Below are positions 1 to 64,000 of a stretch of 64,000 nucleotides of DNA, piece by piece. Made by a program: the position numbers and the translations under genes. Below the pieces are notes generated by a model. It searched no databases and was not told the origin of the DNA. It saw only the letters and a list, made by a program, of their open reading frames with translations. Origin of the DNA: an uncultured Verrucomicrobiota bacterium (GTDB lineage Bacteria; Verrucomicrobiota; Verrucomicrobiia; Limisphaerales; UBA9464); assembly GCA_964602595.1 (NCBI GenBank), contig CAZRRO010000012.1, positions 4,314 through 68,313 of the forward strand. The letters are read 5' to 3'. Positions within the stretch are counted from its first letter, which is position 1, and the number at the start of each line of letters is the position of its first letter.

Positions 1-340
1 GTTGCGACAGACGAGGTGGTGGTGGTGACCGTCATCCCCCTCGGCAAGCAGTTCAAATCGGGCCACGCCGTCGCCGAAGTCGAACCGGCGGACGAGGCGC
101 ATTTCCTCCAGGGTGTGCAGGTTGCGATAAACCGTGGCCAAGTCGCAGCCCTCCCGGCCCAGGGAAGCGTGGATTTCCTTGTTGCTGAGCGGATGCTGAT
201 GCCGGCGCAGGACATCCAGGATGGCTTGGCGTGGGGCGGTGATTTTCCGGGAACCTTGACGGAGGCGTTCGGTCAACTCGGTCAGGGGTTGCTGAATGAG
301 CCGGTGGGGATGCTGATGCTGTCCGCAGGGTTGGTTCATG
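1..340 (-). CDS. zur: Fur-family metalloregulator, most likely Zur (3' end truncated by window start)
   Basis: Own translation of minus strand from ATG at 340-338: MNQPCGQHQHPHRLIQQPLTELTERLRQGSRKITAPRQAILDVLRRHQHPLSNKEIHASLGREGCDLATVYRNLHTLEEMRLVRRFDFGDGVARFELLAEGDDGHHHHLVCRN... This is the Fur-family winged helix followed by the HHHHxxC metal site. It overlaps the znuB stop by ATGA-type coupling. The + strand ORF 16..453 is its antisense artefact. Confidence 0.75.
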
Positions 341-1160
341 CGGTCCGGGTGCGAAATTGGCGAAATTGGCGAATCTGGGCGACGGGCAAGGAGACGACAA
401 ACAAGGTCGCGCAGGCCAAAACGATGCTCGGGCCGCACGGCAGGTCGAATTGATAACTCGCCGCGACTCCGCCGAAGCCGCCGAGGAGTCCCAAGAGCAG
501 GCTGAGAAGGAGGTGCTGACGGAACGTGGCCGCGAGGTTTCGCGCGGTCGCCGGCGGAATCACCAGCAGGGAAGTCACTAGGATAATTCCCAGCAGCCGG
601 ATGCTGAGCGCGACCACCGCGGTGAGCAGGATCACGAAAACGTAGTTCAGGCCCCGGACGGAATGACCGCAGACGTGGGCAAGATCTTCCTGGACGGTTA
701 ACAGGGTCAGCGCATTGAGCAGGCGAAACACGACGGCGCCAACCACCACCGCAGCCACTGCGGCCAGCCAGACATCGGCAGTCCCAACGCTTAGAATGTC
801 GCCGAAGAGGTAGCGGTGAAGCTCACCTCGAAACCCTTTCAGGAGGCTGAAGCCGACGACCCCCAATGCCATGAAGGTGGACATGAGGAGGGCCATGATC
901 GTGTCGGTAAGCAACTGGGTCCTTTCCTTCAGCCAAAGGATCAGGCCGGCGACGAGTAGGCTGACGGCCAGCATCGCCCAAGTTGGGTCAGGCATGCCCA
1001 GCCAGAGTCCGGCCGCCACGCCCGCCAGCGCGGAGTGGGCTACGGTGTCGCTGAAGAACGACATGCGGCGGGCGGTGACGAAGACTCCGAGCAGGGCGCA
1101 GAGCGGTGCCAGCAGAAGCGCCACCAGCAGCGCCCGCTGCATGTAGGGTTCATTGAACAT
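336..1160 (-). CDS. znuB: ABC-3 family metal (Zn/Mn) transporter permease
   Basis: 274-aa polytopic membrane protein typical of ZnuB/MntB (ABC-3). It lies in an operon with an ATPase and a periplasmic metal-binding protein. Confidence 0.85.
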   Translation of the reverse strand: MFNEPYMQRALLVALLLAPLCALLGVFVTARRMSFFSDTVAHSALAGVAAGLWLGMPDPTWAMLAVSLLVAGLILWLKERTQLLTDTIMALLMSTFMALGVVGFSLLKGFRGELHRYLFGDILSVGTADVWLAAVAAVVVGAVVFRLLNALTLLTVQEDLAHVCGHSVRGLNYVFVILLTAVVALSIRLLGIILVTSLLVIPPATARNLAATFRQHLLLSLLLGLLGGFGGVAASYQFDLPCGPSIVLACATLFVVSLPVAQIRQFRQFRTRTA

Positions 1161-1944
1161 GGACGTGCCGGTGCCCGTGGGCGTGATCGTGGTGGTAGGG
1201 CGTGACGTGGATGCCGTAGGCCTGTTTCAGCGAGTCGGCATTCATCACCTCTTCCGGCGTGCCTTCGCAGCAGATGACCCCATTCAGGGCGTAAACCCGC
1301 GCGGCGTGGCGAAAGACCATGGACAGGTCATGGGACACGAGGACAACGGTTAGCTTGTGCCGCCGATGGACCTCGGTGATCAACTCGTAAAAGCTGTGTT
1401 CACCCGGGGTGTCGACCCCGGCGGTGGGTTCGTCGAGGAGCAGCAGCTCTGGGTTTCCCAACAGGCTGAACGCGACCAGGACGCGTTGAAGCTGCCCGCC
1501 GCTGAGCCCGGCAATGGGGCGATCCAGCAACTGGGCCACGCCGAATTCCTCCAGGATCGGCTTCAGGATGTCGTCGGTGAACTGATGCCGGTGCCAGAGC
1601 CAATTCCGGGTTTGGCTGAGCTTGAGCGAAAGGAACTCCCGAACGCTCAGGACGAAGCTGCGATCCAGCGAAAGTCTTTGCGGGACGTAACCAACCCGGC
1701 GGAGCAGGGGGGCGGAGATTCTCTGCCCAAAGAGCCGGATTTCCCCGGCAGCGGGTTGGTGAAGCCCAAGCAAGCAGCGGAGCAGGGTGGTCTTGCCGGA
1801 CCCATTGGGTCCAATCAGCGCAACAATTTGGCCACGCGGCACATGAAGGTCCACCCCGCGAAGGACTTGGGTGTCACCCAAGGACACCTTCAGCCCCCGC
1901 ACTTCGATGGCGAGGCCGCTGGCGTGGAACTGAATCGTGGACAT
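1150..1944 (-). CDS. znuC: Zinc ABC transporter ATP-binding protein with C-terminal His-rich tail
   Basis: Walker A GPNGSGKTT, signature LSGGQLQR and Walker B LLLLDEP are present. The C-terminal tail is HHDHAHGHRHVHVQ. The gene overlaps znuB by 11 nt. Confidence 0.9.
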   Translation of the reverse strand: MSTIQFHASGLAIEVRGLKVSLGDTQVLRGVDLHVPRGQIVALIGPNGSGKTTLLRCLLGLHQPAAGEIRLFGQRISAPLLRRVGYVPQRLSLDRSFVLSVREFLSLKLSQTRNWLWHRHQFTDDILKPILEEFGVAQLLDRPIAGLSGGQLQRVLVAFSLLGNPELLLLDEPTAGVDTPGEHSFYELITEVHRRHKLTVVLVSHDLSMVFRHAARVYALNGVICCEGTPEEVMNADSLKQAYGIHVTPYHHDHAHGHRHVHVQ

Positions 1945-1945
1945 G

Positions 1946-2869
1946 TCAGCGAAGCGCCTTGGTCAGCACCTGGAGGTTCCGACGCATTCCTTCCTCGTAG
2001 GCCGCTGCCGAAAGGGCGCCAGTTTCGAGCACATCGAGTTGGGCGAACGAGATCTTCAGGTCGCGGGTCAATTGCTGGGCGAGCCGGGGATTGAACTGAG
2101 GTTCTGCAAAGACCACGCCGACGCCTTGATCGCGGATCGCCTGCGAGAGGGCAGCCAGATAGCGAGGCGAAGGGGACGAACCGGGAACTTCCTCGATGAC
2201 GCCGACCAATTTCAGGCCGTAGCGCCGACAAAAATAGGGAAAGGCGTCATGGAATGTGACGACTTCGCGTTTCAGCAATTTCGCGGTGGTGGCACGGATT
2301 TCGGCATCCAGCTGGTCTAGGCGTGCGCAATAAGCGCTCCCGTTGGCAACAAACGCGGGCGCCTGCGCCGGGGCCAGCCGACCAAGGGCAACGACCAAGT
2401 TGGTGACCGCGTGCTTGGCAAACACCGGATCCAGCCAGATGTGCGGATTCGCACCTGTGCCATGGTCGTGAACGTGGGCTTTGGGGGCATTCCCAACTTT
2501 CAACTCGGGCAGGTTGAAGATCAGGTTTGATGCCGCCAAACCGTCCGAGGCCGCGACCACCAAGCGGTTGGGTTTGGGACTGCTCGCCAAGGTTCGTTCC
2601 AGCCAAGATTCAAGACCCAGCCCATTGACCAACACCAAGTCCGACCGCTGGATTTTCTCCAGGTCCTTGGGCCGCAATTGGAATTCGTGGGGACCAACGT
2701 CTGCCGGCAGCAGGTTTTCGACGACGGCCAAGTCACCAGCGACGTTGGCCGCCCAGCTGTAAAGCGGCGGAATCGAGGTCAGAATCCGAAGCTTTCCGGC
2801 CGATTGACCCAGCGTCCAATGTCGGCCGGCCACCAAAAAGATGAAACACCATAGTAGCCGGAGGAACAT
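1946..2869 (-). CDS. znuA: Periplasmic zinc-binding protein (cluster 9 SBP)
   Basis: Signal peptide; His-rich loop HVHDHGTGANPHIW is typical of ZnuA/TroA-family proteins. It is immediately upstream of znuC. Confidence 0.85.
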   Translation of the reverse strand: MFLRLLWCFIFLVAGRHWTLGQSAGKLRILTSIPPLYSWAANVAGDLAVVENLLPADVGPHEFQLRPKDLEKIQRSDLVLVNGLGLESWLERTLASSPKPNRLVVAASDGLAASNLIFNLPELKVGNAPKAHVHDHGTGANPHIWLDPVFAKHAVTNLVVALGRLAPAQAPAFVANGSAYCARLDQLDAEIRATTAKLLKREVVTFHDAFPYFCRRYGLKLVGVIEEVPGSSPSPRYLAALSQAIRDQGVGVVFAEPQFNPRLAQQLTRDLKISFAQLDVLETGALSAAAYEEGMRRNLQVLTKALR

Positions 2870-2897
2870 GAGCGGAGGCTAGGTAAGGTGATTCTCG

Positions 2898-2914
2898 TTG
2901 CAAACGAATTGCAG
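2898..2914. promoter_or_regulatory. Candidate Zur operator dyad (TGCAA-N5-TTGCA) upstream of znuA
   Basis: The imperfect inverted repeat ttgcaaacgaattgcag lies between the znuA start and the upstream terminator. Position and symmetry fit a Fur-family box; no consensus is known for this clade. Confidence 0.3.
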
Positions 2915-2924
2915 TGAATGGAAG

Positions 2925-2950
2925 CAGAAAAACCGCCGGAAACCGGCGGT
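2925..2950 (-). terminator. Rho-independent terminator of the rpsR-rpmG-dksA transcript
   Basis: Minus-strand reading gives ccgccggtttccggcgg followed by tttttct: a GC hairpin with a T-tract, 20 nt after the rpsR stop. Confidence 0.6.
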
Positions 2951-2970
2951 TGATTGGGGCAACGCGAGTC

Positions 2971-3216
2971 CTACTTCATCAGCAACATGTGCTGAGCTTG
3001 CTTGATCGCCTTGGACAGCTTGCGCTGATAGTGGGCGGGCAAACCGGTATACTTGCGGGGCAGGATACGCCCGTTTTCCGTCACATACTGCTTCAGCAGC
3101 GTGACGTTTTTGAAGTCGATCGCATCAATCGTGAAATCGATCTTCGGCTTGGGCCGGGGCGTGCGGGTCGACGTCGAGCGGCGCTTCTTTTCCTCGAGCT
3201 TGGTCTTACGGGGCAT
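2971..3216 (-). CDS. rpsR: 30S ribosomal protein S18
   Basis: 81 aa; IDFKNVTLLKQYVTENGRILPRKYTGLPAHYQRKLSKAIKQAQHMLL is the S18 signature. Confidence 0.9.
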   Translation of the reverse strand: MPRKTKLEEKKRRSTSTRTPRPKPKIDFTIDAIDFKNVTLLKQYVTENGRILPRKYTGLPAHYQRKLSKAIKQAQHMLLMK

Positions 3217-3219
3217 AGT

Positions 3220-3387
3220 TTACTTGATTTCGCGGTGCAGTGTGCGGCGACGGAGGAAAGGATTGAACTTCATTTTCTCCACCTTGTCGGTCTGCAATTT
3301 CTTATTGCGGGTTGTCTGGTAGCGGCTGGGGGGCTTGCCCTCTTTGCGCGCTTCGGAGCACTCAATCGTGACAATTTCGCGAGGCAT
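3220..3387 (-). CDS. rpmG: 50S ribosomal protein L33
   Basis: Absent from the ORF track (55 aa, below cutoff). Own translation: [55 protein letters not shown]. The L33 pattern RNKKxxxxKxExxKFxPxxRxHTLHxE is present. Confidence 0.8.
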
Positions 3388-3393
3388 AAAATT

Positions 3394-4110
3394 TTAATCC
3401 TTCTCTTTGGCGGCCGGCTTTTCATCCGGTTCGTCATCAGAATCTTCAGAGTCCGAGCCACTGCCCGTGTCGACGCTGCCCAATGCCCCCAGCCGCCGTT
3501 GGCGGAGCGCGCCTTCCTTTTCCAGTTGGGCTTGGGCTTCGACGGTGAAGCGCGCCCAAGGAATCGCCTCAAGGCGGGCCTTGGGGATCGGCTTGGAGGT
3601 GATCTCGCAAACGCCGTAGGTTCCCTTTTCGATTCGCTTCAAGGCCTCCTCGATCTCGTAAATGGCATCCTGATCGGACGACAGCAGACTAAGGGCGAAG
3701 TCCCGGTCAAAATTGTCGGTCCCGGAATCACCCATGTGGAGACTGTAATTCTCCATCTCGGTCTGGGATTCCTTGGCCAAGCCGCTCATCTGTTCCCGGA
3801 GGCGGGTGTGCAGGTCGAGCAGGTTCTGGTAGAACTTCCGGAGATCCGGTTTGACCTTGTCCACCGGAGTCCAGACCGGGCCGTTGCCCTTGTTGAACTT
3901 GGCGAGTGGCCGGCCGAGGATCGACGAAACACTGGCGGCTCCGACATGGCGCGATTTTCCGGCCGTCGACAGCGGCGCTGTCGGCGCAGAAACCTTGGCC
4001 GCCGTTTTCTTGGCTGCCCCCGAAGTCTTTGAAGACGAAGCTTTGTTGGCGCTCACGATATGTCTGCTGGATTGAACGCAGTGTCTGTTTCGCTCTGGCG
4101 AACCGCCCAC
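3394..4110 (-). CDS. dksA: DksA/TraR-family C4 zinc-finger protein with long low-complexity N-terminal extension (start uncertain; an internal GTG at ~4053 is possible)
   Basis: The C-terminal half has the DksA-like coiled coil plus GTYGVCEITSKPIPKARLEAIPWARF. An acidic Ser/Asp tail follows. Confidence 0.65.
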   Translation of the reverse strand: MGGSPERNRHCVQSSRHIVSANKASSSKTSGAAKKTAAKVSAPTAPLSTAGKSRHVGAASVSSILGRPLAKFNKGNGPVWTPVDKVKPDLRKFYQNLLDLHTRLREQMSGLAKESQTEMENYSLHMGDSGTDNFDRDFALSLLSSDQDAIYEIEEALKRIEKGTYGVCEITSKPIPKARLEAIPWARFTVEAQAQLEKEGALRQRRLGALGSVDTGSGSDSEDSDDEPDEKPAAKEKD

Positions 4111-4293
4111 ACGGGAAGCTGGCCGGAACGAAGGCCGCGGAAGCTAGCAAGCGAGCTTCCGATTGCCACAAAAATCTTAGGAAAGCGCGTTTTGGGGTTT
4201 CTCCCGGTCGTTGGACCATGAGTGAAACTCGCGTTTGGCCGGCATTCCGAATTGGTGGTTGGTGATTTCCGCTGCATAACTACGGCGCACACG

Positions 4294-5772
4294 ATGGACA
4301 AACTCCTGCTCATCGATGACGAGGCGGACGTTCAATATAGCTTCCGCCGAATCTTCGATTCCCCTGACCTGGAACTTCACACCGCCTCCAGCGGAGAGGA
4401 GGGACTGCGGCTGATCTCTCAAGTTAAACCCGACTTGGTGATCTCGGACATCCGCATGGCCGGCATCAACGGTTTGGAGACGTTGCGGCGCATTCGCCAG
4501 TTGGATCCCAAACTGCCGGTCATCCTGATGACCGCCTACGGCACCACGCAAACGGCCATTGAGGCGATGAAGCTGGGGGCCTACGACTATCAGCTGAAGC
4601 CGTTTGACGTCCCCAAGCTCAAGGCGCTGGTCGCCAACGCGCTCAAGGCCGCCCGCGACATGCGGCAGGCGGTCATGCTGCAGCCGATGCTGGAGGCGGA
4701 AGACTACGACGTCGGGGTGGTTGGGCGTAGCGACGTGATGCAGAACGTCTTCAAGATGATCGGCCAAGTCGCAGCGACCGACGCGACCGTATTGGTCACC
4801 GGCGAAAGCGGCACCGGCAAGGAACTCGTCGCCCGGTCGATCTATTCCTACAGCCGTCGGTCCGATAAACCCTTCCTCGCGATCAACTGCGCGGCGATTC
4901 CCGATAATCTGCTCGAGTCCGAACTATTCGGTCACGAGAAGGGAGCGTTCACGGGAGCGACGCAGCAGCGTATTGGCAAGTTCGAGCAATGCGACGGCGG
5001 AACACTCTTCCTGGATGAGATCGGCGACATGTCTCCGGCCACCCAGACCAAGATGCTGCGCATCTTGCAGAGCGGCACCTTCGAACGGGTCGGCGGAAAC
5101 GAGACGATCCGGGTTGACGTTCGGGTAATCGCGGCGACCAACAAGAATTTGGAAGAGGAAGTCGCTCGCAAGCAGTTCCGCGAAGACCTGTTCTATCGCC
5201 TGAATGTAGTGCGGATTCACATGCCTCCCCTGCGGGAGCGGCGCAGCGATGTGCGCCTGCTGGTCGACTATTTCCTGCGCAAGCTCGCGGGGCCGGGAGG
5301 CAAGCCAAAGTCCATCGGGTCGGCCACTCTGGCCGCCTTGGAGAGCCATCACTGGCCCGGCAATGTCCGCGAACTGGAGAATGTTCTCAGGCGCGCCACG
5401 GTGGTGGCCAAGGGCCTGGCGATTCTGCCAGCCGACCTGCCCGTGGAGCTGATCGCGGGGCTGGCGCCGCTCCCCGCAACGGCCCGTGCCGAGGTTCCTG
5501 ATTTGCCGGCCTCGGGCCAGGGTGTCGCGCCCGCGCCGGTCGCTGCCGGTGGCGGAGATTTGCAATCGCTGGCCCAGGCGCTGTTCCGGCTCGCCCGGAC
5601 GGACGGTAAGCTGAAGGTCATTCCAGCGGTCGAACGAGTGCTGGTTATTGAGGCCCTGCGTGACACCCGGGGCAACCAAGTCCAGGCGGCCAAGCTGCTC
5701 GGCATCACCCGGGCGACCCTGCGCAAACGGATCGAGAAATTCGGCATCAAGCAGGAGTTGGCCGTGAACTGA
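4294..5772 (+). CDS. Sigma-54-dependent response regulator (NtrC family: REC - AAA+ sigma54 activator - Fis-type HTH)
   Basis: REC: MDKLLLIDDE...DLVISDIRM. AAA+: VLVTGESGTGKELVARSIY and the GAFTGA loop (ESELFGHEKGAFTGA). C-terminal HTH: QAAKLLGITRATLRKRIEKFGI. The annotated ORF starts upstream at 4222; MDKLL at 4294 is the likelier start. Confidence 0.85.
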   Translation: MDKLLLIDDEADVQYSFRRIFDSPDLELHTASSGEEGLRLISQVKPDLVISDIRMAGINGLETLRRIRQLDPKLPVILMTAYGTTQTAIEAMKLGAYDYQLKPFDVPKLKALVANALKAARDMRQAVMLQPMLEAEDYDVGVVGRSDVMQNVFKMIGQVAATDATVLVTGESGTGKELVARSIYSYSRRSDKPFLAINCAAIPDNLLESELFGHEKGAFTGATQQRIGKFEQCDGGTLFLDEIGDMSPATQTKMLRILQSGTFERVGGNETIRVDVRVIAATNKNLEEEVARKQFREDLFYRLNVVRIHMPPLRERRSDVRLLVDYFLRKLAGPGGKPKSIGSATLAALESHHWPGNVRELENVLRRATVVAKGLAILPADLPVELIAGLAPLPATARAEVPDLPASGQGVAPAPVAAGGGDLQSLAQALFRLARTDGKLKVIPAVERVLVIEALRDTRGNQVQAAKLLGITRATLRKRIEKFGIKQELAVN

Positions 5773-5779
5773 ATCCGAC

Positions 5780-7363
5780 ATGTCACTGCCTGTCCTCACC
5801 GTCGAGCAGATGCGAGCCTGGGAAAAGGCGACTTGGGCCGCGGGTGTGACTGAGGCCGAAGTAATCGCCAGGGTGGGCAAGGCGGTGGCCCACAAGATTC
5901 GGGAAATGGTGCCGAGCGGTGGGCGAGTGGTCCTTCTCGCCGGCAGGGGCAACAACGGGAATGACGTTCGGGCCGCGGTGCCGCATCTGGTTCCGGACGC
6001 GACAGTGATCCGGCCACCTTACGTGCTGAGCCCAAGGGCGGACTGCCCGGGACTCCCCGCCTACGAAATCACGCTGCTGGAAATCACCGACCCGGCGGAG
6101 GCGCGTCCGCGAGTGGAGCAGGTGTTGGCCGGCGGGCCGAAACTGGTTGTGGACGGCCTGTTCGGCATCGGCTTGAACCGGGCGCTTTCGGCCGAGTGGT
6201 GTCGTTTGATTGAGACCGTTAATGCCGGTTGTTTGCCCGTGCTGGCCGTGGATGTCCCGTCGGGCCTGGATGCGGATTCGGGCGGGTATTTTGGGGCGGT
6301 GATCCGGGCGGACGTCACGCTGACCGTGGGAGCGCCAAAGTGTGGCCTGGTTGCGGATTGCGCTCGCGAATTCGTGGGCCGATTGGAGGTCGCCGCCGGA
6401 GTTGGCCTGCTTCCCGAACCGGAATTGGCGATTAGCGAATCCAATAGGAGCAGTCACCAAGATGGCTGGGGGTGCCTTCCAACCTGGACGGTCGCGGGCG
6501 ACTTTGCCGGCCTGCCACCGCGGCGTCGGGTGGAATCGCACAAGGGCACCTATGGCCATCTGGTGATCCTGGCCGGCAGCCTTGGGTATCACGGCGCCGC
6601 GGTGCTGGCCGCGAAGGCGGCTGGCGCCGCCCGGCCGGGCTTGGTGACTGTGATCACGTCGCCGGGAGCGTATCCCGCCATAGCTGCGCAGCTTGCCTTC
6701 GCGATGGTGCGGTCTTGGAGTGAGCCGATGGTGCTGCCGGCGAAGACCAGCGCCGTGCTGATTGGTCCAGGATTGGCCGGCAACGACGTGCCGGACTGGC
6801 TGCGCGCCCAACTGCTGACATGGTGGCGGGAATTGCCCGTCCCTTTGGTCGTGGATGCGAGCGCCCTCGACTGGTTGGCGGTGGAGCATCGGGATTGGTG
6901 GGCTGGTTTGGTCGTGGACACGCCTGACGCAAGCGCAAGGCTGCGCGGCGATCACACTTGGGGCCACCGGGCAGGGCTGCGGGTGATTACTCCACACCCC
7001 GGCGAGGCAGCCCGGTGGTTTGGCGAAGGAGATTTGGCCGAGGTTCAGGATCGCTTCACCGCTGCCACACATCTGGGTCGGGTGGCAGGGATCGCGGTTC
7101 TCAAGGGGCACCAGACCCTCGTTCGCGGAGCCGCCGAACCTACCTTCATCAACTCCACCGGAAATCCCGGCTTGGCCCAAGGCGGCAGCGGCGATGTCTT
7201 GGCGGGTTTCCTCGCCGGGCTGCTGGCCCAGCCGGCTTTGCAGCGCGACCCGTTGCTGACCACCCGGTATGCGGTCTGGGAACACGGGGCCGCCGCCGAC
7301 CGCCTCGAAGCCGTCCGGCGCAACTGGACGGCTGAGGACCTGGCCGCCGAAATTGGCCGGTAA
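5780..7363 (+). CDS. nnr: Bifunctional NAD(P)H-hydrate epimerase / ADP-dependent (S)-NAD(P)H-hydrate dehydratase (YjeF_N + YjeF_C)
   Basis: YjeF_N motif LLAGRGNNGNDV; C-terminal carbohydrate-kinase-like motif ITPHPGEAARWFG and GNPGLAQGGSGDVLAG. Confidence 0.85.
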   Translation: MSLPVLTVEQMRAWEKATWAAGVTEAEVIARVGKAVAHKIREMVPSGGRVVLLAGRGNNGNDVRAAVPHLVPDATVIRPPYVLSPRADCPGLPAYEITLLEITDPAEARPRVEQVLAGGPKLVVDGLFGIGLNRALSAEWCRLIETVNAGCLPVLAVDVPSGLDADSGGYFGAVIRADVTLTVGAPKCGLVADCAREFVGRLEVAAGVGLLPEPELAISESNRSSHQDGWGCLPTWTVAGDFAGLPPRRRVESHKGTYGHLVILAGSLGYHGAAVLAAKAAGAARPGLVTVITSPGAYPAIAAQLAFAMVRSWSEPMVLPAKTSAVLIGPGLAGNDVPDWLRAQLLTWWRELPVPLVVDASALDWLAVEHRDWWAGLVVDTPDASARLRGDHTWGHRAGLRVITPHPGEAARWFGEGDLAEVQDRFTAATHLGRVAGIAVLKGHQTLVRGAAEPTFINSTGNPGLAQGGSGDVLAGFLAGLLAQPALQRDPLLTTRYAVWEHGAAADRLEAVRRNWTAEDLAAEIGR

Positions 7364-7405
7364 TCGGAGTGACTCCGCGCTTTTGCTGAAACAGGTTTCT
7401 GTCCC

Positions 7406-8515
7406 ATGCTCGGCCCACGCATGGGCAACACGTTTGGCCAACTGTTTCGGATCACGACCTGGGGTGAATCTCACGGCGGCGGCATCGGTGTCGTCATCGA
7501 CGGCTGCCCACCGCTGCTCGCCCTGACCGAAGCGGACATCCAGCCGGAACTCGACCGGCGCCGGCCCGGCCAATCCAAGATTGTGACTCCACGCAAGGAG
7601 GCCGACGCCGTGCAGATCCTTTCTGGCACCTTTGAGGGAAAGACGTTGGGCACTCCGATCAGCCTCCTCGTGAAGAATGAGGACCAGCGCTCGGAAGCCT
7701 ACACGGAGATGGCGACGAAGTTCCGGCCCAGCCATGCGGACTACACCTACCAGGCCAAATATGGGCACCGCGCCTGGCCCGGCGGCGGCCGCACCAGTGC
7801 CCGCGAAACCATCGGCCGGGTGGCGGCAGGCGCGATTGCCAAGAAGCTGCTGCGCGAGCGTTGGGGCGTGGAAGTGCTGGCCTGCGTGACCCAGGTGCAA
7901 GGCATCCGCGCCGAGGTGAACCCCGAGGCCTTCACGCTGGGGCAGGTTGAATCCAACATCGTCCGTTGCCCCGACGCAGCCGTGGCGGAACAGATGATTC
8001 AGCTCATCGAACAGCGGCGCACCGAGGGCGACTCCGTCGGGGGCATCGTGCTGGGCGTCGCCCGGAATGTCCCGGTGGGCTGGGGCGACCCCGTGTTTGA
8101 CCGGCTCGAAGCGGACCTCGGCAAGGCGATGCTCTCGCTCCCGGCGACCAAGGCGTTTGAAATTGGGTCCGGCTTCGAGGGCATCCAGCTGACCGGCCGT
8201 CAGCATAACGACGCCATCCGCAACGTGGACGGCCAAGTGCGGACCGTGACCAATCGCAGCGGCGGTGTGGTCGGCGGCATCTCCAACGGCGAGCTGATCT
8301 ATTTCCGCGTCGCTTTCAAGCCCGTGGCCACCGTCATGCACGAGCAGGACACCGTGGACCTAAACTACAGCAACACGACCCTGAAGGGCCGTGGCCGCCA
8401 TGATCCCTGCGTGTTGCCCCGCGCGGTGCCGATGGTCGAGGCGATGACGGCCTTGGTGCTCGTGGACCACGCCATGCGTCATGAGGCGCAGTGCGGGCGA
8501 AACACCGCGGGTTAA
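7406..8515 (+). CDS. aroC: Chorismate synthase
   Basis: [31 protein letters not shown]...GRHDPCV are canonical AroC motifs; 369 aa. Confidence 0.9.
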
Positions 8516-9054
8516 CGGGCTTTGCGCTGGGGCCGCCGGTCTGCGGCGAGTTTGGTGTCCGGACGGGCGACAATGTTGGTGCCGGGGGTCCAAGGTATCT
8601 CCTGGCCGTCCAAGTAGAGCGTGCGTTGAACCATTTCCACCAGGTGCCCGAACGCATCCAACGCGATTGTGCCGGGAAGGAAGGTTACGTCCACAAACTC
8701 CACCGGCCCAAAGGGCAGGGCATTGGTGGACGGCAGCGTGTAGATACGTTGGAGCGGGGCGTTCGTGAACCGTTCCGGGGCGCGTTCGCCGGGAAAGGTG
8801 ATGCTGACCACGTTGCTGAGGCCGATGATCTTGTGGTGCTCAATCCGCAGCACGGGCGTGCCGTCCGGCAGGCGGTCCTGGGTGACCACCCACGGTCCGC
8901 CCTTGCGACGCGCGGCCGCGCAGGCGCCGTAAAACGTCACGTAGAGAAACAACGTGGCGAAGAAAATGCCGACGAACGCCTTCGCGGCTTTGGTTCCATC
9001 TCGGTTCAAGCGAGCCGACAGTAACTGCGGCCCGCCTGGAAGCCAACGTCGCAT
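8512..9054 (-). CDS. Hypothetical membrane-anchored protein (single N-terminal TM, periplasmic globular domain)
   Basis: The minus ORF has a TM segment [19 protein letters not shown] followed by a non-repetitive domain. The competing + ORF 8491..9024 is low-complexity. The start is assigned to MRRWL. Confidence 0.45.
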
Positions 9055-9115
9055 CCCGGAAAGCAAAAGGCCGGCCGCGATGGAGTTCGCGGCCGGCCGT
9101 TGGAGACCGCGGCGG

Positions 9116-10768
9116 TCAGTTCTTGATCTGCACACCGGCACCCGCGTCGGTGGAGACCGGCTTGGCATCGGCGCCGACCGCGAAGAGGTGCGTCTGGCTC
9201 ATCACATACATGGTGTCGTTCGCCACAATGGGGGTGCCATAGACGGGAGCGCCCAAGTTGGTCTCGCTGATAACGGTCGCCTTGTCGCCGCCTTTGGAGG
9301 CCAGCACCACGAAGTCGCCGTCCTCGTCGCCGACATAAACCTTGCCGTCGGCCACGAAGGTGGAGCCCCACATGTGAGCCTTCATGTCGTAAACCCAGTT
9401 CACTTTGCCGGTCTTGGCATCGAGGCAGTGGACGAAGCCTGAGAAGTCACCGAGGTAGAGCAGTCCGTTCGCGGGATCTATGCTGACCGTGGAAATCGAG
9501 CGCTTGGCGCCCTTGTAGCTCCAGACCACGGCGGACTTGGTGACGTCGCCCTTCTTCCCGGAGGGATCGATGCAGACAAGATTGCCCACGCCTTCGCCGT
9601 GCTCGGGGTCCTGTCCGACCGCCACATACACCTTGTTGTCGTAGTAGACCGGCGTGGCATTGATTTCGCTGGGACCTTCGGCGGCCGGATACTTGATCGG
9701 CTTGCCGTCCTTCACCTTGTATTCGGGCGGAACGCAATCGACCCACCAAACCTTCTTGATGTAGCTGACGTCGGCTTCGTCTGTGGCGTCCGGTTCAGTC
9801 GGAAAAACCTTGGTGCGGGCCTTGCCGTCTCCCTTTTCGGGCGCGGTGCTCAGGGCGTAAAGCACGCCATCGCCGCCGCCCATGAAGACCTGCCATTTGC
9901 CGTCCACCTTGCCGGCAGACGGGGAAGTCCACTGGCCGTGATAGATGCGGTGGCCGATGCCGGCATTGTCCTCGCCGAGCAGTTCGCCCGTCTCGGGATT
10001 GAGCGCGATGAAGCTGGGGGAGTTCGGTGAAGGAATGTTGACGTGGGTCCAGTCCTGGCCGTTGGAAGTGCAGACGAACAATTTGCCGTCCACCATGATG
10101 ACCGAGCAGTTGGAGGCGTTGTGCGGGAAGACGCCGAGCTCTTCCATCATGTCGTAGCGCCAGATGATGTCGGCATCCTGCGGGCCGGCTTCAGTGGGCG
10201 GCTTGCCGGTGTCGAGCGTGGCGTATTTGCCCTCGTCCTTGTAGGCGCCGTCGTTCCCGTTGGCCATGCCCTCGGTGTCGAGGCAGAGGACCTCGCAGCG
10301 GCTAGTGACGACCCAGAGGCGATTGCCCTGAACGAGCGGGGCGGCCAGTAGGCCGAGGTTTTCCCAGTCATTGACCTTGCCCGATTTCAGCTTGGGCACG
10401 ACCAGCTGCCAGAGGAACTTCCCGGTCTTCTCCTCGATTGCGTAAAGGATGCTGCGGTCGCCGACGTGGCGCTTGTCGCGTGGGGATTCGTTGTTGGTGC
10501 CGACGAAGACCTTGCCCCCGGCGACCACGGGGTTGGCGTAGCTTTGGGACCCGAGCTTGAAGACCCACTTCACATTCTTGGTGGTAGCGAGGTCGATTTC
10601 CTCGGTGCCGGACTTGAGCTTGCCGGGTTCAAACCGGTCGGGCAGGCCCTTGGCCGGGGAATACATGTTGCGGCCGGGATCGTTGCCGCCCCACTGGGGC
10701 CAGTCTTCGGCGCGGGCGAGCAGGCCGGCGCCGACGAGGGCGGCGGTCAGAAGCGGGAGGACTTTCAT
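9116..10768 (-). CDS. Secreted PQQ-like (BamB/YVTN-type) beta-propeller repeat protein
   Basis: Signal peptide MKVLPLLTAALVGAGLLARA; WPQWGG start; repeated G-K/R-hydrophobic-VFVG-T-x-DG-x-LYA-hydrophobic-D/E beta-propeller blades. Confidence 0.75.
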   Translation of the reverse strand: MKVLPLLTAALVGAGLLARAEDWPQWGGNDPGRNMYSPAKGLPDRFEPGKLKSGTEEIDLATTKNVKWVFKLGSQSYANPVVAGGKVFVGTNNESPRDKRHVGDRSILYAIEEKTGKFLWQLVVPKLKSGKVNDWENLGLLAAPLVQGNRLWVVTSRCEVLCLDTEGMANGNDGAYKDEGKYATLDTGKPPTEAGPQDADIIWRYDMMEELGVFPHNASNCSVIMVDGKLFVCTSNGQDWTHVNIPSPNSPSFIALNPETGELLGEDNAGIGHRIYHGQWTSPSAGKVDGKWQVFMGGGDGVLYALSTAPEKGDGKARTKVFPTEPDATDEADVSYIKKVWWVDCVPPEYKVKDGKPIKYPAAEGPSEINATPVYYDNKVYVAVGQDPEHGEGVGNLVCIDPSGKKGDVTKSAVVWSYKGAKRSISTVSIDPANGLLYLGDFSGFVHCLDAKTGKVNWVYDMKAHMWGSTFVADGKVYVGDEDGDFVVLASKGGDKATVISETNLGAPVYGTPIVANDTMYVMSQTHLFAVGADAKPVSTDAGAGVQIKN

Positions 10769-10806
10769 TTCAGTATCTGGATGTTCGTTGGAAAAAGTGG
10801 TCAGGC

Positions 10807-13182
10807 TCAGTTGGCGACGACGCTGATATTGTCCACGGCCACGCGCTGATCCTGCGGCGCGAATCCGAACAGGCCCGGGGAACCGTTGGCGTGGGCCTGC
10901 TTGTGCGGCACTTCGATGCTCCAGGCGTCAGGTTCCGGATCGCCTTTCTTCCACGCCTTGCCCCGCACGATGCCGGAGCCGTCCGCGGCCACGTCGACGC
11001 GGACCTTGAGGTGATACCAGGTGTTTGGGGTCCACTTGAACGGCTTGGCGACCTTGAGCCGTTCCTGGTTGGAGTTCACCTCGATCTCCTGCGAGTTGCC
11101 CTTGAGGATGACGGCGTAGCGTTGGTTGATCAGGCCGACCTCGGACATTTTGCGCTTGTTGCCCTCGCTCAGCAGGTCCGCCTCGATCGTGTAGTTTTTC
11201 ATGTCGGGGAAGCCGAAGAAGATCTGCCCGCGCTGAAAGAGCTTGTTTTCGATCGTCTTCACGAGGGCCTGGTTGGTGCCGCCGTCAAGGTCCTTGCCGC
11301 GGACTTCGAAGCGGAACCGGGCGGAATTCCAAGGCAGCGGCGGATAGGCGAACAGCGTTTCCGGCTCGATGGTGTTGGTGGTCTTGTTGGTCAGCGCGAA
11401 ACTCTGGAAGTCCTGTTTCAGGGGCAGTCCCGGCAGCACCCGGCCCTTGATGAAGCCCGCGAGCTCCTTGCCTTCGGCGCTCAACAGCGTGGCCTTGAAC
11501 TGTCCGGCACTGCCAACCGGGGCCTTTTCCGCCACCAGCTGCCCGTCGGCGTTGAAGCTGCCCTTCATCGTCGCTTTCACCAGCGCGGTGGGCGGGATGA
11601 AGGTCTCCCATTTCACCGACTTGGGATCGACGTTTTCCTGGACGGTGAAGCCGTTGGCGTCCAGCACGCGGATGCGGAAAGACTGGGTTTGGCCGGGGCG
11701 GAGCAGGACTTCGTAGGGAATCGCCTGCAACTGGGCCGCGGGACCGGCCGTGGGCCACGCTTTCGGAGCGGGCGCGCTGGCCAGTCCGGGGTTCTTGCCG
11801 GACTTGCCGAAAGCGTAGAGTTTCTTGTCGGTCTGGACGTAGAGCTTGCCGTTGTAGCCGATCGGTGAGCCGAAGCAGCGGCCGGTCAGTTGCGTGCGGC
11901 TGATCTCCTCCGCGCCGTCGGGGCCGGGCTTGAGCACGATCAGGTCGCCGTTGGAGACGCTGTCCGCATCGGCCTTCGCCGCGTCGTTGGCGTCCTTCAT
12001 CGTGACATACATGGCGATGTAGAGCAGGCCGTCCGCGTAAAACGGGGTGCTCTGGCGCTGTTCGATGCCGACCTTCTTCTTCCACAGCACCTTGCCGGTG
12101 TTGGCGTCCACCGCGGCGAGGTCGCCGGTGCCGGTGACCTCATAGATGGTGTCGCCCACCACGACGGGAGAGCTGGCGAGTGAACCGATGCCGTTCCGCC
12201 ATTGCTCAAAGGTCTTGGGCGGGAAGACGTGGGGAATGACCGAGTTCGTCGGCTTCACCTCGCCTGGGGACGGAATCCGAATAGCGGCCATGCGGCCGAT
12301 TTCGGAGGAGTCGAGGTTCTCCGACTCGTGCAGGGCGATGAGGTTGTCCTTGTGCCGCACCAAGGCGGCGTTGATGCCACCCTTCGCGCCGGCCTTGGCG
12401 AACGGGAAGCGCCAGAGCGGTTCCCCGGTGCGGGCGTTGATCGCCAGGATGGTGCTGTCGCCGCCGGCGCTGTAGAGCACGCGTTTGCCGCCCCAGAGGT
12501 CGAGGTAGGGATTGGAAAAGGTGTTGTCCTGTGGGCGATCACCCGGGGCGCTGGACCAGACGAGTTCGCCAGTCTTCTTGTCGAACGCATAGAAGCGGTC
12601 GCCGGCGGCCCCGTGGGCACCCCAAGCGCTGGTGATGCCGCGGGTGATGACCAATTCCTGGTCCACGACCGGCGAAGCGGTGCGGGAGTTGGGGAAGGTG
12701 AGCCGGCCAAATTCCTCCATCATGGAGTGCTTCCACAGCAGCTTGCCGTCAGGGGTGAAGGCCATCAGCAAGCCCTGCGTGTGCTGCACGTAGAGGTTGC
12801 CGGTCTCGGGATCAATGGTCGGAGACGACGTGGCGTAGCGGAGGTAAATCGTGTCCGAGAGGAAGTCGCTTTCACCGTGCTGCCAGATCAGCTTGCCGGT
12901 ATCGGCGTCGAAGCAGGCGACGTATTCGCGCAGGTCTGGGCCCTCCCCGAGATAGCCGTTCAGGTAAATTCGGCCATTGGCGATGACCGGGGCGCTCTGG
13001 CCGGGGAAGTCGGCGGTCCACAGGGGGGCGGACGCGTCAATCTTTGCGGGCAGGCCTTTCTCGGCGGAGACCGAATCCTGGGTGGGACCTCGCCAGCTGA
13101 GCCAGCCGGAAACGTCGGCGGAAAGGGAGAAGGCGAGGCAGACGGCCGCAGCGACGACGGGGAAAACGTGGGGACGTTTCAT
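10807..13182 (-). CDS. Secreted PQQ-like beta-propeller protein with ~330-aa C-terminal beta-sandwich extension (paralog of upstream gene)
   Basis: Signal peptide MKRPHVFPVVAAAVCLAFSLSA; WLSWRGP; PQQ-type blades (GRIYLNGY, GKLIWQ, GELVWS, GKVLWKK). The C-terminal domain suggests a Big-like/jelly-roll fold. ORF-track start 13473 is probably too far upstream. Confidence 0.7.
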   Translation of the reverse strand: MKRPHVFPVVAAAVCLAFSLSADVSGWLSWRGPTQDSVSAEKGLPAKIDASAPLWTADFPGQSAPVIANGRIYLNGYLGEGPDLREYVACFDADTGKLIWQHGESDFLSDTIYLRYATSSPTIDPETGNLYVQHTQGLLMAFTPDGKLLWKHSMMEEFGRLTFPNSRTASPVVDQELVITRGITSAWGAHGAAGDRFYAFDKKTGELVWSSAPGDRPQDNTFSNPYLDLWGGKRVLYSAGGDSTILAINARTGEPLWRFPFAKAGAKGGINAALVRHKDNLIALHESENLDSSEIGRMAAIRIPSPGEVKPTNSVIPHVFPPKTFEQWRNGIGSLASSPVVVGDTIYEVTGTGDLAAVDANTGKVLWKKKVGIEQRQSTPFYADGLLYIAMYVTMKDANDAAKADADSVSNGDLIVLKPGPDGAEEISRTQLTGRCFGSPIGYNGKLYVQTDKKLYAFGKSGKNPGLASAPAPKAWPTAGPAAQLQAIPYEVLLRPGQTQSFRIRVLDANGFTVQENVDPKSVKWETFIPPTALVKATMKGSFNADGQLVAEKAPVGSAGQFKATLLSAEGKELAGFIKGRVLPGLPLKQDFQSFALTNKTTNTIEPETLFAYPPLPWNSARFRFEVRGKDLDGGTNQALVKTIENKLFQRGQIFFGFPDMKNYTIEADLLSEGNKRKMSEVGLINQRYAVILKGNSQEIEVNSNQERLKVAKPFKWTPNTWYHLKVRVDVAADGSGIVRGKAWKKGDPEPDAWSIEVPHKQAHANGSPGLFGFAPQDQRVAVDNISVVAN

Positions 13183-13295
13183 GGGGAGCCAAGGATTGAA
13201 CCGATGGCCGGCAACATGGCGGGCGCGTCCGGGGCTGGCAACGGATTTAATACGGGTGCGTATCAATTGCCGTCGGTCGCGGACCCGCCGCGAGA

Positions 13296-13730
13296 TCAGT
13301 TCCGCACCACGGCGTTGGGCAGGTCGTTCCGGTCGCCGGGGTGCCGGGGAAAGTGGATCGCCAGCTCGGCGCCGGCCCGGCGGATGCCGGCAATGATGGC
13401 GCCGGACGTGTTGCCCTGCTTGAGCAGGGTTTCCATTTCTCCGGCCACCGCCTGCCAGAATGCTTCGCCGCACCGCAGGTGGATGGCCTCATCACCGACG
13501 ATGGCAAATCGCTGGGACTCCGGCGCAAAGAATAGCAGGACCGCATTGCGCAAGGGAGTTCGGGTCATGCCCAGCCGCTCGAACTCGCGCCGCGCATCGG
13601 CGAGCGGATCGGTGCTCGCCCTGCGGCTGACGAACACCCGAATCTCGCCCGAGGTGCCGCGTTCCGCCTCGCGAATGGCCGCTTGGAGTTCTTGGTCGTC
13701 AATTTGCCGCTGAAACGTTGTCGCATTCAT
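13296..13730 (-). CDS. TPM (TLP18.3/Psb32/MOLO-1) domain protein, cytoplasmic-type
   Basis: 144 aa; GEIRVFVSRRAS...NAVLLFFAPESQRFAIVGDEAI is TPM-fold. It sits in the lemA cluster. Confidence 0.55.
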   Translation of the reverse strand: MNATTFQRQIDDQELQAAIREAERGTSGEIRVFVSRRASTDPLADARREFERLGMTRTPLRNAVLLFFAPESQRFAIVGDEAIHLRCGEAFWQAVAGEMETLLKQGNTSGAIIAGIRRAGAELAIHFPRHPGDRNDLPNAVVRN

Positions 13731-13733
13731 GTT

Positions 13734-14636
13734 TCACCAACTTCCGCTTGCTCCGCCGCCGCCTGAACTGCCGCCACCGCCGCTGAAGCCGCCGAAACTG
13801 CCCCCGCCACCGCCCCAGCCACCCCAGCTCGAATGGCGGCCGGAGTGATCGAAGGCCCAGCCGCGCGGGGACCACATCCGGCCGCGCGAAAGTATCAGCA
13901 GCCAGACCAGCAGCAATATGCCGACGCCGAACAGCGGCGCGGCGCCCAGGCCGAAGAGATACGCAAAGGGATGGCCGAGGCCGCCGATGAAGATGCCGCG
14001 AAACCCTTGGGCCAGACCGCCCGCGACTCCGGACCGCATGCCGCTCAGGGCCCCGCCGATGAGGCCGGCCACCGCGCCCAGGGCCGCGATCCACCGCAGG
14101 CGTTCAAACGAGATCGCCGGCCGCGATTTTTGGCCGGAAGGGGCTCCGCGATACTCGCCGCGGGTGGCAGCCAGGATGGCGGTTACGCCGGCGCGAATGC
14201 CGGCCTCATAGTTGCCTTCCTTGAAACGGGGCGTGATTTCATTGGCGATGATCCGGCCGCACAGGGCGTCGGGCAGGGCGCCTTCGAGGCCATAGCCGAC
14301 CTCGATCCGCAGCTTCCGGTCTTGGGTGAAGACGGCCAGCAGGACACCGTTGTCGCGGGTGCGCTGCCCGATCTTCCAGGCCTGGAACGTCCGGTTGACG
14401 TAGTCTTCCAGCGCGGCGTTGGCGGGCAATGCGCGCTCAATCCAGACGATGACTTGGGACGAAGTGTCCCGCTCGAACGCCTCCAATTCCGAGGTCAATT
14501 GGGCGGCGGCCGAAGCCGAGAGAACTCCGGCACGGTCGGCCAGGTGGGTCGGCGGAGCCGGCGGCGGCGTCTGCCCACTGAGCGCGCAACTCAGCAGGAG
14601 AACCAGCCAGGTCGCCCATGTGCCGGATCGACTCAT
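13734..14636 (-). CDS. TPM-domain protein (YgcG-like) with signal peptide, C-terminal TM segments and Gly-rich tail
   Basis: Signal peptide MSRSGTWATWLVLLLSCALSG; TPM core DRAGVLSASAAAQLTSELEAFERDTSSQVIVWIE...NGVLLAVFTQDRKLRIEVGYGLE; tail WGGWGGGGGSFGGFSGGGGSSGGGGASGSW. The start is set at the ATG overlapping the lemA stop. Confidence 0.7.
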   Translation of the reverse strand: MSRSGTWATWLVLLLSCALSGQTPPPAPPTHLADRAGVLSASAAAQLTSELEAFERDTSSQVIVWIERALPANAALEDYVNRTFQAWKIGQRTRDNGVLLAVFTQDRKLRIEVGYGLEGALPDALCGRIIANEITPRFKEGNYEAGIRAGVTAILAATRGEYRGAPSGQKSRPAISFERLRWIAALGAVAGLIGGALSGMRSGVAGGLAQGFRGIFIGGLGHPFAYLFGLGAAPLFGVGILLLVWLLILSRGRMWSPRGWAFDHSGRHSSWGGWGGGGGSFGGFSGGGGSSGGGGASGSW

Positions 14637-15253
14637 TTCGCCGGGTTGCTGAAGTCGAAGTTCACCTTCGGGGCCTTCTCGCTGCCGGCGTCGGCGGCGA
14701 AATAAGGCTTCGGCTGAAAATTGAAGGTCCACGCGACCAGCACGGTGGGAAAGCGTTGCGACCGGGTGTTATACCGCTGCACGGCCTCGTTAAACCGCTG
14801 ACGCTCGACGGTGATGCGGTTTTCGGTGCCCTCCAGCTGGACCTGCAAGTCGCGGAAGCCTTGGCTGGCCTTGAGGTCGGGATACTTCTCGGCGACGACC
14901 AGGAGGCGCGACAAGGCGGAGCCGAGCGAACCTTGCGCGGCTTGGAACTGCTTGAGCTGTTCCGCGGTATCGGGTGCCGAACCTGGGGCGAGTTTGACCT
15001 GCCCGACCGAAGCGCGGGCCTCAGTAACTTCCTTGAGCACGTTCCGTTCGAAATTCGCTGACCCGGACACCGTGCTGACGAGGTTGGGAATGAGGTCTGC
15101 CCGGCGCTGGTAAACCGTCTCGACTTGCGCCCAGGCCTTGTCCACCTCCTGCCGGGTGCCGACGAGGCCGTTGTAACTGGTGCACCCGCCCACGCCGACT
15201 GCGACCAGCAGCCCGAACAGGGCCGCGACACTGAATGCGATGACTTTTCCCAT
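14633..15253 (-). CDS. lemA: LemA family protein
   Basis: N-terminal TM; RQEVDKAWAQVETVYQRRADLIPNLV...LLVVAEKYPDLKASQGFRDLQVQLEGTENRI is the LemA signature. Confidence 0.85.
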   Translation of the reverse strand: MGKVIAFSVAALFGLLVAVGVGGCTSYNGLVGTRQEVDKAWAQVETVYQRRADLIPNLVSTVSGSANFERNVLKEVTEARASVGQVKLAPGSAPDTAEQLKQFQAAQGSLGSALSRLLVVAEKYPDLKASQGFRDLQVQLEGTENRITVERQRFNEAVQRYNTRSQRFPTVLVAWTFNFQPKPYFAADAGSEKAPKVNFDFSNPAK

Positions 15254-15354
15254 GACGGGTTGATCTCTAGTTCCCTTCGGTCGGATGTCAGGTGGAACTT
15301 CGGCCGGGAAATCCCACCGGCGTTCGCGGCTCGACGTGGACGGCGAAGCCTTGG

Positions 15355-16770
15355 ATGTTCTCCCGCGTAATGGCTCAGGCGGACCTGTTCAGCGTAGCCC
15401 GGCCCGCATCGGATTCGCCGGCGGGGCAGGCGGGTGCTGTCGTCGAGACGACCCGGTCGGCCGCCCCGCTGGCGGCCCGGATGCGTCCGCGGCATCTGTC
15501 CGAATACGCCGGACAAACGCACATCCTCGCGCCGGGGCAGTTGCTGCGCCGGGCCATCGAGGCGGACCGTATCCAGTCGCTGATCTTTTTCGGCCCGCCG
15601 GGCACGGGCAAAACGTCATTGGCCCAAATCATCGCGGCCCACACCAAGGCGAAGTTCGAGCGTCTCAGCGGGGTAGAGTCCAATGTCGCCGACATGCGCC
15701 GGGTGCTGGCCGCGGCCTCGAACCGCCTCGTGAACTCGGGCCAGCCCACGATCCTGTTCGTGGACGAGATCCACCGGTTCAACAAGTCGCAGCAGGATGT
15801 CCTCCTGCCGGACGTCGAGAGCGGGGTGGTGAAGCTCATCGGGGCGACGACCCACAATCCGTTTTTCTTCGTCAATTCGCCCCTCGTCTCGCGGTCGCAG
15901 ATCTTCGAGCTGAAGCCGCTGAGCGAGGGCGAATTACTCGCGCTGCTCCGGCGGGCCTTGGCCGACGAGGAGCGTGGCCTCGGGCACCTGCGGCTGACAG
16001 TGACCGAGGAGGCCCTGGCTCACTTGGCCCGGGTGTCCGACGGGGACGCCCGCAAGGCCTTGAATTCGTTGGAGATCGCCGCCCTCACGACCGAGCCGTC
16101 GGCCGACGGAATCGTCCGCATCGACCTCGCGGTGGCCGAGCAATGCATCCAGAAGAAGGCCATCGTCTATGACGGCGACGGCGATGCGCACTACGACACG
16201 ATCAGCGCCTTCATCAAGTCCATGCGCGGTTCCGATCCCGATGCGACGCTCTACTGGCTGGCGAAGATGATCCATGCCGGCGAGGATCCTCGGTTCATCG
16301 CCCGGCGGATCCTGGTCCACGCGGCGGAAGACGTCGGCTTGGCCGACCCGATGGCGTTGGTTCTGGCGAATTCCGCCTGCCAAGCCGCCGAGGGCATCGG
16401 CTGGCCGGAAGCGCGCATCCCGATCGCCGAGGCGGCCATTTACATTGCGACGGCGCACAAGAGCAATTCGGTGATCACGGCGATTGATGCCGCCTTGGCC
16501 GACGTCCGGAGCGGGCGCACTTTGGAGGTGCCCGCCCACCTCAAGGATGCCCACTATGCCGGGGCCAAGCAGCTGGGGCACGGCGAAGGCTACCAGTATG
16601 CGCACAGCTTCGCGGGACACTTTGTGCCGCAGGATTATCTGGGCGAACCCAGGCGCTATTACGAACCCAGCGATCAGGGCGTGGAGAAGAAGATCCGCGA
16701 ACGGCTCGAGCGCTGGCGCTTTCTGGCCGCCGAGGCGGCCGCAAACAAAACCAAGGATGGTGTGCCATGA
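15355..16770 (+). CDS. rarA: Replication-associated recombination protein A (AAA+ ATPase)
   Basis: FFGPPGTGKTSLA; ILFVDEIHRFNKSQQDVLLPDVE; GATTHNPFF; C-terminal MgsA domain. Confidence 0.85.
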   Translation: MFSRVMAQADLFSVARPASDSPAGQAGAVVETTRSAAPLAARMRPRHLSEYAGQTHILAPGQLLRRAIEADRIQSLIFFGPPGTGKTSLAQIIAAHTKAKFERLSGVESNVADMRRVLAAASNRLVNSGQPTILFVDEIHRFNKSQQDVLLPDVESGVVKLIGATTHNPFFFVNSPLVSRSQIFELKPLSEGELLALLRRALADEERGLGHLRLTVTEEALAHLARVSDGDARKALNSLEIAALTTEPSADGIVRIDLAVAEQCIQKKAIVYDGDGDAHYDTISAFIKSMRGSDPDATLYWLAKMIHAGEDPRFIARRILVHAAEDVGLADPMALVLANSACQAAEGIGWPEARIPIAEAAIYIATAHKSNSVITAIDAALADVRSGRTLEVPAHLKDAHYAGAKQLGHGEGYQYAHSFAGHFVPQDYLGEPRRYYEPSDQGVEKKIRERLERWRFLAAEAAANKTKDGVP

Positions 16771-17348
16771 ACAAGACCAAGGCGGAATTGCGCCGGGAAA
16801 TCCGCACCCGACTGAAGGAACTCAAGCCCGCTTCCGCCTCGACGGACGCGGCCAGCCTGGTGGCGCAGGTCACCCGGCTGGCGGAATGGAAGGCCGCACG
16901 GTCCGTCTTCCTGTTTGTGCCGATGTCCGGTGAACCGGCCGTCGAGGTGCTCCTGGAGCTGGCCCTCGCCGCGGGAAAACGGGTGGCGGTGCCGGCCTAC
17001 GTGGCCGAGACGGACTCCTACATGGCCCGGGAGGTGAAGGTTTCGACCGAGGACTTGGTGACCGGCAAATTCGGGGTCCGCGAGCCGCATCGGCGGTGCC
17101 CCGAGGTGCCCGTGGGCGCGCTGGACTTTGCCGTCGTGCCGGGCGTAGCGTTCACTCCCGACGGGAAGCGCTTGGGCCGTGGCCGGGGATTCTACGACCG
17201 AATGCTGGCTTCCTTCCGGGCGGTGTCCTGCGGCGTCGGGCTGGACGAACAGATCGTGGCCGACATGCCGGTGGAACCGCACGACGTGAAACTCAGTTAC
17301 GTGGCGACGCCCACGCGGCTCTGGGATTGCCGGGCGAAGCCGACCTGA
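16767..17348 (+). CDS. 5-formyltetrahydrofolate cyclo-ligase
   Basis: KAELRREIR...VFLFVPMSGEP...VPGVAFTPDGKRLGRGRGFYDR. Overlaps rarA by 4 nt. Confidence 0.8.
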   Translation: MNKTKAELRREIRTRLKELKPASASTDAASLVAQVTRLAEWKAARSVFLFVPMSGEPAVEVLLELALAAGKRVAVPAYVAETDSYMAREVKVSTEDLVTGKFGVREPHRRCPEVPVGALDFAVVPGVAFTPDGKRLGRGRGFYDRMLASFRAVSCGVGLDEQIVADMPVEPHDVKLSYVATPTRLWDCRAKPT

Positions 17349-17355
17349 AACCAAA

Positions 17356-18915
17356 ATGCAGACCGAAAGTGTCCTGTTGGCGCTGGGATGTTTGGGTGCC
17401 GGCTTCGGCGTTACCTACGCGTTCGGACGGGTAAAGGAACGGGCCCTCAAGGCGGAATTGCTGGCCCGGGAACGGGACCAGGAGGACCGCATGCGCCGCG
17501 AGAGCGAAGCCTTGGCGCTTTCCTTCAAGATCGCCGCCCAGGAACAACTGACCCGCGACCGCGCGGATCTGGAAAAAGCCTTCGCCTCCCAGCGGGAAAC
17601 CTTGGTGGCGGACGAACGGCGCCTGCAGGAGCGCGAATCGTTGGTGACACGCCAGATCGAGCGACTCGCGGAGCAAGACCGGGAGATTCGCCAACGGAAC
17701 GAGGAATTGGATGTGGCCAAGGCCGGCCTGGAAAAAGAACGCACCGAGGTGCGGCGCCAGACGTCGGAAGTCCGGGCCCAGTTGGAGCGTATCGGCCAGC
17801 TCGACAGCACCGCTGCGCGGACCGCCTTGCTTAAGGAGATTGAACGGGAGTCCGCGAAGGACGCCGCCGACCTAAGCCGGCATATTCTGGAGGATTCCCG
17901 CCAACGGGCCGAGGTGCAGGCGCGCCGCATCTTGGCGACCGCGCTCCAGCGCTACGCTGCGAGCCATACCTTTGAGACCACCACCGCCACGGTGGCGCTC
18001 ACCGGCGACGACATGAAGGGGCGCATCATTGGGCGGGAAGGCCGCAACATCCGGGCGTTCGAGGCCGCCACCGGCGTGACCGTGCTCGTGGACGACACGC
18101 CCAACGCCGTGGTGCTTTCCGGCTTTGACCCGGTTCGGCGGGAAATCGCCCGGCAGTCCATGGAACGACTCATCCTCGACGGCCGCATCCACCCGACGCG
18201 GATCGAGGAGGTCGTGGCCGCGGTCTCCGCCGAGATGGAGGCCTTCGTCGAACGGGCCGGCGAGGAGGCGACTTCGCGAGTGGGCATTCCTCCTGTGCAT
18301 CCCGAGGTGGCGAAAATGCTCGGTCGGCTCCACTTCCGGCACAGCTATTCCCAGAACGTGCTCCAACACTCCGTCGAGGTGGCTCACCTGTGCGGTCTAA
18401 TGGCGGCGGAATTGGGCGAGAACATCCAATCGGCGAAACGTGCCGGCCTGCTGCACGACATCGGCAAGGCCATGACCCACGAAGTAGAGGGGCCGCACGC
18501 GATTGTCGGCGCCGACTTCATCAAGCGGTATGGCGAACCGCCCGACATCCTGAACGGGGTCGCGTCCCACCACGACGAGGTGCCGCACGAGAACCTGCTG
18601 GGCATCATGGTGGCAGCCGCCGACGCGATCAGCGCCGCCCGCCCTGGCAGCCGGAGCGAGAGCATGACCACCTACCTCCAGCGGCTCGAGCGGCTGGAAT
18701 TGGTCGCCCGCGAGTTTGCCGGAGTGGAAAAGGCATTTGCGTTCCAGGCCGGCCGCGAACTCCGGGTTTTTGTCCGGCCGGATGAACTGGACGACAACCA
18801 AGCCTTCCAGTTGGCCCAAAAACTGGCCCGCAAGGTCGAGGACGAACTGGTTTATCCGGGCCAGATCCGCATTACCGTGATCCGGGAATCGCGTTGTGTG
18901 GAATACGCCAAGTGA
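17356..18915 (+). CDS. rny: Ribonuclease Y
   Basis: N-terminal TM, long coiled coil, KH domain (GRIIGREGRNIRAFEAATGV), HD domain (LLHDIGKA...ASHHD). Confidence 0.9.
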   Translation: MQTESVLLALGCLGAGFGVTYAFGRVKERALKAELLARERDQEDRMRRESEALALSFKIAAQEQLTRDRADLEKAFASQRETLVADERRLQERESLVTRQIERLAEQDREIRQRNEELDVAKAGLEKERTEVRRQTSEVRAQLERIGQLDSTAARTALLKEIERESAKDAADLSRHILEDSRQRAEVQARRILATALQRYAASHTFETTTATVALTGDDMKGRIIGREGRNIRAFEAATGVTVLVDDTPNAVVLSGFDPVRREIARQSMERLILDGRIHPTRIEEVVAAVSAEMEAFVERAGEEATSRVGIPPVHPEVAKMLGRLHFRHSYSQNVLQHSVEVAHLCGLMAAELGENIQSAKRAGLLHDIGKAMTHEVEGPHAIVGADFIKRYGEPPDILNGVASHHDEVPHENLLGIMVAAADAISAARPGSRSESMTTYLQRLERLELVAREFAGVEKAFAFQAGRELRVFVRPDELDDNQAFQLAQKLARKVEDELVYPGQIRITVIRESRCVEYAK

Positions 18916-18958
18916 ACGGGACAAACGCCAACTCGCGGCAAACTTGGGATTGGCGGTT

Positions 18959-18990
18959 GACAGCCAACGTTCACGCGAATAATCGTCACC
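18959..18990 (+). promoter_or_regulatory. Candidate sigma70 promoter (TTGACA-N~17-AATAAT) and direct GTTCAC repeats upstream of blaI
   Basis: The sequence ttgacagccaacgttcacgcgaataatcgtcacccgttcaca lies 35 bp upstream of the blaI ATG. Confidence 0.3.
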
Positions 18991-19024
18991 CGTTCACAGC
19001 CGTAACTACCCTACCTAAGTAACC

Positions 19025-19396
19025 ATGTCAGCACTGCCCAGAATCTCCGAAACCGAGTGGGAGATCATGCGCGTCGTCTGGGGCAAAAGCCCCATCACGG
19101 CAGCAGAGATCATCGAGGAACTCACCAAGTCCGATTCCTCCTGGCACCCGGTCACCGCCAAGACCCTGATCAACCGCCTCGTCAAGAAGGGGGCCTTGGG
19201 TTTCGACCAGGAAGGTCGGGCCTATCTCTACCGGCCGCTCGTCAGCGAGAAGGACTGCATCAGCGCGGTGAGTTCCTCGTTCATTGAACGGGTATTTGGC
19301 GGATCCCTGTCCGGTTTGGTCGCGCATTTCGTAGAGGGCCGGAAGCTTTCGCCCAAACAGTTGCGGGATCTGCGCAAGGTAATGGACGAGAAGTAA
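19025..19396 (+). CDS. blaI: BlaI/MecI/CopY family transcriptional repressor
   Basis: 123 aa; ISETEWEIMRVVWGKSPITAAEIIEEL...WHPVTAKTLINRLVKKGAL is the penicillinase-repressor winged helix. Confidence 0.8.
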   Translation: MSALPRISETEWEIMRVVWGKSPITAAEIIEELTKSDSSWHPVTAKTLINRLVKKGALGFDQEGRAYLYRPLVSEKDCISAVSSSFIERVFGGSLSGLVAHFVEGRKLSPKQLRDLRKVMDEK

Positions 19397-19424
19397 CCGG
19401 CGCCGGGATTGGCCAGCCTGAAAT

Positions 19425-20468
19425 ATGGAAGCCCCCTTCATCGCGGAGTTCTTGGGACAGCTCGTCCGGGCCACCGGGCAGGCGTCCCTCCTTGCGTTGG
19501 TGATCTGGCTTGTGATTCATGCGCTGGGTGAGCACCTGAATCCCGAATGGCGTTGCCGGCTCTGGCTGCTGGCCATCGTCCGCCTCGCCTGGCCGGTTTC
19601 CCTGCCCAGTCCGGTCAGCCTTTTCAACTTGGTCGCGGCCCCGGCCAGTTGGGCGGGGCCCGAACATTCCTCGCGCTATCTCGCCGACGAATTGCTGGCC
19701 CAGCTCGAACGCAGTTTGGAGCAGCCATGGGTGGCGGTGGTCTGGGCGATCGGGGCCGGTGCCTTGTTGTTCCGGGGGGTGCTCGCGGCGGGCTGGGCGT
19801 TTTGGGTGCGGGCGTCGGCCCGTCCCTTGGCTTCCTGGGAGGCATGGTGGCTCTTGCAAGAATGCAAGGGGGTGTTGGGAGTGGCTGATCCGGTAGCGAT
19901 CCTGGAGTCGGCCCGCGTCAAGAGCCCCTGCCTCCTCGGGCTTTTCCGGCCGGCGCTGGTCCTGCCCGCGGGTCTTTCCAGCGAACTTTCCGCCAATGAA
20001 CTGCGGCTGATCATGCTGCATGAGCTGGCCCACCTGCGTCGTCGTGACCTTGCGCTCAATTGGGTGCTGGCGGCGGTCGAGACCATCCATTGGTTCAATC
20101 CCGTCGTCTGGTCGTTAACCCGCAAGATTCGCGACGAACGGGAGGAAGATTGCGATGCCCGTGCGTTGGCCACCCAACCGCAGTCCTGCCGCGAATATGG
20201 CGAAGTGCTCCTGAAGTTGCTTGAACGGGATTGTGACGGCGCTACCCCGACCATGGCGACGGCGATGCTGGGCGACGTCGAGGACGAAGTGGCGCCCCTC
20301 CGGCATCGGCTGAACGCCATCATGAAGTTCCGGCCTGGCAGCCGGCGCTGGGTGGTCGGGTTCTGCACTTGGCTGGCGGTTGCCTTGGTTGGACTGACCG
20401 ATCCGATCCCCGCAGCTCCGCTGGATGTTGCGGCGGCACCCTCCGCGCAGGTCTCTCGAGCCGCCTGA
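19425..20468 (+). CDS. BlaR1/MecR1-like M56 peptidase-domain membrane protein (no extracellular sensor domain)
   Basis: Four N-terminal TMs; HELAHLRRRDL (HExxH) M56 motif. It ends at 347 aa without a PBP/transpeptidase-like sensor. It follows blaI by 28 bp. Confidence 0.75.
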   Translation: MEAPFIAEFLGQLVRATGQASLLALVIWLVIHALGEHLNPEWRCRLWLLAIVRLAWPVSLPSPVSLFNLVAAPASWAGPEHSSRYLADELLAQLERSLEQPWVAVVWAIGAGALLFRGVLAAGWAFWVRASARPLASWEAWWLLQECKGVLGVADPVAILESARVKSPCLLGLFRPALVLPAGLSSELSANELRLIMLHELAHLRRRDLALNWVLAAVETIHWFNPVVWSLTRKIRDEREEDCDARALATQPQSCREYGEVLLKLLERDCDGATPTMATAMLGDVEDEVAPLRHRLNAIMKFRPGSRRWVVGFCTWLAVALVGLTDPIPAAPLDVAAAPSAQVSRAA

Positions 20469-20474
20469 GGCGAA

Positions 20475-20987
20475 TCAGCGGGGTGGACTCAGCCTCGGTT
20501 GTCCAGCCCCAAGGGCCTCGACATCCACGGTGCCGGATTTGGCGGCCTTCAGCCGGACCGTCCGGCTTCCTTGCTGTGCGAAAACGGTGCTCTCGAGGCG
20601 GTATGCAACTGTCTTCGACTCGAACATGCGGTGAAACGACCGGATGAGCCGGAAGGTGCTCAGGTAGACGGCCACGTCCTGGGTAGTCGTCGCCAGGCGC
20701 GGCACCTCCGATTCCTGATTGCTGAGGCCTTGGCCGACGTAAACGTCGTTCAGGTAAACCTTATGGCTGCCTCCGGTTACCCGCAGCGCTTCGGGGGAGC
20801 CGTTCTGCAGGCGGATCGTAAAATTCAAGGCCGCTTCCCCAATTCCGCCGCCTCCGTCGCGCGGCGCCGTGATGTTCACAAGGCTGACGTCGAAGGCGCC
20901 GTCCTCCTGAGGCGTGGCACATCCCGAAACGAGGAACGCGGCGGCGAGCGGAACCGCCCAAGACAGGCGCAGAGACGGTGATTTCAT
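20475..20987 (-). CDS. Lipoprotein, LEA14/WHy-like
   Basis: Lipobox AFLVSGC; beta-rich domain. Preferred over the + ORF 20499..20981, which is low-complexity. Confidence 0.5.
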   Translation of the reverse strand: MKSPSLRLSWAVPLAAAFLVSGCATPQEDGAFDVSLVNITAPRDGGGGIGEAALNFTIRLQNGSPEALRVTGGSHKVYLNDVYVGQGLSNQESEVPRLATTTQDVAVYLSTFRLIRSFHRMFESKTVAYRLESTVFAQQGSRTVRLKAAKSGTVDVEALGAGQPRLSPPR

Positions 20988-20997
20988 GGAAAGAGAA

Positions 20998-21507
20998 TCA
21001 ATTGTTGGTGGGAGCGTCCGGGGCGGGCGGCGATTTTTCGGTCCTGCGTTCGACGAAAAAGGACTTCAGCATCCCGGCGCATTCGTCGCGGCGAACCCCG
21101 GCGGTAATGTCGCACCGGTGGTTGAGCGTAGGGAATTGGAGCAAGTTCATCGCCCCGCCGGCGGCCCCGCCCTTGGCGTCGGGCGCGCCGAACACTACGC
21201 GGTCCAGCCGACAGTGGACGATGGCGCCGGCGCACATGGGGCAGGGTTCCTTGGTCACGTAGAGGGTGCAGCCGTTGAGGCGCCAGTCACCGATCGCGCT
21301 TTCGGCGGCGGTCAGCGCCAGCATCTCCGCGTGGGCAGTGGCGTCCTTCAGCAGCTCCACTTGGTTCCAAGCCCGGGCAATGATCCGCCCCTCGAAGGTC
21401 ACGACCGCGCCCACCGGCACTTCGCCGGCCGCATAGGCCTTGGAGGCCTGCCGCAGGGCTTCGCCCATGAAGTGCGCGTCCAATTCGGCTAGCGCTTCCG
21501 GGTTCAT
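20998..21507 (-). CDS. tadA: tRNA adenosine(34) deaminase
   Basis: HAEMLAL...PCPMCAGAI is the CDA zinc-binding motif; 169 aa. Confidence 0.85.
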   Translation of the reverse strand: MNPEALAELDAHFMGEALRQASKAYAAGEVPVGAVVTFEGRIIARAWNQVELLKDATAHAEMLALTAAESAIGDWRLNGCTLYVTKEPCPMCAGAIVHCRLDRVVFGAPDAKGGAAGGAMNLLQFPTLNHRCDITAGVRRDECAGMLKSFFVERRTEKSPPAPDAPTNN

Positions 21508-22010
21508 CGGGCGGCCAGCGGCGAGGATTGTTCCAACGTCCAGACGTTCTGTCCGCCGGCGTGGCAGCGGCAGTGGGCGGCGAAGAAGCCGCCCCGATGT
21601 TGCCAGAACAGGGGCCAGATCCGTTCGCGATCGGTCACCGGAATCGCCAGCGCCTCGACCGCGGTGCGAGCGAAGAAGGCAAAGTCGCCCTCTGGATGCG
21701 CCGGCGGCACGACTGTCAACCGGGGCCGGATCTCATAGAGGAATATCAGCCAATGCGCCTGCCCTTCGTAGCCGTGCTCGCTGATGAACCCGGTCAGGTG
21801 CAGGTCGTGCGGTTGCAGCCGCAGGCCCAGTTCCTCGTGGGCTTCGCGGCAGGCGCAGGCGAACGGTGATTCCCCGGTTTCCGTCTTCAGCTTCCCGCCG
21901 GGCGGAGACCACAGGCCGGCGTTCGGCTCTCTCCGGCGCTGGAGGAGCAGCACTTCGTCCCGCGCGTTGAAGCCGTAGAGCAGGGTGGCGATGCGGTAAG
22001 GCAGGTTCAC
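21504..22010 (-). CDS. NUDIX hydrolase
   Basis: Nudix box GGKLKTETGESPFACACREAHEELGL. Overlaps tadA by 4 nt. Confidence 0.75.
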   Translation of the reverse strand: MNLPYRIATLLYGFNARDEVLLLQRRREPNAGLWSPPGGKLKTETGESPFACACREAHEELGLRLQPHDLHLTGFISEHGYEGQAHWLIFLYEIRPRLTVVPPAHPEGDFAFFARTAVEALAIPVTDRERIWPLFWQHRGGFFAAHCRCHAGGQNVWTLEQSSPLAAR

Positions 22011-22017
22011 GGCGGAA

Positions 22018-22344
22018 TCAGCCGAGGAACGAGCACACGTATTCGCAGATGCCGGCGGTCACCTCGATGTCGAAGCCGGATTTGGCCGGCACGTCGAAGT
22101 GCTGGCCGCCGGCGTAGCAGGCGACGTTGGGTTGCCCGTCGAGCTTCACCACGCAGGCACCGGCGACAATCTCCATGCGCTCCGCCTTGTCGGTGCCGAA
22201 GTGGAACTTGCCCGGATAAATCAGGCCGAGGGTCTTCTTGGAACCGTCGGCAAACAGGATGGAATGGCTGACCACCTTGCCGTCGAAATACACGTTGGCC
22301 TTGGCGACAGCGGTGACGTTCTTGAATTCAGTCGGTGCGGACAT
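22018..22344 (-). CDS. ppnP: Pyrimidine/purine nucleoside phosphorylase PpnP (DUF1255 cupin)
   Basis: NVYFDGKVVSHSI...GKFHFGT...MEIVAGAC are PpnP/YaiE motifs. Start is at MSAPTEF. Confidence 0.7.
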   Translation of the reverse strand: MSAPTEFKNVTAVAKANVYFDGKVVSHSILFADGSKKTLGLIYPGKFHFGTDKAERMEIVAGACVVKLDGQPNVACYAGGQHFDVPAKSGFDIEVTAGICEYVCSFLG

Positions 22345-22451
22345 CGGCCGGAGGTTCCCGGAAGAACCCGCCCGGATGCAAGTGCCGGCGCGACGCGGGA
22401 GCGCGCTCCCGCCTTGCGTGTGGGCCGGCCCCATCCCTAGCGTCCGGGCAC

Positions 22452-23822
22452 ATGAGCACGCTGGTTTTGGCAGGCGGACGGGTCATTGATCCGGCTTCGG
22501 GATTCGATGCGGTGGCGGACGTCGTTCTCCAGGACGGCAAGGTCGCGGCGTTGGGAGCCGGTGCCGGCGTGGCCTTTCCCGGGGCGGAACGTCACGACGT
22601 AACTGGCAAAGTGGTTTGTCCCGGACTGATCGACCTGCACGTCCACCTACGCGAGCCTGGCCAGACCAAGAAGGAGGACATTGTTACCGGCGCGAACTGC
22701 GCGGCCCGAGGCGGGTTCACGACCGTCGTCTGCATGCCGAACACCTCCCCGGCCATCGATAACCCCGGCACTGTGGCGCTCATCCATGATAAGGCTCAGC
22801 AGGCGTGCGTTCGCGTCGAAGTCACCGGTGCGCTGACCAAGGCCATTTCCGGCGAGGAACTGGCCCCCATTGGCTCCCTCGCCAAGGCTGGCATCGTCGC
22901 CCTGACCGATGACGGCAAGTGCATCCAGAATAACGAGCTCATGCGCCGCGCCTGCGAATACGCCCGCATGTTCGGCCTGCCGGTCATGGATCATTGCCAG
23001 GACTACGGCCTCGTGACCGACGGCGTGATGCACGAGGGTCATTACTCGATGCGGCTGGGCCTGCGCGGTTGGCCGGCGGCCGGCGAGGAGATGATTGTCG
23101 CCCGTAACATCCTGCTCGCGGAACAGACCGGGACCCACATCCACTGCCAGCATCTCAGCAGCGCCGGCAGCGTGCGCCTGCTGCGCGAGGCAAAGTCGCG
23201 CGGCGTGCCGGTGTCCGGCGAAGGCTGCCCGCACCACTTCACCCTCACGGACGCCAGCATCGCCGGCAGCGAAGAGTTCTGGAAAGCCGACGGCGCCGAA
23301 CTGGCGAAGCGTTTCTTCGGCGCCCACGCGCTGCCCGCTTGGCCGAGCTACCACACCCACTTCAAGATGAACCCGCCGCTGCGCTCCGCCGCTGACCGGG
23401 CCGCGATCATCGAGGGTTTGGCCGACGGCACGCTGGAGATCATCTCCAGCGACCACGCGCCGCACACGGAATCGGAAAAGGAAGTCGAGTTCGACTACGC
23501 GCCGTTCGGAATCCTTGGGCTTGAGGTGGAATTGGCACTGTCGCTGATGGCGCTGCACCACACCGGCCGGTTGCCGTTGCCGCAGGTGCTGGCAAAGCTC
23601 ACCTGTAATCCGGCCAAACTGCTCCGCTTCACCGATGGCCGCGGTGAGCTCAGAGTCGGCGGAGTGGGCGATGTTACCGTGATCGATCCGGACTGCGAAT
23701 GGACCAGCGACCGGGAACAGACCGCGAGCAAGTCTCGCAACAACCCATTCCACGGTTGGCGAATGAAGGGCAAGGCCGTGCTGACGATTGTCGGCGGCAA
23801 GGTGGTTTACCGCGAAGGCTGA
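22452..23822 (+). CDS. pyrC: Dihydroorotase (amidohydrolase superfamily, large type)
   Basis: GLIDLHVHLREPGQTKKEDIVTGANCAARGGFTTVVCMPNT; SDHAPH. Start is at MSTLVLAGG. Confidence 0.8.
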   Translation: MSTLVLAGGRVIDPASGFDAVADVVLQDGKVAALGAGAGVAFPGAERHDVTGKVVCPGLIDLHVHLREPGQTKKEDIVTGANCAARGGFTTVVCMPNTSPAIDNPGTVALIHDKAQQACVRVEVTGALTKAISGEELAPIGSLAKAGIVALTDDGKCIQNNELMRRACEYARMFGLPVMDHCQDYGLVTDGVMHEGHYSMRLGLRGWPAAGEEMIVARNILLAEQTGTHIHCQHLSSAGSVRLLREAKSRGVPVSGEGCPHHFTLTDASIAGSEEFWKADGAELAKRFFGAHALPAWPSYHTHFKMNPPLRSAADRAAIIEGLADGTLEIISSDHAPHTESEKEVEFDYAPFGILGLEVELALSLMALHHTGRLPLPQVLAKLTCNPAKLLRFTDGRGELRVGGVGDVTVIDPDCEWTSDREQTASKSRNNPFHGWRMKGKAVLTIVGGKVVYREG

Positions 23823-23957
23823 AGTGGTTCTGTGAGCGGGAACGCGCTGAATTGGCGTGTTTCTGCGTCTTGGTGTGGGCTGCATTTGAGGCCCTTCGCC
23901 TCCTAACCTCGGTAGCTACCGGAAATACAATCCTGCAAATGAATGTCCGTTCCGGGT

Positions 23958-26900
23958 TCAAGTCTTCGGCTTCTGCGCCTCCTCCAGCACCTTATGGAAG
24001 CGCTCCACGAAGGTGTGTTCGTTGGCCAGCATCTCTTGGGTGATTTCGACTTCCACCGTTCCTTGCTTTGCCCGGGTCGCGAGCAGCTCTTGGGCGGTCC
24101 GGAGATGATCGCGCTGCTGCGTGGCCAAGTCTTTCAGCGACGCCAGCGTGCTGTGGATCATCTCCATCTCGTGCGAGAGGCTGTCGATCTTGCCCGTGAC
24201 GGCGGAACCCTGCGCGGCGCTGACGGTGCGGCTGAGATCTTCGCCGAGCGCCTTCAATCCTTCTCCCAGTTGTGCGCCGAACTTCTCGATGCCGGCGGTA
24301 GACTCCGGAGCCGGCACCGGAGCGGCGCCGGGCGTTGCGGCCGCGGCGATGACGCGGCCGAGGCGCTCTTCCAACGTCGTGCGCAGCGATTCGAGGCTCT
24401 GGCCGATGGAACCCAGATCCAAGGTAATCGGCGCCTGCGGACGTGACGCGGCGGCGGCGACGGTGGTGCGAAGAGATTCCAAACTCTGCCCCAGCGAACT
24501 CACGTCGAGCACGACAGGGTCCTTTGGCTTGGCGGCGGCGATGGCCAGCGTGGTCTGGATGGATTCGAGGCCCGTCTGGAACAACGAGAGCTGGGCCACG
24601 ACGCGGCCGACGGGGTCGTTCTGGTCGGTGCCGCGGGTGAACTGGTTTCGCTGGAAGGTCTTCTTGATGTCGGCCCAGCGCGCGGCTTCGTCGGGCTTGA
24701 GTTCGCCGATGAGTTCCTTGAAACGGAGCAGATTCGCCTCGGCGCCGGTGGTGAGCGTCTGCGATTCGCCGCGGTAGTGGCCGATGACGAGCGCGCGGAC
24801 CTCGTCGTCGTTCATGATGGCGGCGACCTTTTCCGCGAGGCGGTTCATGTTGCGGTAGGAACCCTGGAGCTTGAACGCGGGCTCGGTGCGGAACTCGTCG
24901 GCCTGGCCGGCGGAGGCGATGTATTCCTCGTTCACCCGCATGACGACGTCGCGGATGGCCACAAGCTTCTTCATGACGGAGAGCACCTCGTCCAACTCCT
25001 GCGCGGAATAGGTTCCCTCCAAGCCTTCGGCCGTGCGCTGGCCGGTCTCGGCCATGCGGACGAACGCGCGGATGTCGGCCTGGCTGCGCACGGCGAGCGG
25101 CGCGAGCACGGCGTTCGAGGTGACGGCGTTCTCGAGGTAACTCGCCTTGAACCACTCGGCGTTGGCACCGATGACGTCGCCCAGGTTGTAGGTGTCGGCG
25201 CGGTTCGCGAGCATGTCGGGAATTTTGAACTTCTGCCCGCTCTCGGTGTAGGGATTGCCCGCCATGACCACGACGACCTTGCGGCCGCGCAGGTCATAGG
25301 TGCGGGGTTGCTTGCGCCAGACACCCTCGATCTTCCGCTGGCCGTCGCAGAGGGAGATGAACTTCTGCAGGAACTCGGGATTGCAGTGCTGGATGTCGTC
25401 GATGCAGATGAGGGCGTTGTCACCCATCTCCAGCGCGAGGTTCAGCTTGGAGATCTCCTCGCGCGCGGCGGCGTTGGGCGCCTCCTCGGGATCGAGCGAC
25501 GTGACGGCGTGGCCGATGGCCGGGCCGTTGATCTTCACGAAGACGATGCCAAGCCGGCTGGCGACGTATTCGAGCAGCGTGGTCTTGCCGTAACCGGGCG
25601 GGGAAATGAGGAGCAACAGGCCCATCAGGTCCGTGCGTTTGGCCGCACCGGCGGCGCCGATCTGCTTGGCGAGGTTGTCGCCGACCATCGGGAGATAGAC
25701 GCGGTCGGTGAGCTGGTTGCGGACGAAGGACGACAGGACGCGCGGCTTGAATTCATCGAGCCGGAGCCGCTTGCGTTCGCGGTCGAGCAACTGGCCCTTG
25801 AGCCGATGGTAAGCCTCGAAGCGCGGCACGGCCTCGGTCTCGAAACGGCGCAGGCGCGCGGTAAAGTCGAGGTAGTCGAAGGTGTAGCGGTTGGCCTCGA
25901 TGCGCGGATGAGCGCCGCGCAGGGCTTCGAGCACGCGGCGGGATTCGGCATGGACCGGCGTGCGCGGCAAGGCATCGCCGCAGAAGAGGATGGCGGTGGT
26001 CTCTTCGAGGTGCGACGTAGCCGCCGACGTGAGGAGGCGGACGTCCGTTGAACTGTTCGACGCTCCTTCCGCCTCGTTACCTCGGCGGCTACCGGACAGC
26101 AGAAATCCCTTCACCCAGTCGCGCACCAGTTCCAGCTCGCTGGAGGGATGCCCGTTCAACGCGGCACGGGCGGCGGCGAAGGTGTCGTCGTGGCCTTTGG
26201 CGACGAGGTGTTGTTGGAAGGCCGTGGCCAACTGATCGGCCTCGCGGGTGACGGTGAACGATTCGCCGTCGCTCAGTTCTTGGAACAGGTATTCGCCGGC
26301 CTCGGCTGCCAGCGTTTCGGGATAGAGCGGCTGGGTCTTCAGGAACTCGCCGATGAGTTTCTGGAGCGCGATGACGTAGTCCTGCTGGACGGGATCACCG
26401 GGGAAGAGCCGGTTGCGTTCGCCGAAGGCCTTGAGCTTGGCGGTCCAGAGCGCGCGGGTTTCGGCGGGGCAGAATCGGCTCCAGTAAACCACGGCGCACG
26501 CCCGGGCTTCGGGACGGAATCGCGCGCGTTGCAGCGCCAGATGTGTCTCCGCCAGCACAGTAAAGATGCGCGCGCCATCGATATCGTGGAGGCCCTTGGT
26601 GTAGCCGTCCTGGTAACGCGCGGCCATGAACTCCTGCACGGCGACAAGGCGCTGCTCTTCGGAGAGGGCGAGAAAGTCTTCGAGTTTGGACGCGCCAAGC
26701 ATCTGCCACGCGAGATACTCGGCGCGGTAAACCTCCGCGTTCTCGGAAATCACTTCCTGGTCCCAGACCTGCCGCGTGGCCAGGTAGTCCGCGTCGGTGA
26801 TCGCGTCGAAATACTTCGTGCTCGTCAGGTGGAAGTGCGGCTGGCCGTCGCGCTGGACGATGGTCAGGTCGAGCGGCTGCGTGTTGACGTTGAACTTGTG

Positions 26901-29498
26901 TTTGCCGAGCTGGATGACGGCCGTGCCGTCGACGAAAAGCTCCTGCTTGTCCTTGAGCTGCCGCACCGCGTCCTGCTGGACGGTCTTGAGCCGGCCTTGC
27001 AGGTCGTCTGCCTTCACGGAATCGCCCAGCGCCAACAACTGGTCGATCGTCTCGCGGACCTTCGCCGTCATCAGATCCGACGCCATGTAGGTGTGGATCT
27101 CCTCCAGCGACTTGAACCCGGCGAGGCGGTTCTGGACGACCTTGAGGATGCGTTCGGCGGCGGTCAGCAGCGCGCCGGCGCGTTTGTTGCGCTGCTCGAC
27201 GAGCGCGATCTTCCGCTGCTCGAAGGCCTCGTAGAACTCGGTGCGGCGGTCGGAAAGCTGGACGGTGTATTCGTCGAACCCGGCGAAGGCGCCCTCCATC
27301 TCCTCCAACTGGACGGTGAGGCGGTTGAGATACTCGTCGCATTTCTCCGGCGTATCGCAGAGGTCCAGGTAGCTGGAAGCGGACTGGCCGAGGAGCTTGA
27401 GCTGCGCGTTGAACTGGGCCGCGCTCTCTGAGGCCACGAGCGCCTGAAGATGCTTCTTCAGCGCGGCCTTGACCTGGTTCAGCGTCGAATAGACCGCCGT
27501 GATGCTGTCGATGATGCGCGTGGTCTCGGTCGCGTCGTCGATCTTCAGGCTGTTGACGATCTCGATGAGCATCTCCAGCTCGCCGCCCGCGTCGGCCACG
27601 GCCTTCTCCAGCTTCCGGCCGTCGGCCACCTTCGCAACCTTGTCCACGGAAGCGAGGTGTTCGGCAGCCTGCTTGCGGTAGGGTTCGAGCGCCTCGGGCT
27701 TCAGCAGGAACTTCACGCACTGCGCGGAAAGCTCGGCGAGCTGGGCGGTCACGGCCTGCTCCAGCGTCTCGATGGCGGCGACGTCGATGTAGCGGACCTC
27801 GCGCGTGGTGATCAGTTCGCCCCGGAGATGGCGGAGCGCGGCGAGGTTATGGACGAAGTCCTCCAGCTTGGAGAACGCCGCCCGGCGCGCTGCCTGGAAG
27901 CGTTCTTCGCAACGTTTCTTCACGTCGGCCAGCTTCAGGACGGCCTCGTGCTGGAGCCGGCGGACCTTGGCGAATTCATCGACCGCCTTGTCCGCGATCT
28001 CGCGGAGCTGCTGGAGCGCGTCGTTGATCTGGAACCCATCCGCGCTGGCGAGCCAAGGATAGGCGTCAAGCATCGCGGTGCAGCGGCGAACGAGGTCGGA
28101 ATACAGCTCGGCGTAGGGCGTCTCCTTGCCGGCGAGGGTCAGCACCTCGTTGCACTCGGCGAGACAACGGACCACGTCCTTGTTGCCGACCTGGTAGAGG
28201 AAGGCGTCCTTCTGCCCGGCCGGTTCGTGGCCGAGCTGGTAGAAGGGCGTCTGGCGAAGCTGGATCTGGTGGTGCTTCTGCGGCACGTCGTCCGCGCGGA
28301 AGAGGATGAGCTGGCCGTTGGGAAACAGCGCGAAGCCATGGCAGGCGATGCGTTCCTCCACCTTCTGCTCGATCAGCCGGTAGGGCATCAGCACGTATTC
28401 GCCCGAGGCGCGGGCATAGAAGACGTAGAGCGAGTCCTCGCCGTTGGGCGAATGGACCACGCGCTCCAGGATCATGCCGGTTTCCTTCGAGTCGAAGCGC
28501 TTCAGCTCGCCGGTGCCGAGATAGTAGCCGTCGGGGAAGATCAGCCCGTGTTCCTCCGGCAAACGCACGCAGGAATCGCCGATGGAATCCACCCGCACGA
28601 CGGAGCGGAGCTTCTCGTTGAAGATGAAGAAGCGGGCGGCGGTTTCCTTGTAGGGCCGGATCTTGAGCAGGATCAGATGGTCCAGCTCGGCGAAGGCGAT
28701 CTCGGCGTCGTCCACCTTCTGGTGGCGGTCGTCCACGGGTTCCGAGTAGATGCCCTCGCCGGTGGCGGTGTTGTCCTCGACCTTGATGGTCAGGTCGCCA
28801 CCGACGCACTCGACGAAGACGCGTTCCGCGATGGAGACGTGCGGATGGTCGCCGTAGCGGTAGGACTCGCGGTCGGGCGTCTGCCAGCGGAAATCGTGCG
28901 TGGCCGGATAACCGACGCGGCGGTATTCCGCCTCCGCGCGGCCGTCCAGGTAACGGAGGTTGCCGTCGTTGAAGGCCCACTTGAAGACGGCGTAGTCGTT
29001 GAGCGACGCGCCGGTGCCGAACTTGGCGTAAAGGTTCGCGCCGATGACGGCGAATTTCCGGAACGCGGTCTTCTCGTAGACGTTGTAGAGGCGCTTGAAG
29101 TCGGTGACGAACTGCTTGTCCTGGAGCGGCTCCAGCGACTCCTCCTTGAACCCGCCCGTGGCCTCGTCGCGCCGGTAGATGGCGAAGACGTCCGCCAGGT
29201 CCATCTCCTTCTTGAGGCCGAAGCGGACGTTGAAGGCGAAGAGGAACCGGCCGTGCCCGAGCTGGACCATGTCGCGCGGGATGCAGTTGTGCGCGGTGGT
29301 GACGCGGTCGGCCTGGAGCAGCTTGGATTCGATGCGCCCGAAGACCTCCTGCCGCCGGGCGTCGAGCTGGCCCATGCGCTCGCGCAACGTCGCCGAGTTC
29401 GCCGCCAACCGCTGCCGGATGATCTCGTAGGTCGCACCGGCGAGGGCGGAGGGGGCGGGAGCGGGCGAGGGTTGGGCTGGTTGATTGGGTTCAGCCAT
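23958..29498 (-). CDS. Giant (1846 aa) multidomain protein with embedded AAA_5 (MoxR/midasin/dynein-like) ATPase core, long coiled coils and C-terminal tandem ~33-aa repeats
   Basis: Single uninterrupted ORF with consistent codon bias. Walker A LLLISPPGYGKTTLLEY lies at nt ~25590. Walker B ALICIDDIQHCNPEFLQKFISLCDGQRKIEG...VVVVMAGNP lies at ~25400; this is the AAA_5 pattern DEIN...LLE...ATxNP. No TM segments. Confidence 0.8.
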   Translation of the reverse strand: MAEPNQPAQPSPAPAPSALAGATYEIIRQRLAANSATLRERMGQLDARRQEVFGRIESKLLQADRVTTAHNCIPRDMVQLGHGRFLFAFNVRFGLKKEMDLADVFAIYRRDEATGGFKEESLEPLQDKQFVTDFKRLYNVYEKTAFRKFAVIGANLYAKFGTGASLNDYAVFKWAFNDGNLRYLDGRAEAEYRRVGYPATHDFRWQTPDRESYRYGDHPHVSIAERVFVECVGGDLTIKVEDNTATGEGIYSEPVDDRHQKVDDAEIAFAELDHLILLKIRPYKETAARFFIFNEKLRSVVRVDSIGDSCVRLPEEHGLIFPDGYYLGTGELKRFDSKETGMILERVVHSPNGEDSLYVFYARASGEYVLMPYRLIEQKVEERIACHGFALFPNGQLILFRADDVPQKHHQIQLRQTPFYQLGHEPAGQKDAFLYQVGNKDVVRCLAECNEVLTLAGKETPYAELYSDLVRRCTAMLDAYPWLASADGFQINDALQQLREIADKAVDEFAKVRRLQHEAVLKLADVKKRCEERFQAARRAAFSKLEDFVHNLAALRHLRGELITTREVRYIDVAAIETLEQAVTAQLAELSAQCVKFLLKPEALEPYRKQAAEHLASVDKVAKVADGRKLEKAVADAGGELEMLIEIVNSLKIDDATETTRIIDSITAVYSTLNQVKAALKKHLQALVASESAAQFNAQLKLLGQSASSYLDLCDTPEKCDEYLNRLTVQLEEMEGAFAGFDEYTVQLSDRRTEFYEAFEQRKIALVEQRNKRAGALLTAAERILKVVQNRLAGFKSLEEIHTYMASDLMTAKVRETIDQLLALGDSVKADDLQGRLKTVQQDAVRQLKDKQELFVDGTAVIQLGKHKFNVNTQPLDLTIVQRDGQPHFHLTSTKYFDAITDADYLATRQVWDQEVISENAEVYRAEYLAWQMLGASKLEDFLALSEEQRLVAVQEFMAARYQDGYTKGLHDIDGARIFTVLAETHLALQRARFRPEARACAVVYWSRFCPAETRALWTAKLKAFGERNRLFPGDPVQQDYVIALQKLIGEFLKTQPLYPETLAAEAGEYLFQELSDGESFTVTREADQLATAFQQHLVAKGHDDTFAAARAALNGHPSSELELVRDWVKGFLLSGSRRGNEAEGASNSSTDVRLLTSAATSHLEETTAILFCGDALPRTPVHAESRRVLEALRGAHPRIEANRYTFDYLDFTARLRRFETEAVPRFEAYHRLKGQLLDRERKRLRLDEFKPRVLSSFVRNQLTDRVYLPMVGDNLAKQIGAAGAAKRTDLMGLLLLISPPGYGKTTLLEYVASRLGIVFVKINGPAIGHAVTSLDPEEAPNAAAREEISKLNLALEMGDNALICIDDIQHCNPEFLQKFISLCDGQRKIEGVWRKQPRTYDLRGRKVVVVMAGNPYTESGQKFKIPDMLANRADTYNLGDVIGANAEWFKASYLENAVTSNAVLAPLAVRSQADIRAFVRMAETGQRTAEGLEGTYSAQELDEVLSVMKKLVAIRDVVMRVNEEYIASAGQADEFRTEPAFKLQGSYRNMNRLAEKVAAIMNDDEVRALVIGHYRGESQTLTTGAEANLLRFKELIGELKPDEAARWADIKKTFQRNQFTRGTDQNDPVGRVVAQLSLFQTGLESIQTTLAIAAAKPKDPVVLDVSSLGQSLESLRTTVAAAASRPQAPITLDLGSIGQSLESLRTTLEERLGRVIAAAATPGAAPVPAPESTAGIEKFGAQLGEGLKALGEDLSRTVSAAQGSAVTGKIDSLSHEMEMIHSTLASLKDLATQQRDHLRTAQELLATRAKQGTVEVEITQEMLANEHTFVERFHKVLEEAQKPKT

Positions 29499-29612
29499 GA
29501 GTCAGCGGGGAAAGACGGGATGCGTGGGGCGGTCGGGCGGCTGGTTTGCCGCCTGAACGGCTGCCAGCTATTGGCCGGGAGTTGAGGCAAGCGGTGCGAA
29601 CGGGATGCGGAA

Positions 29613-29813
29613 GGTGCGGAGCACCGCCAGAAAGTAGCGCACAGCGTAAGCTGTGGGTTTCGTGTGGACCAATTGCGAGCCCCGGAGGGGCGAAAGAAAG
29701 TCTGGGCCAGATCGATTGAGCGACACACTGCCGCCCCTCCGGAGCTGGAACTTTAATGGGGACGCTGACCCACAGCTCACGCTGTGGGCTACTATCTGCC
29801 GCCGCTCCGCGGC
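29613..29813. repeat. Composite palindromic REP/BIME-like element, copy A (~201 bp)
   Basis: Terminal inverted repeats ggtgcggagcaccgcc ... ggcggcggctccgc. Internal hairpins gcacagcgtaagctgtggg and cccacagctcacgctgtggg. Internal stem ccccggaggggcg...cgcccctccgg. It shares >85% of modules with copy B. Confidence 0.6.
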
Positions 29814-29858
29814 TGCCCGAACCCACCAACGTCCGGCTTGATTGGATGAGTTCCATCT

Positions 29859-30311
29859 TCATTCAAACACGTAACGCTCGTCGTATTCGATCTCATGCCT
29901 CTTCAGGAACGAGATCAGCTCTTCCTGAAACGAACCCTTCCGGTGGTGTTCGTCCTGCCCGGCAATGTAGTCCAACACTCCCTGCTTTTGGGAAACGCTC
30001 ACGCTGAACGCCGAATAGCCGAGCTGCCATGCGAACGCCCGTTGCTCTGGGAAGTTCTCATGCACCCATTTGGAGGAATTCGCCTTCAACTTCCCGACGA
30101 AATCGGACGGAGCGGCAGTAGCGGGCAGCGAAGCGAGAATGTGGACATGATCAGCGACGCCGTTGATGAGCAAGGCAACGCCGCCGAGCTCCCGGATGAT
30201 CCCGCCCATGTAGGGAAACACCCGCGCCCGCAGGTCGGGAGTCAGCATCGGCCGACGATCCTTCGAGCTGAACACGATGTGGTTCAGTAGTTGGGTGTAG
30301 GTGCGGGGCAT
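29859..30311 (-). CDS. REP-associated tyrosine transposase (IS200/IS605-family Y1 HuH transposase, RAYT)
   Basis: 150 aa; HuH motif ADHVHILASLP; catalytic Tyr region YIAGQDEHHRK. Flanked on both sides by the REP/BIME copies. Confidence 0.8.
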   Translation of the reverse strand: MPRTYTQLLNHIVFSSKDRRPMLTPDLRARVFPYMGGIIRELGGVALLINGVADHVHILASLPATAAPSDFVGKLKANSSKWVHENFPEQRAFAWQLGYSAFSVSVSQKQGVLDYIAGQDEHHRKGSFQEELISFLKRHEIEYDERYVFE

Positions 30312-30388
30312 GGAGGCAATGATCCTCGGACTAAGCGGATCGGAACGGGAGAAGACGAGCAGCGCGAGAGCCGTGGTTTCATCTCGGA

Positions 30389-30589
30389 GGTGCGGAGCAC
30401 CGGCAGACAGGAGCCCACAGCGTCAGCCGTGGGTTGCGTGGTCAAGCAGGACAAACCCCGGAGGGGCGAAAGAGTGCGAAGGCCATGCTTTGATCGTGTG
30501 ATTCTGCCGCCCCTCCGGGGCTTCGGAACCAGAGGGGACGGGAACCCACAGCTCACGCTGTGGGCTACTTTCTTTCGGCGCTCCGCGCC
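30389..30589. repeat. Composite palindromic REP/BIME-like element, copy B (~201 bp)
   Basis: Same modular structure as copy A: ggtgcggagcaccgg ... cccacagcgtcagccgtggg ... ccccggaggggcgaaaga ... ctgccgcccctccgg ... cccacagctcacgctgtgggctactttct ... cggcgctccgcgcc. Confidence 0.6.
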
Positions 30590-30627
30590 TGAAGAAATTT
30601 TCCGCGGCCTAAAGGGCTTTGCAGGTT

Positions 30628-30888
30628 TCACGGCTGAACTCCCGGAGCAATTCCTTCGTAGCCTTCAGCGATTCGATCCCGTGCGGCCTTGATCAGGACC
30701 GCATAGCTCGGGTCGAACATTGTAGACAGCGATTTGTCCAGCTCTGCTGAAAGATGGCTCACCGCGATGAACTCAGCGTTGTGTCGAAGGATCAGCGTTT
30801 CTTCGTCACCGTCGAAGAACCGAGACATGAACTCATAAAGAACAAGTGCTTCGTCTCGAGTCAGACTGATGGTTACGCAATCGTTCAT
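30628..30888 (-). CDS. Hypothetical 86-aa protein between flotillin and the RAYT insertion
   Basis: ORF with good codon bias, co-oriented with and 35 nt downstream of flotillin. No recognisable motif. Confidence 0.4.
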   Translation of the reverse strand: MNDCVTISLTRDEALVLYEFMSRFFDGDEETLILRHNAEFIAVSHLSAELDKSLSTMFDPSYAVLIKAARDRIAEGYEGIAPGVQP

Positions 30889-30922
30889 GCGATGATTCCG
30901 ATCGGATCGAATCGGGGCAGTC

Positions 30923-33079
30923 TCAGGCTTTCACCACCGTCTCCGCCTTCACCTCACCTAGTCCCTTTTCCTTCACCAGCGCGAGGGCAGACTTGATGGT
31001 GGCCTTTACACCGGCGTCGTCGGTGGAGGCGACGAGTTTGGCGAGCAGGGCGGACAGCGTGAGGTTCTTCAGATCCTCGGTATTGATGCCGAAGTCGGCG
31101 ACCCATTGGCGGAGCTGGGTCTTGAAGTGCTCGGGATCGCCGTTGAAAAAGGTCTCCTTGATGTCGGTGAGCGTGGCGCTGTTCTGCACCATCCGGTCCA
31201 CGGATTTCCCGGTGCCGATGCTGCGGACGATCTTCTCGAAGAAGTCGTTCTCGCCGCCGACGATGTCGATCTTGGCGGTCTTGAGCGCCTCGGAGACGAC
31301 GCTGGCGTTGGCCTGGGCCACGTCGCGCTGGACGTTGATGGCGGCGAGCTCGACGTCGCGTTCCTTCTGGAGGCGGAGCTTGAACTCCTCGTGCTCCTGG
31401 CCGGCGGCGTGGAGCAGCTTCATGGCGTCGGCCTTCAGGTGGATGGACTTCGCCTCCGCGGTGCCGCGGGCCTCGATGCCGGTGGCGATGGCGAGTTCCT
31501 TCTCCTTCGTGCCTTCGGCCTCGGCTTCGGCCTGGGTCTGGGTATTGGACGCCTGGACAGCGCCCTTGGCCTTGATGACGTCGGCTTCGGCCAAACCGAC
31601 TTCCTTGATGGCAGCGGCTTCGGATTTACGGGCGCTGGCCTTGGCCATGGTGACCTTCGCTTCGGCGAGTCCCTTGGCGGCTTCGCGCGCAGCGGTGCCT
31701 TCGGCTTCCTGCTCGGCGGCGTGGCGGCGCTTGTCGGCGACTTTGGCCTCGGCGTCGGCCGTGGTCTGGAGACGTTCGGCATCGCGCAAGGCGGCTTCGC
31801 GGCTGGCCTCGGCGGCGGTGATGGTCTTGATCTTGTCGGCCTCGGCGAGGTTGCGCTCGACCTCCTTCTGGGCCTCGGAGGCGACGACCTTCTCGGTCTG
31901 GTCCTTCTTGGCGTTCATCTCCGCCTCGATGAGCGTGACCTCGCGGACGCGCTCGGCGGTCATGCGGGCTTCGATGTTGCGCTTCTCCTCCTCCTGCTGG
32001 GTGACGGCCTTCTGCTCGGCGACGACGGTGGCGCGCTTGCGTTCCACTTCGACGGCGGCCTCGTTGACCTTCACTTCCTTGTCCATCTCGGCGAGCGAGA
32101 CGGTGCGCTCGCGGCGGACGCGGGCTTCCTCGCCTTCTTGGACGGCTTCCTGTTCTAGGCGCTGCTTCTCCTTCTTCACGGTGAACTCACGCTCCTGCAC
32201 GGCGCGGTTCATGTCCTCGGTGCGGAGGCGGATGGATTCCTCGGCTTCCAGGCGCTTGGCTTCGACTTCTTGACGGCGGGCTTCGATGACCTTGCGGGCC
32301 TCGGCTTCCTCGTTCGCCTTCACCTCGTTGATGGCGCGGGTCTGCTTGGCGGTGTCCTCCTCATTGCGGCGGCGCTGCTCGCGCTTGGCGATGTCGGCGT
32401 CGGCGTTCTCCTTCTCGACCTGCACCTGGGCGCGTTGTGAAAACTCGTTGGCGATGACGCGTTCGCGCTGGGTGATCTCGGTGATCTTCTTGATGCCCTC
32501 GGAATCGAGCACGTTGCTCGGGTCATGCTGGTCGAGCGGGGTCTGCTCGAGGTAGTCGATCGCGACATCTTGGAGGAAAAAGCCGTCCAGGTCCTTGCCG
32601 ATGGTGGCCTGGATCTGCTCGCGGAACTTGATGCGTTCGGTGAAGAGCTCGTGGAACTCCATCTGTTTGCCGGCGGTCTTGAGCGCCTCGGAGAACTTCG
32701 CCTCGAACAGCTCGCGCAGCTGGGCCATGTCGGACACGCGGTCGACACCGAGCATCTGGGAAACCTTCTTCACGCTCTCCTCGGTCGCTTCGACGCGGAT
32801 GTAGAAGGCGACGGAGATGTCGGCACGTATGTTGTCCTTGCAAACGAGGCCGTCCTTGCCCTTGCGGTGGATCTCCAGCTTCTTCACGGAGATGTCCATC
32901 TCCTCGAAGTTCTGCACGACGGGAATGCGCACCATGTAATCGAAGGCGACCCGCAGGCCGCCCCAGCCGACGCTGATGCCGGCCTTGCCGGGATGGATTT
33001 TACGGATGAGCAGGGCTGCGGTGACGAGGCCCACAAGCAGGAGTGCGACGACTCCGGCGATGATGAGGACGTAAAACAT
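30923..33079 (-). CDS. Flotillin-family (SPFH/band-7) protein with long Glu/Ala/Lys-rich coiled coil
   Basis: N-terminal TM MFYVLIIAGVVALLLVGLVTAALL; SPFH domain VPVVQNFEEMDISVKKLEIHRKGKDGLVCKDNIRADISVAFYIRV; ~350-aa EA-repeat coiled coil; C-terminal flotillin tail. Antisense ORFs in this region are low-complexity artefacts. Confidence 0.85.
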   Translation of the reverse strand: MFYVLIIAGVVALLLVGLVTAALLIRKIHPGKAGISVGWGGLRVAFDYMVRIPVVQNFEEMDISVKKLEIHRKGKDGLVCKDNIRADISVAFYIRVEATEESVKKVSQMLGVDRVSDMAQLRELFEAKFSEALKTAGKQMEFHELFTERIKFREQIQATIGKDLDGFFLQDVAIDYLEQTPLDQHDPSNVLDSEGIKKITEITQRERVIANEFSQRAQVQVEKENADADIAKREQRRRNEEDTAKQTRAINEVKANEEAEARKVIEARRQEVEAKRLEAEESIRLRTEDMNRAVQEREFTVKKEKQRLEQEAVQEGEEARVRRERTVSLAEMDKEVKVNEAAVEVERKRATVVAEQKAVTQQEEEKRNIEARMTAERVREVTLIEAEMNAKKDQTEKVVASEAQKEVERNLAEADKIKTITAAEASREAALRDAERLQTTADAEAKVADKRRHAAEQEAEGTAAREAAKGLAEAKVTMAKASARKSEAAAIKEVGLAEADVIKAKGAVQASNTQTQAEAEAEGTKEKELAIATGIEARGTAEAKSIHLKADAMKLLHAAGQEHEEFKLRLQKERDVELAAINVQRDVAQANASVVSEALKTAKIDIVGGENDFFEKIVRSIGTGKSVDRMVQNSATLTDIKETFFNGDPEHFKTQLRQWVADFGINTEDLKNLTLSALLAKLVASTDDAGVKATIKSALALVKEKGLGEVKAETVVKA

Positions 33080-33324
33080 AGACGGGAACGGTTGAGCTAG
33101 GTTGGCGGACGAAAGTGGTTCCTGATTCCGAATCTGCGGCCGAGTCCCGGCCGGCTGGGGTTAAGCAGCGCGGCTTTGGCGACGGGACGGCAGGTGAATT
33201 ACCGGAACAGGTGGGGCGGCGCGAGTGGGATTTCGGAAGGGGAATTGTAACGGCTATGAACCGCATCGGCTTTCTCCACCACTTCGGGGATTACACCGGG
33301 CCCGCCAATTCGTAGCCTTCGCGC

Positions 33325-35796
33325 GTGAGCGTTTCCCTCCCTTCGCAGACCCGGGTTCTCATCATCGGCGGTGGCGTCGCCGGCACCAGCGTGGCGTGGC
33401 ACCTGACCCAGTTGGGCGTGCGCGACGTCGTGCTCGTCGAGCAGAACAAGCTTGCCGGCGGCACCTCGTGGCACGCCGCCGGAATGGTTGGGCGCCTGCG
33501 AGTTTCGAGCAGCATGATGCGGATCAATCAGGACTCCGCCGACCTCTACGCGAAGCTCAAGGACCTCACCGGCCACGACATCGGCTGGCGCATGGTGGGC
33601 AGTCTGTTGCTCGCCCGTAACCACGACCGTGTGGTCCAGTTTCGGCGCACGACGGGCGTTGCCAGCTATCTAGGCGTCGAATGCCACGAAATCACCCCAG
33701 CCGAGGCGCAGGCCAAGTTCTCCTGCATTCGCGTGGACGACCTGGCCGGCGCCTTCTGGATTCCGCATGACGGTCGGGTGCTGCCCGGCGAAGTGCCGTT
33801 GGCGTTGGCCAAAGGCGCCCGGGCGGGCGGGGCACAGGTCGTCGAAGGTGTCCGCGTGACCAAGCTGCTGTCGAACAATGGCCGCGTCACCGGTGCCGAG
33901 ATCAACCTCGGAACCATTCACGCCGAAGTGGTCGTGCTGACGGGCGGCATGTGGACCCGCCAGCTGGCGTTGACCGCAGGCGTGAATATCCCGCTGCATC
34001 CGGTCGAGCATCACTACGTCGTCAGCAATCCGCTCCCGGGCGCCGACGGCAATTGTCCCTGCACGCGCGACATGGACGGCTCGACGTATTTCCGCGGCGA
34101 GGATTTGCCCGAAGGCGGCGGTGGCGTGCTGTTGGGTGCATTCCAGCGCACGACGAAGATCTGGGACGTGGCCCGCGTGCCGGACGATTTCTCTTTTGGC
34201 CTGCTAGAACCGGATTGGGAGAAGTTCAGCGAGCCGCTCGCGCAGGGGTTGCTCCGCATTCCTGGACTGAAGGAAGCCGGTTTCTCGAAATTCGTGAACG
34301 GCCCGGAGAGCTTCACGCCGGACAACAACTTCCTGCTGGGTGAAACCGCGGAACTGCGCGGGCTGTTCGTCGCCGCGGGCTTCAACAGCGCCGGCATCGC
34401 CTGCGCGGGCGGGGCAGGGAAGGCGCTTGCCGAATGGATTCTAGGCGGTGCGATGCCCTACGACCTTACCGGCGTGGACATCCGGCGCTTTGGCGGCTGG
34501 GCCAACAACCGGGCCTTCCTGCGCGACCGCGTGACGGAATCGCTCGGCCTCCACTATGAAATGGCCTGGCCCAATCGCGAGCCCGTGACCGCCCGGAATG
34601 TGCGCCTGAGCCCACTGCACGAACGACTCAAGGCGGCTGGCGCCTGCTTTGGCACCAAGGGTGGATGGGAACGGCCGAACTGGTTTGCGCGGAGTGACTC
34701 CGGCTTCGCCGCTGTGCCGGAAGCCGCCTACAGCTTCGGTCGCCAGAACTGGTTCGCGAATCACGCTTTCGAGCACCGCGCCTGCCGCGAGCGTGTGGCC
34801 GTGTTTGACCAGACGGGCTTCGCCAAGCTGCTCGTGCGCGGAACCGATGCGTGCGCAGTGCTCCAACGGGTTTGCGGCAACAACGTGGATGTTGCGCCCG
34901 GCAAGGTCGTTTACACGGGCCTCTTCACCGAGCGGGGTGGTTTCGAGAGCGACCTGACCGTGGTGCGCGTGAGCCGCGACGAATTTTACCTGATCACCGG
35001 CAGCGCGCAGGCCGCCCGCGACGCGAGCTGGCTGCGCTGGAACCTGAAACCCGGCGAGTGCTGCGAAGTGGTTGATGTGACTGTTGCTTACGCCGTGCTG
35101 GGCGTGATGGGCCCGCGTTCCCGCGAACTGCTTTCCCGGATTGCCGATGCGGATTTGGGCAATGCCGCCTTCCCGTTTGGGACGGCGCAAGTGATCGGCA
35201 TCGGCATGGCCAACGCCCGCGCAGTCCGCCTTACCTACGTGGGCGAACTGGGCTGGGAACTGCACGTTCCCGTGGAGCAGGCCGGCCACGTTTACGATTT
35301 GCTGATGACGACCGGCGCGGACCTCGGGGTCGCGAATGCCGGTCATTATGCGATCAATTCGCTGCGCCTGGAGAAGGGCTACCGGGCCTTCGGTGCGGAG
35401 TTGTCGCCGGACGAAACGCCGTTCGAAGCCGGGCTCGCCTTCGCGGTGGACTTAACGAAGGACTTCTGCGGCCGCGCCGCGATGCTGGCCGCCAAAGAGC
35501 GTCCACGGAAGAAACTGCTGACAACCTTCGTGCTGAACGATCCCGAACCACCCGTGTGGGGCGGCGAGGTCATCTTCCGCAATGGCATTGGCGTGGGCTA
35601 CACGACCAGCGGCAGCTATGGCCACACCGCGGGCGGCGCCATCGCTATGGGCTACGTGAAGAACGGCGGCGAACCCGTCACGCCGGAATGGATCTTGGCC
35701 GGTCGCTACGAACTGCTCGTGGACGGCCGCCGGATCTCGGCTACGCCGCACCTGAAGCCGGTTTACGATCCGAAGCGGGAACGGATTTTGGGCTAG
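33325..35796 (+). CDS. FAD-dependent oxidoreductase fused to GcvT-like aminomethyltransferase domain (dimethylglycine/sarcosine dehydrogenase family)
   Basis: VLIIGGGVAGTSVAWHL dinucleotide fold; C-terminal folate-binding GcvT-like domain (GYTTSGSYGHTAGGAIAMGYV); 823 aa. Confidence 0.8.
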   Translation: MSVSLPSQTRVLIIGGGVAGTSVAWHLTQLGVRDVVLVEQNKLAGGTSWHAAGMVGRLRVSSSMMRINQDSADLYAKLKDLTGHDIGWRMVGSLLLARNHDRVVQFRRTTGVASYLGVECHEITPAEAQAKFSCIRVDDLAGAFWIPHDGRVLPGEVPLALAKGARAGGAQVVEGVRVTKLLSNNGRVTGAEINLGTIHAEVVVLTGGMWTRQLALTAGVNIPLHPVEHHYVVSNPLPGADGNCPCTRDMDGSTYFRGEDLPEGGGGVLLGAFQRTTKIWDVARVPDDFSFGLLEPDWEKFSEPLAQGLLRIPGLKEAGFSKFVNGPESFTPDNNFLLGETAELRGLFVAAGFNSAGIACAGGAGKALAEWILGGAMPYDLTGVDIRRFGGWANNRAFLRDRVTESLGLHYEMAWPNREPVTARNVRLSPLHERLKAAGACFGTKGGWERPNWFARSDSGFAAVPEAAYSFGRQNWFANHAFEHRACRERVAVFDQTGFAKLLVRGTDACAVLQRVCGNNVDVAPGKVVYTGLFTERGGFESDLTVVRVSRDEFYLITGSAQAARDASWLRWNLKPGECCEVVDVTVAYAVLGVMGPRSRELLSRIADADLGNAAFPFGTAQVIGIGMANARAVRLTYVGELGWELHVPVEQAGHVYDLLMTTGADLGVANAGHYAINSLRLEKGYRAFGAELSPDETPFEAGLAFAVDLTKDFCGRAAMLAAKERPRKKLLTTFVLNDPEPPVWGGEVIFRNGIGVGYTTSGSYGHTAGGAIAMGYVKNGGEPVTPEWILAGRYELLVDGRRISATPHLKPVYDPKRERILG

Positions 35797-35827
35797 CTTC
35801 AGTCGGCCGGCGGCGTGGGCTAGAACG

Positions 35828-36805
35828 GTGAAATCGGCGTTGCTCCGCTGGCCGGTCCATTCCAATCCTTCCGCCGTCCAAATGAAGTTCGTCGTCCGAA
35901 TCGCCATCTACCTGGTGCTGCTGGTGCTCGCGGGAGTCACCTTCTCCAAGTTCCGCGCAGCCTACCAGGGTGGGCCCACGCGAACCTTCGATGTCCGTGA
36001 TGGGGACAAGACGCCGCCGGCCGCGGTCGCCACCGAAACCAATGCGGTTCCGGGGGCAGCCGCCGCCGTCCTGACCAACGCCGTCGCGGGCGGGGAAACG
36101 AATGCCGTAGCCGAGATCACCACCAACGCCCCGGCGCCGGTCACCGAATCCGCGCCCCCGGCACCGGCGCCCGCCAAAAAGGCCGACAAATCGTCGGCCA
36201 TGCTCTATCTCGGCTGTTTCCTGGTGGCCGTCCTCGGGATTGGGATCATGGGCGCTTGGGACATTGGCCAGATGATCGGTGGCCGTGCGGGGCGCTCGGT
36301 CATGGCGGAGGATTACACCGAACACAAGGATCCCGACTACGAGGCCGCCGAGGAGGAGTGGTCCAAGGGCAACCACCTTGATGCCGTCCGCATGCTGCGC
36401 GATTACTTGGAGCGCAATCCCAGCGAACAGCACGCCGCCATCCGCATCGCGGAGATTTACGAGAAGGACCTGGGCAATTACCTCGCCGCGGCCTTGGAAC
36501 TCGAGGAAGTGCTCCAGAAAAAGCTGCCCCGCGAAAAGTGGGGATGGACCGCGATCCGCCTTTCGAATCTCTACTCCGGCCGCCTCAACCAACCGGCCAA
36601 GGCGCTGGCCGTCCTGGATCGGATCGTTAACGACTACTCCGACACCTCGGCGGCCAAGAAGGCCCGCGAACGGCTGGGGATTCCCGAACCCACGCCCGAG
36701 GCGGTCGAGGAGGCCGCAGCGCCCGAGGAAACCGCCGAACCTCCCGCTCCGGAGCCGCCGCCCGACCAAGCGGCTTTGCCTAAGGGCTTCCGCAAACGGA
36801 AATAG
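35828..36805 (+). CDS. Membrane protein with TPR-like C-terminal domain
   Basis: Two TM segments; Ala/Pro-rich linker; TPR-like helices (AVRMLRDYLERNPSEQHAAIRIAEIYEKDLGNYLAAALELEEVL). The true start may be the MKFVV at 35882. Confidence 0.5.
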   Translation: MKSALLRWPVHSNPSAVQMKFVVRIAIYLVLLVLAGVTFSKFRAAYQGGPTRTFDVRDGDKTPPAAVATETNAVPGAAAAVLTNAVAGGETNAVAEITTNAPAPVTESAPPAPAPAKKADKSSAMLYLGCFLVAVLGIGIMGAWDIGQMIGGRAGRSVMAEDYTEHKDPDYEAAEEEWSKGNHLDAVRMLRDYLERNPSEQHAAIRIAEIYEKDLGNYLAAALELEEVLQKKLPREKWGWTAIRLSNLYSGRLNQPAKALAVLDRIVNDYSDTSAAKKARERLGIPEPTPEAVEEAAAPEETAEPPAPEPPPDQAALPKGFRKRK

Positions 36806-36807
36806 CC

Positions 36808-37254
36808 TCAGTCGGAAGCCAAGTCCGCGTCGGTCCGCCACCGTCCGAGTTCCTCAAGGTAGGCTTGGGGAAAGTGGTGTCCTTTGGCGGCTGCGATCAC
36901 GTCTTCGAGATAGCCGGGCATGGGATCGCCCGGCTCGGCGTCATTCATCGAGTAAACCATGGCATTCACACTGCCGCCCGTGGGCAGTTCCGCGGCCAGT
37001 TGGATCTTGGAGTAAAGTCCCTCCGCCGTGCCTTCGTAGGCGTCGAGCCGGGCTTCGTCTTGGGCGGTCAAATCCCAGAGCAAACCATGCACGGCCGCGC
37101 CCGCTTCCGGGACCACCGTGGCATAGCCATGCCGGGTGATCCGGAACCGCCACCCCCGGAGCACGGCGGGCCCCAAGGGTTTCGACGCGGGGCATCGTTC
37201 CCGCATCTGTGCGAGGTCCATGTTGGAGCCAAAGGCGAAGTTGATCGTCCCCAC
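36808..37254 (-). CDS. Gamma-glutamylcyclotransferase (AIG2/GGCT-like) family protein
   Basis: INFAFGSNMDLAQM (YGSLM-type motif) and GGCT fold signature. GTG start. Confidence 0.7.
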   Translation of the reverse strand: MGTINFAFGSNMDLAQMRERCPASKPLGPAVLRGWRFRITRHGYATVVPEAGAAVHGLLWDLTAQDEARLDAYEGTAEGLYSKIQLAAELPTGGSVNAMVYSMNDAEPGDPMPGYLEDVIAAAKGHHFPQAYLEELGRWRTDADLASD

Positions 37255-37261
37255 GGAAAAA

Positions 37262-37292
37262 GAAAAACCCGGCCGAGGCCGGGTGTCACTAA
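37262..37292 (-). terminator. Rho-independent terminator downstream of the lectin gene
   Basis: Minus strand: cacccggcctcggccgggtttttctttttcc. A GC hairpin with a T-run, 17 nt after the lectin stop. Confidence 0.45.
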
Positions 37293-37308
37293 TCTGTTTT
37301 GGACGGGT

Positions 37309-37867
37309 TTAGAGGCGGGCACGGCGGGCACGCCAGAGGCCTAATGCGAGGATCGCCGTGCCACCTACCGCCGCGGCATGGCTGGCCTCGGGAACTTCGG
37401 CGGGATTGTTCACGGATTCGAAAATGGCCTGATTCATGGTTCCCTCACTGTTATCAGGTAAGTCGTTCCAGCTGATTCCAGACCAATTAATTACCGTGGC
37501 GTCTTCGCCACCAGCATCATTGGGTTCGCCGTCGGCCCAGTTGATGTAACTCACCGGACTGCCATCGGTCCAAACGAAGTTTCCTTCGGAAGCAATGTCG
37601 TTGTAACCGATCCATGCATACTGCTCGGGGACGAGATTGGCAACGAAGGTCTCCTCAGCCGCGCTGCCCAAGCTCGCCAAATTGTAGCCCAATCCAACGG
37701 CCAAGGTGTTCATCGCTTGCCAGCTGTCGGCATCTTGGCTGACGCCATACCAATGGTCGTTACCCCCGACGCCCGACGACCACTGATGCCAAACGGTAGG
37801 CGCCGTCGCTGCCCAACTAGTGATTCCGGCCAGCAGGCCGGCCCCGATGATGCGGATTTTTTTTCAT
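37309..37867 (-). CDS. Secreted C-type lectin domain protein with PEP-CTERM-like anchor; 5' end frameshifted by an A8 homopolymer (intact frame only 37309..37713)
   Basis: CTLD motifs WIGYNDIASEGNFVWTDGSPVSYINWADGEPNDAGGED. C-terminus NPAEVPEASHAAAVGGTAILALGLWRARRARL. The upstream -1 frame encodes a perfect signal peptide, KKIRIIGAGLLAGITSWAATAPT, directly after ATG+A8. Confidence 0.6.
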
Positions 37868-38062
37868 GTGGAACTCCTTGCAAACTAAATATGGCTAGTT
37901 TCCGCAGCCGATGGTCAAGCCCATTTTGTCTTCGACAGCCAGCTTGCCCTGCCGGAGCGGCCTTCCTACCGTCCGCCTCCGTTCCGACTTCCGGCGATTG
38001 GCAGGCCGCTGAACATCACCTTTCCCTGTTTACTGAATACTGATCACTGACGCACTGAGACC

Positions 38063-39301
38063 ATGGCTTTCCTCAACGACAACTACCTCAAGCTCAAGGC
38101 CGGCTACCTTTTCCCCGAAATCGGCCGCCGCGTGAAGGCGTTCACCGACGCCAATCCGGACGCCGCCAGGCGCCTGATCCGCTGCGGCATCGGCGACGTG
38201 ACCGAGCCGCTGCCACCGGCCGTCATCGCCGCGATGCACGCCGCCGTGGACGAGATGGCCAGCCGCGCGACCTTCAAGGGCTACGGCCCTGAGCAGGGTT
38301 ACGAATGGCTCCGCGCCGCCATCGCCCAGAACGACTTCCGTGCCCACGGACTCGACGTGGCCGACGACGAGATCTTTGTCAGCGACGGTTCGAAGTGCGA
38401 CTGCGGCGCCATCCTCGACATCCTTGGTGACCAGAACCGCCTCGCCATCAGCGACCCGGTCTATCCCGTCTATGTGGACACCAACGTCATGGCTGGCCAC
38501 ACGGGCGAAGCCGACGAATCCGGCGCCTACGCGGGCATCACCTACCTGCCGTGCACGGCGCAGAACGGCTTCATCCCCGAGCCGCCGGCCGGGAAGGTGG
38601 ACGTCATCTACCTGTGCTCGCCCAACAATCCCACCGGCGCCGCCGCCACCCGGCCGCAGTTGGAGGCGTGGGTGAAGTATGCGCTGGCGAACCAGGCCAT
38701 CATCCTGTTCGACGCCGCCTACGAGGCCTACATCACCGAGCCGGGCATCCCGCACTCGATCTACGAGATTCCGGGCGCCCGTGAGTGCGCGATCGAGTTC
38801 CGCAGCTTCTCCAAGAACGGCGGCTTCACCGGCACTCGCTGCGCGTTCACCGTCGTGCCCAAGACGCTCCTGGCCAGCACCGCGAAGGGCGAACGCAAGC
38901 CGTTGCACCCGCTTTGGTCGCGCCGCATGACAACGAAGTTCAACGGCGTCTCCTACCTCGTGCAGCGCGCCGCGGCGGCGCTCTACACGCCGGAGGGCAA
39001 GGCGCAGGTCCAGGCGCTCATCGAGCATTACCTCGGCAATGCCCGCGTGCTGGTCGCCGGGGCCAAGGCGGCGGGCCTGACCGTGTTCGGCGGCGTGAAT
39101 GCGCCCTACATTTGGGTCGGCGCGCCGGCCGGGTTCACCAGCTGGCAGGCCTTCGACAAGATTCTGCACGAGGCCAACGTGGTCATCACCCCCGGCAGCG
39201 GCTTCGGCTCGAAGGGCGAGGGCTACTTCCGCGTGAGCGCCTTCAACAGCCGCGCCAACGCCGAGGAAGTCGCGAGGCGGATTCAGGCGCTGAAGTGGTA
39301 G
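38063..39301 (+). CDS. dapL: LL-diaminopimelate aminotransferase
   Basis: [20 protein letters not shown]...[19 protein letters not shown] are DapL-specific motifs; 412 aa. Confidence 0.9.
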
Positions 39302-39439
39302 GGTTGCCCCTCCGGATCGGTATCTCGGAATTGAACTTGGCTACATGCCCCGAGATTCCCGGCCGATCCCTGAAGAATACTGATTCCTTTCACGTCGGCT
39401 GCCGCGATGGCAAGGTCCCCTCAATGTGAAGGAGTCCCG

Positions 39440-40798
39440 ATGACGGTTGATTCGCCCCCACGGCGCTGGACGAAGATGCGGATTGCCTTGCTCGGGGGCG
39501 GGCTCCTCCTTCCGGCATTGGTTGGTTTGGCGGTAATCTTCGAGCTACGTGCGAAGTCGGAGCAGGCCGAGATAGACCGACGCCTCGACGCGATTCGGGC
39601 GGCTGGGGAACCCGTTTCGATCGCAGAAATTGAGGCTCGCAGTCCGAAGAAGAGCCCCGAGAAGGAGGTCGGCGTGCTTCTCGCGCCCGGACTGGCACTC
39701 CTCAGGAAACCCAACGCAATCCGTTTCCTTCTGGACTTGCCGGTCGGATTCATTCAGCCGGAACACCGGGACGAGCTGGCCTCCCTTATCGAGGAGAACC
39801 AGCCCGCGATGGACCTCGTGCCCACGTCGCTGAACGGCTGCTGGGCCGCCCCAAAACAGTGGTCGGACCCGAAAGGCAAACTCCTCGGCAAATTGTGCTG
39901 GAGGAGTGCCTTGGCCCTTGCGGAAAGCGGACGCTTTGAAGCCGCGGTGAAACGCATGAGTCAGGGAGCGACCATATCCCAAATGCTTTCCCTTTCCCGC
40001 CGGTTCGATTTCGAACTGGTGGAACAAGGGCTTCAAACCTTGGAGCTGATCCTCAGCCGAACGGATCCGCCGCCGGAGTGTCTGAAGGAGTTTGAGTCGC
40101 TGTTGGTGCGCCTTGAGCCATCCTTGCTGAGTCGCTCGGAGCTGATCGAGGATCGCGCCCAAGTCATCGAAACGCTTCAGGAGGTGAGAGAGGATACGGT
40201 CGGATACCTCACGAAGGTTTGGGCCATGCCTCTATGGATGGCGTCCCCAAAGTTTCCTTCATGGCTCGACCCGCTGGCAGCCGAGTTAGGACCGTTGTTG
40301 GTGCAGTGGTCGTCGGAAGGTTATCGGGATCGTGATTTTGTCGAGCTGCTCAACCATTGGGCACGCAACATCGAAGCCTTGGATCAGCCGCCTTTGGCCC
40401 GTTGGGAGGCGTTGAGGGCGATTTCTGAGCTGGCCGAAACGCGAAGGCTGCGCTGTGTTGCTTGGACCGTTGGCTGGTGTGACTGCTATGTTCTCGCCAA
40501 GGAGACTAGCCGAGGATCCGCCCAGTCGCGTGCGGCACGGGTTGCGCTATCGGTCCTGCGCTGGCGCGCAGCCCACGACGGCAAACTTCCCGACTCTCTC
40601 GCCGAACTGGTGCCCGACACGCTGCCGGCCATTCCCGAAGATCCGTTCGACGAACAACCGCTGCGTTACCGCCGGCTGCCGCAGGGCTTCACCGTTTACA
40701 GCGTCGGCCCCGACTTCACCGACAACGGCGGCCGGCGCCAGCCCGCCGGGACGGAGAAGGCGGACGGCTACGACGTGGTATTCACCGTGGAGCGATAA
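39440..40798 (+). CDS. Hypothetical membrane-anchored protein with pseudopilin(GspG)-like C-terminal motif
   Basis: N-terminal TM MRIALLGGGLLLPALVGLAVIF. The C-terminus LPAIPEDPFDEQPLRYRRLPQGFTVYSVGPDFTDNGG resembles the GspG/T4 pseudopilin tail (DPWG..Y.Y...G..F.L.S.G.DG..G). Start is uncertain. Confidence 0.5.
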   Translation: MTVDSPPRRWTKMRIALLGGGLLLPALVGLAVIFELRAKSEQAEIDRRLDAIRAAGEPVSIAEIEARSPKKSPEKEVGVLLAPGLALLRKPNAIRFLLDLPVGFIQPEHRDELASLIEENQPAMDLVPTSLNGCWAAPKQWSDPKGKLLGKLCWRSALALAESGRFEAAVKRMSQGATISQMLSLSRRFDFELVEQGLQTLELILSRTDPPPECLKEFESLLVRLEPSLLSRSELIEDRAQVIETLQEVREDTVGYLTKVWAMPLWMASPKFPSWLDPLAAELGPLLVQWSSEGYRDRDFVELLNHWARNIEALDQPPLARWEALRAISELAETRRLRCVAWTVGWCDCYVLAKETSRGSAQSRAARVALSVLRWRAAHDGKLPDSLAELVPDTLPAIPEDPFDEQPLRYRRLPQGFTVYSVGPDFTDNGGRRQPAGTEKADGYDVVFTVER

Positions 40799-40848
40799 GG
40801 CTTGGGTAGGATTCAACCGGCGTTACGAAACCCCGCACGCGCGGTCCG

Positions 40849-40983
40849 TAGCGCAGATTGGCAATTTGCCGTTTCGCCGACTGGCAGTCGGCAGGCGTCG
40901 CCGCTAACACCAGCCAGGTGAACGAAGCCCAACCCCAGCGGGCTGGCCGCCCGCGACACAGCAGATTGGCAATCTGCGCTACC
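40849..40983. promoter_or_regulatory. Two copies of a 17-bp palindrome GCAGATTG-G-CAATCTGC plus further short palindromes, upstream of orf92-HNH
   Basis: gcagattggcaatttgc at 40854-40870 (1 mismatch) and gcagattggcaatctgc at 40961-40977 (perfect). Also cgactggcagtcg, ccagcgggctgg and gtggaacgtttccac. Confidence 0.35.
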
Positions 40984-41080
40984 TGTTTACCCCAGCTCGA
41001 CACCGAAGTGTGGGTGGAACGTTTCCACCCCAGCAAACCCGGCTCTGGCCAGTGGCGTTGGCCTATGCCAGTCTTCCGTC

Positions 41081-41359
41081 ATGAGTTCGGATGCGCTCAC
41101 GCTGCAAACGATGGAACGGCTGCTGGTCGAATCGTTCGCCCAGATTCTGACGCCGGACCGGGCTCGCCTGATCCTTGGCCTGCGGGCGGGTGAGGTAGAG
41201 CAATCCCGCGTGGACGAACTCGCGGCCAAGTCCTGTCGGGGAGAGCTTTCTGCCGAGGAACGGGCGGAATACGACGGATATATCCGCTTCGGCATCCGCA
41301 TTGGCGTGCTTCAGGCCAAGGCCCGCCGGTTCTTGGCGGACGCTGGTCAGGCGGAATGA
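41081..41359 (+). CDS. Hypothetical 92-aa protein translationally coupled to HNH endonuclease
   Basis: Good codon bias. Its stop overlaps the HNH start (gcggaATGAcc). Mostly helical and acidic. Confidence 0.5.
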   Translation: MSSDALTLQTMERLLVESFAQILTPDRARLILGLRAGEVEQSRVDELAAKSCRGELSAEERAEYDGYIRFGIRIGVLQAKARRFLADAGQAE

Positions 41360-41754
41360 CCGCCGAGCTGCGAGAATCGGTCCGGAGCCGCGCGCAGTTC
41401 CGCTGCGAATACTGTCGGCTGCCGGAACGCCTGTTGCCCTACCACCGATTTGAGGCCGACCACATCCGGCCGGAGAAGTTCGACGGAACCTCCACTCTCG
41501 AAAATTTGGCATGGTCCTGCCTGCATTGTAATCGCCACAAAGGTCCGCTGGTGGCGGGGCATGATCCCGATTCCCCGGAGGTCATCCGCCTGTTCAACCC
41601 GCGAATAGACCGGTGGGAAGAGCACTTCCGGTATCTGGCTCCCCGAATCGAAGGGGTTTCGGCGATTGGGCGGACCACGGTTTGGGCGTTGGAGATGAAC
41701 GCGTCCGAATACGTCGAGCTGCGGCGCGAACTGGGAACGGACTTCACGACTTGA
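41356..41754 (+). CDS. HNH endonuclease (small, Zn-finger-containing)
   Basis: CEYCRLPE...HRFEADHIRPEKFDGTSTLENLAWSCLHCNRHKG matches CxxC...HxxH...N...CxxC. Confidence 0.75.
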   Translation: MTAELRESVRSRAQFRCEYCRLPERLLPYHRFEADHIRPEKFDGTSTLENLAWSCLHCNRHKGPLVAGHDPDSPEVIRLFNPRIDRWEEHFRYLAPRIEGVSAIGRTTVWALEMNASEYVELRRELGTDFTT

Positions 41755-42953
41755 ACGAATCGCCGCTCGCAGGATCCCCATCCGTGGATACGCGCCGCCC
41801 ATCGCTGCTGCTGCTGGTCATCATCTATTTCGGCTTCTTCAGCCTGGGGTTGCCGGACGGATCGTTCGGCGTCGCGTGGCCGGCGATGCATCCTGAGCTC
41901 GGGCTTCCCATTGGCCTCGCGGGCACCATCACCACGGTCGTGACGCTGCTGTCCGCATTGTCTGGCTTCGCCGGCGGAGCGGTCATCGCCCGGTTTCGCA
42001 CCGGGCCGGTCGCGTTGGTCAGCTGCGCCCTCACCGGACTGGCCCTGCTCGCCTTCGCCCAGGCGCGGGGTGCGGCCTGGCTGTTTGTCGCGGCGGTGCC
42101 GCTCGGTTTGGGCGCCGGGGCGGTGGACACGGGACTTAACGGCTTCGTGGCCCGCCATTACAGCGCGCGGCACATGAACTGGCTCCACGCGTGCTGGGGC
42201 GGCGGCGCCCTGTGCGGACCGCTGATCATGGGTTCCGCCCTCGCCGGTGCAGGCGGCTGGCGAGACGGCTACCGGCTGATCGGGGCGACCCAATTGACGC
42301 TGGCCGTGGTCCTCCTACTGTCGCTCCGGCTGTGGCGGATTGTGCCGGAATTGTCGCAGGCGGAAACACCGGAAGGGAATTCCGGACGGCGGCCAACGCT
42401 GTCGTCGGGTTCGTCGGCCGGCTGGCTCTCGGCGGGGCTCTTCGTGATTTACGCGGCGGTCGAGGGGACGGTGGGCGTTTGGGTCGGATCCATTCTCGTG
42501 TCCGGTCGCGGCTTTTCCGCGACCACGGCGGCGCTGGCGACCGCCACGTATTACGGTGCGATCACCTTGGGCCGGGTGCTCATCGGTTTTGTGGTCAACC
42601 GGTGGGGCAACCGCCGTCTGGTCAACGCGGGGGCGGGGCTGGCGCTGGCCGGGTGCGCGTTGTTCGCAGTCAGCTCGTCCCCGGGGCTGGCGACGGCGGC
42701 GCTGCTGGTGACCGGCTTGGGCTTTGCCCCGGTCTATCCCTGCCTGATGCACGAGGTGCCCAACCGGTTCGCGCCCGAGGCCGCGCCGGTGGTGATCGGC
42801 CGGCAGTCCGGGGCCGCCTACCTCGGTGCGGCTTTTCTGCCGGCCGTCGCCGGCCTGCTGGCGGCGCACGCGATCACGGGGATTCCCTGGCTGGTCGCCG
42901 GCGGGATTGTGGCACTGATGGTGGGCATCCGGGCGTTGGACCGGATGAGCTAA
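41751..42953 (+). CDS. MFS transporter
   Basis: 12-TM profile with an MFS loop motif (GAVIARFRTGPV, GFVARHYSARHM). The likely start is a TTG/GTG near 41751-41781, since the ORF-track N-terminus overlaps the HNH gene. Confidence 0.75.
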   Translation: MNESPLAGSPSVDTRRPSLLLLVIIYFGFFSLGLPDGSFGVAWPAMHPELGLPIGLAGTITTVVTLLSALSGFAGGAVIARFRTGPVALVSCALTGLALLAFAQARGAAWLFVAAVPLGLGAGAVDTGLNGFVARHYSARHMNWLHACWGGGALCGPLIMGSALAGAGGWRDGYRLIGATQLTLAVVLLLSLRLWRIVPELSQAETPEGNSGRRPTLSSGSSAGWLSAGLFVIYAAVEGTVGVWVGSILVSGRGFSATTAALATATYYGAITLGRVLIGFVVNRWGNRRLVNAGAGLALAGCALFAVSSSPGLATAALLVTGLGFAPVYPCLMHEVPNRFAPEAAPVVIGRQSGAAYLGAAFLPAVAGLLAAHAITGIPWLVAGGIVALMVGIRALDRMS

Positions 42954-42969
42954 GCCGGCGGGCGCTGGA

Positions 42970-45474
42970 TCACCCCTCCCGCCGCAGGATTTCCAGCGGG
43001 GGTTCGTCGGCGATGCCGCGGCTGGTGGCGAGGCCGACGAGCACGGTGACGGTCGTGACGGCGAATACCGCGACGACCAGGGGGAGCACGGCGACGACGT
43101 AGTCGGCCTTGAACGCGAACTTCGCCAGCGCCCAGCTCGAACCCACGGACAGCACCACGCCGGTCAGTGCGGCGAGCAGGCCGAGCGCGAAGTATTCCGC
43201 GAAAAGGATACGCCGGATCTGGGCGCGGGTGGCGCCCAGCGTGCGGAGCAGGATGCTTTCTTGCACGCGTTGCCAGCGACCGGTCAGCACCGCGCCGGCC
43301 AGCACGATCAGGCCGGTCGCGACGGTGAACAGCGCCATGAAGCGGATCACGAAACCCACCTTGGTCAGGATGCCGTCGAGCGTCTGGAGCACGAGCGTGA
43401 GGTCGATGGCGCTGACGTTCGGGAAGGCCCGCACCAGCTCGCGCTGCATGCGGGCGGATTCGCCGGCGTTGGCCACCCGTGTCGCGAGGACGTGCATGGC
43501 GGGGGCCGCTTCGAGCGAACCGCCCGGGAAGACCACGAAGAAGTTCGGCCGCACCTGCCGCCAGTCTACCTTGCGCAGGCTGGCGACGCGGGTGGCCAAC
43601 GGGATCCCTTGCACGTCCCAGACGAGTTCGTCGCCGACGGTTACCTTGAGGTCGCGGGCAATGCCGTCCTCGACCGAGACGGGGATCGGCGCTTCCGGAT
43701 TGGCGGTGGCGGCGGTGAACTGGCCGATGAACTGGCCGGCGGTGACCTCCTCACTGTCGGTCAGGTTGGTGCGCCAAGTGGAGCGGAACTCGCGTTTCAG
43801 CACCCAGCCGGGGATGTCGGCGGTCCGGTTCGTCGCGAGCTGTTCCACGCCGACGCCTTTCACGGTGGCCAGCCGCATCGTGATGATGGGCGCTTCTTCC
43901 AAGACGGGCAGCGACTGGGCCTTCAGCAACGCGACCACGCCGTCGCGCTGGTCGGGCTGGATGTCGAAGAGGATGGCGTTGGGCTGGCTCGCCTGGTTGG
44001 GCGGGAACAGGGAGGTTAGCAGCACGTCGCGCGTGAGGTGGAGCGTGAGGATGAGGAACGTCCCGAGGCCGATGGCGACGAGCAGCAGGCCGGTGCGGTT
44101 CTGCGGTCGGTGCAGATTGGCGAGGCCCTGGCGCCACGCGAAGGGCAGGGAAGGTGGCGTCAGGCGGCGCGCGCTCCACGCGATGAGTCGGGCCATGCCG
44201 GCGAGGATAAGGAAGGCGAGCCCGAGGCCGCCGGCGAAGGCGAGCCCTTCCCACCAGCGGCGGGTCTGGAACGAGGCGAAGCCGGCCACGCCCAGGGCGA
44301 TCAGACCGAACAGCACCCAACGCAGTGGGTCGTGCCGGGGTGGTTCGTAGGCCACGCGGATGGCCGCAAGCGGTGGCACGCGCCGGACGTCGAGCAGCGG
44401 CAGGAGCGCGAACAGCAGGCACAGGACAAAACCGATGCCGGCGGCGACCAGCGCGGCCCACCAGTCGAAGTGGGCGGTGAACTCGAACGGCACGAAGCTG
44501 CTCACCAAGGCCGGCAGTTGTTGCGCGACCACGGCCCCGACGACGATGCCGGCGGCAGTCCCGACGGCCCCGAGGGCGAGTCCCTGCGCCAGGTAGATCG
44601 CGAAGGTCTGCGGCAGCGAGCAGCCCAGGCAACGCAGCACGGCGACGTTGGCGAGCTTTTGCCGGACATGGACGTGGATCGCGCTAGCGATGCCAACGGC
44701 GCCGAGCAGCAGGGCGATAAGCGCGACCAGGTTCAGGAAGCGATACAGGTTCTCCAGCGCCCGCCCGAGGTCCTGCTGGCGTTCCTTCACGGTGTCCGTG
44801 CTCAGGCGGAGGCGCTCGAACTCGGGCTTCAGGTCCGTGCGCAGCTTTTCCGGGTCCACGCCGGCAGGCAGGCGGAACATCACCCGATAGCGGGCGAGAC
44901 TCTTGGCGCCGACCAAGCCCGTGGCGGGCAGGTCTCCGGCGCTCAGGTAAACGCGCGGCGCAATCGTGGAAAACGCCACGGTGTCGCCGGGCACGCGGCG
45001 CAGGGAACCAAGGATGCGGAAGCTCGCCAAACCCAGCCTGACCGTGTTGCCAACCTTCGCGTCGAATTGGTGCAGCACGCCCTCCTCCACCAGGACGCCG
45101 CCGCCGCGCCGGAATTCCGTGCTCGCCCCGCGTGGTTCGGTTTCGAGTTCGCCATAGAAGGGAAAGTCGCCATCAAGCGCCCGGGCGTTCACGAGCCGGG
45201 TGCCGTTCGTCAGCGAGAGCATCGTCGAGAAGCTGGTTTCCCGGGCCTGTTCGCCGCCGATGCGGGTGAAGAGGGACTCCATCTCCAGGGTGAGTGCCGT
45301 GCGGGACGCCACCACGAGGTCGGCGCCGAGCAACGCCTTGGCTTGCTGGCCGATGGCCTGTTCGAGGTTCCGGCCCAGCGAGCCGATGCCGACCAGGGCC
45401 GCGATGCCGAGCGAGATGCTCGACGAGAACAGCAGCAGGCGCCGCCGCGACGAGCGCGAATCACGCCACGCCAT
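42970..45474 (-). CDS. ABC transporter permease with two FtsX domains (YbbP/MacB-like)
   Basis: ~835 aa with two 4-TM FtsX modules separated by large periplasmic domains. Start is assigned to MAWRDS. No cognate ATPase is adjacent. Confidence 0.8.
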   Translation of the reverse strand: MAWRDSRSSRRRLLLFSSSISLGIAALVGIGSLGRNLEQAIGQQAKALLGADLVVASRTALTLEMESLFTRIGGEQARETSFSTMLSLTNGTRLVNARALDGDFPFYGELETEPRGASTEFRRGGGVLVEEGVLHQFDAKVGNTVRLGLASFRILGSLRRVPGDTVAFSTIAPRVYLSAGDLPATGLVGAKSLARYRVMFRLPAGVDPEKLRTDLKPEFERLRLSTDTVKERQQDLGRALENLYRFLNLVALIALLLGAVGIASAIHVHVRQKLANVAVLRCLGCSLPQTFAIYLAQGLALGAVGTAAGIVVGAVVAQQLPALVSSFVPFEFTAHFDWWAALVAAGIGFVLCLLFALLPLLDVRRVPPLAAIRVAYEPPRHDPLRWVLFGLIALGVAGFASFQTRRWWEGLAFAGGLGLAFLILAGMARLIAWSARRLTPPSLPFAWRQGLANLHRPQNRTGLLLVAIGLGTFLILTLHLTRDVLLTSLFPPNQASQPNAILFDIQPDQRDGVVALLKAQSLPVLEEAPIITMRLATVKGVGVEQLATNRTADIPGWVLKREFRSTWRTNLTDSEEVTAGQFIGQFTAATANPEAPIPVSVEDGIARDLKVTVGDELVWDVQGIPLATRVASLRKVDWRQVRPNFFVVFPGGSLEAAPAMHVLATRVANAGESARMQRELVRAFPNVSAIDLTLVLQTLDGILTKVGFVIRFMALFTVATGLIVLAGAVLTGRWQRVQESILLRTLGATRAQIRRILFAEYFALGLLAALTGVVLSVGSSWALAKFAFKADYVVAVLPLVVAVFAVTTVTVLVGLATSRGIADEPPLEILRREG

Positions 45475-45564
45475 GAGCCACGTCCAACGGGAAAACAATG
45501 CGGCCAGCCAGATCACGCCGCGGACGGTAGGCGGAGACCGAGGAATGACCAATCTGCAAGCGCA

Positions 45565-45700
45565 GGGAGCAGGGAGCGCGACTCTCTGAGTCGCGATAAG
45601 GGGGCATCCGTTTGGTGTGAACGCGGATGGGACCAGACTCGCGGCTCAGAGAGCCGCGCTCCCGCCGTCCCGAGCTCCGTTCTCCCTGCTCCCTGCCTTC
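45565..45700. repeat. ~135-bp imperfect palindrome in divergent intergenic region
   Basis: gcagggagcagggagcgcgactctctgagtcgcg ... cgcggctcagagagccgcgctcccgccgtcccgagctccgttctccctgctccctgc. The outer arms gcagggagcagggag / ctccctgctccctgc are exact reverse complements. Internal palindromes gcgactctctgagtcgc and gcggctcagagagccgc are present. Confidence 0.45.
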
Positions 45701-45753
45701 CGCTCGAACCGCGCATTGCCGCGTCGGGCCGGGTGGTCCACGCTCGCGCCATT

Positions 45754-48033
45754 ATGGCAGCCGATTCGAAGCCGGCCTTCCGGCCCTACATTCCCGACCG
45801 CACGGCTCTGCGCGAGTTCACTGCGCGTTCGCTCATCATGGGCACGCTGCTGGGCATGGTGTTCGGCGCGTCGTCTTTGTTCCTCACCCTCAAGGTCGGC
45901 TTGACCGTCAGTGCCAGCATCCCGGTGGCGGTGATCTCCATCGCTCTGTTCAAGCTGTGGGCGAAGTTTGGCGGGAAGGACGCCACGATCCTCGAACACA
46001 ACATCGCGCAGACGGCCGGTTCCGCCGGCGAATCCATCGCGTTCGGGGTGGGCGTGACCATGCCGGCGATCCTGATCCTTGGCTTCGACCTGGAGATCAC
46101 CCGCGTCCTGCTGGTGGGTGTGCTCGGCGGTTTGCTGGGCATTCTCATGATGATCCCGCTGCGGCGGGCGCTGATCGTCCAGCAGCACGGCGAACTGAAG
46201 TATCCCGAGGGCACAGCGTGCGCGGAGGTGCTCAAGGCGGGCGCCAGCGAGGAATCCCGCGCGGCGGCCGACCCGGTCCACCGGGGCGACGACTTGGGTG
46301 CTTCCGTGAACGCGAAGACGATCTTCGCCGGCTTCGGCATCGGCCTGCTCTACAAGGTGGCTAACGTGGCCCTTAAGGGCTGGAAGGACGTTCCCGAAAA
46401 GGTCTTCGGGGCGCCACTCAAGGCGGGATCGCTTTCCGCGGAGATTTCGCCGGAAATGCTGGGCGTCGGCTACATCATCGGGCCGCGCACCGGCGGCATT
46501 ATGGCGGCGGGCGGCGTGCTCAGCTACCTGGTGCTGATCCCGTTGATCAAGTTCTTCGGCGAACGCCTGACCGAGCCGCTGGCGCCCGGCACCAAGCTTA
46601 TCAGCGAGATGTCCCACGGCGACATCCGCAGCGCCTACATCCTCTACGTCGGCGCCGGGGCGGTGGCGATGGGCGGCTTGATCAGTCTCGTCCGCTCGCT
46701 GCCCACGATCTGGCACGGGCTCAAGCTTGGCGTGCTCGACATGGTGGACTCCCGCCGAGCCGCCGCGGCCGCCGCGGCCGAACGCACCGGCCAGGATTTG
46801 CCGATGAAGTTCGTGCTCATCGGAATCATTGGGCTCGTCGCGGCCATCACGTTCGCGAAACCGCTGCACATGAATCCGCTCGGCGCCGGGCTCATCGTGC
46901 TGCTTGGGTTCCTCTTCGTGACGGTGTCGTCGCGCCTTACCGGGGAGATCGGTTCGTCATCGAACCCGGTTTCCGGGATGACCATCGCGACCTTGCTGAT
47001 CACTTGCCTGGCCTTCCTGGCGGTCGGTTGGACCGGCAACACCTACTACGTCACCGCGCTGTCGGTCGGCGCGGTGGTCTGCATCGCCTGCTCGAACGGC
47101 GGCACGACATCGCAGGACTTGAAGACCGGTTACCTTGTCGGTGGCACCCCGAAACGGCAGCAAATCGCCATCCTGATCGGTGCCTTCGCCTCGGCCTTGG
47201 TAATGGGGCCGATCCTCCTGGGCCTGAACCAGACGGCGACCACTTACATTGACGCCAAGGAAGTGGCCCCGGCATTGCGAGCCCCGGCGGCGGAACTGGC
47301 GAATGCGCCCAAGGAGTTTCTGGTCGGTCCGCAGCGCAAGAGTGACGCCACGCAATACCTGGTCTGGCATTCGCCGGATCCCTCGGGTGGCGCGGCGCGG
47401 AAATTCCTAGTGAAGCCCGACGGCGAACCGGTCTGGCTGGTGGATCCCGGCATCAACGGCCAGTTCACCAAACGGCCCGACGGGACGGAGGTGCGTAAGT
47501 TCGACGCCCCCAAGGCCACGCTCGTGAGCTACATCATCAAGGGCATCCTCGACCGCAAGCTGCCGTGGGACCTCGTCTTGTTCGGCGTCCTAATCTCGGT
47601 CGTGCTGGAGTTGAGCGGCATCTCCGCGCTCGCGTTCGCAGTGGGCGTCTACCTGCCGATCGCGGTTTCGCTGCCGATCTTCATCGGCGGCATGATCCGT
47701 TGGTTGGTCGACCGGTTGGGCCGCGCCCAGCACGTCAACGCCGGCCTAACCGAGGACCAAATCGCGGCGGAAGGCGACAAGTCGCCGGGTGTGCTGATGG
47801 CGTCGGGCTACATCGCCGGCGGCAGCATCGCCGGCATCGTCATCGCCTTCATGGTGGGCGTGCTGGACAAGCAGGACGCCGCCCTGACGGATTGGGCGAC
47901 CAAGTCGAATCCGTTCTTCAACGGGCCGAACGCCGACCTGCTGTCATGCCTGCCCTTCGCGGTGCTCTGCGCCCTACTGTTCCTGGCGGCACGGGGAATC
48001 ATCTTGGGGGTGAAAGCCGCGCGGCGAAGTTGA
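45754..48033 (+). CDS. OPT-family oligopeptide transporter
   Basis: 759 aa with ~16 TMs; N-terminal REFTARSLIMGTLLGMVFGASSLFLTLKVGLTVSASIPVAVIS is typical of bacterial OPT. The ORF-track 44038 start is an antisense run-in. Confidence 0.85.
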   Translation: MAADSKPAFRPYIPDRTALREFTARSLIMGTLLGMVFGASSLFLTLKVGLTVSASIPVAVISIALFKLWAKFGGKDATILEHNIAQTAGSAGESIAFGVGVTMPAILILGFDLEITRVLLVGVLGGLLGILMMIPLRRALIVQQHGELKYPEGTACAEVLKAGASEESRAAADPVHRGDDLGASVNAKTIFAGFGIGLLYKVANVALKGWKDVPEKVFGAPLKAGSLSAEISPEMLGVGYIIGPRTGGIMAAGGVLSYLVLIPLIKFFGERLTEPLAPGTKLISEMSHGDIRSAYILYVGAGAVAMGGLISLVRSLPTIWHGLKLGVLDMVDSRRAAAAAAAERTGQDLPMKFVLIGIIGLVAAITFAKPLHMNPLGAGLIVLLGFLFVTVSSRLTGEIGSSSNPVSGMTIATLLITCLAFLAVGWTGNTYYVTALSVGAVVCIACSNGGTTSQDLKTGYLVGGTPKRQQIAILIGAFASALVMGPILLGLNQTATTYIDAKEVAPALRAPAAELANAPKEFLVGPQRKSDATQYLVWHSPDPSGGAARKFLVKPDGEPVWLVDPGINGQFTKRPDGTEVRKFDAPKATLVSYIIKGILDRKLPWDLVLFGVLISVVLELSGISALAFAVGVYLPIAVSLPIFIGGMIRWLVDRLGRAQHVNAGLTEDQIAAEGDKSPGVLMASGYIAGGSIAGIVIAFMVGVLDKQDAALTDWATKSNPFFNGPNADLLSCLPFAVLCALLFLAARGIILGVKAARRS

Positions 48034-48139
48034 CCGCGGCGCCGTGGACTCTTGATCCGCATGACCACGCGCCGTTGCCCTCGCGGACGTCGCCAGATCG
48101 CGATTCGACAATCGCGGGTCCGCGCTTAGCGTCGCCGCC

Positions 48140-49234
48140 GTGATTCGGAACGTGATCTTCGACTGGTCCGGGACCTTGGTGGACGACCTCCCCGCGGTGT
48201 GGGAGTCCAGCAACCAGGTGTTCCGCCAGGCGGGCGTCGAACCGCTCACGCTGGAGCAGTTCCGGGCCGAATTCCGGCTGCCCTACAAGGGCTTCTACGA
48301 CAAGTTCGTGCCACATGTCGGGCTGGAACAGCTGGAGGTCTGGTTCCACGGCCGGTTTGTCGAATGCCAGGATTCCGTCGTCGCGTTACCGCACGCCCGC
48401 GAGTTGCTCGATTTTTGCCGGCACCATGGCTTGCGCGTGTTCCTGCTGAGCACCGTTCATCCGCGGCACTGGCAGGCGCAGGCTGAAGCCGCGGGCTTCA
48501 CCGACTACTTCGAACGCATCTACGCCGGCGTGGCCGACAAGCGGGCCCGAATCGGGGAAATCCTCGCCGAAAACGCCCTGGATCCCGCCGCCACGATTTT
48601 CGTGGGCGACATGGAGCACGACATCGAGACCGCCCGGCACGGCGGCATCCGGAGCGTGGCGGTGCTGACCGGTTACAATTCCCTCGACCAGCTCCGGTCA
48701 GCACGCCCGGACCTGATCGTCGAGCATCTGGGCGAACTCCGCGGGTTGCTGGACCGCAATTCCCTGCATCTGGAAACGGCTGTGTCCCCGTCGGCGCCCG
48801 CCCGCCCCATCGCCACGGTGGGAGGCCTGATCTTCAACGACGCCGGCCGGTTCCTGCTCGTGCGGACCAACAAATGGTCGAACCTCTGGGGCATCCCCGG
48901 CGGCAAGATCGAATGGGGCGAAGCCAGCGAAGACGCGCTGCGCCGCGAGTTGGCCGAGGAAACTGGCCTGAGCGTCACGGACGTTGCCTTTGTGATGGTG
49001 CAGGACGCCATTCAGCCGCCCGAGTTCTACAAACCGGCCCATTTCCTCCTGCTGAATTACACCTGCCGGGCGCCCGGTGGCCAGCCGGTGCGGCTAAACA
49101 CGGAGGCACAGGAATATCGCTGGCTCTCGTTACAGGAGGCGCTGGCCCTGCCGCTCAATGGCCCGACCCGGGTGTTGCTGCAGACGGTGTTTCGCGGCGA
49201 CCAACTGGCGGCAGCCCCCCGTCCGGCCGCCTGA
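48140..49234 (+). CDS. HAD-superfamily hydrolase fused to NUDIX hydrolase
   Basis: HAD motif I VIFDWSGTLVDD and motif IV FVGDMEHDIETA. The C-terminal Nudix box is GGKIEWGEASEDALRRELAEETGL. Confidence 0.75.
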   Translation: MIRNVIFDWSGTLVDDLPAVWESSNQVFRQAGVEPLTLEQFRAEFRLPYKGFYDKFVPHVGLEQLEVWFHGRFVECQDSVVALPHARELLDFCRHHGLRVFLLSTVHPRHWQAQAEAAGFTDYFERIYAGVADKRARIGEILAENALDPAATIFVGDMEHDIETARHGGIRSVAVLTGYNSLDQLRSARPDLIVEHLGELRGLLDRNSLHLETAVSPSAPARPIATVGGLIFNDAGRFLLVRTNKWSNLWGIPGGKIEWGEASEDALRRELAEETGLSVTDVAFVMVQDAIQPPEFYKPAHFLLLNYTCRAPGGQPVRLNTEAQEYRWLSLQEALALPLNGPTRVLLQTVFRGDQLAAAPRPAA

Positions 49235-49264
49235 CGGGAGACAAGAATTCACGGGAATCCTGTC

Positions 49265-49690
49265 ATGGACCGAATCACCATCGCCGAACTCGAAGTTGCG
49301 TATCATCTCGGTGTCCCCGACGCCGAACGGGCCCGCCCGCAGCGATTGCTGCTGACGCTGGAGCTGGGGCTCGATTTCACCCCGGCCGCCTCCACGGATG
49401 ACCTCACCCGAACGATCGACTATTTCACGCTCAGCCGCCAGCTGCTGGCCTTTGGCGAGGGCCGGAGCTGGAAGCTGATCGAGAAACTGGCGGTGGATCT
49501 GGCGGAGTTCGTTCTGGCGGAAACGCCGGCGGAAACGGTTAGCGTCGAAGTGCGCAAATTCATCCTGCCCGAGACTCGGCACGTCAGCGCCCGCGTGGAA
49601 CGCCGCCGTGACGCGGCGAAGAAAGCCTCGCCGGCGAAGGTCATGCCCCAGCGGTTGGACCAGCACATCCGGTTGGGCGCCCGCGGTTAG
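49265..49690 (+). CDS. folB: Dihydroneopterin aldolase
   Basis: MDRITIAELEVAYHLGVPDAERARPQRLLLTLEL fits the FolB tunnel-fold signature. Confidence 0.8.
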   Translation: MDRITIAELEVAYHLGVPDAERARPQRLLLTLELGLDFTPAASTDDLTRTIDYFTLSRQLLAFGEGRSWKLIEKLAVDLAEFVLAETPAETVSVEVRKFILPETRHVSARVERRRDAAKKASPAKVMPQRLDQHIRLGARG

Positions 49691-49950
49691 CTGGGTGTGG
49701 ATGGGGCAGCCCTTCATTGTGGTTCCGGCTGCCGGCGATGGTCAGTCGCGCCCCGCGGCTACGGCTGCGCCGCAGCGCAGCCCCACCAGGGTAGGGCGGT
49801 GCTGCTCCGCCGCCGCGCCGGCAAACCCGCGCGGGCGGGAAGCTCCACGCCGCTGGGAGGATATGTTCGCGAGGCCGGAAGATTGCCTGCAATCCGGTTC
49901 CCTTTCGGCACGGAACCTGCCAAGCCTTCCGGCAGAATTCTGACTCTTTC

Positions 49951-52900
49951 ATGAAGCGCTATCGTGTCGTCATCGGGCTGGGAATCTTGACCTTGGGCGC
50001 CGGACTCTGGTGGTCCGGCGGCCCGCGCCCCCAATCGGGGCCAGATGCGACGGAGTCCGCCGGGGAAACGCCCGCGCTGGTCGCGGCAGTCGCCCCTCCG
50101 CCGCCGCCGGCAGCCGTGGCCGCACCGGAACCGGACGAACCAAGTGCGGAACCGGAGCCCCGCCCGGCCACGTTGCGGGTGCCGGCCGACCGCACCTGGA
50201 GCCAGCCCGTGCCGGAACCCCAGTTTGAACGCTTCCGGCGTTGGACCGACGCCTATCGCGCGGCGAGTCCAACGGAGAAGGCGGCGCTGACCGCGGAAGG
50301 GGTTTCACTCGCCACCGCCCGTCGCGAGGAACTGGGCGTGCTCATCCGGACCGAACCGGAACGCGCACTGGCCCTGACCGTCCCGTTGGCCGTTCGCCGG
50401 GAACTTCCCGAGTCCGTCGTCGGCCTGCTGGAGGAACGCCTGGATGGCCGCGGTGATCTCGCGGTGCTGGCCACGACTCCGCTGCCGGGCCAGGAAACGG
50501 CCGTGGAACCGATGTGGCGGACCGCGATCCTCGGCGAGCGTTCGTTCCGGGCGAACGTTTACGGTCGCCGGCTGGAGGAACCCGCTCGGTTCGGCGTCGC
50601 CTTGCACGGCATCGCCCTCGACGGCCAGCTGGCGGTCGACGAAAACCCGGTCCGCTTGCTGGAGCAGGCCGAGGCGGACGCCGCGCCCCTGATGACGGCC
50701 CACCTGTGCGCTCTGCCGCGGGCGGCGGTCCACGAGGAAGGCGCGATGCTGGCGGTCGATGTCGGCGAGGAAGTGCCGAAGGCGATGTGCGGTCCGGCGC
50801 ATGCCGCGCAACTGAACGAGGACCTGATCCTCGCGGAAAGCGACGCGGACTCCACCGAAGTGACTTCCACCGGGCGCATCCGGCGGTCATCGGCCTACAC
50901 CGAAGGCGTCAAGCGGGCCATTTTCATCCGGGTGGATTTTTCCGACCGGGTCGGGGCGCCATTCACGGACTCGGCGGGCACCAACTTGCTCAACGGCATC
51001 AATTCCTTCTTTCGTGAGAATTCCTACGGCCGCACCAGTTGGCAGCCCTTTGCCGCGACGGGTTCGGCGATGACCCGCACCCTGCGGATGCCCAAGACTT
51101 CCGCGGCCTACGGAGCGCTTGATGCCTCGGTGCTGCGCACGGATGCCCGCGCCGCGGCGACGGCGGCGGGCTACACGCTCAGCAGCTACCAGTTCGACCT
51201 TACCTGCTTCACGTCCGTGCCCAATTACTCGTGGGCTGGCCTCGGTTACGTGGGGGCTCCCGGTTCGTGGATCCAGGGTTCGTTCGATTCCTCCGGCGGC
51301 GTTTCGGCCCACGAGCTGGGCCACAACTTCGGCCTCAACCACGCCAACTTCTGGGACACCGCGGGCGCCAACGCCATCGGCAAGACCGGCACCGACGTGG
51401 AATACGGCGACACCTTCGACACGATGGGCAATGCCAGCGCCGGCCGCCGCCACTTCAATGTCCGGAACAAGACCGCGCTCGAATGGCTGCGGGGCACCCA
51501 GGTCGTGACGTTCACCACCAACGGCGTCTATCGCCTCTACGCGCATGACGACACGAACGCCGTCACCGGCGCCCGCGCGCTCAAGGTCGCCCGGAACACG
51601 CGGACCAACTACTGGTTCGAGCTTCGCCAGAAATTCACCGACAATCGTTGGCTCATGAACGGCATCGGCGTGCGCTGGGCGCGTTCCGACAACACCCGCC
51701 AGAGTCTCCTGCTGGACACAACCCCGGGCTCGGCCGACGGCAAGAATGACTCCGCCATCGTGCTGGGCCGGACTTTCACCGACCCGGAGGTCGGCCTGCA
51801 CATCACGCCGCTGCGCAAGAACGGCACGGTGCCGGAGTCGGTCGACGTCCAGTATTTCCGCGGTATCTACACCAACAACGTGGCCCCGGCCGTCGCCGTC
51901 ACGCCTTCCGCCACCGCCGCCGCCGCCAATGTGGCCGTGCGATTCACGGTCGCCGCGACGGATGCGGACGGTGATTCGCTGGCGTATTTCTGGGACTTCG
52001 GGGACGGCACCTTCGGCACCAACGGGGCGACCGCCTCGAAGTCATGGACCACGGCCGGCGACTACCTGGTTCGCTGCACGGTCAGCGACCTGCGCGGCGG
52101 CGTGGGCACGGATTCCGTGGCCGTGAAGGTGGGCTCGGCGACCACCTACCGGCTGACGGGCAAGATCACCCGCGAGGGCAAGCCCATCGCCGGCGTGCGC
52201 GTCTACACGTCCAACACCAAGCTCACCTACACCGATTCGGACGGTAGCTACATCCTGCCCGGGGTCACGGGCGGTTCCTACACGCTGCGGGCGCAGGCGG
52301 ATGGTTTGCTGTTCACCCGGGCCGGCTTCACCAACCCGATCGTCGTGAACCGCAACTTCGTGAACCTCGACTTCACCGGCTCGCTGCCCGGCGACCTTGA
52401 GGCAGCCATCCTTGTCCCTGCCGGCGCGGAATGGCGCTACAACGACTCGGGTATCAACCTCGGCACCACTTGGCGCGCGCCGGCCTTCAATGACTCGGCA
52501 TGGAAGAAGGGGCCGGCCCAATTGGGCTATGGTGACCCGGAAGTGACCACCACGCTCGATTTCGGCCCCAATTCCAGCGCCAAGTATCCGACCTACTATT
52601 TCCGCCACGAGTTTTTCGTCGATGATCCGGCACGGTTCCTGAGCGCCACGCTGGGGCTCATCCGTGACGACGGCGCGCTCGTGTTCCTGAACAACCGCGA
52701 GGTCTTCCGGAGCAACCTGCCCACCGCCACCGTGAATCACACCACGCTCGCGTCCACCACCGTGGGTGACGCCGACGAGGTGACCTACTTCGAGACCGAG
52801 CTAGCACCGACCGACTTCGTGAAGGGGCGCAACGTGCTCGCGGTGGAAGTGCATCAGGTGGCCCTGAACAGTTCCGACCTGCGCTTCAACCTCCGGCTGG

Positions 52901-53145
52901 ACGCCCTGCTGGCGCCGTCCTCCAACACGGGCGGCGATCCCGCCATCAGCTACGAAACTGAGACCGAAAGCCTGAGAATCACCTGGCCCGCGGCCTTCAC
53001 CGGCTTCTCCCTTCAGCAGCGCCGGAGCTTTGCCGACACCACCGACTGGGAACCCTCGCCGTATCCGGTCACCAGCGTGGGCGGCACCAATGTCGTCACC
53101 GTGCCGCTGAGCGAGGACACGCTCCTGCTGCGGCTCTCCAAGTAG
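49951..53145 (+). CDS. Secreted zinc metallopeptidase (metzincin; HELGHNFGLNH, M66/StcE-like) with PKD domain and C-terminal beta-sandwich domains
   Basis: Signal/TM at N-terminus; HExxHxxGxxH at nt ~51310; PKD domain DADGDSLAYFWDFGDGTFGTNGATASKSWTTAGDYLVRCTVSD; carboxypeptidase-regulatory-like segment GKITREGKPIAGVRVY. Confidence 0.75.
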   Translation: MKRYRVVIGLGILTLGAGLWWSGGPRPQSGPDATESAGETPALVAAVAPPPPPAAVAAPEPDEPSAEPEPRPATLRVPADRTWSQPVPEPQFERFRRWTDAYRAASPTEKAALTAEGVSLATARREELGVLIRTEPERALALTVPLAVRRELPESVVGLLEERLDGRGDLAVLATTPLPGQETAVEPMWRTAILGERSFRANVYGRRLEEPARFGVALHGIALDGQLAVDENPVRLLEQAEADAAPLMTAHLCALPRAAVHEEGAMLAVDVGEEVPKAMCGPAHAAQLNEDLILAESDADSTEVTSTGRIRRSSAYTEGVKRAIFIRVDFSDRVGAPFTDSAGTNLLNGINSFFRENSYGRTSWQPFAATGSAMTRTLRMPKTSAAYGALDASVLRTDARAAATAAGYTLSSYQFDLTCFTSVPNYSWAGLGYVGAPGSWIQGSFDSSGGVSAHELGHNFGLNHANFWDTAGANAIGKTGTDVEYGDTFDTMGNASAGRRHFNVRNKTALEWLRGTQVVTFTTNGVYRLYAHDDTNAVTGARALKVARNTRTNYWFELRQKFTDNRWLMNGIGVRWARSDNTRQSLLLDTTPGSADGKNDSAIVLGRTFTDPEVGLHITPLRKNGTVPESVDVQYFRGIYTNNVAPAVAVTPSATAAAANVAVRFTVAATDADGDSLAYFWDFGDGTFGTNGATASKSWTTAGDYLVRCTVSDLRGGVGTDSVAVKVGSATTYRLTGKITREGKPIAGVRVYTSNTKLTYTDSDGSYILPGVTGGSYTLRAQADGLLFTRAGFTNPIVVNRNFVNLDFTGSLPGDLEAAILVPAGAEWRYNDSGINLGTTWRAPAFNDSAWKKGPAQLGYGDPEVTTTLDFGPNSSAKYPTYYFRHEFFVDDPARFLSATLGLIRDDGALVFLNNREVFRSNLPTATVNHTTLASTTVGDADEVTYFETELAPTDFVKGRNVLAVEVHQVALNSSDLRFNLRLDALLAPSSNTGGDPAISYETETESLRITWPAAFTGFSLQQRRSFADTTDWEPSPYPVTSVGGTNVVTVPLSEDTLLLRLSK

Positions 53146-53153
53146 GCCGGCCG

Positions 53154-53942
53154 ATGAAGACTCCCGTCTGCGTCGTGGATGCGTTCGCGTCCGAACGGTT
53201 CCGCGGCAACCCCGCCGCCGTGTGCCTGCTGGCCGCCCCGGCGTCGGTGGAATGGATGCAGTCCGTTGCGGCGGAAATGAACCTTTCCGAGACCGGGTTC
53301 GTGGTCCCGCGTGGGGACGGCTGGGGCCTGCGTTGGTTCACGCCCACCGTCGAGGTCGCCCTGTGCGGCCACGCCACCCTGGCGAGCGCCCATGTGCTCT
53401 GGGAACGCGGCCTGGTTACCGGCGACCAAGCGATCCGCTTCCACACCGAACGCAGCGGCGTGCTGGTCTGTGAACGGCGCGACGGCCGGATTGCGATGGA
53501 TTTTCCGGCCTGTCCGGTCATGCCGATCCCGGTGCCCGCGGGCTTGGCAAAAATGTTGGGCACGGAACCAGGCTGGGTGGGCCGCGCCGAGTTTGATCTC
53601 CTCTGCGAACTGACCGACGCCGACGCCGTCCGGGACCTGCGCCCCGATCTCGCGGCACTGGCTAGGCTGCCATTCCGCGGTGTCATCGTAACCGCGCGCG
53701 GCGAGGACGGCTTCGACTGTGTGTCGCGGTTCTTCGCTCCCGGCGTCGGTGTGCCGGAAGACCCGGTGACCGGCTCCGCGCACTGCGCGCTGGCGCCCTA
53801 TTGGGCGGCGAGGTCGGGCCGGACCGAGCTCCGCGGTTGGCAAGCCAGCCGGCGCGGCGGGGAAGTCCGGATGAATCTGGCCGGCGATCGCGTTTGGCTC
53901 GGCGGCACCGCCGTCACCGTCTGGCAGGGCGAACTGCTCTGA
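53154..53942 (+). CDS. PhzF-family isomerase
   Basis: VVDAFASERFRGNPAAV ... ETGF ... CGHATLASAHVL is the PhzF/DAP-epimerase-like fold. Confidence 0.8.
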   Translation: MKTPVCVVDAFASERFRGNPAAVCLLAAPASVEWMQSVAAEMNLSETGFVVPRGDGWGLRWFTPTVEVALCGHATLASAHVLWERGLVTGDQAIRFHTERSGVLVCERRDGRIAMDFPACPVMPIPVPAGLAKMLGTEPGWVGRAEFDLLCELTDADAVRDLRPDLAALARLPFRGVIVTARGEDGFDCVSRFFAPGVGVPEDPVTGSAHCALAPYWAARSGRTELRGWQASRRGGEVRMNLAGDRVWLGGTAVTVWQGELL

Positions 53943-54670
53943 GCTGAGCCATCCGGCGTAGCTTTGGCTGTGCAGGAGGAATCGGGCCTAGTTGGACCTT
54001 TTGGTCGTCCGGCCGGGAGCGCGGCTGGGGCGGGCGGTTACTGGATGGCGGTTTCGGCGTCGGCGGGCTCTGCGTGCCGGCGGTCGTAGCCGTGTTTCTC
54101 GATCAGCGCGCGCCTCGCGGCGACTGTTTCGCCGCAAGAGTGATGCTGTAGCGCAGCGGTGAGCAGCGCGCGGTCGAGGGCCACTCGCGCGAGGGCGAGG
54201 TGGTCTATTGCGATGGAGAGGAGGCCGAGATTGTTGGGCTGTGACCATTCAAGGGTCTGCTTCGCCCGCCGCAGCGCGTGGTTCGGCGACACCCGGCTCG
54301 CCGGCGAAAGCAGACAGAGCGTGTTCCCCCGGGATCGACCACGCCTTGCCCGCCTCCCATGACTTCCACCGCCCAAGCCCGGTGTCAGCACAATACCCGG
54401 GTTTTCAATGAACTGCTCGGCCTGGGATGCGAGGCGCAGATTTGGTCCTGTAACCCCGCCTTCTGCTCGCCCTATAAACTCAGTCGAGCTGTCAACCGGC
54501 AGTTGTCTCGTCCCGGGGCCCGTTACGCTTTCGATCAGCCGGTGCTCCACCGGAGGGATCCCGTTGTGTTCCCGATAGCCGGACGCGCCTCTGCGGCATT
54601 GCCCCGGAGCCGGCGGATTGGCCATGTTCACCTCCGGTTTCCGTCACACGTAACACAACACTTCACTTCC

Positions 54671-55561
54671 ATGCCCAATCCTTGGACCGGCAAAGGCAAT
54701 CCCTACACCCGCAAAGAAGTTCGCGATCGCCTGATGAGCACCATCAAGAAGGGCGACGCCATCATCGCCGGCGGGGCGGGCACGGGCATCAGCGCCAAGT
54801 TCATCGAGAAGGGCGGCGCCGACCTGATCATCATCTACAACAGCGGCCGCTTCCGCATGATGGGCCACGGCTCCACCGCCGGCATGATGGCCTACGGTGA
54901 CGCCAACGCGATCGCCATGGAAATCGGCGAATACGAGGTGCTGCCGGTGGTCGAGGAATGTCCGGTGATCTGCGGCGTCCACGCCACCGATCCGCGCCGC
55001 CGCATGTGGCACTGGCTGGGCAAGGTGAAGGAAATGGGCTTCAGCGGCGTGAACAATTTTCCCACCCACACCATCGTGGATGGCCACTTCCGCGGCGTGC
55101 TGGAAGAGACCGGCATGAGTGTGAAGAAGGAGTTCGAGATGGTCGCGCTGGCTCGCAAGATGGACCTGTTCTCCGTCGTTTACGTCGGTTCGCCCGAGGA
55201 AGCCGTGGAAATGGCGAAGGCCGGCGCCGACGCGATCATCGCGCACGTCGGCACGACGGTCGGCGGCAGCATCGGCGTGAAGAAGGCGGTGGTGAGCTGG
55301 GACTTCACGATCCAGCGCACCCAGGAAATCATCGATGCGGCCACCCGCGTGCGGAAGGACATCTTCTTCCTTTGCCACGGCGGCCCGATTAACACACCGG
55401 CCGATGCGGACCGCGTGATGAAGGCCACGGACGCCGTCGGCTTTGTCGGCGCGACCAGCCTGGAACGCATGGGCATTGAGGCGTCGCTGACTAACCTGAC
55501 CAAGGAGTTCAAAAGCCTTAAGGCGCCGGCGGCGAAGAAATTCGGCAAGAAGGGGAAGTGA
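54671..55561 (+). CDS. TIM-barrel signal-transduction family protein (phosphoenolpyruvate hydrolase-like, PF09370-type)
   Basis: AIIAGGAGTGISAKFIEKGGADLIIIYNSGRFRMMG ... GFSGVNNFPTHTIVDG ... CHGGPI. Start is set at the ATG at 54671; the upstream ORF-track extension is low-complexity. Confidence 0.75.
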   Translation: MPNPWTGKGNPYTRKEVRDRLMSTIKKGDAIIAGGAGTGISAKFIEKGGADLIIIYNSGRFRMMGHGSTAGMMAYGDANAIAMEIGEYEVLPVVEECPVICGVHATDPRRRMWHWLGKVKEMGFSGVNNFPTHTIVDGHFRGVLEETGMSVKKEFEMVALARKMDLFSVVYVGSPEEAVEMAKAGADAIIAHVGTTVGGSIGVKKAVVSWDFTIQRTQEIIDAATRVRKDIFFLCHGGPINTPADADRVMKATDAVGFVGATSLERMGIEASLTNLTKEFKSLKAPAAKKFGKKGK

Positions 55562-55863
55562 TTTGCCCCGTCGGCGAACTTGGATCGAACCCGCGGGTGA
55601 ATCGGAGTGACCCGACAAAGCAGGGAAGGCGCCTCGCCGGGCCGTCGTCTCAGTGCCGGGTCAGAGGACAGGCAAACCGTGTGCCGGGGGGGGACCGGTG
55701 TCGACTATGTGCTGCCGGTGTCCCGTCGGCAGCGCATCGAGCCAGCTATCGCCACCCCAACGGTGATCCTGACACGCTGACGCAATGCGCCCTCGGCCGC
55801 AGGGCCCCTTGGCGACATCCGGGCTTTCCTCGGGCGTGCTTCCATGCTCTTTAGGCCGACCGC

Positions 55864-58833
<2,970 letters not shown>

Positions 58834-58880
58834 GTGTTCGTCGCGGAAAAAGCTGACACGCTGGTGAGCAGATTCGACGA

Positions 58881-59075
58881 GCCGCGGAGCGGCGCCAGAC
58901 GGTAGCCCACAGCGTAAGCTGTGGGTGGTCGAAGAAAGGCGACCAAGCCCCGGAGGGGCGAAAGAAGTTCCAGATGCCTGTCCACCCCGATCTGTCGCCC
59001 TGCTGGGGCTCCGTTGGTAAGGCTTTGAATCCCCGGGCTGACGCCCGGGGCTACTTTCTGCCGCCCCTCCGGCGC
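58881..59075. repeat. REP/BIME-like element, copy C (rearranged variant) immediately downstream of uvrA
   Basis: It shares the modules gccgcggagcggcgcc, gtagcccacagcgtaagctgtggg, ccccggaggggcgaaaga, gctactttctgccgcccctccgg. The second hairpin is replaced by ccccgggctgacgcccgggg. Confidence 0.55.
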
Positions 59076-59281
59076 TAACTGCCCAATCCGGTGGGGTTCA
59101 TCCGGTAGGTGCCGATGTGAGGAGCCCTGATTTTGTGCGGCAAAGTGATCCTCGTTACCTCGTCTCCTACGGGAACGGATTTCCTGGCTGTTCGGCCAAG
59201 CGGAGTTTCCACGGAGGTTGCCAACCCAAGGTCGCCTCGGTGGGGACGAGACCCGAACGATCAAGCGCGCCTCTTCCGCGG

Positions 59282-60079
59282 CTATTTCTCAAACGGTGTC
59301 CGGATCATGCCGCGGACGGTTTGGCGGCCGTCGGCATCCATGCCGTCCAGACCGAAGCGGATTTCTTCCGGGCGGGCTCGCAGCCGGAAGCTGCCGAACA
59401 GGCGATCCCAGACGGACAGCAAGGAGGCGTAGTTGGAGTCGGTGTCGGCGGGTTCGCGCGAGTGGTGAACCTTGTGCAGGCCCGGGGTGACGATGAGCCA
59501 GCCCAGCGTCCGTTCCCACACGGGCGGCAATGCCACGTTGGCGTGCTGCCACTGCACACAGCCTTGGAGTAGCGTCTCATACAGGACGACATGGCCAAAC
59601 TGGAGTCCGATCAGTGGGATGACTGCGAGCCGGAGCAGGGAGGAGAGGCCGATCTCGACGAGGTGAAAGCGATTGGCGGTGGTCACATCCATCCGGGCGT
59701 CGGAATGATGCACGCGATGGAAGTTCCACAGGCCGGGCAGTTCGTGGGCGGAGCGATGCCACCAGTAAGTCCAGCAATCGAACAGCAGCACGCCGAGTAG
59801 CGCCGCGGGCCAGCCGGTCAGGCCCAGCCAGTTCAGGAGACCGAACCGGTGTTCCGTCGCCCACACCGCCACGGCTTTCCACGCCCAGACGAACCCGACG
59901 ACGACGAGCACGGCGTTGAGCGCCCCGACTACCACGTTGCGGAAGCCGTGACGCCAACGCTCCCGCGAGCCGACAAACAGGGCGAAACACGGAGCCGCCG
60001 TTTCCCATAGCAAGAGCACGATCAGCCAGGCCGTGCTGGCCAGACCTCGCCAGCGGCCGAGTTCCGTGAAGTCGCTCAC
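59282..60079 (-). CDS. Fatty acid hydroxylase / sterol desaturase family membrane protein
   Basis: His boxes HRSAHE, HRVHHSD, HKVHHS; 4 TMs. Confidence 0.75.
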   Translation of the reverse strand: MSDFTELGRWRGLASTAWLIVLLLWETAAPCFALFVGSRERWRHGFRNVVVGALNAVLVVVGFVWAWKAVAVWATEHRFGLLNWLGLTGWPAALLGVLLFDCWTYWWHRSAHELPGLWNFHRVHHSDARMDVTTANRFHLVEIGLSSLLRLAVIPLIGLQFGHVVLYETLLQGCVQWQHANVALPPVWERTLGWLIVTPGLHKVHHSREPADTDSNYASLLSVWDRLFGSFRLRARPEEIRFGLDGMDADGRQTVRGMIRTPFEK

Positions 60080-60623
60080 CGGGGCGCCTCCACCTTGGCC
60101 GGACGCAGTTCGGGGCGGAGCAGTTTGCCGAACGTGGCGTTGTAGGGATGAACCTCGCGGACCCGTTGACCGTCGCGCTCGACGGGGTGGCCGTCATTGG
60201 CCCACTGGAAGATCGAGCCTTCGAGGTTCATCACGTTGGTAAAGCCCGCCTGCAACAGCCGGGTGGCACAGTCGCTGGAGCGATAGCCCACGGAACAATA
60301 GACCACCACCGCGCGATCCCGGGGCAGGGTGGCCGCCAAGGCCGGGCCGGAGATTGCCGGGTCCACCTGCCGGGCGCCGGGCAGATGGCTGACCGCGAAC
60401 TCGGTTGGGGTGCGGACATCCAGCAGCACTGGGGCAGGCCGATTGGTGTCCGACAGCCAGGCGACAAGGTCGGCGGGCGACAGTTGGCGGACGTCGGGAA
60501 AACGTTCGCGCACGAGCGTCCGCATGCCGTCCATGCCGTCGCGGGACGGCTCGAAGGCGAAGACGACGACCGCGAGTCCGACCATCCCCACCACTGCAAT
60601 GAAAGCCCAGTTCATGGATCGCA
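60076..60623 (-). CDS. Rhodanese-domain protein with N-terminal TM
   Basis: Active-site loop VVVYCSVGYRSS. Overlaps the downstream hydroxylase gene by 4 nt. The longer ORF-track N-terminus (60076..61215) is antisense to the adhesin gene. Confidence 0.7.
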
Positions 60624-60844
60624 TGTGCAGGTCGTCGGTAACATCCCGCCGCCGCCCCCGGCAATCGCCGGGCGTGTTTTTTCCAAACGTCACTCCGCGG
60701 CAAACCGCCTTGGCCCGCGGTCTGGGAGCTGGCACGGCAACTGCGAAGCCGAATCCAATCCCTGACCTTGACTTGAGTTTGTCTGTATGCGAACACGCAA
60801 ACAGTTCCCACCCGCACCGCGCTTGCCCGCCTGCCCCTGACTCC

Positions 60845-63800
60845 ATGAATTCCCATCTCTTACCGTCGGCCTGGTGCCGATGGAGTGCCCTGATTGGAAC
60901 CTTGGCTCTGCTGGCTGGGGCCTTGCCCGCGTCGGCCGCCAACCTGCCGCCGCAGTTGCTGATCCACAACCCGACCAACGAGCTGACGGCCGCGGAGGAT
61001 ACGCCGATCCTCCTGCGAGTGGTCGTCGCCGACGTGGAGACCTCGGCCGGTGATTTGCAGCTTACGGTGAAGCCCGTAGATAGCCGGCTGCTTCCGGCTG
61101 GAAACATCGTTGTCGAAGGGCAGGGCAATGAACGGGTCATCCGGTTGACGCCCGCGCCCGATGCCAGCGGGGCTTCCGGTGTGGTCGTCGCCGTCGAGGA
61201 TGGCTCCGGGGGCATCGCGCAGGGGCAGGCCTACCTGACGTGGACGCCGGTGGACGACCCGCCGGTCCTGGCGCCAATCCCGCACCAGATCACGGCGGAG
61301 GGCGCGCCGCCGCTGTGGGTTCCCTTCAGCTTCACGACGCCCGAGTCGCCCGATTCGGTGCGCTTCACCGCGGGGAGTTCCCGCTCCAATCTTGCGACGT
61401 TGCCGACCATCACGACGACGGGGACGAATCGCTGGCTGAACCTCCGGCTCGCAAATGGCTTCGTCGGCAGTTCGGTGATCACGATCTACCCGCAGGCGAA
61501 GAAGGAAGTGGCTGCCTCGGCCAGCGTCTCGTTTGCCCTCACGGTGCTGCCGCGGGAATTTGCCCTCACCAACGCCGCGGGTATCACCGGGGAACGGGCC
61601 GTGGTCTTTGACGCCAACCGGGACGGTGGGCTGGATGTAGCCGTGGGACTCCAGACTGGATTCACGGTGCTCAGCCAAAACCGCTCCAGCCTTCAACTGC
61701 CGATCGCGGCGTCGAGCCTGGCGCTGGGCGATGCGGACGGCGACGGCGACGTGGATGCCTACTTGGCCGAAGCGGCGGGCCCCGGGGTTTATTGGCAAAA
61801 CACCAGCCCGCTGACGACCCTACGGTTTGGACAGATGGCGCCGTTTTTCGCGCGAAAAGAATCCTCGGCCAATGCCGCCTGGGCTGACTTTGATGGCGAC
61901 GGCGACCTGGATCTGGTTGCGGGCGGAGGGACGCCGCCGGTGAACAGCCTGGCGCTGAAACCAGTGCTCTTCGCCCGCAATGACGGGGCCGGCAGTTTCG
62001 TTACCCTGACCAATCGGCTCCCCGCGGCGAGCGACGCGCTGCTTGTTGCCGACTTTGATGGCGATGGGGCCCCGGATGTCCTGTTGGGTAGCGGTCTGGG
62101 GCAAACGAATCAGGCGGTGGTTTGGCGCAACGAAGGTGGCTTCCGTTTCACGCCGACGTCCTGGCGGGTGCCCGCGCCGCTGCTCATGTCGGCGGGCGCG
62201 GTGGACTTCGACGGAGACGGCCGGCTGGATCTCTGGGTGCTACACCGGAGTTCGGCCAATGTGCTGGGCTCGCCCCGCGTCCTCGCGCTGTGGCGCCAGA
62301 CATCGGTCGGCTTTGCCGAGGTCCTGCGCCTGCCCGGCGAGGCGGTGGCCCAGGCCGGACCGCCGGCGTGGGGCGACTTTGATGGCGACGGGTGGCTCGA
62401 CCTGGTCGCGCCCCGGCTCAGTCCGGCGGTGTGGGGCACCAGCCTGGGCGCGCGGGTGACCAACTGTTTTGCCCTCTACCGCAATGATGGCCGCGGCGGC
62501 TTTACGGCGGGAAATTACCTTTTCGGCAACGGCGCCGGTTACAGTCCCGCGGCGGGGGACTTTAACCGCGACGGTTCCCTGGACCTCTGGGTTCCGGAAG
62601 GGCAGGGGCGGTTGATGTTCAACCAGCTTCGCCGGCCCAACCTCCCGCCGGAACCGCCGAGCGGCCTGTTCGCGCTCGCCGAGGGCACCAACGTGGTTTT
62701 CACCTGGCTGCCGGCCAGGGATCTCAACCAAACCGCCCCGCTGACTTACAATCTTCGCGTGGGCACTCGGCCGGGCTCGAATGACGTCGTGGCCTCCATG
62801 TCGTTGGACGACGGCACGCGGCTGCTGCTAACGCCGGGCAACGCCGGCTTTGCGCTGTCGCGGCGACTGCGCCTAGGCCCGGTGGACACCGACGGGCTCT
62901 ATTGGAGCGTGCAGGCCGTGGACAATTCCTTCGCCGGCGGCATGTGGGCGCCCGAGCAATCGATCCGCGTGGAGGGCATTCCGAACGAGTCGCCGGTCAT
63001 CCGGGGCATGGCGGACGTGGTGATGAACGAGGACACGACTGCCGTGCTCGCGGTGACGGTCACGGACGATTTCAGTTCGCCGTCCCAGGTGGTGACGGAG
63101 GTGTTCACCAGCAACCTGAAGCTGTTTCCCACGTTCAAGCAGGGGCCGGCGCGAGCCACCGTCTTTTCGCCTTCGACGAACCGGCCGATTACCTTGCGGC
63201 CGGCCGAAAACGCATTCGGCGAGGCGGAAATCACGATGATCGCTACCGACGGCCGGGGTGCGAGGTCGACGAACCAGGTTAAGGTAACCGTGCTGCCAGT
63301 GAATGACGCGCCGTTCATCAGTGAGCCCCAACGCCAAGTCGTGTTCATGGGGCAGCCCATTCCACCGGTATCCTTCACGGTCGGGGACGTGGAATCCGCG
63401 CCCGACTCGCTCCAAGTCTTCGCCACCAGCCTTACTCCGGACCTCATCGCCACCAGTCGGATCGGACTGTCCACCAACGGTGCGCGGCGGGAATTGACCG
63501 CGACTCCTGAGGCGGGCCGGAGGGGCTTGGCGGAGATCGAATTGACCGTCTGGGATGGTTCCAGTGAAAACGGGTCTCGGCGCCAAAGAGTCTTCATCGA
63601 AGTCCGTGATCAGGCGTTCACACCTGTCGCCGGCGCCTTGGCGGAGGAGCCGGCGTCGACGCTCACCTGGGGTGATTTCGACGGCGATGGGCGCCCTGAT
63701 TTGCTGACGGTGAATCGCGACACCCGGGCGCTACGCCTCTGGCACAACGAGGGAGCCGGGACGTTTTCCGTCGCCGCGGCGGATTTGTCCGCGGCCGGCG

Positions 63801-64000
63801 AAGTCACGCTGGTGGCGGCCGGTGACCTCGACGGAGATGGCGACCTTGATATCGTAACGATTGGCCATGACGGAAAGGCCGCCTGGTTGCGCAACGACGG
63901 TGATCGGTTCTCCGCGCATTTACTGCCGGCCGGCTACCTCGGAGCGGCGCCGGCGGCGCTCAAGGTGGCGGATGCCGACGGCAACGGGAGCAAGGATGTC
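60845..64000 (+). CDS. Large secreted FG-GAP/VCBS-repeat and cadherin-like (VNDAP) adhesin-like protein, 3' end beyond window
   Basis: Not in the ORF track because there is no stop before the window end. Own in-frame translation checked at 61202, 62402, 63602 and 63962. Signal peptide MNSHLLPSAWCRWSALIGTLALLAGALPASAA. Multiple DFDGDGxxDL FG-GAP blades; VTVLPVNDAPFI cadherin-like motif. Confidence 0.75.
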   Translation, partial: MNSHLLPSAWCRWSALIGTLALLAGALPASAANLPPQLLIHNPTNELTAAEDTPILLRVVVADVETSAGDLQLTVKPVDSRLLPAGNIVVEGQGNERVIRLTPAPDASGASGVVVAVEDGSGGIAQGQAYLTWTPVDDPPVLAPIPHQITAEGAPPLWVPFSFTTPESPDSVRFTAGSSRSNLATLPTITTTGTNRWLNLRLANGFVGSSVITIYPQAKKEVAASASVSFALTVLPREFALTNAAGITGERAVVFDANRDGGLDVAVGLQTGFTVLSQNRSSLQLPIAASSLALGDADGDGDVDAYLAEAAGPGVYWQNTSPLTTLRFGQMAPFFARKESSANAAWADFDGDGDLDLVAGGGTPPVNSLALKPVLFARNDGAGSFVTLTNRLPAASDALLVADFDGDGAPDVLLGSGLGQTNQAVVWRNEGGFRFTPTSWRVPAPLLMSAGAVDFDGDGRLDLWVLHRSSANVLGSPRVLALWRQTSVGFAEVLRLPGEAVAQAGPPAWGDFDGDGWLDLVAPRLSPAVWGTSLGARVTNCFALYRNDGRGGFTAGNYLFGNGAGYSPAAGDFNRDGSLDLWVPEGQGRLMFNQLRRPNLPPEPPSGLFALAEGTNVVFTWLPARDLNQTAPLTYNLRVGTRPGSNDVVASMSLDDGTRLLLTPGNAGFALSRRLRLGPVDTDGLYWSVQAVDNSFAGGMWAPEQSIRVEGIPNESPVIRGMADVVMNEDTTAVLAVTVTDDFSSPSQVVTEVFTSNLKLFPTFKQGPARATVFSPSTNRPITLRPAENAFGEAEITMIATDGRGARSTNQVKVTVLPVNDAPFISEPQRQVVFMGQPIPPVSFTVGDVESAPDSLQVFATSLTPDLIATSRIGLSTNGARRELTATPEAGRRGLAEIELTVWDGSSENGSRRQRVFIEVRDQAFTPVAGALAEEPASTLTWGDFDGDGRPDLLTVNRDTRALRLWHNEGAGTFSVAAADLSAAGEVTLVAAGDLDGDGDLDIVTIGHDGKAAWLRNDGDRFSAHLLPAGYLGAAPAALKVADADGNGSKDV

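Follow-up and report, generated by a model that had tools for sequence, protein, structure and literature searches.

The window, a 64,000-nt stretch of DNA from an uncultured Verrucomicrobiota bacterium, encodes a YqiK-type flotillin and, downstream of it, an AAA+ ATPase of the DUF3686 family; the two genes are one more example of a published, widely conserved two-gene unit. The pairing of this flotillin and this ATPase is near-obligate, and the genes are co-inherited almost without exception. The best explanation for the pair, which is held here with moderate confidence, is that the ATPase is an ATP-driven remodeller acting on flotillin assemblies in envelope maintenance.

The ATPase gene begins with ATG and encodes 1846 aa. 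A chance ORF is ruled out by the DUF3686 (PF12458) match, which covers profile positions 2–447 of 448 with E=3.1e-165, and by more than 3500 homologues at E<=1e-10 in a 90%-identity database, many of which are colinear over 99–100% of their length. The family comprises 667 clusters at 50% identity, and its full-length representatives range from 1500 to 2036 aa. The combination of DUF3686, DUF7902, and a single C-terminal AAA+ module is present in the best 120 of 120 homologues and in the best 120 of 120 profile matches. The possibility that the ORF is a fusion artefact was rejected, as full-length colinear homologues occur in at least eight phyla. A Kyte-Doolittle scan over 19 residues peaks at a mean of only 1.23 and reveals no transmembrane segment, indicating a soluble protein. 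An earlier, sequence-only reading of this DNA had proposed one soluble 1846-aa polypeptide at 23958–29498, and the translation, the Kyte-Doolittle scan, Pfam, and the homologues all bear this out. The same reading described such proteins as rare and poorly characterised in bacteria. The size and breadth of the family do not agree with rarity, while the second description holds: literature searches by the Pfam identifiers of the family and by its database name together with flotillin found no paper and no experimental work. The homologues belong to no family of known function. NCBIfam contains no family model for the 1846-aa ATPase, and a PDB sequence search with the protein and a 61-sequence family profile found no solved relative; the matches to p97/VAT, RuvB, NVL, and Rix7 (E>=5e-4) are at the level of the P-loop only. 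In the databases, NCBI among them, the family carries the name "DNA repair ATPase".

The architecture of the ATPase was examined using AF2 models of aa 1–1159 and aa 1160–1660 (Table 1). The DUF3686 domain is modelled as an N-terminal helix followed by an approximately seven-bladed β-propeller with strands at aa 59–416, with pLDDT values mostly between 85 and 93 across the region. Foldseek matches for this region are propellers, such as those of Sec12, EED, and prolyl oligopeptidase. The propeller is followed by a long-helix region that contains DUF7902, and then by a middle region in which the models place a small β domain (aa 861–899) and a helical domain. An invariant motif, G969-x-H971-D972-x-D974, lies in the helical domain, and the isolated middle region (aa 855–1260) has no Pfam match at E<=5 and no known family. 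Approximately 1250 aa come before the AAA module, rather than the 1100 aa that had been estimated from the sequence alone.

Table 1. Features of the flotillin–ATPase locus, in window positions
Feature	Position	Strand	Evidence or detail
DUF3686 / coiled-coil / AAA+ ATPase gene	23958..29498	-	ORF list, translation, Pfam, full-length homologues
DUF3686 domain, aa 38–480	28059..29387	-	Pfam PF12458, AF2 model, Foldseek
Long-helix / coiled-coil region, aa 433–854	26937..28202	-	AF2 helices of 50–58 residues
DUF7902, aa 602–684, inside coiled-coil region	27447..27695	-	Pfam PF25472, E=5e-25
Middle region, aa 855–1250	25749..26936	-	AF2 models, conservation
AAA+ α/β core, aa 1258–1470	25089..25727	-	
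AAA+ lid and following helices, aa 1471–1640	24579..25088	-	conservation, AF2 model
Variable C-terminal tail, aa 1641–1846	23961..24578	-	60–80% gaps in family alignment
Two 29-aa repeats in tail, about aa 1660–1717	24348..24521	-	cores at aa 1670 and 1699
Composite palindromic element copy 1, flanks IS200-like gene	29602..29824	.	57-nt arms, 79% complementary
IS200-like Y1 transposase gene in spacer	29859..30311	-	Pfam Y1_Tnp E=3e-22, NCBIfam IS200 61 bits
Composite palindromic element copy 2, flanks IS200-like gene	30388..30591	.	direct repeats D1 and D2, inverted repeat I3
YqiK-type flotillin gene, 718 aa	30923..33079	-	Band_7 match, YqiK identity, 19-orthologue alignment
Subfamily-specific C-terminal domain of flotillin, aa ~545–718	30926..31447	-	alignment of 19 orthologues

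The AAA+ module appears to be catalytically intact, judging from its complement of Walker A and B, sensor-1, putative Arg finger, and sensor-2 residues. The Walker A motif is SPPGYGKT with the catalytic lysine K1305 (GYGKT: aa 1302–1306, nt 25595–25581), the Walker B acidic residues are D1367 and D1368 in DDIQH (aa 1367–1371, nt 25400–25386), and sensor-1 is N1415 in MAGNP (aa 1412–1416, nt 25265–25251). By position in the AF2 model, R1433 is the putative Arg finger, and R1537 and R1549 are sensor-2 candidates within the invariant lid motif R1537-x-E-P-x-F-x-L-Q-G-S-Y-R1549-x-M. All of these residues (K1305, D1367/D1368, N1415, R1433, and R1537/R1549) are invariant among 61 homologues of 30–48% identity. 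The Walker B of the family is DD, not DE, which could reflect slow hydrolysis or a switch-like role. Residue mapping confirms the motifs GYGKT and DDIQH...MAGNP and the core at nt ~25150–25640 that had been read from the sequence; the residue range given with them (aa ~1150–1330) conflicts with those nucleotides, as the core occupies aa 1258–1470 and the lid extends to about aa 1640. The C-terminal tandem repeats described in the same reading do exist, as just two 29-aa copies; the tail that holds them lacks conservation within the family, and Pfam returns only noise for it.

The folds closest to the AAA+ core are the MoxR remodellers CbbQ and NorQ. The AF2 model has a pre-sensor-1 β-hairpin between α3 and β4, with strands at model residues 230–235 and 238–243 (aa 1389–1402), while a short helix and a 14-residue loop (aa 1325–1342) connect β2 and α2 and no helix-2 hairpin is modelled. 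The segment after β2 (GPAIGHAVTSLDP) is without the aromatic pore-loop motif of threading unfoldases. The earlier assignment as AAA_5/MoxR-like agrees with the fold and the hairpin. Pfam gives 30.2 bits to AAA and 29.1 bits to AAA_5 over aa 1295–1421, and the AAA_5 match is not diagnostic on its own, since the MgsA/RarA gene within the window also reaches 27.5 bits on that model. The label midasin-like is apt for similarity of the single-domain fold, but not for the chain as a whole, as Midasin/Rea1 and dynein contain six concatenated AAA modules per chain; a Midasin/dynein-type protein was rejected since Pfam, conservation, and the AF2 models agree on one AAA region. The classical AAA clade (PF00004: FtsH, Vps4, p97) was likewise rejected, due to the hairpin in the model and the single, unpaired invariant Arg, R1433 in PDMLANRAD. 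Sequence matches to p97/VAT span just 35–70 residues or so around Walker A. A split ABC head of the SMC/RecN/SbcC type was rejected from the absence of an SMC_N, AAA_23, or related Pfam match, and the P-loop, Walker B, and sensors are all grouped at aa 1299–1433. The ATPase differs from the MoxR family (CbbQ, NorQ, RavA) in that it shares only about 14% identity with these proteins, is about six times larger, and carries an N-terminal propeller and coiled coils of its own. None of the conserved neighbours at 80 loci is a VWA/MIDAS partner gene, and the one VWA gene found near the operon, in Myxococcus alone, lies on the opposite strand. Without a helix-2 insert in the model or a conserved VWA partner gene, MoxR mechanisms are not simply transferable to this family.

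The flotillin is anchored in the membrane through one N-terminal helix (aa 1–25), which is followed by an SPFH domain (aa 27–172), an Ala/Glu-rich coiled coil, and a C-terminal domain. The positive residues R26 and K27 just after the helix suggest that the bulk of the protein is cytoplasmic. It shares 31% identity with E. coli YqiK (E=9e-37) over the transmembrane, SPFH, and coiled-coil parts, whereas the C-terminal domain of about 170 aa is conserved across phyla and has no counterpart in YqiK. Pfam finds no match in the full-length 718-aa protein; the Band_7/SPFH match (E=2.4e-9, 38 bits, cut-off 23.6) is obtained only from the N-terminal 241 aa. As the Band_7 model does not detect the flotillin at full length, neighbourhood surveys based on Pfam miss its link to the ATPase.

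The strength of this link was assessed in both directions. The flotillin lies directly upstream of the ATPase on the same strand in 58/58 informative genome loci, and, in the reverse test, the ATPase lies directly downstream in 55 of the 56 metagenome loci found via the flotillin. This survey of homologue neighbourhoods upholds the coupling of an ATPase to an SPFH gene that had been suggested from the window. The pairing is observed in Verrucomicrobiota, Planctomycetota, Myxococcota, Desulfobacterota, Gamma- and Betaproteobacteria, Acidobacteriota, Actinomycetota, and Bacteroidota. The flotillin and the ATPase vary together in their identity to the window copies (r=0.96, 58 loci), owing in part to shared phylogeny. 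One locus (L156) has a flotillin of this subfamily without the ATPase, and a possible exception (L017) has just 1.6 kb of upstream sequence, which holds another gene. A conserved downstream protein of about 270 aa in relatives gives only coiled-coil noise in Pfam.

The association itself had already been reported. Ravi et al. (2024, mSystems; PMC11237479, section 19) described an operon of flotillin, a "novel AAA+ with coiled-coil and beta-propeller", YqiJ, and sometimes PspA, mentioned "abbreviated operons" without PspA, and gave the flotillin/AAA+ operon a membrane-dynamics interpretation. That description is one paragraph of comparative genomics, with no AAA+ clade, linkage counts, or experiment. 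The gene set and the ATPase architecture match those found here. The fuller operon consists of a YqiJ/NfeD-like membrane protein, the YqiK-type flotillin, and the DUF3686 ATPase, preceded in some Proteobacteria by PspA and YjfI; the latter adjoin the operon in Hahella (L083), Andreprevotia (L075), and plasmid pQBR103 (L168), which represent the PspA-linked form. In relatives, 28/80 genome loci and 47/64 metagenome loci have a YqiJ homologue upstream. Its relationship to E. coli YqiJ was detected only by profile comparison (hhalign probability 89.5%, E=2e-6), as a BLASTP comparison of the two proteins gave no match. The window contains no YqiJ-like ORF and no PspA or YjfI gene, making it shorter still than the published operon, and it has acquired an IS200-like insertion. 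The locus in the window is best explained as a reduced version, with two genes, of the widespread flotillin operon.

The flotillin and ATPase genes had been described as lying tail-to-head. They are indeed co-oriented, with the flotillin upstream, but they are not directly adjacent: a 1424-nt spacer with the IS200-like gene separates them, compared with a median of about 200 nt in relatives. The IS200-like gene is an insertion and no functional part of the operon. The direct repeats D1 and D2 around it are spaced 776 nt apart. A promoter scan of the locus returned 0 promoter-like sites, and terminator-like sites occur at chance level, with none on the minus strand.

Several known systems offer points of comparison. 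The flotillin operons YqiJ-YqiK of E. coli and YuaF-FloT(YuaG) of B. subtilis are classified as SPFH2/NfeD2 (Hinderhofer et al. 2009, PMC2636767). The window operon resembles the E. coli pair in its flotillin and in the YqiJ homologue carried upstream by relatives, but yqiK is not followed by an ATPase gene. Precedent for pairing an SPFH scaffold with an AAA+ ATPase exists at the inner membrane, where HflK/C-FtsH and prohibitin-m-AAA protease each couple an SPFH cage to an AAA+ machine. FtsH is a membrane-anchored classical-clade AAA protease that is enclosed on the periplasmic or intermembrane side, whereas the window ATPase is soluble, cytoplasmic, and without a protease domain, and has a MoxR-like fold with a propeller and coiled coils. 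Vps4/ESCRT-III and the PspA-associated AAA+ ATPases share with the proposed function the concept of an AAA+ ring that remodels a membrane-bound polymer, and the genomic link of the operon to PspA in some Proteobacteria is a further common point. Vps4, however, belongs to the classical AAA clade and has an MIT domain, which the window ATPase lacks, and the window contains no ESCRT-III or PspA gene.

A mechanism for the proposed remodeller can be outlined. The ATPase would assemble into a ring via its AAA+ domain, as is the case for other AAA+ proteins that have a pre-sensor-1 hairpin, and the ring would carry several coiled-coil arms, each tipped by a propeller. Next, the propellers and arms would dock on the cytoplasmic flotillin assembly, with the flotillin C-terminal domain as the likeliest docking site, given that it is subfamily-specific and absent from E. 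coli YqiK. Finally, ATP hydrolysis would assemble, open, or dismantle the flotillin assembly, or remodel clients held there, in the setting of inner-membrane maintenance or an envelope-stress response. In favour of this mechanism are the domain architecture, the invariant catalytic residues, the MoxR-like fold with its hairpin, the two-way synteny and correlated identities, the conserved C-terminal domain of the flotillin, the YqiJ, PspA, and YjfI neighbours, the published membrane-dynamics interpretation, and the SPFH–AAA+ precedents. Points against it are the DD Walker B, the missing aromatic pore-loop motif, the model without a helix-2 insert and the lack of a conserved VWA partner, the L156 flotillin without an ATPase, and, in the window, the IS200-like interruption and the missing YqiJ-like gene. 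A narrower version is offered tentatively: the DUF3686 ATPase may be a dedicated machine that assembles, opens, or dismantles flotillin cages, recognised via its propeller and arms, as a counterpart of Vps4 for ESCRT-III.

It is also conceivable, and in our judgement rather unlikely, that the flotillin is a platform only and is itself not remodelled, with the ATPase being a MoxR-style assembly or maturation chaperone for recruited membrane-associated client complexes and the propeller a built-in substrate adaptor that replaces the VWA partner. The closest folds belong to CbbQ and NorQ, which serve in the maturation of Rubisco and NO reductase, propellers in general act as protein-binding modules, and Ravi et al. 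(PMC11237479) propose chaperone-like assembly roles for contexts of band-7, AAA+, and PspA. Against such a chaperone, no third conserved gene able to encode a client is present across phyla in the 80 loci; the flotillin, with its subfamily-specific extra domain, is the sole constant partner. A vesiculation device in which the propeller and helices form a protocoatomer-type coat that bends or pinches the inner membrane together with flotillin and is recycled by the AAA+ module is quite improbable. The PVC superphylum, which includes the Verrucomicrobiota to which the window belongs, has membrane-coat-like proteins, and eukaryotic flotillins play a role in clathrin-independent endocytosis. Among the best Foldseek matches to the N-terminal model are propeller-plus-helical proteins, namely IFT-A subunits, a chain of the nuclear pore complex, and the clathrin heavy chain, but TM-scores for the 1159-aa model are 0.07–0.15 and the matches are to the propeller only; the three named, at 0.07–0.12, were rejected as evidence for a coat. 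Moreover, the AF2 helices form long coiled coils and no α-solenoid, and the family is equally common in phyla without internal membranes.

A role in anti-phage or abortive-infection defence, with a membrane scaffold and an NTPase, had been among the functions suggested for the window, and is very improbable. The ATPase is built like many conflict systems, as a large NTPase carrying a sensor domain of the repeat type, and a few copies reside on megaplasmids. PADLOC matches are sub-threshold for the ATPase (mad8, E=6e-4, at the P-loop; LmuB, E=1e-3, at the coiled coil) and there is nothing for the flotillin, so that no significant match to PADLOC-DB v2 exists. The family was found in 0 of 2.9 million viral contigs and in 13/72,556 plasmid records, mostly chromids or megaplasmids, and neither a nuclease nor a toxin or other effector is encoded at the locus. 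The operon flanks are lineage-specific housekeeping genes, syntenic within lineages. These results leave the suggestion of defence unsupported. We give next to no credence to a DNA repair ATPase in the literal sense. The names are its main source (the Pfam text for DUF3686 reads "ATPase involved in DNA repair"), along with weak P-loop-level RuvB matches that span about 35–60 residues around Walker A (E>=2.5e-5 in NCBIfam, E>=9e-4 for PDB sequences). Pfam finds no domain for DNA binding, no nuclease, and no SMC/ABC-type head, the one gene that invariably accompanies the ATPase encodes a membrane flotillin and is no repair gene, and no paper was found in support of the name.

The value of these findings lies at the level of the family, as the window locus adds one member to an association that was already published. 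The database label "DNA repair ATPase" is without support. Relatives with the ATPase operon are available in tractable hosts, including Myxococcus, Pseudomonas fluorescens pQBR103, Vibrio campbellii, Proteus mirabilis, and Streptomyces, and the near-obligate, pan-bacterial pairing offers a concrete handle on flotillin function and on how flotillin assemblies are built and turned over. To our knowledge, no ATP-dependent regulator of flotillin has been described in any organism. If the DUF3686 ATPase does drive flotillin cages, it would represent the first case of energy-dependent regulation known for any flotillin microdomain.

The gene for the DUF3686 ATPase, an 1846-residue protein named 'DNA repair ATPase' in databases, is co-inherited with the gene for a YqiK-type flotillin. 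In a forward test of 80 species-representative genome loci with an ATPase relative (40-96% identity; Verrucomicrobiota, Planctomycetota, Desulfobacterota, Myxococcota, Betaproteobacteria and one MAG labelled Bacteroidales), a homologous flotillin gene lies directly upstream on the same strand in 58/58 loci having at least 2.5 kb of upstream sequence; the flotillin is cut by a contig end in 10 further loci and 12 are uninformative. The same gene order occurs in more distant members (Myxococcus, Hahella, Paraglaciecola, Sulfidibacter, Nanopelagicales), as well as on a Streptomyces plasmid and plasmid pQBR103, where RefSeq labels place 'flotillin family protein' or 'SPFH domain-containing protein' beside 'DNA repair ATPase'. 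In the reverse test, 80 metagenome loci were retrieved with a flotillin alignment, and a DUF3686 domain is found directly downstream of flotillin in 55 of the 56 loci with at least 1.5 kb of downstream sequence. The single exception, locus L156 (L156:1536-11106), is genuine: it has a flotillin of this subfamily and lacks the ATPase. Downstream of the L156 flotillin lie a GFO/IDH-type oxidoreductase gene, an ORF without a Pfam family and genes for a CsgG-like protein and for a large protein (more than 1429 aa) that combines ankyrin repeats with a CsgG-like region. The identities of ATPase and flotillin to the window copies correlate (r=0.96), which partly reflects shared phylogeny. The sequence-only reading had proposed a flotillin-associated, ATP-driven system of unknown function, and this synteny, seen in both directions among the homologues, much strengthens that proposal.

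The ATPase is a real and widespread protein. Its DUF3686 domain matches Pfam at E=3e-165, and most of the best 120 homologues (65-94% identity) are colinear with 98-100% of the query, ruling out a fusion artefact or chance ORF; approximately 7 of the 120 are truncated or cover about half of it. With more than 3500 database matches at E<=1e-10, the family is large, not rare as had been supposed. The highest Kyte-Doolittle mean in a 19-residue scan is 1.23; the absence of a hydrophobic segment indicates a soluble protein, in agreement with the earlier claim of a single soluble polypeptide. The AlphaFold models, built from alignments of 42-43 sequences (34-82% identity), have mean pLDDT values of 82.3 (aa 1-1159) and 81.7 (aa 1160-1660). 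Foldseek matches the DUF3686 region to the propellers of Sec12, EED and prolyl-oligopeptidase. The helical middle domain matched no family in a Pfam search. Within it, the motif G-x-H-D-x-D (aa 969-974, window 26577-26594) has invariant G969, H971 and D974, with D972 in at least 90% of homologues, and could be a metal site, a ligand site or an interface. The C-terminal tandem repeats described previously do exist; they amount to two 29-aa units in a tail that is not conserved across the wider family.

Features of the locus and of the DUF3686 ATPase (genes and palindromes in window nucleotides, domains in residues)
Feature	Position	Strand	Basis or remark
TPM-domain gene	13734-14732	(-)	overlaps LemA gene; membrane-associated family
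LemA gene	14633-15253	(-)	overlaps TPM-domain gene; membrane-associated family
DUF3686 ATPase ORF	23958-29498	(-)	ATG start, 1846 aa
Composite palindrome 1, about 220 nt	29602-29824		flanks IS200-like gene
IS200-like Y1 transposase gene	29859-30311	(-)	same strand as ATPase and flotillin genes
Composite palindrome 2, about 220 nt	30388-30591		flanks IS200-like gene
Flotillin gene	30923-33079	(-)	co-oriented with ATPase gene; 718 aa, N-terminal TM helix
N-terminal helix	aa 18-53		AlphaFold model
DUF3686 beta-propeller, roughly 7-bladed, ~28 strands	aa 59-416		AlphaFold model, Foldseek
Very long helices including DUF7902	aa 433-854		AlphaFold model
Small beta domain	aa 861-899		AlphaFold model
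Helical domain with G969-x-H971-D972-x-D974	aa 925-1250		conservation
AAA+ alpha/beta core	aa 1258-1470		conservation and AlphaFold model
AAA+ lid and following helices	to about aa 1640		conservation and AlphaFold model
Variable tail	aa 1641-1846		conservation

Conservation within the ATPase peaks in the AAA+ module. Across 61 homologues (30-48% identity), the Walker A S-P-P-G-Y-G-K-T, the Walker B D1367-D1368, M-x-G-N-P-Y-T with sensor-1 N1415, P-D-M-L-x-x-R1433 and R1537-x-x-P-x-F-x-x-Q-G-S-Y-R1549-x-M are invariant in 61/61. These residues are therefore under selection to keep the ATPase active, and judged by its sequence the protein is catalytically intact and equipped with protein-binding modules. 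The usual Walker B is Asp-Glu; the invariant Asp-Asp here (window 25395-25400) may result in slow or regulated hydrolysis. The motifs GYGKT (aa 1302-1306), DDIQH (aa 1367-1371) and MAGNP (aa 1412-1416) were correctly quoted in the sequence-only reading and span nt 25595-25251, within the range it gave. Its residue range for the core, approximately aa 1150-1330, was wrong, as the Pfam matches to AAA and AAA_5 fall at aa 1295-1421. The MoxR-like assignment holds at the level of the fold; a Pfam AAA_5 match is not by itself diagnostic of clade, since the generic AAA profile outscores AAA_5 (29.1 bits) on this protein and an internal control, the MgsA/RarA AAA+ gene at window 15292-16770 (+), scores 27.5 bits on AAA_5. 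A pre-sensor-1 beta-hairpin lies between alpha3 and beta4 in the model, and helix 2 is modelled without a hairpin. The ATPase has no evident aromatic pore loop, and sequence searches of the PDB find similarity at the P-loop level only. With one AAA module, the ATPase is not constructed like midasin or dynein, and the midasin comparison holds only for the fold of the single domain.

The partner was correctly recognized as a co-oriented flotillin: its N-terminal 241 aa match Band_7/SPFH above the Pfam cut-off (E=2.4e-9), and it is 31% identical to E. coli YqiK across 452 aa (E=9e-37). The protein is anchored in the membrane, and the position of R26 and K27 after the TM helix predicts that most of it is cytoplasmic. 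Unlike E. coli YqiK, which also lacks an ATPase partner, the flotillin carries a conserved domain at its C terminus (aa about 545-718; motifs HEEF, IDIVGGE, FFDKIV and VDR). The full-length protein has no Pfam match, probably because its Ala/Glu-rich coiled coil trips the composition-bias filter, and the precomputed Pfam field is likewise blank for orthologues (L081, L083, L085, L086). Domain-based neighborhood surveys would therefore overlook the SPFH link.

The two genes were described as a tail-to-head pair. The shared orientation is confirmed, but they are not directly adjacent, as a 1424-nt spacer containing an IS200-like transposase gene separates them. Among the 58 loci the spacer has a median length of about 200 nt, and in 9/58 it reaches at least 1 kb, as in the window. 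The transposase gene and its two palindromes resemble the layout of a REP/RAYT unit. The 22-nt palindrome core ACCCACAGCTYACGCTGTGGGC recurs at window 58905-58926, with 6 matches in the window versus 0.01 expected, and 11 related loci hold a homologous transposase gene in the same spacer, in either orientation. A small membrane protein, homologous to YqiJ (hhalign probability 89.5%, E=2e-6), is encoded upstream of flotillin in 28/80 genome loci and 47/64 metagenome loci and is absent from the window. Lacking this gene and bearing the insertion, the window locus is a slightly degraded member. Directly downstream of the ATPase, 25 Verrucomicrobial loci (e.g., L001:6343-7368, L008:15727-16590) encode a ~270-aa protein that has a coiled coil at its N terminus, a conserved domain in the center, a Pro-rich linker and the motif 'DPLARFKRMP' at its C terminus. 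Pfam returns only coiled-coil noise for this protein; it is absent from the window and from locus L063, though the sequence beyond its position is homologous. In the window, the operon is flanked by unrelated housekeeping genes, which run on the opposite strand and encode a dihydroorotase-like amidohydrolase and an enzyme resembling dimethylglycine dehydrogenase. The LemA/TPM pair (13734-15253) is 9 kb away from the operon; Ravi et al. (PMC11237479) discuss the TPM domain among the partners found in PspA contexts. An unrelated sensor-repressor pair, a BlaI/MecI-type repressor (Penicillinase_R) followed by a BlaR1-type M56 peptidase, occupies 19025-20468 (+).

Literature searches for DUF3686, PF12458 or flotillin with 'DNA repair ATPase' returned no papers, nor was an experimental study of an ATPase-flotillin system found. 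Operons joining CesT/Tir-PspA with three genes are, however, described by Ravi et al. (2024, mSystems, PMC11237479, section 19). The three encode a flotillin, an AAA+ protein with coiled-coil and beta-propeller and a YqiJ/YuaF-type 3TM protein; the authors also note a wide distribution of abbreviated operons that lack PspA. From the matching architecture and neighbors, we infer that the operon here is the same one; the association with flotillin and YqiJ has thus been in print since 2024 and is not novel. Hinderhofer et al. (2009, PMC2636767) defined the YqiJ-YqiK (NfeD2-SPFH2) operon type and do not mention an ATPase. In Hahella (L083) and Andreprevotia (L075), the operon is immediately preceded by YjfI(DUF2170)-PspA, and on pQBR103 a PspA/IM30 gene and polyamine genes precede it. 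The long same-strand cluster on this P. fluorescens SBW25 megaplasmid (L168, NC_009444.1 85464-100867) comprises PspA/IM30, rhomboid, DUF2491, DUF350, DUF1190, a glutathionylspermidine-synthase-like gene, a hypothetical gene, the SPFH gene and the 'DNA repair ATPase'.

In the proposed mechanism, the AAA+ module would assemble the ATPase into a ring, like its nearest structural relatives, the MoxR remodellers CbbQ and NorQ. The coiled-coil arms and propellers would dock on the flotillin assembly, probably at its C-terminal domain, and ATP hydrolysis would remodel that assembly or its clients. The PspA linkage in Proteobacteria points to roles in envelope stress or membrane maintenance. The Asp-Asp Walker B and the lack of an evident aromatic pore loop call for caution with this mechanism. 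We give this scheme as a whole roughly an even chance of being right. HflK/C-FtsH and prohibitin-m-AAA are precedents for cooperation between an SPFH scaffold and an AAA+ machine; the likeness is functional and not one of homology, as FtsH and m-AAA are membrane-bound proteases of the classical clade whereas the DUF3686 ATPase is soluble. Alternatively, flotillin might be a platform on which the ATPase serves as a MoxR-style chaperone for other clients. This is rather unlikely, as no conserved client gene is seen among the neighbors, but it is well ahead of the remaining explanations.

A coat or vesiculation device is improbable: the coat-protein match is confined to the propeller, with TM-scores of 0.07-0.15, and the helical part of the ATPase is a coiled coil, not a solenoid. 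A role in phage defense, suggested in the sequence-only reading, is more improbable still and is not retained, given no significant PADLOC match, no copy in the viral contigs scanned, no effector, a stable chromosomal context and an ATPase in just 13/72,556 plasmid records. DNA repair, for which the database name is the only support, is the least probable function of all. The interest lies in the family rather than in the window locus, as the family offers an experimentally untouched way into flotillin biology.

Follow-up and report, generated by a model that had tools for sequence, protein, structure and literature searches.

A REP-RAYT unit resident between a flotillin-like gene and a giant DUF3686 ATPase gene in Verrucomicrobiota

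Introduction

Does a repeat-flanked transposase gene that lies between two genes of the same orientation mark the recent disruption of an operon, or is it an old resident? The question is raised by a 64,000-nt stretch of DNA from an uncultured Verrucomicrobiota bacterium (the window), in which a flotillin-like gene and the gene of a giant ATPase are separated by a small gene, orf86, and by a cassette of two palindromic repeats and a transposase gene. A preliminary description took the cassette for a BIME-RAYT-BIME insertion that had plausibly split an ancestral operon of all three surrounding genes and might uncouple the ATPase gene from the flotillin-like gene in transcription. BIMEs are mosaics of the Y and Z REP types of E. 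coli with defined linker motifs. GTAG-tagged REPs and REPtrons have been described (PMC3733652), and REPs and REPINs are recognized by inverted doublets, tandem arrays, the GTAG tag, and a Y1 transposase nearby (PMC3733652, PMC3116915). RAYT genes are single-copy, occupy the same extragenic space, and are inherited vertically (PMC5581495; bioRxiv 10.1101/2021.07.10.451892).

Results

An ORF check of the window places all four genes on the minus strand, as had been described: the flotillin-like gene (30923..33079, 718 aa), the small gene orf86 (30628..30888), the gene of a RAYT-like Y1 (HUH) tyrosine transposase (29859..30311, 150 aa), and the ATPase gene (23958..29498, 1846 aa), after which a convergent amidohydrolase gene follows on the plus strand (22335-23822). 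The cassette between orf86 and the ATPase gene measures 1129 bp and consists of repeat copy A upstream of the transposase gene (30388..30590), the transposase gene, and repeat copy B between the latter and the ATPase gene (29602..29824). The ATG of the ATPase gene and the closest repeat arm are 103-113 nt apart, in line with the 115 bp reported before, and the ATG is preceded by a leader of ~100 nt (29499..29601, minus strand). A third repeat, copy C (58880..59076), is located directly after the stop codon of a 989-aa ORF, dispersed and without a transposase.

The flotillin-like gene and the ATPase gene are an ancestral co-directional pair that is usually tightly spaced. Among 80 loci from genomes of Verrucomicrobiota, Planctomycetota, Bacteroidota, and Calditrichia, the former lies directly upstream of the latter on the same strand in 73, so that the adjacency anticipated for related genomes is found in four phyla. 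The median spacer is 135 bp; it amounts to at most 250 bp in 51 of the 73 adjacent loci and to 1-8 bp in some. In most lineages this spacing is tight enough for an operon, and co-transcription is putative. The ATPase, with 3529 homologous matches, harbors the Pfam domains PF12458 (DUF3686, 550 bits), DUF7902, and AAA. In the flotillin-like protein, an N-terminal TM helix is accompanied by a beta-rich domain and by a very long coiled coil rich in E and A; NCBI and JGI list its homologs as 'flotillin family protein', 'flotillin', or 'YqiK'. Searches of Pfam and NCBIfam gave no match for it even at E<=10, SPFH/Band_7 included; among PDB profiles QmcA alone was found, weakly (E=0.08) and within the coiled coil, and the AF2 model has a pLDDT of 54.

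Copies A and B are direct copies of ~205-223 nt, spaced by 776 bp and 86-87% identical, each made up of an inverted pair of ~48-57-nt arms. In copy B, the arms (29602-29658/29768-29824, inverted repeat I1) are 57 nt long and 79% complementary, with inverted REP units at 29612-29659 and 29769-29814. Copy A (arms 30388-30435/30543-30590, inverted repeat I3) harbors two GTAG-tagged REP units in inverted orientation (30388-30433 and 30545-30590) and, between them, the inner palindrome CCCCGGAGGGGCG...CGCCCCTCCGGGG. The layout of a REP unit is GTAG-CCCACAGC-GTGA-GCTGTGGG, and the core palindrome, for which chance predicts 0.05 occurrences, is present five times in the window. As RNA, copy A is predicted to fold into one long hairpin (-128 kcal/mol, z=-10.2), and so is copy B as DNA (z=-8.2). 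The Rfam model RF01687 (Acido-Lenti-1; 46 nt, two hairpins, gathering score 37 bits) has five matches in the window with 44.6-52.3 bits, namely both units of copy A (44.6 and 50.7 bits), the right unit of copy B (52.3 bits; the left one falls under the gathering score), and both units of copy C (48.8 and 48.2 bits), whose alignment with the family displays compensatory changes that preserve both hairpins. All three copies are intergenic and have the features of GTAG-class REPs and REPINs; with two inverted REPs and an inner palindrome, their architecture fits the definition of a REPIN. The two flanking repeats of the preliminary description are hence real, whereas the name BIME, an E. coli term, has to give way to REPIN.

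RF01687 matches are found at most ~100 nt from the transposase gene in all eight slot loci (transposase gene between the pair) and in seven of nine non-redundant unrelated loci, with fixed distance and orientation around the Y1 transposase in 15 of the 17. Since the motif also flanks related transposases on seven of the nine unrelated contigs, it is most likely a REP. REPINs are also present after the ATPase stop codon in two related loci, L003 and L005.

The transposase belongs to PF01797 (Pfam, E=3e-22), with the HUH motif H55-V-H57 and the catalytic tyrosine Y115 in Y-I-A-G-Q119; H55, H57, Y115, and Q119 are invariant in an alignment of 17 homologs. Its PDB relatives are TnpA proteins of IS200/IS605, and it passes the NCBIfam IS200 model NF033573 (61.2 bits, cut-off 55) and fails the curated, proteobacterial RAYT model NF047646 (16.7 bits, cut-off 80). 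It is a RAYT by genomic behavior, not by the latter model: REPINs of one family flank it in inverted orientation (copies A and B), the same REPs are dispersed without a transposase (58880-59076 in the window; L003, L005, and L006), and its position is fixed, with vertical inheritance and purifying selection, the monophyly of the whole clade being weakly supported. An active IS is expected to move as a unit and to have several near-identical copies at variable sites; here, one copy is found within the 64-kb window, and the orthologs keep to one slot, with dS of 0.56-2.3.

In relatives, a RAYT gene occupies the same slot between the pair on the same strand (L003, L026, L085-88, L089, L090/91, L094, L095/96, and L114), and two short contigs show one flank each, L092 a RAYT with the ATPase gene and L093 a RAYT with the flotillin-like gene. 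These orthologs come from at least nine other lineages and show 65-89% identity. Orientation and ATPase-side position of the RAYT gene are the same at all slot loci, while the outer neighbors vary (DMGDH, PQQ, GFO_IDH, CotH). With dN/dS of 0.03-0.14, the slot RAYTs are under purifying selection. Their pairwise identity correlates with that of the flotillin-like protein (r=0.76) and of the ATPase (r=0.68). Over these pairs the three genes have similar dS, namely 0.56-1.77 (RAYT), 0.34-1.40 (flotillin-like gene), and 0.30-0.78 (ATPase gene), and the GC3 of the RAYT genes follows host GC.

The nearest relatives (L001/2, L004, and L005) lack the RAYT gene and have both genes of the pair intact. 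In L005, whose ATPase is 91% identical to that of the window, the order is flotillin-like gene, orf86, 72 bp, and ATPase gene, so that orf86 abuts the ATPase gene as had been predicted for a RAYT-free relative. The L005 spacer holds no statistically detectable REP footprint and therefore cannot by itself separate loss from a never-occupied site; secondary loss is more likely because orthologous RAYTs hold the slot in at least nine lineages with dS like that of the flanking genes. Among other RAYT-less loci, the spacer of L006 is filled by 10 RF01687 matches (~5 tandem REPINs), that of L016 contains one REPIN, and that of L012 one REP; the spacers of outgroup lineages are compact and REP-free. 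As the RAYT gene is carried both by L003 (ATPase dS 0.30, a distance like that of L001/L005) and by the more distant L085 (dS 0.78), parsimony places it in the common ancestor. All slot RAYTs form a single clade with an NJ bootstrap of 24%, at which the tree does not separate one acquisition from two; two subgroups reach 100% and 64%. The split of the RAYTs into g1 and g2 mirrors a split of the flotillin clade. Host trees based on the flotillin-like protein and on the ATPase conflict for L090, a sign of some recombination there. Judged from these comparisons, the cassette appears to be an old resident kept by selection, not a fresh disruption: it does lie inside an ancestral pair, as the preliminary description had it, and the recent, disruptive insertion is not borne out.

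Of all loci compared, the small gene orf86 is limited to the window, L005, and L172. It shares 80% aa identity with L005:1219-1479 (dN/dS 0.19; third codon positions account for 26 of the 44 differences) and has a GC3 of 0.56, compared with 0.88 in both genes of the pair. No family was found for it in Pfam and NCBIfam, and PADLOC gave a single weak match (E=0.007). By sequence, orf86 is a real gene and compositionally foreign cargo outside the ancestral unit, to which it had been assigned. Other relatives have unrelated cargo genes in its place; besides orf86, spacer cargo across the loci encompasses a Zn-ribbon ORF, a 186-189-aa ORF, ORFs of 164 and 252 aa, an AF2212/PIN toxin-antitoxin pair, and an R2K ATP-grasp protein. 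At each locus, all inserted genes have the orientation of the pair. The spacer upstream of the RAYT gene may have gathered such unrelated genes over time, orf86 being the case of the window.

Alignment shows the leader in front of the ATPase gene to be common to the window, L001, and L085 and absent from L005; its motif GCCTCAACTCCCGGC is restricted to the window, L001/L002, and L172. The leader is a candidate 5'UTR or internal promoter. A terminator scan revealed no terminator-like hairpin with a T-run on the gene strand, such sites being confined to the antisense strand, and a promoter scan no sigma-70-like promoter on either strand.

Discussion

The cassette is a REP-RAYT unit (REPtron), a known type of element, and current understanding is not overturned. 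We consider it probable that this REPtron, located in the spacer of the anciently conserved pair, is kept vertically and copies REPINs, with transcription largely reading through. A domesticated, non-jumping IS200-like Y1/HUH transposase would sit between two direct cognate REPINs of ~205 nt. From distribution, co-divergence, and selection we infer that the transposase gene entered the spacer in an ancestor shared by a broad clade of Verrucomicrobiota, and that it was then inherited vertically in place; repeated loss would at times have left solo or tandem REPINs. By analogy to RAYT and IS200 biochemistry, the enzyme would bind REP hairpins in single-stranded DNA, cleave beside the GTAG tag, and copy REPINs to new intergenic sites, e.g. 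58880-59076, its own gene staying in place. Read-through from the flotillin promoter probably still covers the flotillin-like gene, orf86, the RAYT gene, and the ATPase gene. The REPIN hairpins may then serve as mRNA-stability or attenuation elements that shift the ratio of flotillin-like protein to ATPase without uncoupling the pair entirely, and the conserved leader of ~100 nt may hold a secondary promoter.

Independent entry of RAYT cassettes (at least g1 and g2) and REPINs on two or more occasions, with the spacer as a recurrent integration site, is unlikely. The unrelated cargo, the REPINs alone in the slot of L006 and L016, the low bootstrap of the slot clade, and non-slot RAYTs that are as close to g1 (65-70%) as g2 is would agree with such a history. 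However, no mobility is known for RAYT genes (PMC5581495), the flotillin clade split runs parallel to that of g1 and g2, all slot loci share orientation and ATPase-side position, and residence would still be ancient inside each subgroup.

The cargo also admits a reading that we hold to be quite improbable, namely that the spacer is a long-lived 'landing pad', in which RAYT and REPINs would promote that small accessory genes (toxin-antitoxin pairs, an R2K ATP-grasp protein, orphan ORFs) are captured and exchanged under read-through from the flotillin promoter, the RAYT being kept for what it adds to the function or diversification of an uncharacterized flotillin/AAA+ system with RF01687 as its REP. 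That system would possibly act in conflict or repair.

That a mobile element of the REP-RAYT or IS200 type has just split a compact operon of the flotillin-like gene, orf86, and the ATPase gene in this lineage is largely refuted and very improbable. It would account for the cassette-free order in L005, the transposase score above the IS200 equivalog cut-off, and the RAYT-less nearest relatives, but is at odds with the orthologs in identical slot and orientation, with dS comparable to that of the flanking genes and low dN/dS, with syntenic RAYTs that are not near-identical at the DNA level, with the ancestral RAYT obtained by parsimony, and with the foreign nature of orf86. Nor is it at all likely that the Y1 nuclease was recruited as third component of a flotillin-like/'DNA repair ATPase' system. 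Long-term linkage, co-orientation, strong purifying selection, and a trio that stays constant among changing outer neighbors would suit such a module; yet the pair is RAYT-free in most lineages and phyla, L001, L004, and L005 lost the RAYT with both genes intact, related RAYTs with the same REPs occur in unrelated contexts, and no link was found in PADLOC or the literature. That the repeat units are genes of trans-acting small RNAs, incidentally close to a transposase, is extremely improbable: five matches exceed the gathering score, covariation keeps both hairpins, and the motif was rated a probable RNA (Weinberg et al., 2010; PMC2864571), but the units are inverted doublets on both strands, form tandem arrays (L006), carry the GTAG tag, and keep their place around the transposase, an arrangement that argues for a DNA repeat over an sRNA gene.

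The REPtron described here resembles the REPIN-RAYT systems of Proteobacteria (E. coli RayT/TnpA-REP with BIMEs; Group 2/3 RAYTs of Pseudomonas) in the Y1/HUH gene flanked by cognate GTAG REPINs, dispersed intergenic REPINs, constant extragenic position with purifying selection and vertical co-divergence, and REPINs that persist or decay after RAYT loss. It differs in its verrucomicrobial host, in a protein that fails NF047646 and scores as IS200-like, in a REPIN of ~205 nt with a second inner palindrome (typically ~100 nt), in a location inside a conserved two-gene operon rather than between unrelated genes, and in positional conservation that reaches down to ~65% protein identity. With IS200/IS605 elements (TnpA of IS608 and ISDra2) it shares the fold, the HUH and Tyr motifs, and the best PDB and NCBIfam matches, and a hairpin-recognizing single-strand transposition chemistry would be expected here too. 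In contrast to these elements, neither multiple identical copies nor variable positions are in evidence, tnpB is absent, symmetric REPIN doublets that also stand alone form the flanks, and the gene behaves as a resident host gene.

The REP units match the full two-hairpin model of RF01687, which Rfam lists as an sRNA of Acidobacteria and Lentisphaerae, whereas here, in Verrucomicrobiota, it behaves as a DNA repeat tied to a Y1 transposase. In the original paper, occasional proximity to group II introns is the sole mention of neighbors (Weinberg et al., 2010; PMC2864571). By description, the unit can also be likened to the TIRtrons/TIRYTs and GTAG REPs of Acidobacteria and Opitutus terrae (Di Nocera et al., 2013), in which tyrosine-transposase genes likewise carry inverted repeats of families that are dispersed as well, the hosts are Acidobacteria and PVC bacteria, and the tag is GTAG; that survey does not contain the present family, the link to RF01687, or the anchoring in the spacer of the flotillin-ATPase pair.

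Conclusion

To our knowledge, REPIN-RAYT biology has so far been drawn almost entirely from Proteobacteria. The present locus extends it to Verrucomicrobiota, with a position inside an operon that is held to ~65% protein identity. It gives concrete grounds to re-annotate RF01687 as a REP/REPIN DNA element of a Y1 transposase clade, which would rid genome annotations of an 'sRNA' call that is likely false; if the spacer were indeed a landing pad, the Acido-Lenti-1 'sRNA' would have to be reclassified as the REP of that very system. A widespread, unstudied pair of flotillin-like and DUF3686 AAA+ genes is flagged in four phyla. Finally, one and the same operon offers a natural series of a compact state and of states that hold a solo REPIN, a tandem REPIN array, a RAYT, or a RAYT plus cargo, which could be used to measure the effects of REPINs on polarity and mRNA stability.

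Gene content and ancestry of the flotillin-ATPase unit

The ORF list confirms the four co-directional minus-strand genes of the preliminary description: a giant ATPase gene (23958-29498; 1846 aa, with DUF3686 (PF12458, 550 bits), DUF7902, and an AAA+ domain), a Y1 transposase gene (29859-30311; 150 aa; PF01797, E=3e-22), orf86 (30628-30888; 86 aa, no family matched), and a flotillin-like gene (30923-33079; 718 aa, with a TM helix at the N-terminus plus a very long coiled coil rich in E and A). The unit is bordered by a divergent DMGDH-like gene (33325-35796, plus strand) and an amidohydrolase/DHOase-like ORF convergent with the ATPase gene (22335-23822, plus strand). A 412-aa ORF downstream of the ATPase gene (22647-23885, minus strand) was discarded as a shadow ORF, since it matches no family and overlaps the real amidohydrolase gene.

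The flotillin label stems from source pipelines, which name the homologues 'flotillin family protein' or 'YqiK'. An SPFH domain is unconfirmed by sequence: searches of Pfam and NCBIfam with the protein gave no match, even at E<=10, and profile searching of the PDB returned a marginal QmcA match only. The AlphaFold2 model (pLDDT 54, pTM 0.20) does not have the quality that a fold search requires. A literature search found nothing on DUF3686, PF12458 or DUF7902, and PADLOC gave only weak, chance-level matches for the ATPase and orf86 (E=0.0006-0.007).

Scanning the genome collection with an ATPase alignment yielded 80 loci, in which the flotillin-like gene was sought by tblastn. In 73 of these loci, it is co-directional with the ATPase gene and immediately upstream of it, the hosts being Verrucomicrobiota, Planctomycetota, Bacteroidota, and Calditrichia; the adjacency presumed in the preliminary description thus holds in relatives. 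For most of the seven other loci, the upstream sequence is too short for a verdict; two (L048 and L065; L-numbers denote homologous loci or contigs) have no flotillin-like gene despite 10 kb upstream of the ATPase gene. The spacer between both genes has a median length of 135 bp, with 51 spacers of <=250 bp and several of 1-8 bp. The flotillin-ATPase pair is an ancestral unit.

REPINs and their relation to RF01687

In the window, orf86 and the ATPase gene are 1129 bp apart. An element of ~205-223 nt is present twice in this gap as direct repeats spaced 776 bp apart, each copy being made up of two 48-57-nt arms in inverted orientation. A third full element is located just 3' of a 989-aa ORF (58880-59076). 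For the core palindrome CCCACAGC-N4-GCTGTGGG, the window has five occurrences where 0.05 would be expected, and each element folds as one long hairpin (z=-8.2 for DNA, z=-10.2 for RNA). The palindrome in the repeat arms is adjoined by the tetranucleotide GTAG, a hallmark of GTAG-class REPs (PMC3733652). Because the arms form inverted doublets, the definition of REPINs (PMC3116915, PMC3337134), the elements are REPINs. When seven REPINs of the window, L003, and L005 are aligned, the outer and inner hairpins prove conserved, with compensatory stem changes from CCCACAGC/GCTGTGGG to CCCCGGGC/GCCCGGGG and from GGTGC/GCACC to GCGCC/GGCGC.

Five arms unexpectedly match Rfam family RF01687 (Acido-Lenti-1 RNA) with 44.6-52.3 bits (gathering score 37), the matches at 29769-29814, 30388-30433, 30545-30590, 58880-58925, and 59031-59076 being the REP units. 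In all eight scanned loci with the transposase gene in the flotillin-ATPase spacer, the motif lies within ~100 nt of that gene in conserved orientation. It also flanks, at ~16-100 nt from the gene ends and again in conserved orientation, more distant Y1-transposase relatives in 7/9 non-redundant, unrelated metagenome contigs (L098, L101, L103, L107, L118, L121, L128). For this family, the original description mentions no more than an occasional location near group II introns (PMC2864571). As it accompanies distant transposase relatives too, RF01687 probably represents the REP/REPIN repeat DNA that belongs to this Y1-transposase clade, rather than a gene for an sRNA.

An orthologous REPIN directly follows the ATPase stop codon in L003 (13493-13695) and L005 (7062-7264) and is absent there in the window; L005 hence possesses the REPIN family, though without a transposase gene at the locus. 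In L001, the place of the transposase-REPIN cassette is taken (7730-7930) by a palindromic element of a different kind, GGCACCCTGAAGGGGTGCC ... GGCACCCCTTCAGGGTGC, with GCCGGGGGTTGAG... / ...CTCAACTCCCGGC on its flanks; it has no RF01687 match and is possibly a member of another MITE/REP family.

The transposase

The transposase harbors an HUH motif (H55-V-H57) and the catalytic Y115-x3-Q119, with these residues invariant in 17 homologs, and its nearest solved structures are TnpA proteins of IS200/IS605. It scores above the NCBIfam IS200 equivalog cut-off (61.2 bits vs 55) and below that of the curated RAYT model (16.7 vs 80), and is therefore IS200-like by sequence. Purifying selection on the gene is strong (dN/dS 0.03-0.14 at dS 0.56-2.3). 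By its behavior, i.e. cognate REPIN flanks that are also found alone, fixed position, and purifying selection, the protein is a RAYT (REP-associated tyrosine transposase).

Age and origin of the cassette

The cassette had been described as an insertion that plausibly split an ancestral operon. It does lie inside the flotillin-ATPase unit; a recent insertion is contradicted by orthologs that reside in the same spacer elsewhere and by signs of long residence. Every close RAYT homologue looked up on a long contig was situated between the flotillin-like and ATPase genes on the same strand, with identities to the window RAYT of 89% (L003), 85% (P0126, L085-88), 81% (P0132, L089), 71% (L026), and 70% (P0168, L090-91). 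When metagenomes were scanned in an unbiased way with a RAYT alignment, L094, L095/96, and L114 joined this list, along with short contigs showing one flank, either the ATPase (L092) or the flotillin-like gene (L093). More distant RAYT relatives, of <=70% identity, occur in other genomic contexts. The outer neighbors vary between genomes with the RAYT in this spacer (DMGDH, PQQ, GFO_IDH, CotH), so the flotillin-RAYT-ATPase trio is what persists. In L089 (10032-15065), the ATPase ortholog beside an intact RAYT is broken into four ORFs (418, 147, 518, and 487 aa), reflecting either long-read frameshift errors or a decaying gene.

Pairwise identity of the RAYT correlates with that of the flotillin-like protein (r=0.76) and the ATPase (r=0.68), dS values of the three genes are similar in size for the same genome pairs, and RAYT GC3 tracks host GC. 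Together, these sequence measures point to long residence of the RAYT in the spacer. In full-length host trees, the RAYT-bearing loci form two sister clades with RAYT-less loci nested within, and outgroup lineages have compact spacers without REPs. RAYT-less members retain REP footprints in the spacer: ten RF01687 matches, about five tandem REPINs, fill the 1038-bp spacer of L006 (8962-10001), where they create a spurious 347-aa ORF, and a solo REPIN and a single REP are present at L016:3521-3711 and L012:8845-8890, respectively.

The RAYT is absent from the nearest relatives of the window (L001/2, L004, L005) and present in L003, which is equally close, and in the more distant L085; by parsimony, L005 thus more likely represents a secondary loss. 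No significant REP remnant was detected in its 72-nt orf86-ATPase spacer, where the local alignment score (18) equals the shuffle mean; a match of GGCGCCGAGCACC to the REP outer stem, noticed by eye, failed this test.

One ancient RAYT acquisition is the best reading of these comparisons. A BLOSUM NJ tree places the RAYTs of this spacer in one clade, but the union of their two subgroups (bootstrap 100% and 64%) receives just 24%, so that a single acquisition is not claimed; this weak support would fit two acquisitions into a hot-spot spacer, a possible alternative to one ancient event. In L090 and L091, the flotillin-like gene and the RAYT group with the L026/L095/L114 clade and the ATPase with that of the window, which points to recombination with a breakpoint inside or close to the cassette.

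Spacer cargo and orf86

The arrangement predicted for a relative free of the RAYT is found in L005, which consists of the flotillin-like gene, an orf86 ortholog (80% aa identity), 72 bp, and the ATPase gene (91% identity to that of the window), with no transposase. The proposed membership of orf86 in the ancestral unit did not hold up: it is found only in the window, L005, and the 2-kb contig L172, and its GC3 is 0.56 vs 0.88 for the flotillin-like and ATPase genes. With a dN/dS of 0.19, orf86 is a real gene, yet not ancestral.

In other close relatives, the position of orf86 is taken by genes unrelated to it. Spacer cargo comprises a 78-aa Zn-ribbon-like ORF (L001:7401-7637), a 186-189-aa ORF (L004:7368-7928, also in L003), an AF2212/PIN toxin-antitoxin pair (L003 and L073:4748-5358), ORFs of 164 aa (L085:8137-8631) and 252 aa (L026:8207-8965), and an R2K ATP-grasp protein (L029:9098-9901). 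All are co-oriented with the flotillin-ATPase pair and mostly family-less. PADLOC recognized no known defense system for the flotillin-like protein or for any cargo ORF (L001, L003, L004, L026, L029, L073, L085). The spacer is a hypervariable cargo hot spot. In L003 (5526-6878), the AF2212-like and PIN genes are followed by a remnant of 51 aa, a duplicate of the flotillin C-terminus (65% identity over 40 aa to that of L004) and by a 189-aa ORF that is 53% identical to the cargo ORF directly 3' of the flotillin-like gene in L004, indicating that the toxin-antitoxin module was inserted at the flotillin 3' end of an L004-like arrangement.

Transcription and proposed mechanism

A terminator scan of the locus found no T-run hairpin on the gene strand. 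The REP hairpins are terminator-like on the antisense (plus) strand only, with T-rich tails at 29640-29655 and 30545-30566, and could thereby stop transcription in the antisense but not in the sense direction. A sigma-70 promoter scan, uninformative for this phylum, found none. The window (29499-29601), L001 (7900-8000), and L085 (9662-9774) share a conserved leader of ~100 nt just before the ATPase ATG; L003 and L005 lack this leader, which may represent a 5'UTR or an internal promoter. Its interpretation as a second repeat family was dropped, as the motif is unrepeated in the window and other loci.

By analogy with RAYTs and IS200/IS605 elements (PMC5581495; bioRxiv 10.1101/2021.07.10.451892; PMC3479197), the enzyme would recognize GTAG-tagged REP hairpins in single-stranded DNA and copy REPINs to new intergenic sites, its own gene staying in place. 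Transcription from the flotillin promoter would read through the inserted genes, the REPIN hairpins may modulate mRNA stability or polarity, and an auxiliary promoter may reside in the ATPase leader.

Relation to known systems

Judged by the single transposase copy in the window and by orthologs fixed in one spacer, the cassette is not an active IS200 element. Nothing indicates that the RAYT acts as a functional part of the flotillin/ATPase system, because the pair is widespread without it. The cassette is a REPtron, i.e. a REPIN-RAYT system, and as such of a known kind. New aspects are its host phylum, Verrucomicrobiota, the IS200-like sequence type of its transposase, a REPIN that is unusually long and contains an inner palindrome, a REP that coincides with the Rfam 'sRNA' family RF01687, and its residence in a conserved, putative operon across deep divergence.
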